Position numbers and translations under genes: made by a program. Below the pieces are notes generated by a model that ran no database searches, had not been told where the DNA came from, and worked only from the letters and a program-made list of their open reading frames with translations. A stretch of DNA of 48,583 bases from Guillardia theta CCMP2712. Its lineage: Eukaryota; Protista; Cryptophyta. Below, in pieces: positions 1 through 48,583 of this stretch (the stretch's first letter is position 1; each line of letters begins with the position of its first letter). The stretch is taken from positions 1 to 48,583 of the forward strand of contig NW_005434544.1 in the NCBI RefSeq assembly GCF_000315625.1. The letters are read 5' to 3'.

Positions 1-816
1 TCTGCCTCATATTCTCGAGCAACCTTTGCCCTCCTTCACAACCTCGTCAGTCTCCCACACGCTCCTCCTCCGTCCGTCCTCACCGCAAATAGAAAGTAGA
101 TTTTTCATGTCCCCGCTCTCAATCAGATTCACCATGACCGCCAAGATCATGCGAATGACCTGCTCCTTGGATCAGCAGTGGTGGAGAAGGAAAGAACAAG
201 AAGGTGGGACGAAGCCGAAAAAGGATGGGAGGACAGCAGACGAAGGGAAACAAAAGAGGAGAGAGGAAGAAAGGGAGAGGGAGAGAGGGAGAAAAGAATG
301 TTGCGGGCTGAGGGAGGAAGGGAAGGATTAGGGTGATGAGGATGAGGAGAGAGGAGTTTTGACCTTCTCCTTCTGAGTTCCCTTCAAGATGTGAACCAGC
401 ATGGCGATCAGTTCCATGTCTACTAGCTGCATCGCCACGACCATCAGCTTGCCGCTAATCTTCGCTCCTCCACTCTGCTCTGCTCTGCTCTGTTTTCCTC
501 TCCCCATCCTCCTCCTCCTGCTCCCTTTCCTCCTCCTCCTCCTTCACCTTGTCCTTCACCCCCGGCGAGTAAGACAGGAGCCAAACACAGTGAATGCACT
601 GACAGGCAACATGTGAGACGATAGAAACAGCAACGTGTAAGGGGCGAACAACAAGGGAGAAACAGGGTCACGTAGCGCTCATCCGCTCTCGAGTTCAGAG
701 AATGAACTCACCTGGTAAATTAGTTGAGTATTGCTATGATTCTTGGGTTGCTGCGTTGAAAGTCAAACCGAGTCCACCCTTGTGCAATGGACTGCATCTC
801 ATGTGCAGCAAATCAA

Positions 817-847
<31 letters not shown>

Positions 848-2221
848 AACGACAACGACAACATAGACAGACAGCAGGCCGACATCATCACAGCAAACAC
901 GCGAAAGATAGATAGACATGGATGGGACGACGATGCGACTTCGTCAAGAAGATGTCAAAACGAGATAAAGAAGAAGGTATCTCCAACACATCCTCATGGT
1001 CATGGTCATCATCATCGTCGTCGTCGTCGTCATCATCATCATCATCGTCATCTCCATAGTCGTCGTCGTCTTGATCCTCCTCCTCCGTCCCTCACCTTGA
1101 TGATGTCCAGCAGCATTTGCATCCCACGGGCCTCGAAGAACGCAAGCCTCCTCGAGTGCTCTCGGAGAAGCCCCTGTGCTCCTTCCTTCACTCCTCCCTC
1201 CTCCTCACCCAGCACCGACCTGAAGAATGGACAAGATGGCCAGGTAGCAGAAACCCTTGTGGCGGTTCTGAAGTGTCGAGTCACTCTCTACCTCGCCCAT
1301 ACCATCCCGAGACCTCTCGCTGAACTTCAACACGCACGAAGTCCATCAGCCTTCGAACCACATCCTCGCTTGCCGGCTGAACCTTACCGTCAGTCTCTCT
1401 GTCCTCAACTGCCCTCGTCCGCTCCTCCTCCTTTCCTCTCACCATGGGGGCACTGAGCAGGTGGACAAGCACGTGACTGGCGCGAGCAACGATGATGTCA
1501 TCATCCCTGGGCTCAACGTCAGTGGCGAGGCGCGCCCGTCGATCCCTCTACCGTGAGAGCAGGTCAGGCAGGATGACGATCGGGTCAACAGCAGTCCCGC
1601 TCAGATGGCTGAAACGCTTGGCACTGCACGGGAAGCCAGCGGGTCAGCGAGGGCAGGAGACAGTCAAGTCTCCTTACATCTCCCTGTTCTCCTTCATGAC
1701 CTCGTCCAACGTCGTCAGGACGTAGCGGACGGCCTCCTTGTTGTTCACAGATCTGCAGGTCGACAGGTGAGGGACAGGTGGGGATAAGCTGGGCTCGCTT
1801 ACTTGAGGACCGCAGCGAAGGCCTGGGTCAGGGCGACGCTCTCCTCAGCAATGAAGGCTCCCTGGTTGTGCAGGGCCTCCCTCTGGAACCTGACCAGCAG
1901 CTGCGCGTCGCTGGAGGGGGAAGGATGAGACGAGCAAGGCAGGGGAACATGCGCTCACTTGTCGGAGATGAGACGTGCGTCACGGAAGCTCGTCCAGTTT
2001 GGCTTGCTTTGACGAATTTCTGCAGTCTACACCACAAAATATCATCGTCAATAAGACATCATCTTCACTGCCATCGTTATTTGCAACATGTTCTCTCCGT
2101 CAGCATCACCTCCCAATCCCCCTTGCTCTCCTCTCCCTCATCCACTCCTCCTCCTCCTCCTCACCTCCAAGGCACTCTCATTCGCAAGGTCGTTCTCATC
2201 CCAGTCATCAGAGAACGGCAT
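1..2221 (-). CDS. ATP6V1H: V-type proton ATPase subunit H (multi-exon; 3' end runs off the window)
   Basis: Spliced translation from ATG at 2221: MPFSDDWDENDLANESALE|TAEIRQSKPNWTSFRDARLISD..|..SVNNKEAVRYVLTTLDEVMKEN..RRLAFFEARGMQMLLDIIK..HVACQCIHCVWLLSYSP..LVHILKGTQKEK|VIRMILAVMVNL. Matches recalled subunit H motifs (EVRANKVNWQSY, TVQYILTMVDDML, FSIWLLAF, KEKVTRIILAAFRN). Confidence 0.88.
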
Positions 2222-3681
2222 TGTGCGCTTTCAGTCCTGACGACAGGGTTTGTCAACCAAAAACATCACAGCGACGAGGATTGATTTGTTTGTTGGTTCA
2301 ATTCATCTCAGCGAGCTTCACCGCAAGCCTCATCACGAGGCTCTGTTCTCTTCTCTCCTCTCCTTCTATCCATCGATTCATCCACATCCTGTCCTGCTGC
2401 TCGGTACAGCATACACAAACTATTCCTGTCCGATAACTCCCCCTTCAACACCGGCCCTTGAAGACTGATCAGGGATAGAGACAGAAACCAAACAACATGG
2501 TGGACCACGTCCTAGAACATGCTGATTTTCTCTTACACCACACGATTCACTTGTGAGCTGAAGTGCTAAACATTGAACACCACTCAATATTCGATGCGAC
2601 AGAGCTCGCATCCATCATGTTCTCTTCAATCTACCCTGCGAGGAGGTTTCCTCATCTCCACTCAAAATTTTTCACATCTCTCTTCCATCACATCTGCTAT
2701 CGCACACCGTCACTGAGCTACTTCACACATCCGCTGCATGTAGTGATTTTGCATTGCTGTACACCTCTCTCGCCTTGAGCTGCAGCGAGGGGAAATCTCG
2801 CAGCTCCTGCGTCCCACTGGACGCTAGATGATTTTCATCAACCATTGCGCTACTCTCCTTTCTCTCTCTGAGCTCTAACTACCGGATCCTTCACCCATGA
2901 ATTCACCCTGCATTTCACCAAATTTCCCACTTGACTGGTTCCTTTTGCACACACTCTCTTTCCTCCACTCGGGTTCTTTCTTTCTTGTTCGTGTTCATGG
3001 CATCATTGTGAATATTCTTCTTCGTCTTCGTCTACATCTCCTTCTTTTCCTGCCATGTTTCTTCTCCATCTTCCTGTTTTCCTCCAGCACCATCATGGTA
3101 AGAGGAATCTTTTCATTCCACCCCCCTCGATCCACCCACCCACCCATTTCATGTCATCACCCCACCCACTGGATCGACACCCCCATAATTGTCTCCCCCA
3201 CCGTTCCGAATTCAAAGTACCCCTTACTGCATGGAAAAGACCCTGGTTTTTTAATAGCTTAGTACCCCACCTTCCTACCCTTACTGCCTTTCTACCCCTA
3301 CCATTCATCACCCTACCCATATTTCCACACTATCACCCACCACTTGGTACCTCTTCCTAGGCACCCCATTTGACCCCACCCTACCCTTGGCATTCCAAGA
3401 AGAGAGAAGAGTAGAGGAAGAGGCGAAGACTCGTAGACTCTTAAGGGGCATGGGGGTGGGGTAGGAGAGTCTTGAATCCTCGACGAAGGGTGGTTTATAA
3501 GCTAAATTAGCCTTCAAATTCCACGGTGGGTAGTACATACCACGGGTGTTGTGGCTGAGTAATGAGGGGTGGTAGCAATCCCATGGGGGTAGGGTAATTG
3601 TGTCATTCTCTGTGATACACTAAAAAGAAGGCGGAGGCGTAAGCAACATTTCCGTTATAATTATTGACGATGATGTAACGG

Positions 3682-4260
3682 TTACATCATCCGATCACCC
3701 AGCCAGCCTCCGCCGGGACTCGGGATCGGATCGGGCCGTACTGTCCGATCAGACGGTGACTCGTGAGGCGGCCCCCCGGCCCCGAACCCGGCCGCGGCGC
3801 CGGAGACTGGGGCAGGGCGGGGCTCAGGGGGGACACCGCATGCGAGGGTCATCCGGGGCCGAGTCAGTCTCACCCGTCACTGCTAAGTTGGATCGCCGCA
3901 GCCGGGCTGGCCGCCGTTGCGGCGGTCGGATCGGCAGTCCGGCGGACTCCCGGCGACTCACCGTGTGATCATCCGGCTGCGGGATCATTCATGGCCGGCG
4001 GCCGCGCGCGGCGGGAGTCACTGAGGCCCGGGCTCCCAGGGCCCGCCGGCTCGGACTGGCTCACTGAGTTCGGATGTACCGCGTGCTCAGGTGTGCCGAA
4101 GTGCCCCCGGCCGGCCGGCCGTCATTGGAACTCGTGACACGACGCTGCGGTCCGACCGCCGCCCGGCCGTAATCACGGTAGCATAGCAGCGGCACTGACA
4201 TGCCGGACCGTTGGGTGACAGTCGCGGTGCAAATGATGGCGGTCAGAGGCGGCTCAGGCG
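3682..4260. other. GC-rich mosaic intergenic island (CCGG/GATCGG/TGACTC words)
   Basis: Very high GC; recurrent ccggcc, cggatcgg, gtgactc/gagtca, tcactgag; no plausible coding frame. Confidence 0.6.
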
Positions 4261-4283
4261 CGGCCTTGGTTGGTGATGGTCAA

Positions 4284-4352
4284 CGAGTACAAGGAAGGAT
4301 GTGAGGGGAGAGGTAGGCGAGTACAAGGAAGGATGTGAGGGGAGAGGTAGGC
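4284..4352. repeat. 34-bp direct tandem duplication (2 copies)
   Basis: cgagtacaaggaaggatgtgaggggagaggtagg at 4284 and 4318. Confidence 0.9.
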
Positions 4353-4390
4353 ATGGCTTGTCCCCTAGCTGCTTCATGCTCGAGCTAGCG

Positions 4391-7300
4391 TTAGTGCATG
4401 GGCTGTGCCGCTATCATCGGGCCGAGATGTGCCATGGCCACCTGAATCAGCACGATTAAGAACGAGCGAAGAAAGGCGGAGCAGCAGGAGCAAGTAAAGA
4501 AGAAGCAGCAGGAGCAAGTAAAGAACAAGCAGCAGGAAGGTCCTTACCGACTGGAGAGCGGCTGGGGTCCTCTCCAGGCATGACCGGAGCTTCTGCCGTT
4601 GATGCTGCGCAAGAGTCTTGACAGGGCAAGTCAGTAAGACGCGGGGGAGCAGCAGGGAGAGGCCGAACCTGCAGCACCTCCAAGCACTTGTCCTTGATAT
4701 TTACCTGCTATTGGTGAGGAGAGACAGAGGGAAGGAGGGGGAGGAGGACGGCAGGTTGGAGAGTAGAGCAGCGGCGAGCAGACGAGGGATGAGACGGAGG
4801 AGAGATGAGACGGAGGAAAGGGACAGGAAAGGAGAGGGGAAGAGGATAGGGAGGAGGAGGAAGAATGGGAGGGAGAGGAGAGGAAGGAGGAGGTGAAAGG
4901 AGCACATTTGAAATCGGATCCTCTTGATGGTCGCGATCCACATCTTCTCCCCGCAGCTTGTGCATCCCCGCCATGATCGTCTATAGAACCCGAGTGAGAT
5001 TCTATCCTCCTCCTCCTCCTCCTCCTCCTCCTCCTCCTCCTCCTCCTCCTCCTCCCTCCCCCTCCTCCCCCTCCTCCTCCTCCCCACCTTCACTATCTCC
5101 CTCCGACATGCCTCACTCTGTATCCCGTTAGCAAGGGCTCCTCCATCCTAACATTCGGTCAGGCGCGATCGACAAGGAGGAGGACCCACGTCACTCAGTG
5201 CCGAGAGATGCGGCGACATGTGGGGGAACTTTCCCTTCCCCCTGCTCGCCCCGTCCCCGTCCCCTTCGTCAAAATCATCTCCCTCAGCATCCGCACTCGC
5301 CCCTTCGTCGGAGACACAGTCGCCTTCGAAGCTCCTCTCCTCCTCCTCCTCCCTCTTGATTGTTTCCAGCAGCAGCAGGAAGGCCTTCAGCGCGAAGGGA
5401 ACTGCCGTCCACTGATCGATTGGATTCTCCGCCATGTTCCTCGTCTGACTCCTCGTCAGTCTCCTCTGCTCCGAGTTCTCCTTCCTCTGCCCTGGGACCG
5501 ACATGTTGAGCACGGCCATGTCCCCGGACAGCAGCAGCGAGCCAAGAGCTGCCGTCAACACTTTACACTCGTACGAGCCCGAGAAATCGCCGTGCTCCTT
5601 CGCCCAGCAGACCAGCAGCACAGGCAGAGCTTCCTGCCCCCCCTCCAGCCTGTGCTCCTTCAGGAAGCCCAGGGTCGCCTCCAGGTCCTCCACCAGCAGC
5701 CTTGCGAACAGCACGACGATCGCCTGCTTCAGCTGGAGCGTACGGGCTGCCCGGAGCTGCTCGAGAGCGGCGGCGAGCATGTTCGGGATGAGGTGCTGCA
5801 CGGCTCCTCGGCATCGTAGGAACATCTGCTCAATCAGGGGCGCAAGTGCCGTGACTGAGCCTTCCGAGCCTACCGACAAGATCTGGATCACTATCTCGTA
5901 GTAGCAGTCCGGGATCACAGGCTGGCCCTGGAGCTGCAGCCTTGCAAGCTCGGGCTGCGCCTCCCGGAGGTATGAGCGAAGGCACGCACAGCCAGGCTGG
6001 ATGATGTCCTCGTTCTCCGTCGTACGCATGATGGTGAGAAGGGTGGGGAAGACGACGTCGAGCAGAGGTCCACGGAAGACGTCTTGTCCTGGTACCCTCC
6101 GCACGATCTTGGACAGGAGTTCCACGATGCTCTCGACCTGCGTGCAAACGAACCTGTCCGCATGCTGCAGCGCGCTCATGACAAGGGGAGTACATGCCTC
6201 CCCGACCACCTGGACCGCATCGGGTCTCTCCACAAGAGATGCGATCGTCTCTACGGCCTCCGATGCGATCATGATGTCGCCGGCGCAGCGGCTCAGGGCC
6301 GTCAGCACTTGCTCCAGCACCACCGGCAGCTGCGCCGACACGTCGTCCGAGTGGATCTTGACGATCTGATGCAGAGCCTCGAGGGTGATGAGGGCAGAGT
6401 CTTCCGACGCCGAGGCAAGCAGCAGCGCTATCCTCTGCAGCAGGACGGGCACGTGAGGGCGGAGGAAGTCGTGCCCAAGGACCGGCTCCTCGTCCTCCTC
6501 CCCAGAGCTTGACAGGGACCCGATGGCTCGGGCAGCTGTCATCCTGACCGGCAAGGAGGAAGCCTCTCCCAGCGACTCAAGGGCAGGGCCGAAACACTGG
6601 ATGGCAAGTTCTAGGGGCATCCACCTGGCGAAGCTCGCAACGCAGTAGAGGGCCCGCCCCTTGAGCACGGCGGGGGAGTCTGCGGACATGTCGGGCAAGA
6701 CCACCTGCCTCACAAAGTCGTCCGGCCGGAAGATCGTCGAGATGCGCTGGAGGTCGCAGTCCGACGAGATCACTGCGATGGCAAACATGCACGCCTCCCT
6801 CTTTAGCCACCACTTCTCCTCCCCCGCGGCCTTGGCCCTGCTCGCTACCTCCAGCTGCCCCATCACCGCTGACAGGACGGCCTGCCAGCCCTCTGCCCCG
6901 AAGCTCTGGCAGATCTCCGTTACAGCGTCAGCAGCTGAGATGCGGACAGAGCTCTCGAAGGATCCTTCGTCCTCATGCGCTATGTACGCGTTCACGTCCT
7001 CGCTCCACATCTGCAGCTGCTCCACTGTCACCTGCATGAAGCGGATGAGGGTGAAGGCGATGGGGCAGAGCTGCGTCTTGACAAGATCCCTTGTATGCCT
7101 GCATCCCACTACCTCCCGCACACACTCCATGTACTCCCACGCAAGAGTCTCGATGGAGATCCTGTCTCCGTCCACGTCATCGGCAGGATCGACTTCGACG
7201 TCGTTGGAGCTGTTCGAGTACACCGCATGCACTTCGTAGACCTCCACGAGGCCCGTGAGCCCTTGCCAGACTGCTGCGATCATGGCGGCCAGGTTGGAGG

Positions 7301-7893
7301 AGAGGAGGTGAGGATAGACTTCGACGATGACCGTGAGGATCTTGACGATCTCTATTCTCATGCACAGCTCTCCCGCATCGTCGTGCCGGAGAGGAGAAGA
7401 AAGAACCTGAGCGAAGCACTGCAGCCATGCTGGGACAGTCTGCTCGAGCAGTTGCAGCGAGGTAGCCTCGGAGTCCGAGGCGTCTCCAAGCAGCGAGATG
7501 AGCTTGATGCACTTGAACACAACAGTGCAAGTCCTCGCTCTGATCATCTTGTCGTACAGCTCGACTGCCGTGAAGATGCGGAAGAGCTTCGGGAACAGAT
7601 GGGTGATGACGTGCGGCACTTGAGTGTCAGTGATCTCTTCCGAGACCAGCACCAGACATCTCATCGCTCCATGCACAAGGTGAGGCTCTCCTGTCTCTAG
7701 CATGCTCATCACGTGCGGGATCAGCTCCGGCCAGTTGTCAGGAAAGTCTTCCTTGGCAATGGAGGCGACCGCCATACTCACCTAGTCCAAAGAACACCGT
7801 CATGCTCTTCCTCCTCCTCCTCCTCCTCCTCCTCCTCCTCCTCCTCCTCCTCAATATTGCTCCTCCTCCTCCTCCTCCTCCTCCTCCTCCTCC

Positions 7894-7926
<33 letters not shown>

Positions 7927-8967
7927 GCAACAACGCTACCACTATCTCCTCCTCGTCTCCTTTCTCCATCCCACTCCTTCCTCTTCTCTATCACCCCAAC
8001 AATGTCAGCTTGCGCTCCAAACTTTCTCACCGCTGTGCGAAGTTTCGAGTGCTCGAGCCCGAGGCCATTGAGCAGCTGCTGCTTCATCGCAGCTTTGTGT
8101 ACTTCGGCGATCTGCCATGACGTGAGAACGAGCGAGCAAGATGTGTCAAGGAGCGAGCAGGATGGGTGAAAGGAGCGAGTTAGCCTCACCTCCGGCTCTT
8201 GAAAGTCTGGCTTCTGCCTGATCCAGTGATTGGAGATGTACCTCCTGCAGAGGACTGCCGACAGCTGTCGGATCTGGACGTCGACTTGCGAGGAATGCAC
8301 GATCTGTGTACGCGCAGGGACCATGTCAGTGCAAGAAGCCAGAGCACGAAGTCAGGGGGTGAAGCCAGGGGAAGTAGGGTGCAGCGCGAGCACTGGTCAC
8401 CTCCATGAGAGCGACGCCGAACCCATGCTCTCGGCTGAAGCTCTGAAGCTGCTCCTCTGCAGCCTTTCGAACTTCCGCGATCGGCGATTGGGTGCCTTTC
8501 AGGATCATTAGGGGCGGGAGGAGGTGCCATGTCAGCTCTCCCATCGACACACTCGACTTCGTCATCCTCTACCCGTCACGCTCGCTCCTGATCTCATCCT
8601 CCTGCTGTCATCGTTGAACCTCTTATTCGGACATCACTTCTCCCTACATCTTTCTACCTCTGTCCACCTCGACCAAGCACGAGCATGCATTCTCACTCGT
8701 CGCAATCTTGATCCAAGTCTCATGCTCTCTCCTCTCGTTCCTCTTGTTCGTTTGGTTGAACTCTATGCTCCCTTTCCTTCCCTCTGACGCACATCATTCA
8801 TGTCTTCCTCGCCCCTCGCTCTCCATCTTGCCTTCTCCCCTCCATCCTCCTCACATATCATCCCATGTTCGTGTTCTCCCATATTCCCCATCCTCTCCGC
8901 ATCTCTCCCCTTCCCCTCCCCCTTCCGCACCTGCCAGGCATTGTAGCAGCCCTTCCGTCGTCGCCAT
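4391..8967 (-). CDS. IPO9: Importin-9 (karyopherin-beta family, HEAT repeats), multi-exon
   Basis: MATTEGLLQCLA|GTQSPIAEVRKAAEEQLQ..GFGVALME|IVHSSQVDVQIRQLSAVLCRRYISNHW..|..LLNGLGLEHSKLRTA|VSMAVASIAKEDFPDNWPELIPHVMSMLETGEPHLVHGAMRCL; one 2592-nt exon (5190-7781), acidic loop, then EDPISN|VNIKDKCLEVLQ|...|VAMAHLGPMIAAQPMH*, stop at 4391-4393. Confidence 0.9.
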
Positions 8968-9601
8968 GCCAAACCCCACCACCAGAACGACAATTCAACA
9001 CTTCCAAGTATATTACCACCACTACCTTGGAAATTTTGACTTTTTCAAATATGGCAAATGCTTTTTGAAGAGGGTGGGTAGTCCGAATTAGGGAGTAGCC
9101 CTGAAATTTACGGTAAAGGGGTGGGTACAGAAAACATATATTGGGGGGTGTATGTGGTTTTTTGTTTCGATCTACCCCATTGATCCAGTGACATCGACCC
9201 ACTCCGAGAAACCCCACCCACCCTGACAAATTAGTTTTTCTGACCACCCACCCCTAGGGAATCAATCAAAGAAATGTTCCACCACCGTATCAAATCATAT
9301 AAAAGTACCCACCCTAATTTTTCCACCCCACCCCACTCAATGCGTGCGCTTTATTAGCTACCTGTCTACCCTACTGTACCCCAGATACTCCCCGAAATGC
9401 ATGTACCCCTATTTTCCTCATATTTGTACCCCACCCAATTGCCAGTCTTCCAGAACGACCAGTGACCCCTACCCACTCCATTAAGGACACCCACCCCTCC
9501 TTTTCCCATTCGAAGAACCCCATCGAATCGTTCTGCCAGTATCACTGAAAGGACCCCTACCCCTTTTTATGAGTGAAACAGAGGGGTGGTGAAAAAGCGA
9601 A

Positions 9602-9796
9602 ATGCGGGCAGGTAATGAATGATCTGTGGGAACGGGAGTTCAGGCGCACGGGAAGTATGATGAGCAGAGGGAGCGAACATGAACATGCACGTGTGGGTAT
9701 GATGGAGAGCTTGCTGGTGATGATGATGCCATGATGAACGGCAACACGGGGCAGTGAGTGGAGGGGATGCAATCAGTGGTGGTCGGCTGAACTCAG

Positions 9797-9831
<35 letters not shown>

Positions 9832-12800
9832 GATGCTGAGGAGGAGGAGGAGGAGGTCAAGGTGAGATCCTCACTGAGGATACGATTAATGTAGATGCCC
9901 GTGATGTTCGGTAGAGGATGTGTCCGGTCGATCTTGACAGCAGAGGGTGGGCCGATTCTATGCTGCAATGAGGCGTAAGAACGCAAGAGAAGTGGATGGT
10001 GGGCAAGAAGGCTGAGATAGATGATTGATTGATTGAGGTAGATGATGACGATCAGGATCAGAATGTAGCTGGGATGGTAGATGATGACGATCAGGATCAG
10101 AATGTAGTCGGGATGAACCATCAAGACTGAAAGGATGAACACTGACCGTTCTTGGTAGCGGCATTGGGAATCCTTGCGCTCTTGCTGCAGGATGGACTTT
10201 GTGCCAACACCATCGCTCCTCTTGCTCCTCTCAGGTTGAAGGGAGGAGGACGAAGCTATGAGAATGCTGGTCCGGTGGTCAAGGTGTGCTGGATCCTGAT
10301 GGAGGGAGCGTGTGGGCTGATGCTCGACCTCGCAGTCAGTCGTCGAGAAGTTCAGGAGTGTTCACGGCGAAGACCCCAAGTATGTGTCGGTCGCTCCTGG
10401 ACGTGTCAACCTGGTCAGTCAAGACAGTTGGGTCGGCCTAGAGGCCTCTGACGTCTGCGTTTGCCAAGATTGGTGAGCACACCGACTACAGTCAAGGGTT
10501 CGTCATGCCCTGCGCCATCGATTTCCACGTTGCTGGTGAGGGTTGCTAGCTGTGCTAACGAGGACTGACTGTCTTATCAGCGTCTTTCTGTCCTACATCG
10601 GACAACAAGTTGCACGTGATCGCGCTGGATGTCAACGACGAGACATGCTCGTTAGATCTGATCTCCTCCCCGCATATCCTCGCCCCGCTTCTTCCCCCCG
10701 TCCACCACCCCCTGAGCTCGATGCTGACTTGCCTGCAGCATTGATCTTTCAAAGCCGATCGAGAGAGATCAGAGTCAGCCATGGAGCAACTACATCAGGG
10801 GAGTTTGCAAGGTCTCGACTCGACCTCCACCTCCGCACCTGCCCATCTTTTGCACCTTTGACTCCTCAAGCTCCTGCTCGCTGCTGGGGTGAGTGATATA
10901 CATTCACAGACCCTGATGGATAACGGACACAAGATCGGTGGAGGAAAATTTGTCTTCAGTGGAAATGTTCCTCTGGTAAACCGATATCTTACAACATGCA
11001 TCACCTACCCCTTGTTGCTCCTCCTCCTCCTCCTCCTCCTCCTACTCCTACTCCTACCCCTACTCCTCCTCCCGCAATCCCTCCCCTTCCATCACCACTG
11101 CTACCTCGCCATCTTTGGCATCGTCGAACTTGATGCCTCATGGTTGAAGTTGGGATGACAGGGGGGAGGGCTAAGCTCCTCGGCTGCTCTCGAAGTTTGC
11201 TTCGCCAAGGCCCTCAATCATGCTTACAGTGAGTACCATGAAGATGTGGCGATGGGATGACGATATAATCATGATCTTGATGGAATGATGATTGAATGTT
11301 GATGATGTTGATGATCGAATGATACTCGAATTATGACATAGTTCTGATAGGATGATTGAATGATGACATATTGACGATGATATCATGATGATATTAGAAC
11401 GATGATATTTGATGGTGATGGATTGACGGGGCTTGTTCTTGATACCTACGAGCTGCTTTCGCCAAGTGTCCAGCGTTGCCGGTGGTGTTGCAGATGAAAG
11501 CTGCTGACTGGATCGCACAGATCTCAAGATCGGGGGAGTCGAGATCGCACAGCTCTCGCAAGCTGCCGAGTGAGTGATCCGTGAATTGCACATGTCCTGC
11601 ACCACTCCTGCTCCTCCTCCTGCTCCTCCTCCTGCTCCTCCTCCTCCTCCTCCTCCTCCTGCTCCTGCTCCTGCTCCTGCTCCTCCTGCTNNNNNNNNNN
11701 NNNNNNNNNNNNNNNNNNNNNNNNNNNNNNNNNNNNNNNNNNNNNNNNNNNNNNNNNNNNNNNNNNNNNNNNNNNNNNNNNNNNNNNNNNNNNNNNNNNN
11801 NNNNNNNNNNNNNNNNNNNNNNNNNNNNNNNNNNNNNNNNNNNNNNNNNNNNNNNNNNNNNNNNNNNNNNNNNNNNNNNNNNNNNNNNNNNNNNNNNNNN
11901 NNNNNNNNNNNNNNNNNNNNNNNNNNNNNNNNNNNNNNNNNNNNNNNNNNNNNNNNNNNNNNNNNNNNNNNNNNNNNNNNNNNNNNNNNNNNNNNNNNNN
12001 NNNNNNNNNNNNNNNNNNNNNNNNNNNNNNNNNNNNNNNNNNNNNNNNNNNNNNNNNNNNNNNNNNNNNNNNNNNNNNNNNNNNNNNNNNNNNNNNNNNN
12101 NNNNNNNNNNNNNNNNNNNNNNNNNNNNNNNNNNNNNNNNNNNNNNNNNNNNNNNNNNNNNNNNNNNNNNNNNNNNNNNNNNNNNNNNNNNNNNNNNNNN
12201 NNNNNNNNNNNNNNNNNNNNNNNNNNNNNNNNNNNNNNNNNNNNNNNNNNNNNNNNNNNNNNNNNNNNNNNNNNNNNNNNNNNNNNNNNNNNNNNNNNNN
12301 NNNNNNNNNNNNNNNNNNNNNNNNNNNNNNNNNNNNNNNNNNNNNNNNNNNNNNNNNNNNNNNNNNNNNNNNNNNNNNNNNNNNNNNNNNNNNNNNNNNN
12401 NNNNNNNNNNNNNNNNNNNNNNNNNNNNNNNNNNNNNNNNNNNNNNNNNNNNNNNNNNNNNNNNNNNNNNNNNNNNNNNNNNNNNNNNNNNNNNNNNNNN
12501 NNNNNNNNNNNNNNNNNNNNNNNNNNNNNNNNNNNNNNNNNNNNNNNNNNNNNNNNNNNNNNNNNNNNNNNNNNNNNNNNNNNNNNNNNNNNNNNNNNNN
12601 NNNNNNNNNNNNNNNNNNNNNNNNNNNNNNNNNNNNNNNNNNNNNNNNNNNNNNNNNNNNNNNNNNTACCTTGCTCCTCCTTTCTCCGAACTTTGCCGTC
12701 TCCTCCTCCTCCTCCATCCTCCTCCTCCTCATCTCCTTTCCTACAGGCACTGGGTAGGCTGCAAGTGTGGCATCATGGATCAGTACATCAGCTCCATGGG

Positions 12801-14486
12801 CGTCGAGGTGAGAAAATCCACCCCATGTTGTCAACGGCTTGTCAAGTCGGATTGACAGGGGAAGGCTCTCATGATTGACTGCCGCGACCTTTCCGCTAAG
12901 AACGTCGAAATCCCCAAAGGAGTCGCAGGTGAAAATTCCCCACTCTCCCAGCACATCTCCTTCTGCTCCTTCCCCTCTCCCTCCCCCGCATCCTCGTCTT
13001 CATCCATACAGCTCTTACAGCAACTCTACTGCTCTGACTCATTTCCTCCCCGGCCTCTACTCTTCTCTCATCACGATCTGTGCAGTTGTCATCGTGAACT
13101 CGAACGCCAAGCACGAACTTGCTGGGTTGGACTCGGAGTACAATGCACGTAGAGAACAGGTGGCCTTGCCTCCCCCCTTCCGTCTTCACTCTCCTTTTTC
13201 CGATTCCTCCTCTCCTTGCCTCTCTCACTCGTATCTTGATCTCTCTCGCTCCTTCTCTCCTCGTCACATGCTCGTCCTTGTCCTTGTTTGACATCCTACG
13301 GCAGTGCGAACAAGCTGCTCGTCATTTCGGCGTCTCTTATCTCAGGGAAGTAACCCCAGAACAACTGGAGCGAGACTCTAAGGTACCCAACTACCCCGAC
13401 ACTTGCTGCCTTCCTTCTCAACTTCTCAATCCGTCCTCCTTCCACGCTCCGCCTCTTATCTTGATCCCTCCCCCTCCCCCTCCTTCTGCAATCCTCCTCC
13501 CCTTACCCCTTCACTTTATCTTCTCTTGTCGTTTCCCTGAGTTTCCTTGCTCTCATCGGCACTTTTGACTTCCTTCCCTCCCCTACCCGCTCACCTTCTT
13601 CTGCTCATGACGACGGCGCTGAAGGAGCTGGACCCTGTCGTCCTCAAACGAGCTCGCCACGTCGTCTTGGAGAACGATCGCGTCTCCAAGACCGTAGAGG
13701 CTCTCAAGGTGACGTCACCTCAGCTCTCCCAGCTGGCCCTCACCTCCCAGCAGCAAGGCGACCTGAAGACCGTCGGCAAGCTCATGCTTGCATCACATAT
13801 GTCCCTCAAGAATGACTTCGAAGTCTCGGTCAGCTCCTCCTCCTCTTCCTCCTCCCTGATCCTCCTCCTCGTCCCTTCTTCTCTCCGCAACCCCTCTCTC
13901 TCCCGTCTGCTCCTGCTCTCCCTCCCGCCTCTCTCCCTACAATCATACCAATCGTCTTCCTCTGACCCCCTCCAACAAAGCTCTCCTTCAAGTCATCCTC
14001 CTCTTCCTCCTTTCCAATCTCCTCCTGCTCCTCATGACCTTGATGAACCCGCAGACCCCTGAGATCGACGCGCTGGTCGACATCATCGGGGCCGTGGTAG
14101 GGGAGGAGGGCGGCGTCCGCATCACAGGCGGAGGCTTCGGAGGCTCCGTCGTCTGCCTCACTCCCGAAAGCAAGGTCAGTTGCTCAAGGTCCAGCTCGCT
14201 CCCGCCACCGACCCTGACGCTGTGCTGGGGTGCAGGTGGAAGAAATCCGCAAGGCGGTGGAGGAGAACTACCCCAAGAGAGCTGGGGGCAGGCAGGTAGG
14301 CGTCCCGCCTCTGCGTCCTCCACTGCTCAATGCGCTCCCTCCGAGCTTTGCACTTTCTCACGGGTCGATCGCGTTGCTCCCTTGTTGTCGTCTCTCCTCC
14401 TCCTCCTCCTCCTCCTCCTCACCCGTGGCTGCCAGGCGACCTTCTACGTCTGTCACGCCTCTGCTGGAGCTCACATCCTCGAGTAA
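9602..14486 (+). CDS. galK: Galactokinase (GHMP kinase) with N-terminal signal peptide; 18 exons
   Basis: Signature motifs across splice junctions: APGRVNL|[21 protein letters not shown]|[30 protein letters not shown]|[16 protein letters not shown]; ends [16 protein letters not shown]. Leader MRA|[31 protein letters not shown] from ATG at 9602. The N-gap 11691-12665 appears intronic (AAE|HWVGCKCG joins in frame). Confidence 0.95.
10039..10110. repeat. Tandem duplication, period ~39 bp, in galK intron 1
   Basis: tagatgatgacgatcaggatcagaatgtag occurs twice. Confidence 0.8.
11691..12665. other. Assembly gap (others at 20911-21321, 30971-31070, 32420-32519)
   Basis: N runs, each abutting a simple repeat. 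Confidence 0.99.
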
Positions 14487-14679
14487 AAGGGATATGAGCC
14501 GAACTTCGATGAGCTGGCGAATAAATGAACAGGGGGAGAGGAAGGGGATGATGAAAGCGATTGAGAGTGACGATGAGGAGGGGCGTGGTGGGCATGATGG
14601 GGGTAGGAGGATGGAAGGAAATGATAGCGAGAGGAGCACCATATTATTGAATCGCCGGTATTGGCATGAGACCAAAAAT

Positions 14680-16201
14680 GTTGTACTTCTCGTTCGCAAT
14701 CAGTCATTACACCAGTCAAGCTTCTCACACCCTCCGGAAGGCAACCTGACACGTTCGTCACGATGGCGACTAGCAGAACACAGAGAGCAGGCGATACAAT
14801 AGCAACGATGAGAGCTGCGAGCGCCATTGCGAAGAGAAGGCCTGCGGTAAGACCGAGGAGGAAGGAACGCATACCAGACGGAGCTGACGAGAACAAGTCA
14901 CAGAAATCATTAGGATCTTGAGAACCAGAGCACATGGGAGAGGGGGAGGACTCCTCCCCCCTTCCTTCCTCTCCCCTACCTCTCCATCCTCCCTCTTCTC
15001 TCTCCTCTCCTTCTCTATCACTACCGCAGCAATCCTCCCTCTTCTCTCTCCTCTCCTTCTCTATCACTACCGCAGCAATCCTCCCTCTTCTCTCTCCTCT
15101 CCTGCTCTATCACTACCGCAGCTCCTGCGCCTCCAACTCTTACGCAGGGCATTAACTCAGCTGGACAAGGGGAGAAGAAGACATCCCACGAGAGCAAGGA
15201 GGAAAGAAGACCGTAGTGGATGGGAGAGAGGGAGAAGCGGGCGAGAAATTACCTGCAGTTTCAACAGCGGCTTTCTCCAAATCAACAGACGGCTGCTTCA
15301 GTACACCTTTCAACTGCCCGGAGCTAGAACGCCTCTCCAACTTCCTGTCCTCTACATTGGGCTGAAAAAGGGATGACGGAGATGATCCGCCCTGGCCAGG
15401 GGCGAAGATTCTTTCCTCCTCCTTGTTTTCAGACTTCTTGATTGTCCCTCCTCCAACCCCCGCAGCGGGCGGCGCTGCGGCCAGCACGACTCTTGGCTTC
15501 TGATGTCCCTCCCGCAGGTTCCCTCCCACCGTCTCAGACACCGACTCAATCTTCTCTGCCGGCGACACGCCATCGCTCATCCTCCTCGTCTCTGAAGTCC
15601 TCCTCTTCTTCTCCTCTTCCTTGGGAGCCTTTGGCAGTTGGGTATCGACTTGCTCGGGAGACAACGATTCCATCTTCCCTTCCTTGATTCCTTCCGCTGC
15701 AGCATCAGCAGCGGCCCCTGCCCCAGAAACCGTCGGGAATTCTGGCGCGAGGACAGCAGGAGGCTCTTCGGCTGACTTGCCCTCGGAGGCTGTGTGCTCG
15801 GATAGCGGAGATCGAGTAGATTCTTCGGTGACAGTCTTGGCTTCAGCAGAGGAGGAGGAGACATGGTTGTCGGGCGACCGAGAGGACATAGTCGTCTTTG
15901 GCGTGTTCCCTGCCTCCTTCCCGATCTCAAAGAGCCCCTGATCCTTCGACCCATTCACATCACACGAGGCTGCCGTCCTCTTGAAAACCTTGTCGTCCCC
16001 CTGCCTCTCCTCCTCGTCGGAGTCGGACGGTTCCTCCGGATCATTGACAGGAACCGACTGACCTCGGGTGGGAGCGACATGGAACTTGTCGAAGAGGTTC
16101 GCAAGGGCACTCTTGACATGCTCCCCCACGTCGCCCTGAGGAGGAGGAGGGTCTGTCGGAGTTGCAATCCCTTCTTCCTCTTCCTCGATATCCGACGGCA
16201 T
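14680..16201 (-). CDS. Hypothetical low-complexity acidic/Ser-rich protein, possible C-terminal transmembrane segment
   Basis: Large exon (MPSDIEEEEEG...VETA, donor near 15252); downstream hydrophobic stretch SFLLGLTAGLLFAMALAALIVAIVSPALCVLLVAIV near 14760-14880. Start, splice phase to the hydrophobic exon and stop are uncertain. Confidence 0.5.
14985..15122. repeat. ~46-bp minisatellite, 3 copies
   Basis: cctccctcttctctctcctctccttctctatcactaccgcagcaat repeated. Confidence 0.85.
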
Positions 16202-17443
16202 TCTGCAGCAGCAGTTCAGAAAGCGGAGCACAAGGCAGGTTGGATGCGAACATCATGAGGATGCACATAGGGAATTTCCTGTCGTATGAATGCAAACCGC
16301 ACAGCATGGCCAAGATGACAGAGCAGAATTCATGAACAGCACAATTTTGAATGTTGGTCTGGTCGACCGATTTTGCTCGTGGTAAGCACTACATTGCAGT
16401 GAAAATCGTCCTCTCCATCTCATACATCCTGCATGCAAAGTTGTTTTTGAAAAGAACTACAACAATAAATGATGATGTTCTTGGCTCAACACTATCACAC
16501 CCTACGGATCCTGCGACCTTCCGTCAAGGTTCTTGATCATGCCAACTACTTCCTACGAAGAACTTGATGACGTTGTTTCTGCTCTGAACTTCTACTGTCT
16601 TCTGCTCCTACTCCTCCTTCCCCTCCTCTTCGCTACTCGCTGACGATCTTCTGCATACAGCTAGGCTGTATGCAAGCAGATGCATTTGTGGAAGCAGATG
16701 CATTTGTGGCGCGGGGTGAAATAAAAAGGGATCACGACGTAGAGTGATGGACGGGGACATATAGGGTAGGGATATGTTCAGTACGGGTACTTTAAAGTCA
16801 ATAAGTCCTGTTATATTGAGGGTGGGGTGTTTGACCAGAGATGACACTCAGGGGTAGGGGTAGTTCTATAAAACTCACAGTGTAGCGAGTACAAGACGGT
16901 GGGGTGATAATTGTACGGGTAAGTTAAACTGATAAAATGACTGAAATTGTTGGGTAGGGTGGTCAAAGGAACGGGTCCAATCTGAAGGGATCAGGTTTCT
17001 TGAATCGGGGAAATGATAGTCATTCTCACTACCCACCTCGGTAAAAACATGCAGACAACGGGTCAACGAAGGGGTGACAAGATATTGACTAAATATCTGT
17101 ATCAACTGTAAAGTACTACTTCACACTTATTGGTTTTATATCAGGACTTGGGGAACAAAAATGAGTTATTTTTAAAATATCGTTTTAGAGTCAGACTTGA
17201 AAAGTCGGTCCGCCTCAGAGCAAGGGGGATGCGACTCGACGTGAGCTACGATGCTGTTGGGACGATGGCGGACAGCGAAGACGAGGAGCGGCGGGGGAGG
17301 GCGAGGGGGAGAAGAGGAATGCGAGGAAGAGGAGAGAGATATGAGGAATCTGCATAAGAAGGGATGCTGAACAACACAAGCATCGACAATTCCTTCGGTG
17401 CGGAATGGTGGAGAATCATGTGAGGCTGAGTGATGCGGGGAGT

Positions 17444-20340
17444 ATGGTCTCACAGGTATTATGTCTATCAGAACCCTCCCATCCCCTCACACACTTCTCA
17501 TAGCAGCGAGATAATTCCAAAAGTCGACCCAGAACACACATCGCACTCCACGTTGCCTCGGTGCTGTGGATCGCCGCATGCTCTGACAGCATAGTGCTGC
17601 ACGCGAAGCTCGACCATGTCAGTGAGCCGATACGGTCTGTCTCGGCATCCTGGCAGTGGCAAGCGACGGTGATGTCTATAGTGAGCTAAGTTCGAATGCA
17701 CATGCTCATCCGTCCTCAGGCCTACGGTCAGACACCCTGGAAGGCAACCAGTCATCGCTCAGCTGGCCGTCATGAGATGAGCCCGTCCAGCTGGCTTGTT
17801 CAGACGGCGACCAGGCGCCTCTGGCTCCGCGGCGGGGAAGGAGAGGAGCAGGTGAGGTTGTTCTGTGGAACATAAGGGGTCTTGACGGGTCTTGTGCTTG
17901 CCCACTGGTTTCGTGGGGACGCGAATGAATGGTCAGCAGGCCAACAGCTACGACGAGGTGTCAAGCGTGGAGGTGAGAAGGAGGCTGAAAGGCCTGACAG
18001 GCTCTGGCAGATCCGCAGCAAGTTTAAGGAGAAGTATACGTTCGAGCAGCGCAAAAAGATGGCTGATGATATCTTGAGTGTGAGAGGCTTGCCCTGACCC
18101 AGTGCCTTGCTCGTCTCCTCTGACCCGCTGCTAGACGGGAAGGGGGCTGCCGGTGATCGCCGAGAAGCTCCTGGAGAGCATACCCCTCCCAGAGACACAG
18201 AAGCCAAAGTTCCTTGTTCCTCCCTCCCTTCCCCTCGAACAGTTCGTACAGGTGAGACTGTAAGTGGCTGCGGAAGGAGGGTGGGACGAGGATGGGGAGA
18301 GGGGAGATGTTGTTGTGGGAAGAGCACGAGCACGAGCACGAGGAGAAGGACGAGGACGAGGACGAGGACGAGGACAAGGAGCAGGACGAGGACGAGGACG
18401 AGGACGAGGACAAGGACAAGGACGAGCGAGGACGAGTACGAGGAGCAGGACGAGGACGAGGAGCAGGACGAGGACAAGGAGCAGGACGAGGACGAGGACG
18501 AGCGAGGACGAGGACGAGGGCAAGGACGAGGAGCAGGACGAGGAGCAGGACGAGGAGCAGGACGAGGACGAGGACGAGGAGCAGGACGAGGACGAGGACG
18601 AGCGAGGACGAGGACGAGGAGCAGGACAAGGACGAGGAGCAGGACGAGGACGAGGAGCAGGAAGAGCACGAGGACGAGGACAAGGACGAGGACGAGAACA
18701 AGCGAGGTCGTAGTGGTGTGGTGGTAGCGCAGGCTGTAGGGATGTTGGAGAAGACATCATTGACCTCAACCTCCAGATCTTGCGGAAGCGACTCCCTTGG
18801 GAGGATGGGATGGACACGACAGGAACCATCACTCTCTTCTGCGACAGCGGAAAGGAGATGGGTGATGGAGGAGGAGGAGGAGGAGGAGAGGACGAGGAGA
18901 AGCGAGATTGATGAAGTATGACAGCTGCTGGAAAGGACATGAAGGAGCTTTACGACAAGAAGAAGGACGATGACGGATTCTTGTACGTTGGAGCAGCGTC
19001 GGGCTTGCAAACCTGTAACGGCATGCAACCCTCTCTTCCAGGTACTTGATGTATGCCCATACATGGCGGCCGATCCAGAAGAAAGATGAAGTCATTGACG
19101 ACTACAGTGACTCCGAGGTGATCCTGACTGACTGACTGACTGACTGACTGACTGACTGACTGACTGACTGACTGACTGACTGACTGACTGACTGACTGAC
19201 TGACTGACTGACTGACTGACTGACTGACTGACTGACTGACTGACTGACTGACTGACTGACTGACTGACTGACTGACTGACTGGACCGTGCCTCTGTCTGT
19301 CTGTCTGTCTGTCTCTCTCTTTGTCTGACTGTTTTCATTGCGACGAGCGATGACGTGTCATAAATGGTTCTCCGCAGCTCAACAAGCTGCTTGACGACGA
19401 GGGGAACATCCTATACGATGAATACCTGGATGAGGTAAGATGTGTGCTGACTTGACGACTTGTGTTGATGCTCGTGCCTAGAGAACGGCAGACATAAGGA
19501 GGAGTCAATTCAGCCATCCTCGGCTCAAGGCGATCACCATCCAACAGCCTCTTGCAGATGCCACGCTGCTCGGACTGAGGAAGGTTGGGGGAGGGGCAGG
19601 GGGGGGGATGAAGATGTTGGAGGAGGGGACGGTCATGATGGGAGATGATGGTGATGAGATTAGATCGAAGGGAGAAACTACAATGTCAAGGTCCCAACCT
19701 CAGAGGGCCTCTGGCTTGCCCTTCACATCGGTAGAAGTCAAGATCATTTCACCAACTATCAGGTAAGTCGCTCATGAGATGGTCCTGGGAAATCAGCGAA
19801 GCTGCTGCGTTGCTATTGCGTTTCGAAATTTCGAAAGCCTTGCTACCTCCCCCAACATTTGTTTGGAAATTCTCAATCCCAGCCTGTTCCAGCCGTCCCA
19901 ATCTTTGTGACAAAACATCGCTGACTCTTTCTGTCGTTTCTCCAACCGATCTGACTTTCTGCTCCACCTCTCCTCTTCCCCTTCCCCTTCCCCTTCTTCC
20001 TGTCATGATGTCACGTTTCACTCCCTCCTCCTCCTCCTCCTCCTCCTCCTCCTCCTCCTCCTCCTTGACATACTCTTCCCGCTCCTCACCCTCCTCGTCC
20101 TCCGCCTTCTCCTCCAGGTGATGAACCGAGTTCGACAGCTCTGGCCGGAGTGTCCTCTCGTCCCCTTCGGCCGGAAGCGCATGGGCTGCATCGTCGGGCT
20201 CATCCACATCCGGGCCTGCGTCCCTTCCCACATGTGCACGAGCACGTGGAGGGACATCCCCCTCCCCTCGAGCTACTACTTCGAGATAGACCAGGTCTGG
20301 AGCAGCTGAGGATGAGGAGGAAGCGGAGGAAATAGGGAGA

Positions 20341-20375
<35 letters not shown>

Positions 20376-23300
20376 GAAGAGGGCGATCAAGAGCGGTACG
20401 GGAAGGGAAGGAAGGCAGGGAGGAGGGAGGAAGGCAGATATGGAAGAAGGGGTAGGGGGAGAGAGAGGAGGAGGTCATGCTCAGGTGCCATGGAAGGTGC
20501 TGCCGCTTCCGATCGCCATCCACCATCGCCACTCGTTCAGAATGTGGACTGTGGAGGAGTCTGCTTGCAAGCAGATCCAAGAGTTCTTGTTAAGCAGGTA
20601 TGCCACGAGGAGGGAAAGAGGAGGAAGGGAAGAGGGCAGGCAGGCAGGCAGGCAGGCAGGGAGGGAGGAAAGGGAGTGAAGGAGGGACAGGAACACGGAC
20701 AGGGAAAGCGGTAGAACAGACTGTTAACGTGTTGTGTGCGGAGGAAGGAGTAGGGGAAGGAGGGAGCCAAAGAGGGCACCATGGACCTCAACTCATCTCT
20801 TCTTGTACAGGAAAGGAAGATTGTTCGAGTATCCTCCTCTCCCAAAGCCAAACATCTTTGAGGAAGGCTTTCAGGTCATGAGGAGGAGGAGGAGGAGGAG
20901 GAGGAGGAGGNNNNNNNNNNNNNNNNNNNNNNNNNNNNNNNNNNNNNNNNNNNNNNNNNNNNNNNNNNNNNNNNNNNNNNNNNNNNNNNNNNNNNNNNNN
21001 NNNNNNNNNNNNNNNNNNNNNNNNNNNNNNNNNNNNNNNNNNNNNNNNNNNNNNNNNNNNNNNNNNNNNNNNNNNNNNNNNNNNNNNNNNNNNNNNNNNN
21101 NNNNNNNNNNNNNNNNNNNNNNNNNNNNNNNNNNNNNNNNNNNNNNNNNNNNNNNNNNNNNNNNNNNNNNNNNNNNNNNNNNNNNNNNNNNNNNNNNNNN
21201 NNNNNNNNNNNNNNNNNNNNNNNNNNNNNNNNNNNNNNNNNNNNNNNNNNNNNNNNNNNNNNNNNNNNNNNNNNNNNNNNNNNNNNNNNNNNNNNNNNNN
21301 NNNNNNNNNNNNNNNNNNNNNNTCCTGCTCCCTGCACAGTTGCGAATCAGACAACGGGGAAGATTTTCTTTCATGGAGGTTTTCCAGCACTCATCGTGCA
21401 CTCGTTCAACTTGCCCCTCAGGATTTCGGCCCGCAAATGGCACAGAGAATGTACGAGGCATGGGTCAGGTGAGCAAGACTATTGGTCAGCGTACGATGAT
21501 GCTGAATTTGCCCCCTCCTCTCCCTCACCTCTCCTCCTCTCCCTCCCCTCTCCTCCTCTCCCTCCCCTCTCCTCCTCTCCCTCCCCTCTCCTCCTCTCCC
21601 TCCCCTCTCCTCCTCTCCCTCCCCTCTCCTCCTCTCCCTCCCCTCTCCTCCTCTCCCTCCCCTCTCCTCCTCTCCCTCCCCTCTCCTCCTCTACTCCATC
21701 CCTATCCTTTCCCCCTTCACCCTCTTGCATCCCCCCCTCCCTCCCCCCTCTCCCACCTCCATGTCTTTCGTTGTGCCCCCTCGCCTCCTCTGCCTCCTCC
21801 TTCTTGCCTCGCACCCGCAAAAGAGAAACAGCACAAACCATCCGCGAAAAGCTCTACCAGGGAAGGCCAATGTCGCGCAAAGAATGGGAGGACAGGTGGG
21901 ATGATGGGGCAGGGAGGGAGAGGATTGATGCAGACAGCAGGGTGGAGGAGCAGAAGAAAAGTCTGGTCTATCACAAGTTCAAGCCAAACTCCCAGACTGT
22001 GCGAGAGAACTTCTGGTGAGATTCGGAAGAGAAGGAGAGCCAGCGAGGAGAGTCAACGAGGAAGTGGGGGGTGCGGGGTGATGGTTGGGATTGAGGAGGA
22101 GGAGGAGGATGAGGAGGAGGAGGATTGCGATGGGAGGAGGGAGCAGAAGGCTGAGGACAAGAGAGGGGTAAGAGGATGGGAGGGTGACTCGGAAGCTTCT
22201 TCTGCTGAAATATCCCGTCAGGTCCTACAGCGTCTCGGAGGAAGCAAAGATTTACCATGACCTCGATCTCCAAGTTGAGCAGGCTTTGCTGGAGGTGGGT
22301 GGAATTGCTATGTGGTGCAATCACTGTTGTACTGTGCAACGTGTACCTCTGCCCTCTGACTTTTTTTCCGAATGTGAGTGGTGATGTGTGGTTGTACATC
22401 TTACTGCTGCATTGTTGAGCAGAATGGAACCGTGCCTGAACACCTCAAGCCATGTAAGAGTTCTAACAGTGGCATAACCCCCTCAATTCTTTCTTGTGCA
22501 TACATTGTTCCCCCTCCCTCCCTCCCTCCCTCCCTCTCCTTCCTCCTTCCTCCTCAATTTTCCTCCTCTTCTATGCGTCTCATGTGACCTTTCAGACCTC
22601 TACTCTGAATCTGACGAAGACTCTAACGCGACTATCACTCCTGCTTACATGAAGGTCTCACGCCCTTCTCTCCCTGCTGCTCCTCTCACCTCTTCTTCTC
22701 CAGGAGGACATTATAGACCACCTCGGCATTCAACCGCCCGAGCAAGTGCGATGAATGACAAGGTGAAAGGGATGAAATGGTTGATTTACCGCTATCGATA
22801 CAGGTCAAGAAGTCAGTTGTAGAAGCCTTGAAGCCGCTCACGGGTAAGTGTTTTGCCTCCTCCTCCTCCTCCTCCCCCTCCTCCACGTACCCATTCTCTT
22901 CCTCATTGTCTCTTCTTGTTTTACACCTCTTCGCAGAGGAGGAGCAAAAGATCAAGCTGAGATCAATCAACGGGTCTGTCGTCTACTACAACCCGGATGT
23001 AACCACTCGCTACCCTGCCCTTCCGCCCTTCCGCCCTCACACTGCAACCAGGACGACGACGGCTCCTACCGGTTGAGGCCGACGGTTGAAGGTCCATTTG
23101 CTCTCTTACTTTCGGGCTGCTGATGTCCGAGGAAGGGAAACTGCGACAGAAGTTCTCACACAGCGAGGACGAGAATGACCCTCTGTTCGTCCCCAAGGTC
23201 ATCCCTACCTCCTCGCTGCCTTGCTCCTCGCCCTCTCCCTCCCTCGCCCCTGACTCCCTTCCTCGCTTCCTAGGTTGGAAAGCACAAAGCTGCCGAGATG

Positions 23301-24114
23301 CCAGCGGTCGCGGACTACGTGCAGGATCTTATCGGGGTACCGGACAGACTGAAGACCACGGTGCTTTTCTTCTTCCTGAAACTCTTTCCCCCTCCTTCTC
23401 CTCCTTCCTCCTCCTCTCTCCCTGCTCTCTCCCTCTCCCACCATCACCCACCACCACCTCTTGCTCCTCCTCCTGCTTCTCCCACTGCTTCGCCTTCTTA
23501 CCCTCCTTTTCCTCTACCTGCATCATTTCTTCTGCAACCGCCGCTGCCTCTCACGCAAACCTGACGACGGAGGGCAGGATGAAGTCATAATGGAGGAAGA
23601 CGACGAGGAACACCAGGTTTTCCCGCCCCCTCCTCACCTGCTGTCCAGCTGATTCTTCGCGCCTCCCAGAAAATTTTCTCCTTCAAAAAGGGCAAGAAGC
23701 GGAGGCTGCAGACTCCAGCTCAGCCGGTAGAACTCGCGCTAGAGCACGTGGCGTGCTCCGACTCCTGTCACGTGACGTGCTCCGACAGGCACCAGAGACT
23801 GCGCCTGCCGACGGCGCTGCTGGGAAGGGAGCTGGAGGGGATGAAGGGGATCGAGGAGGAGACCGTGAGTTTGACACCTGCGCCCCTTGTCTTGTGACAG
23901 ACTCTCTGCAGCCAACAAGAAAGATCCTGAGGTCAACTGAAGGTTGTCGGACGGGCCTCGGGCCTCCGGCTTGCTGATTCGGAGACATGGCACTGAAGGC
24001 GAAGAGGCTGATGCTGACCCGGGACGATCGGAGCCTGAACTTGAAAGCCATGATGCGGCAGCAGGACGGCGGCAGCGGAAGCGACTCCCTCATCCGGGCA
24101 ATGGAACTCAGTAG
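17444..24114 (+). CDS. Multi-exon fusion protein: putative signal/transit leader with LWLRGG, Atg8-like ubiquitin-fold domain, ASCH domain, long unknown C-terminus
   Basis: In-frame exons checked by length: 18011-18079, 18135-18251, 18777-18861, 18925-18982, 19042-19117, 19378-19434, 19482-19583, 19664-19762, 20118-20294, then from 20485. Atg8-like: SKFKEKYTFEQRKKMADDIL..LPVIAEK..KFLVPPSLPLEQFVQILRKRL..MKELYDKKKDDDGFLYLMY. ASCH: LKAITIQQPLADATLLGLRKIEGRNY..GLWLALHIG..MGCIVGLIHIRAC..LPLPI..RMW. Start codon and the joins beyond the gap 20911-21321 are less certain. Confidence 0.78.
18320..18705. repeat. Degenerate (GGACGA/GGAGCA)n intronic repeat
   Basis: Hexamer array inside intron 18252-18776. 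Confidence 0.9.
19124..19281. repeat. (CTGA)n tetranucleotide microsatellite
   Basis: About 40 perfect units inside intron 19118-19377. Confidence 0.95.
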
Positions 24115-24199
24115 TCTCAAGGGACTGAGAGGCTCAGGCTTGACTTGGGCTCCTCTGACTAGTAATTTGAATAATCAAACGAGGATGTATATTCAAGTT

Positions 24200-24450
24200 C
24201 ACGAGTATCGGGCCCGTCCGTCTTTGGCAGTCCTGCCGCTGCTCCCGACGGTGGACCGCAACTTGCCTGTCACTGGCGGCCGCACCGTCCGTGCGCCGCC
24301 CCCCCCGGGCGGGCCGGGCGGCCAACCGTCTGACCGTCAGTGCAGCCTGGGTTCGGACTGACTCAGTGACTCAGCGATCGGGCGACCCGACGGTCGGACG
24401 GTCCGGTCAGTGCGTCCAGTGCGTCGGGCAGGTCGTCGGGCCGGGATCTT
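24200..24450. other. Second GC-rich mosaic island with the same vocabulary, directly upstream of SEC3
   Basis: gggcgggccgggcggcc, gactgactcagtgactcagcgatcggg, cggtcggacggtccggtc. Confidence 0.55.
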
Positions 24451-24457
24451 AGAGGGG

Positions 24458-27400
24458 ATGAGGGCCGTGTTGTCGGGGGAAATGGTGGAGGGTCTGCGGG
24501 AGGCGGCAGAGGAGTGGGGGAGGAGGAGGAGGAGGGAGAGAGACGAGGACGTAGAAGTTCTTCTCGCTGTGGAGAAGACACAAGTGGAGAGGAAGAAGCG
24601 AGGAGGAGGAGGAGCCGGAGGGGGAGGGGGAGGAGGGGGAGGGGGAGGGAGCTTCAAACCAGACAGGTTCATATGTCTCTCAAGGGGAGGGTTGAAGAAA
24701 GGAACAGCGCAAGATGAAGGGAAAGGGGGAGGAAGAGGAGGAGCAGGGAGAATCGTGGTTCTCAAGGGTTCGACGGGGATGCAGGAGGACGAGAAGAGGA
24801 GCTGCTTTGTCTCAGAGTTGCTGGAGCTGCGGGTGGAGGACGGGATGGAGGGGGTGGAGACACCTGTAGTTACGATCAAGACGACCAAGAGGGCTGACTC
24901 GTGGAAGTGTGCGAACATCTCAGAGTGTGTCCACCTGTTGACCAGCGTGAAGAACTTGTACAAGGAGGTTGTAGGAGGGGAGCTGAAGATCATAGGAGCG
25001 GGTCAACTGCCCGTCAGCAGGGGAAGACTATCGCTGACGTCCAAGGCAAGCGAGCAAGGCTCGGCGGAGCGCTCGACGGGGGAGGAAAGTCAGGAGAGCA
25101 GCGGAAGGGGGAGAAGAAGGAGCAGAAGGCGATCACGGAGGAGGAGGAGATCGAACTGATGCAGATCCTGCACAACAACACGAGGCTCGACGAGGTGCTA
25201 CAGCTGAAGGAGCAGCTGACGCGCGAGTTTGTGCTGCTGCAGGATGCAACCATCCACTCCACGCTCAACAGCCAGGGGCTGATCAGCTCGCTGACGAGGA
25301 GGCTGGAGGAGGCGGCGGGGCCTGCCATGGACCTCGTCAACGACGTCGGGCAGTTCGAGAAGTCGATCAGGGGGGCTCATGCTGATCTCATGGCGCTGCG
25401 AGCGACGAGCAACAGGTTCCATGCCGTGCTGAGAAACCAGGCGGAGATGCAGAGGCTGATATCGGCCTTCACGGAGGACATGTGGCTGAGGGAGGAGGAG
25501 GAGATGATGATCCGTGAGGCCCCGCTGACGACCAAGGAGGGGAAGCTCAACGGCAGGCTGGTGGAGGCAGCTGGGAGGCTCGTGGGCATCGTCAACCACT
25601 TCGTAGAGAACATCCCTCCCGACATGCTGAGGATGGAGGCGGTCATGCAGAGGAAGGAGCAGATTCACAGCCTGCGCCTCGCCTTCTCCCGCCGAGTCCT
25701 CCACCAGCTCAGGAGCGAGCTAGAGGAAGCGGTGCAGGGAGCGGAGAGGGGGAGCAGAGAGGCGATCCATGGGCATCTTGGCGTCTACTTCCCCCTCATC
25801 GAGCACCTCGTGGAGCTCGACGTGTCAGCTCGGAGCTCGCTGGAACGGAGCTACATCGCTCTTGCTGGGCCGTGGCTGAGGGAGGAGGTGACGTCTCTAA
25901 TTGAGCTGAGCAAGGAGCAGGTGGTGCGTGCGAGCAAGGAGCATCGGCTACTCATGGTGCCGGACGCGCGAAGCAAGGAAGTAGACGCGTTCCACTCGGA
26001 CAAGGGAGGAGGAGGAGGAGGAGGGGGAGGAGACGGGCGCGTCATCGGTCGGTGCGGGCTGGCCCACCTGTTCAGGATGTTGGGGTCCCTTCTTCTGAGC
26101 GAGCAGGCGTTCTGTGCCCGGTGGCTGGCGCTGGAGGAGGAGGAGGAGGAGCTGCAGCTGTCGAGCATCTTCCAGAAGTGCCTCATGTCGATCTCGACCG
26201 AGATCATCGCCTTCTGCAGCTGGCTGATCAAGCACGACATGCTCGGACTGCCGGCGCTGCTGTCGCATACCAGCGTCGCGCTGGAGCAGTTTCAGAGGAG
26301 CGAGGGGAAGGGCGGGAAGGAGGGAGCGGGCAGAGGAAGCGAGGCGCAGGAGGATGGGAAGGGAGGGGTGACTAGGAGGGCACCGGGGGGGTCATCGAAC
26401 CGCTTCTGCTGGTACTGGAAGAAGATCCTGTGGGAGGTCAGCATCAACCTGCAGTCAAAGTTCTCGCACTTCATCGACGAGCAGGTGAGGAGGGAAAGAA
26501 GGAGGGAGGAGAGGAAGGGGGAGGGAGGAGAGAGGAGAGGAGAGCAGGAGAGAGGCTCGTTGAACTCGAGATGCTCAGCTGGCCTCCAGGTCGAAGCCCT
26601 GTGCGAGCATGCCTCCAACGTTCGCAAACTTCCTTCGTGGATCAGCAAGGTGAACTGGTGAAGGACGAAGGGAAGGACGAAGGGAAGGGGGGGGGAGGAG
26701 GGGGGGGGGTTGGCAGGGATGGCAGGGATGGATCAGATGATTTTCGCGGCATACGAAGGGGGAAGAGGGTAGAGGAGTCAAGGGAAAGAAGGAGGAGATC
26801 GCTTGCTATATCTGAAGTTCTTCCTCAGCTGCCTGTGTTTGTGCATGAGCTGTACCGCAGTCAGAACACCAAGACTGACGGGACCTTGATGGATAGAAAA
26901 CGACATGTCTCTACCCCCGCCCCTGCCCCTGTCCATGCTCCATCTCCCCATAAAGAGGAACAGCAGGAAACAATCTCATGGGTGAAGTCGGACAACATCC
27001 AACAGGCGGTCGGAAGGCTCGTCACGGCAGCCATGAAGCTTCTGGCCGAACTCGCTTCCTCCGACCCTAAGCACGGCCCTCGCTTCATGCTCAAGAGCTG
27101 CAGCAAGTTGAGGAGGGGGCTGGTGGGGCAGGGGGTACGAGGGAGGGAGGAAGAAAGGGCGAGGGGGCTGGAGGGATACATCTGCGACGACCCTCTCATC
27201 TTGCAGATGACGAGTCAGATCGACGCGCTACAAGAACTTCACATGTGCGATGATGCGGCGGGGTTGAGGCGAAAAAGGAAGGGAAGGACGGGGAGGGGAG
27301 GACGGGAATCAGGAGGGAGGAGGAGGAGGAGGAGGAGGAGAAAATTCGAACATGTTGGAGGGTTTTTGACTGTGTGGATGTGCAGGCAAAGGTACGTCAA

Positions 27401-27863
27401 GTTCACACTGACCCGCGAGCTTGGAAACTTCGTCACTGTGACGAGTTATCTTATTGCATCCGAAGGCTCGCAGTAAGTACCCTGCTGCTGCTGCTGCTGC
27501 TCCTCCTCCTCCTCCTTCCTTGCTATGCCTCTGACGGTTTGCCTGACCAGCGAGGGCGGCAAGCAGGGGGAGATGCTTCCTGTGGAGCTCCGAACTCGCT
27601 CCGCCGTCCTCTCCATCTCCCGCAAGGCGTTCGCAGAGCGAGGTGCTCAGGGGACGGCCATGGCTTTGCACAGGAGGGTGGAGAAGCACTTGGGAGACGA
27701 CCCCTTCCTCTTCCACGGCTCCCTTTCAGAGATGTACGACTTCGTCCTCCTCCGCTACGAGGCGCTGGAGAAGTTCACAAGCAGCCAGTTCGGAGAGGAG
27801 GTCACTCCCAAGTCCGCAGAGCTCAAGAGCGCGTTCAGGACCGTCCTCTCAGACATGCAGTAG
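24458..27863 (+). CDS. SEC3: Exocyst complex component Sec3/EXOC1
   Basis: N-terminal PH-like region (..DSWKCANISECVHLLTSVKNLYKE), 50-nt intron 24968-25017, then ITEEEEIELMQIL..LKEQLTREFVLLQDATIHSTLNS (cf. LTAREEQDIE..EKLSRELQVLDGANIQSIM). C-terminus LHRRVEKHLGDD..EMYDFVLLRYEALEKF (cf. LYKKVDKHL..SMQDEFIRQY). Confidence 0.82.
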
Positions 27864-27975
27864 CAGCCAGCTCGGCCCTTCCTCCCTTCGCCACCCACCC
27901 CACTTGCCCCTTCTCCTTCCATCCTGCTACTCCCTCCTCCCTCCTCGACTGTCGATGAACTTCCAGGCGGAGCTA

Positions 27976-28586
27976 TCATAGCTCCTTCCCCTTGGCGCGA
28001 ACCTCCTCGTCCCCTAGCGTCTTGTCCGAGATCGACTCCTCGTCGCACACCCTCATGACAGATCGGCACATGGAGTCAACGAACGCCGGCAGCTCCTCCT
28101 CGCTGTGCCGCAGGATCTCCTCCTCATGGTCCGAGTACATCTCCCCACACAAGTTCTTGATGTACCTCCCTGCCCAGTTCCCGTGCGCTCGCGCGATCGA
28201 CTTGTCCTTGCTGAACTTCTGCGTCGGTAGGTTGTTCCGCAGCTGCAGCCCGTACTCGTCCACCCTGGACTCGCACACGACGTCGAGGGCTTCCGTGTAC
28301 TCATAGTCCTTGATGCGAGCCGCCTTCCTCCTCTCCCTCAGCTCCCTCAGCGTATCATGGAATTCAACAGCGCTTCCTCTGCATGCGCTACACTTGAGCC
28401 TAGCAGCAACCTGACGGCACGATCGTAAGCGCTTCGACCGGAGGAACAGCATATCACCTTGGGGTCCCCGTAGTCAGGAAGGTTCTCGTGCTGCTCCTGA
28501 GTGATCTCCACCGCGGTGCATTGCAGAGCCAAGGACACAGCGAGCATGAGCGTGACGAGGCATTCTCCCCTCCCGGTGTGAGCCAT
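27976..28586 (-). CDS. Canopy/DUF3456-like saposin-fold ER-lumen protein
   Basis: Signal peptide MAHTGRGECLVTLMLAVSLALQCTA, one short intron near 28411-28458, saposin-type six-Cys pattern (CSAC..VVCE..LCGE..MCRSVMRVC), C-terminal GKEL resembling an ER retention signal. Confidence 0.72.
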
Positions 28587-30230
28587 CGGTGGTGCGTTGG
28601 GCTGTGCAAGATGTTGTCAACTTGAAGTACATGGTATTGGTTTCTTTGTTGTACATCGTACAGCTTCTTAACAATCTCTGTGTCAAGAATGATGCCTTCA
28701 CTCTTCTTTCATCTTATTCATAGTCGTCCTCCCCGCCAAATATTTTCTTCGGCCGTTGAATATCCTCCCTAGAACAAATCTCTTTTATATGATATCATTC
28801 CTTCCACCTCATTTCGAGTTGTTCATAAATGAACTTCCTGTCCCTCTTCTCTGCTCTCCTTCTCTGCTCTCCTTCTCTGCTCTCCTTCTCTGCTCTCCTT
28901 CTCTGCTCTCCTTCTCTGCTCTCCTTCTCTCCTCTCCTTCTCTCCTCTAAACTTCCTTTCCTCTCTGCCCAACGACAACGCGACCTGCCCGACAGGTTCC
29001 ACGTAGAACTTCGAAGTTTCTTCGATTTTCTGAATTTCACAAATCTTTCTGTCTTAAATCAGAAAAAATAAAACTTTGTCTTACAATTTGAAATTATAGA
29101 TGAAATATTCAGCCATATGCCCCAGCTCGCCACACGTCGCCATCGTCCATTGCTTGGTGGGATATTTCAATCAGCTCAACGAGTTTCCGCTAACAAATAA
29201 TGACTCGAGCTATTTCTTTTCACAGGATTCTTTACACTCTAGTCAAGTGTAAAGTTGGGGTTTCAGTTTACTTCAGATGCTGACATTGCTGACTTCACCC
29301 CACCTACCAAATTAGTACTGAGAGGGGGTACACGTGCGATCTGGAGTTAAATCTGAAAACTGGTACGTAGCAAACATGACTACGGAACGATGTAATCTTG
29401 TAGCCCTTCTTAAAGTGGGGCCACAAGGTTGAGGCTCTTGGGAAAGGATGTAGGATCAGAGCCGGGGGGCTGAACTAGATATGAGGAGAGGAAAGGGGGG
29501 GGGGAGGAAAAGAGATAAGAGGAGAGGAGGAGGAGGAGGAGGAGGAAAGTTTGAAGAGAAGAGGGTAAGAGAGAACATCAAGCTGAAGGACACCAAGACA
29601 ACAAGGAGAGGGCTGGGCAAGGACAAGAACCGAACGCTGTAGTGCAGAACAAGTTTTCAAAACCTCTTTTCAACACCATGAAGCTCACATTCTCAATTCG
29701 CAAACTGACTGCGAACAGTATGGATGCCACGACCAAACAAGCTCTTCAGAGCCAGAGCTTCACGGAGAAGGGCGTCGTTCAAAGACGGAGAAACAGCCTC
29801 GGGAAGCCAATATCGACAGCGAACGATCAGAAGGATATGACGAGCTCGGACCACTCCAGGCAGCTGCAACAGGAGGGCGTGCTCTCGGAAACAAGCTGGA
29901 TTTCCTTCTTTTCAGAGGAAGATACTCCTGCTGGGAGGCGAGCCAAGTGGTGAGCAATTCTTCCTGTGCCGTTGTGGTTGCTGACTGTTAACTTCAGTTT
30001 GGTGGACTATCTCCATGGAGATGGACACTAGCACAAGATACAACTCGCAATCTCCGAGGATTGAGGCGAACAGAGCTCAAACAAACATATTCTTTTCATC
30101 ATGTACATTATATTCTCCACTATGGTCAGTTTACCTTGTTAAACGATCGTGTTTACACTATCAGATGGGTAAAACACAAAACGAAATCTCCTGCCCGCCT
30201 CCTCCCACGGCATACCATGACTTGCACTGT

Positions 30231-38315
<8,085 letters not shown>

Positions 38316-38846
38316 GACAACGAGAGGAGAAAGATAAGTCTCCCCTTCACATCTACATCCTCTTGCCCCTCCTCCTGCTCCTGCTCCTTGACCAGGCTTC
38401 GTAGAGCATCTCGACCCCCCCCCCCCCCCCCCCCCCGGTTACGTTTTTTTTTTCAGGGTTGACAAATCAAAGCCCGCTTTGTCAATAAAACCAAACATTC
38501 CAGTTACGAACGGGGGGAACTCCTCCACTCGGCCCCACCACCCTGCAAGGGTCCTCTAAAAGAATTCAAAACTGCTAAAAGCTTGGGTCTATCAAAACTG
38601 CTTGGGGCTTAAAGGGGCCCTTACTTTAAAAACTTCTGGTGGGGTTGTTATCAAATGGGGCCGGTTTTTTACCGTAGGAAACCAGGCTCGGGCGGCGCCC
38701 GGCCGCCATGAGCAGGTGAGGCTTGGCTGACTTGGGATCTACGGCAGAGCTACGGCAGCACGTGCGGGGGTATTGGAACGATTGAAAGAGAGGATGAGCA
38801 GGTGAGATCGTCTTGCACCAGTACAATAAGACAAGCATGAACTTCC

Positions 38847-38922
<76 letters not shown>

Positions 38923-39082
38923 GGAGGAGGAGGAGGAGGAGGAGGAGGAGGAGGATGAGGTTGAAGATGATGTCTCAAGTTTATGTACAACTAAAGGTAA
39001 GGAACAGGTCTACAACCCGTCCCCTTGATGTCATCAACCTACAACCAGAACAGAGGCTGGTCAGTCTGTTTCGCAGGCACGT

Positions 39083-42000
39083 TCACATCCCCCAACAGTC
39101 CCTGCAGCAATATGCGTCACGACTCAACATAACCCGACTCAGGCCACCAGTACCGAGTCATAGAAGGCCCCGTCCTGCTTAGCAGCTTTCTTCTTGTTGT
39201 GACCCCTACAAGCCGAGTAAGACGAGGAGGATCGAGAACCTGAGCCTACCTGCTGCTGGTGACCTGCGCTGGTGCAGCCTTGTGCTTGCTGTTGAGGGAG
39301 GCGAGAGAGGAGATGAGGTATGAGTCGAAGTTGGGATCGTCTGAGCGAAAGAGACGAGTGAGACGGAAGAAGGGGAGGCGAGCAAGGAGAGGAGGAGAGC
39401 AAGGAGGGGAGAAGAGCAAGGAGAAACCTTTCGGATGGTTGAAAATCTTGTCAAGCTTCGACTCGCCTTCACCCGAAGCCTCGTCCTGCTCGGCCTCAGC
39501 TGGAGCTGCTTCTGCTGCTCTCCTCTTATGCGATGGCTGCACCGGACAGGACAAGTGAGCGAAGGCGAGGTTACTCACGAGGGACGTACCATGCTCATTC
39601 CCCCGAAGCTGCCGAGGCTACCCAAGATGTTTTCCTTACTGATATCTTGCCTGGATGCCTGTGTTGTACTCAGTTCCATCCCTTCCTCCTTCCCATGCTC
39701 ACCTCTCTCCTCTCCGGGCGAACCCGCTCCGTCACCCTCGCGCTGGCATCATCAACATCGGGCGTCCCCTGGGCAGAGTCCTTGGCACTCTGCTCCTGCG
39801 CGTTCATGACGTCGAAGAGCTTCTGTCGCTCCTTCAGCTCCTTGAACTCTTCGTCAATCAGGAACTGCTTCCTCAGCACTCGCGACTCCTAGCAGGCGAG
39901 AGTTTGAGACGTGCACAGCACAACGGGAGCAGCCTCTCACCCTCTGCTTCTCTGAGCTCCAGGCTTGCCTTATCCGCTGCAACTCCCTTGACATCTCCTC
40001 CAGCTTCTTGGTCTGGATACGTTCCTGCAACCGACGCGTCACCTTCCTGCCCCGACCTCGTTCCCTCGTGCTCACCTTCGACCTCCACTTGGACTGCAGG
40101 AACGCCATGTCGAGGTTGGCCTTCTCCCTCTTCCTCTCGCTATCGACTTCGCTCTTCCTCAGGTTGTCCATTTCGTGCAGCAGCGAATGAATCTCCTGGT
40201 CCTCTTTCTGCGAGTAATCCCGATACTTGGTGGCCTGTACAACCTTTCACACATTTTCACCTTGCACCAACACACTCCCAACCTCCGCACTGCTCTTGTC
40301 CGCAGTGTCCATCAGACTCTCGACGGCTCCACGTGCCTCTCTAGCCACCTTGATCAACGTCTTTGCATCCTTGTCCTTCTGCAGAGCACAAATCACAATC
40401 TAACAACACCCCCCGAGCTCTCTTCTCCTCACCTGCTCTTGCGCCAGCGCGAACCTCTGCCGGGCCAGCTCTCTGAGGCGGTCAAGAGCCATGGTCTTCG
40501 ATTCCTGGTCACTCGTGTCAGGAGCGTCATGCCTTGTGGTCCGTTGAGCGCACCTCCAGTGCCTTCGCCTCGTTGACGGCCCTCTGCTTCTCAGCCTCTT
40601 CTTTCTGCAAGATGTCCTTCATCTCCCCCTCCATCTGCAGCTCGTGCTTCTGCTGGTGGTCCACAAAGCTCTGCATCGCACTTTGCATCTGCTTCTCCTT
40701 GGTGAGAAGCTCACTGTCCATCGCCTTCTTCATCTTCTCCTCGTACAACTTGCCCTCCTTGTCCTTCAGGTTTGACACCGTCTTCTGCATCTGGAGTTGC
40801 ATGTCGGCGATACGCTTTGCCTCTTCCGCCTTCATCTGGGTCGTCAACTTGGCCATGTTCTCCCGCATGTTAAAGATCATGCTCTGCTCATTCGCGGCCA
40901 TGCCCTCCAGCACTTTCTCTCGGCCTTTCTCCCTTTGCAAGTCTGAGTTCAAGATCCTCACGTTCCTCTTCAGGTCGCTGACTTCATTGGAGGACTCCTG
41001 ATCATTCTGGACCAACGCACTCGACAGCCTCGTCTCGAGTCTCTTCACGGGCTCTTCGATCCTCCGAACCTCATCTTCGAACCTCTCAAGATACGCCTTC
41101 TGCTGATCCTCCTGCCCCATCATGTTCGACCTGGCAAGCGCCGGCTGACGACCACGACGACCTCGAAACACGCGCGAGTTGGTCGTAGCCAGCTGGCTGC
41201 GGTGGAACTTTCCTGTTGATTTGGACCTCACCCACCTGCTGTCAGACGTGTCGTCGTTTTCATCGTCGTAGTTGGGGTGCGCGTGCTTGGGCGCATCAGC
41301 GGAGAAAAGCTTCGAAGATCCGCGATCGTCCAGGACGTTGTCGTAGTATGAAGGCCAGCTCCGGCTACCCCACAGAGGTCTGTTGCTCTCTTTGACGCTC
41401 ACTGTCTTGGCCTTCACGGAAACAGGAGGCTTCACTGCCGCTGCCTTCATCGTTCGTGTTTCCGGCTGCTTGCTGACAGCATCGGCGCGGGAGGGAACTT
41501 GTCGCTTGTAGAGCGAGGCAAGGTCCTCATACTTGTGCTCCTGTCTCTTCAGTGCAGTCAACTTCTTCTGGAAGTTGTCCGTCTCGACACTCTCCTTGAC
41601 GTGCTTCTGAAGCTTCTGGATGGAATCGGAGAACAGCTGCTTAGCATTATTGAGCAAATTCTTGGCGTCGGCCTTGTTCTCTCCGGCAAGCTTCATGTCC
41701 TCCAGATAAGCTTTGCGCTTCGCCCTCTCGGCATTCAGCTCCATCTTGAGGGCAGCATGGGCCGACCCAGTCTCCGACGCCATCTGGACGGCCTTCTGTT
41801 CCATGCTCGCTGCCTGTTGGGCTTCTGTCTTGGCACGCTTGTCCCTCTCCACCTCCTCCTTGAGGAGCATGTGCAGGCGATCTTCGAGCGCAGCAGCTCT
41901 GTCCTCAGCTGACTTGGACTGGTATCGCAGTTCTCTTGCCAGACGCTCGGCCTGCTGTGCGCCAACAGCATGGACGGCAGCGGAACCAAGAAGGCGGGGG

Positions 42001-42179
42001 TAAGAGCTACGGGTTGAGGGCGAAGAAATGGCAGAGCTCAAGGAGTCCAGGTGGTCGCCACGGGCTGCTTCTCTGTCGAGGACAGAGAAGCTCATGATGG
42101 TGCATGCGGCGATGAACAACCCAGCCAACGTGGGGAGCAAGACGCCCACCACCTCCTTCTTGAATCCTTCGAGCCTCAT
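39083..42179 (-). CDS. Lineage-specific coiled-coil protein with N-terminal signal anchor
   Basis: 550-codon first ORF with hydrophobic VVGVLLPTLAGLFIAACTIMSFSVL and long E/K/Q heptad regions; continues through further exons (ESKTMALDRLRELARQRF.., ..MDNLRKSE.., ..GAFYDS). Stop at 39139 or 39083. Confidence 0.65.
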
Positions 42180-43501
42180 GTTTCACGGGTAAGGAACAAG
42201 CTCCTTCAACGACCTGCTGCTGATCTTCTCTCTCCCTCCTAAATATTCTTCCTCTTCCTCTTCCTCTTCCTCTTCCTCCAGCAGCTACTTCTGCAGCTAC
42301 TTGCCCATGACGCGCCTCTTCGCCTCGACTCAATTGTTCTCACCCCTACTTTGAATCATATTACCCACCCCCATGTCATCAAACCAGACCAATTAAGGGG
42401 GTACTACATGTACCCCACCCCCCCAATACAACCATTTGAGAAGAAACTCGGCCCGCCGTGTTCCGGGCCCGGGCCAGTGGAGGCACCTTAGCATTGCCTG
42501 AGGCGGGGATTTAGTACCCCTGGGAAATAGGTCACATGAGCGGTATTGAGAAGGGTGGGGTAGTTAGAGGGGCCTGGAGGGAGAATGGCCGGATCCTCCT
42601 GCATGCCGAAGTAGCAGGGGGGCGATGGCTGCGAGGACAGAGGGAGAGAGGAGGAGGATGGAAGAGGAGGAAGAGACGGGAAGAGACTCGAGGAGGAGAA
42701 GGGAGAGAGAAGGAGGAGAGATTCTGTAGAGACATGAGAAAGGACGATGATAAAGTTCAGCACGGGGGAAACAAAAGGAACACACAAGGGGGAGGTGAGA
42801 TGCGAGGCAGAAGGCGATGGCAGCAGCACGTTGGTGGAAACGAGACTAGAATGATGTTGGACAAGTTGGGTGTGTTGGGGAGTTGGTGGGAGGGAGAGTG
42901 TGCTAGGGGAAGAGAGTGGAGGGCAGCCACGCATGGGACTGTAGCGGGAAGCAGGTTGAAAGTTAGAGCAAGACCAGGGAATCAAGAGATAGGAAGCGGG
43001 AGGCGCGATTGAAGAGCTAAGATAGCACCAGAGACAGGATGCAGCTGATGAAGCGCCAAGTGGAATGAGTCGAGCATAGAGGGAAGGGTACAAGGAGAGA
43101 TGGAGGCTCATACAGACCCTTTGAAAGGTTTGCAGAGTGTTAAAGTGTGGTTATATTACAAAAAATATGATTATCCCAACGATGTGAGAGAGGAGTGAGC
43201 CTTGATAGATGATTGAATAGCAGGCAAATGAACAAGAAAAAGGATGGAAGGCGTCGAGGAGACTTCATTTAGAATTGGGAGGAAATCGGTTTCAGAGCTG
43301 CTTCCTCTTGGATTTTGACATATTGTTGACTTTTCTTCTCAAGCAGGAAGTGCAATATGAAGTGGAGTTCCTTGCCTTGACACATCAGTTGCATCGCCTC
43401 ATCTCTGTTGGCTCTCATGTACACGTGATGGCTCTGGCTCGTTGGAAGGTTGGCTTGAAGACTTGAACAATATATCTTCCCTGCCATACCAAGACTGAAA
43501 G

Positions 43502-47777
<4,276 letters not shown>

Positions 47778-47994
47778 GAGATTGCATGGCGGGCAGGAGG
47801 GTTTGTTGATGTTGGGGAGGAATGAGAGAGTTAAGAGGTTATGTTGACAGTCACGAGTAATACAGCCTTCGACGAGGACGGAAGGAGTGATGAGCGGGAG
47901 AGGAGGAGCAGGTAGAGAGGGAAAGTGCGAGGGAGGAGGGAGGATGAGAAGAGCTGGGAGGGAGGGAGGGAGTTGAATCGAACAAATTTCACCG

Positions 47995-48583
47995 TCATTT
48001 CATTCGAACTGCGTTGGGGATCTGCACATGATACTCCCTGGCCTTGGCCTCCCTCGCCTCCTGTAGGATCGCACACCAGCAGCACAGGCTCGAGGCGCAG
48101 CAGTCAGACATGCAGCTCCCCTCGATCTGGTACTTCTCCCTCAGCGCACTCCTGTGAAAGCTCCATGTCAGGCATACAGCAGGAGACGAGGACAAGGGGA
48201 GAAGAGGGGAGGAGGAGAGGAGAAGGGGGGAGGGGGGGCGGGGGGGAGGAAGGTAGAGGGGGAGAAGAGTACCACCAGTAGAGAAGGATGGGAGGGAAAG
48301 AAATTCCCTCCCCTGTGTACCTCTTAATAATTCTGGGCGAACTCCGGGCTGCCGTCCCGCATCTTGACGATGGCGATGGAGAAGTTGAGGAAGAAGGCGA
48401 GCTGCATGTGCACGTGCACCTCGTACTGGGTCACCATGGGGATGCACCTCGAAACGTTTCCCAGCAACCTGCATGCCGGCGACAGCCACACCTTGTCATC
48501 CACACAGTCCACCTGCGTGTTGCCAGTCTGAGTGATATAGTTGGCGGTGTCTCGAAAGTTGTTGTACGTCCCCGTGTCCTGGT
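47995..48583 (-). CDS. PLAC8-domain (Cys-rich) protein, 3' part; 5' end outside the window
   Basis: Terminal exon FHRSALREKYQIEGSCMSDCCASSLCCWCAILQEARE matches the PLAC8 C-terminal motif R..lR..Y.I.GS...DC....cC..Cal.QE.RE. Confidence 0.8.

Follow-up and report, generated by a model that had tools for sequence, protein, structure and literature searches.

A spliced Guillardia theta gene joining an internal Atg8-like domain to an ASCH-like domain and a C-terminal tail

The gene described here lies on the forward strand of a 48,583-nucleotide stretch of the nuclear genome assembly of the cryptophyte Guillardia theta CCMP2712 (contig NW_005434544.1, positions 1 to 48,583), hereafter the window. 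Read from the N-terminus, its predicted product has an Atg8 fold that an acidic linker connects to an ASCH-type (PUA-like) domain bearing a near-canonical GxKxxExR motif; an acidic stretch and a tail follow. The features, in order along the window, are as follows.

17405 (or ATG 17444)-17455, 17504-17680 and 17720-17851, forward strand: possible leader exons, a sequence model
17925-17972, forward strand: predicted start exon of the minimal model (ATG 17925, MNGQQANSYDEVSSVE), in frame and ending at a GT donor; only 17940-17972 if the leader is real
18011-18079, 18135-18251, 18777-18861, 18925-18982 and 19042-19117, forward strand: five exons of the Atg8-like domain
19378-19434, forward strand: linker exon, LNKLLDDEGNILYDEYLDE, present in spliced contigs X1-X3
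19482-19583, 19664-19762, 20118-20294, 20497-20597 and 20811-20874, forward strand: five exons encoding the ASCH-like domain with its extension
20911-21322: assembly gap (run of N), hiding a coding piece
21340-23977, forward strand: C-terminal module, a stop-free predicted model with GT-AG introns, colinear with relatives
21340-21468, 21824-21895, 21941-22015, 22222-22294 and 22423-22453, forward strand: predicted tail exons 1-5
22596-22654, 22704-22745, 22804-22843, 22937-22998 and 23052-23084, forward strand: predicted tail exons 6-10
23132-23197, 23274-23336, 23578-23616 and 23649-23864, forward strand: predicted tail exons 11-14
From 23901 or 23912 to a stop codon ending at 23930 or 23977, forward strand: predicted last tail exon

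The preliminary description of this locus had proposed ten exons between 18011 and 20597 with GT-AG introns that splice in frame. All ten are present, each with its AG acceptor and GT donor, and together with the start exon 17925-17972 and the exon 20811-20874 they form one stop-free frame; only the last of the ten acceptors had to be moved, from 20485 to 20497. On a reading of the sequence, an in-frame stop lies closely upstream of ATG 17925. Expression is documented by intron-free contigs from three sequencing runs (X1, X2 and X3), belonging to three studies and inferred to be of RNA origin, which were compared with positions 19283-20910. The contigs contain the joints 19434/19482, 19583/19664, 19762/20118 and 20597/20811, as well as a step from 20292 to 20495 that corresponds to the junction 20294|20497, giving five confirmed junctions in total. 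Use of the acceptor at 20497 drops the residues VPWK and keeps the frame, and a metagenomic relative supports it with the same reading, FDKVLPLPTAIHH. Beyond these five, a 30-letter loose end preceding 19376 in all three runs is the 3' end of exon 19042-19117, so that the contigs join the last Atg8 exon (end 19117) straight to the first linker/ASCH exon (start 19378). Both junctions among exons 19042-19117, 19378-19434 and 19482-19583, singled out beforehand as the place to look for transcripts, are therefore seen. Because intron-free contigs from three studies bridge the two halves, the Atg8-like and ASCH-like parts lie on one spliced, in-frame mRNA, as had been proposed. Between 18079 and 19042, support for the Atg8 exon junctions is indirect and comes from a continuous Atg8 alignment that crosses them. 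The introns in this interval are rich in repeats.

By profile and alignment evidence, the N-terminal part is an Atg8-family fold. The Pfam ATG8 profile (PF02991) matches two single exons at 18 and 17.5 bits, and a further scan of single exons gave 19.6 bits (E 0.0011); with exons scanned singly, no piece attains the 27-bit cut-off of the profile. Once spliced, the domain aligns with the canonical G. theta Atg8 encoded on contig C68 at 37% identity over 87 residues (51.6 bits), and all 19 PDB matches of exon 18135-18251 are Atg8 or LC3 structures, which bears out the earlier recognition of an Atg8/GABARAP-like domain. Both the ubiquitin-like core and the pair of Atg8-specific N-terminal helices show the family likeness, with the helices (FKEKYTFEQRKK), KFLVP, LRKRL and DDDGFLYLMYAHTWRP as recognizable segments. 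The segments KFLVP, EQF, LRKRL, PVIAEK and GFLY align with canonical KYLVP, GQF, IRKRI, PVIVEK and GFLY, and the pocket-lining patterns K-[FY]-L-V-P, Q-F, [IL]-R-K-R-[IL] and G-F-L-Y are kept. At the presumed AIM/LIR docking-pocket positions of Atg8, the alignment retains PVI, K-F-L-V-P, L, Q-F, I, R-K-R and G-F; the Arg preceding the conserved Pro-Val-Ile of canonical Atg8 is lost.

Atg8 proteins are regarded as free modifiers that are conjugated to lipid. While the canonical protein is free and about 120 residues long, ending in FLYITYNGESVFGA with FGA, the present domain is internal to a protein of about 700 residues. Its end, FLYLMYAHTWRPIQKK / FLYLMYAHTWRPIQKKDEV, lacks the C-terminal glycine and continues in frame into the acidic linker, and no glycine occurs near the end of the fold (YAHTWRPIQKKDEV). 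Therefore, neither processing by Atg4 nor lipid conjugation is possible. Contig C565 of G. theta (L002 1419-2270) encodes a second Atg8-like protein of this kind: its Atg8 domain, N-terminal and scoring 55.4 bits with Pfam, ends in FLYIRYRLEARKK without a glycine and is followed by a long extension. However, that extension is of low complexity and without an ASCH domain, and the two Atg8 domains are only 29% identical. Permanent, non-conjugated interaction modules built from a ubiquitin fold are known from Rad23/Dsk2-type adaptors and from the non-covalent Atg12 of apicomplexans; in those cases the fold is that of ubiquitin or Atg12 and no ASCH domain accompanies it, whereas here the fold is that of Atg8.

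The second domain is supported as ASCH-like by a profile-profile comparison together with an octapeptide motif. When a family alignment composed of two spliced models and two partial relatives was compared by hhalign with 117 TRIP4 ASCH domains, the match had a probability of 90.2, an E-value of 1.5e-6 and a score of 43.3 over 107 columns, starting at the first strand and reaching the last conserved one. The same comparison with 40 column shuffles gave a mean score of 13.9 (sd 3.5, maximum 26.8), and the reversed alignment scored 11.3. An HMM of TRIP4 ASCH domains scored 16.6 bits on the G. theta domain and 21.0 bits on the relative, and the strands LW[LM]ALH and GCIVG of the fusion family align with LWIAAT and LLGCVD of TRIP4. 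Thus the earlier assignment stands on these grounds, although the Pfam ASCH profile (PF04266) gave no match in the window, on single exons or on the pieces of the relatives. The window was covered by a six-frame scan of the genome (87.1 Mb, 669 contigs); the positive control, G. theta TRIP4, scored 39.4 bits. Structure prediction of a partial relative (P0001:1-113) reached a pLDDT of 38.5, which is unusable for judging the fold.

The octapeptide follows G-L-[RK]-K-[IV]-E-G-R in the fusion family. It reads GLRKIEGR in G. theta, across the 19583/19664 junction, and GLKKVEGR in the relative. Set against the ASCH definition GxKxx[E/T]xR (preprint 10.64898/2026.02.27.708502), the relative is an exact match while in G. 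theta the Lys position is taken by Arg, with a Lys directly after it. Members of the GKER class, which includes TRIP4 and EOLA1, bind nucleic acids and lower tRNA ac4C, and both the Lys and the Glu of the motif are required for removal of ac4C (10.64898/2026.02.27.708502). Since Arg occupies the catalytic Lys position, catalysis may be lost in G. theta. The fusion is distinct from TRIP4/ASC-1 in that its model is without a zinc ribbon or other TRIP4 domains. A candidate identity as the TRIP4/ASC-1 orthologue was rejected: the true TRIP4-like gene lies on contig C9, is matched by Pfam ASCH, and its ORF is 99% identical to a Guillardia theta UniRef entry.

The protein extends beyond the part originally described, which is real but amounts to only about half of the whole, with a tail of about 345 residues following it and a leader of about 115 residues possibly preceding it. 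Exon 20811-20874 ends in phase 0 and exon 21340-21468 starts with one base that completes a split codon; because these phases disagree, the gap at 20911-21322 must hide coding sequence. One of the three intron-free contigs (X2) extends 1376 nt past 20871. By the predicted exons, the least certain being those beyond 22998, the ASCH extension and the acidic stretch are followed by a conserved tail of about 220-340 residues. It is colinear with relatives from three uncultured lineages (P0016/L009, L007 and L021) and has no match among Pfam or Atlas families. The whole protein would thus comprise about 700-750 residues, to which an import leader may be added.

The order of the parts is shared with a relative. 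On one strand of the metagenome contig L008, Atg8-like exons (IRLFVNEGREPASGPSIGHLHTQRADEDG|FLYLAYADTLRP), ASCH exons and the tail occur within 3 kb in the same order as in G. theta. The Atg8-like domain of this relative ends FLYLAYADTLRPLLP / YADTLRPLLPSS, again with no glycine at or near the end. Identity between G. theta and L008 is about 57% in the ASCH region and about 28% in the Atg8-like half; as far as this one comparison goes, the Atg8-like half changes faster than the ASCH half.

Taken as one expressed nuclear gene, the locus may encode a protein in which a non-conjugated docking module couples a nucleic-acid or ribonucleoprotein (RNP) substrate to partners that carry Atg8-binding motifs, a reading for which belief and doubt are evenly balanced. 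Because the end of the Atg8 fold can be neither cleaved nor lipidated, while most docking-pocket residues are kept, the most likely role of the fold would be that of a built-in AIM/LIR docking module. The docked motifs could reside in partner proteins or, intramolecularly, within the same protein. The ASCH domain, in turn, may bind RNA or another nucleic acid and possibly deacetylate or otherwise process it. Candidate AIM motifs, short and conserved only in part, are SYDEV before the Atg8 domain, IYHDL in the tail and WADL in one relative. Possible partners exist: in pull-downs, shuffled AIMs of G. theta C53 mediate its binding to both ATG8 and UFM1 (PMC10183829). Docking of AIM/LIR partners and a role in RNA or ribosome quality control, both suggested at the outset, are inferences.

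A doubtful alternative, though one that carries some weight, takes the Atg8-like part for a degenerate domain of the ubiquitin-like kind that docks no motif and might instead give structure or solubility or engage a different receptor, leaving function to the ASCH domain and tail, for example in nucleic-acid binding or removal of N4-acetylcytidine. The lower identity of the Atg8-like half to L008, the single exons that fall under the Pfam cut-off, the nucleic-acid binding and tRNA ac4C lowering of GKER-class proteins (10.64898/2026.02.27.708502) and the tail being the most widely recovered part (L007, L009 and L021) would all agree with it. It fits poorly, however, with the survival of most residues of two hydrophobic pockets and of the Atg8-specific N-terminal helices, and with the domain, lacking glycine, persisting in a relative whose identity is only about 57%; the Arg at the octapeptide Lys position of G. 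theta also speaks against a function centred on ASCH catalysis. Natural Atg8 and ubiquitin are themselves made as precursors with C-terminal extensions, and by that analogy the fusion could be a precursor from which a free Atg8-like modifier is cut, as Atg4 does or as happens in ubiquitin-ribosomal protein fusions. Such a role is very unlikely: the fold has no terminal or near-terminal glycine in either G. theta or the relative, and a canonical Atg8 ending in FGA is already encoded on contig C68. Least credible of all, and largely refuted, is an artefact in which assembly or read-through joined two neighbouring genes, or in which the exons are chance open frames. Logan contigs cannot reveal transcript ends, the RNA origin of the runs is a guess and one raw RNA run (X14) yielded a single read. 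Even so, the same intron-free contigs, joined exactly at GT-AG sites, recur in three runs of three studies, the frame is unbroken across the domain boundary, both halves match protein families, and the order of the parts is kept in a distant relative.

A further reading concerns where the protein acts. It alters the site of action and not the roles of the domains, and is compatible with the docking-module explanation. The periplastid compartment is the remnant cytoplasm of the red-algal endosymbiont and holds the nucleomorph and its ribosomes. Conceivably, although this falls short of an even chance, the same protein carries a bipartite leader (signal plus transit-like, ending LWLRGG) and works inside this compartment and not in the cytosol. 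Three putative GT-AG mini-introns (17456-17503, 17681-17719 and 17852-17939; 48, 39 and 88 nt) take out every in-frame stop and join the upstream exons in phase 0 to 17940. The putative leader of about 115 residues would begin with a hydrophobic signal-like core, IALHVASVLWIAACS, with a mean Kyte-Doolittle value of 1.93 over 15 residues, followed by a 64-residue spacer rich in Ser, Arg, Ala, Thr and Trp that has only three acidic residues. None of the plausible sites of signal cleavage has an aromatic residue after it, and absence of an aromatic at the first position of the transit peptide is a periplastid rather than a stromal mark (PMC12136025). The intron-free contigs have 863-866 nt 5' of 19376, a length that suits the leader model if the 5'UTR is about 70-110 nt and suits equally well an unspliced 5'UTR of about 415 nt, one that would contain seven upstream ATGs. 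Against import, the putative spacer has two lysines, and the only relative whose sequence extends upstream is truncated within the Atg8 domain. If import did occur through this leader, whose LWLRGG end resembles the tail of ubiquitin, a host-derived, non-conjugatable Atg8 fold could permanently tag an ASCH RNA-handling factor, recruiting AIM-type partners to nucleomorph RNAs or relict 80S ribosomes; this elaboration is improbable as it stands. Red algae have been reported to lack ATG genes. Such a factor would represent Atg8-based recognition without autophagy in a compartment derived from a red alga.

The literature search turned up no paper in which an ASCH domain is mentioned alongside Atg8 or ubiquitin-like proteins, in agreement with the preliminary impression that the combination had not been described; it is a new domain architecture made from known domains. 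Its significance lies in an Atg8 fold hard-wired into a larger protein, with the glycine lost, that at least two distant lineages keep beside a nucleic-acid domain. The docking surface of Atg8 would then prove reusable, beyond the biology of autophagosomes, as an ordinary interaction domain. The gene also offers a clonable object for the function of eukaryotic ASCH domains other than those of TRIP4 and EOLA1 and, if the leader is real, would supply a candidate RNA-handling factor for the little-known set of periplastid proteins of cryptophytes.

The Atg8-like half and the ASCH-like half of the gene are carried on one spliced, in-frame mRNA. When the sequence from 17700 to 20900 was rebuilt by script, twelve exons gave a stop-free frame in which each junction pairs an AG acceptor with a GT donor. 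The preliminary description had proposed ten GT-AG exons in frame between 18011 and 20597; all ten were found, as the second to eleventh members of this chain.

Exons of the twelve-exon chain (window coordinates, strand, description and support; X1-X3 are sequencing runs from three studies)
17925-17972, + strand: exon 1 of the gene under study; GT donor, in-frame model
18011-18079, + strand: exon 2, Atg8-like part; GT-AG, in-frame model
18135-18251, + strand: exon 3, Atg8-like part; GT-AG, in-frame model, with its own Pfam ATG8 match
18777-18861, + strand: exon 4, Atg8-like part; GT-AG, in-frame model
18925-18982, + strand: exon 5, Atg8-like part; GT-AG, in-frame model
19042-19117, + strand: exon 6, last Atg8-like exon; 3' end present in X1-X3 contigs
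19378-19434, + strand: exon 7, after the Atg8-like exons; X1-X3 contigs
19482-19583, + strand: exon 8, ASCH region; X1-X3 contigs
19664-19762, + strand: exon 9, ASCH region; X1-X3 contigs
20118-20294, + strand: exon 10, ASCH region; X1-X3 contigs, encodes the 59 residues used as a search query
20485-20597 as proposed, 20497-20597 by contigs, + strand: exon 11; X1-X3 contigs
20811-20874, + strand: exon 12; X1-X3 contigs, ends on a codon boundary

The sequencing runs listed contain roughly one in four of the sequence words of this region, approximately the share that is exonic. Contigs from X1, X2 and X3 lack introns over 19283-20910, the extent of the contig alignment, which is bounded upstream by a (GACT)n intron repeat at 19124-19282. 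That these runs are RNA is a guess, and the absence of introns is itself the argument for cDNA; a raw RNA run, X14, places a single read on the same interval. The contig joints 19434/19482, 19583/19664, 19762/20118 and 20597/20811 are all GT..AG. At the remaining joint the contigs step from 20292 to 20495, and two ambiguous bases make it 20294|20497, with the AG at 20495-20496. The last acceptor of the proposed chain is therefore 20497 rather than 20485, a shift of 12 nt that removes four residues (VPWK) and leaves the frame unchanged; at this joint P0001, a protein piece from a metagenomic relative, reads FDKVLPLPTAIHH, in line with the corrected acceptor. Just 5' of 19376, all three runs carry 30 unplaced letters, ATGAAGTCATTGACGACTACAGTGACTCCG, which are the final bases of exon 19042-19117. 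These letters and the intron-free contigs together place the two halves on one message and in one frame, with exons 19042-19117, 19378-19434 and 19482-19583 joined in three runs as had been anticipated. Since the contigs extend 863-866 nt 5' of 19376, and that of X2 1376 nt past 20871, the gene is longer at both ends than first described; the transcript ends lie beyond what assembled contigs can show.

The introns have features of their own. Several are very short, namely 17681-17719 (39 nt) and 17973-18010 (38 nt), both modelled, and 19435-19481 (47 nt), which is contig-verified. Others, at 18300-18700, 19124-19282, 19990-20070 and 21520-21690, are packed with microsatellites that include a (GACGAG)n-like repeat, approximately 40 GACT copies (19124-19282), (CCT)n and a CT-rich tandem repeat of about 19 nt.

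The N-terminal part is predicted to be an Atg8-family fold, but one without the defining chemistry of the family. A six-frame scan of the genome (87.1 Mb in 669 contigs, the window being contig C130) with PF02991 identified the canonical Atg8 on contig C68 at 140 bits, a divergent Atg8 on C565 at 57.8 bits and two exons of the studied gene at 18 and 17.5 bits. Alone, exon 18135-18251 matches Pfam ATG8 at 19.6 bits (E 0.0011), and its PDB matches are Atg8 or LC3 proteins in 19 of 19 cases. The spliced domain aligns with the canonical paralogue, taken as two exon translations from locus L001 joined by hand, at 37% identity over 87 residues (51.6 bits), unbroken across four exon junctions; with the profile matches, this bears out the Atg8 assignment of the preliminary description. 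The N-terminal helices typical of Atg8 are found in the domain (FKEKYTFEQRKK), and PVIAEK, KFLVP, EQF, LRKRL and DDDGFLYLMY pair with PVIVEK, KYLVP, GQF, IRKRI and DEDGFLYITY of the canonical protein. These segments presumably comprise most residues of the two hydrophobic AIM/LIR pockets. Whereas canonical Atg8 ends in YNGESVFGA, the domain ends in YAHTWRPIQKKDEVIDDYSDSE and the frame continues, so that, lacking the glycine, it would offer nothing for Atg4 to cleave or for lipidation. A second G. theta Atg8-like protein without a C-terminal glycine is encoded by a 283-residue ORF on C565 (locus L002, 1419-2270); its residues 1-117 match Pfam ATG8 at 55.4 bits, and the fold ends in FLYIRYRLEARKK before a long Ser-rich extension. 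The Atg8 folds of G. theta are one conjugatable (C68) and two non-conjugatable (C565 and the studied gene).

The ASCH assignment proposed for the second domain is supported by family profiles. Pfam ASCH was absent from single exons of the gene and from the relatives' pieces when these were queried exon by exon and piece by piece, and a six-frame genome scan with PF04266 identified TRIP4 on contig C9 only, with none in the studied gene. The TRIP4-like G. theta domain served as positive control for the profile at 39.4 bits; its ORF shares 99% identity with a UniRef entry of Guillardia theta, which assigns the genome to this cryptophyte alga. A phmmer search of exon 20118-20294 against the PDB gave nothing relevant. 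Family-level comparison, in contrast, was positive. One region for comparison was assembled from a relative at metagenome locus L008, whose ASCH exons (1126-1254, 1341-1379, 1499-1723, 1887-1943 and 2102-2221) are all GT-AG and phase 0, and with which the G. theta region aligns over 190 residues without a gap. An alignment of these two regions with the partial relatives P0001 and P0002 was compared by hhalign with 117 TRIP4 ASCH domains, giving a probability of 90.2, E 1.5e-6 and a score of 43.3. The match spans 107 columns, opening with the first strand, where AITIQQPLADATLLGLRKIEGR pairs with CLSMHQPWASLVVHGIKKVEGR, and closing with the YYFEID/YGFILD strand. Forty column shuffles of the query had a mean score of 13.9 (sd 3.5, best 26.8), and the reversed alignment scored 11.3. 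Against a TRIP4-ASCH HMM, the G. theta region scored 16.6 bits and that of the relative 21.0 bits. With GLKKVEGR the relative matches the octapeptide GxKxx[E/T]xR exactly; in G. theta (GLRKIEGR) Arg and Lys are swapped. Structure prediction of P0001:1-113 was too poor for a fold search (pLDDT 38.5), and an Atlas feature search of P0001 placed an ASCH-bearing cluster at rank 44 (score 0.86), a lead only. Homology of the second domain to ASCH is regarded as well supported. TRIP4 and EOLA1 belong to the 'GKER' class of this octapeptide according to a 2026 preprint, which reports that the Lys and Glu are required to remove N4-acetylcytidine from tRNA (10.64898/2026.02.27.708502).

Relatives of the gene are few and fragmentary. 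Among 1.84 billion representatives, the 59-residue ASCH exon identified five true clusters, all short marine or freshwater metagenome fragments; neither a full-length relative nor the G. theta protein was among the matches, and two long matches were dismissed as low-complexity false positives. A further six small loci came from scanning metagenome contigs. Within the G. theta genome neither the ASCH part nor the tail has a paralogue, making the gene single copy. The L008 relative (approximately 57% identity in the ASCH part, 69% G+C) is the only one with enough upstream sequence. In a DNA-based model its Atg8-like exons share a strand with the ASCH exons, lie about 650 nt 5' of the first of these and join as …QRADEDG|FLYLAYADTLRP over a 270-nt GT-AG intron, again without the glycine, and a tail follows the ASCH part. 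Since this is the same order, Atg8-like, ASCH and tail, the arrangement would be older than G. theta. In introns of this high-G+C relative, a repeat of about 40-60 nt also recurs, in both orientations (…CCCGTACTAATCGGACACGCCGCGTCCCT…; L008 1-58, 601-659 and 814-872; also L007), with arms complementary up to 95%, resembling a mobile intron-borne element.

An assembly gap interrupts the coding sequence ahead of the tail. The final codon of exon 20811-20874 is complete and the first conserved exon past the gap, 21340-21468, opens in a split codon that one base completes; coding sequence is therefore hidden in the N run at 20911-21322. Three further N runs in the window lie at 11691-12666, 30971-31070 and 32420-32519. 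From 21340, fourteen more GT-AG exons were chained stop-free to 23864 in a sequence model, and a last exon closes with a stop codon whose third base is 23930 or 23977, for a modelled tail of about 345 residues. The tail exons sum to 1000 nt before the last exon and the contig past 20874 measures 1373 nt, a fit once room is left for the part inside the gap and for a few hundred bases of 3'UTR. Long ORFs in relatives (P0016 on L009, L007 and L021) align colinearly with the tail, with strong conservation in the blocks RETAQ[TV]IR[ED]KL, PAYM, I[DE]HLGI.PPE.VK[KR]SV, PLT.EE, DDG[ST].R[LM]RP and [FY]VPKVG.H[KR]. An intron falls within IIDHLGI|PPEMVK in L007 and is absent from L009. No family in Pfam and no neighbour in Atlas was found for the tail, and homologue searches with P0016, and with an ORF adjacent to the tail on L007, recovered nothing beyond the queries. 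Structure prediction of P0016:100-345 was too poor for a fold search (pLDDT 41.1).

At the 5' end, two readings are available. In the minimal one, ATG 17925 would be the start codon, with seven ATGs in the roughly 415 nt of 5'UTR ahead of it. The alternative, for which the chances are about even, would add leader exons 17405 (or 17444)-17455, 17504-17680 and 17720-17851. The modelled leader introns of 48, 39 and 88 nt are GT-AG and clear every stop, and the exons run in phase into 17940; the 5'UTR would then measure about 70-110 nt. The predicted leader has a hydrophobic core, IALHVASVLWIAACS, and after it a 64-residue stretch in which S, R, A, T and W abound, only three residues are acidic and the last six read LWLRGG; this putative composition is that of a cryptophyte bipartite targeting signal. 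An aromatic residue after signal cleavage is the rule that separates stroma from periplastid compartment (PMC12136025), and its absence after the likely cleavage site would favor the periplastid compartment over the stroma.

Both domains come from known families. Full-text searches of the literature yielded no paper combining 'ASCH domain' with 'Atg8' or 'ubiquitin-like', and the phrase 'Atg8-like domain' occurred in a single paper, on an unrelated matter, in agreement with the earlier impression that the architecture is undescribed. What appears to be undescribed so far is their combination, along with an Atg8 fold that is internal and non-conjugatable, and the conserved tail.

An artefactual fusion is largely excluded, both halves being joined in contigs of three runs. 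A fusion that serves as a precursor and is later cleaved is unlikely, and the missing glycine argues against it. One rival holds that the Atg8-like part is an inert ubiquitin-like module while the ASCH domain and tail do the work; the other reading, which we favor, is that short AIM/LIR-type motifs dock on the Atg8 fold as on a built-in module. A periplastid location of the protein is compatible with either. Two candidate cores lie in acidic context within the protein itself: SYDEV (17949-17963), sixteen residues before the Atg8-like domain, and KIYHDLDL (IYHDL; 22253-22264) in the tail, which aligns with KIRWADLL (WADL) in L021 and KLRWDEFA (WDEF) in P0016. In pull-downs, shuffled AIMs of G. 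theta C53 bind ATG8 and UFM1 (PMC10183829). The ASCH domain beside the Atg8 fold may bind or modify RNA or another nucleic acid.
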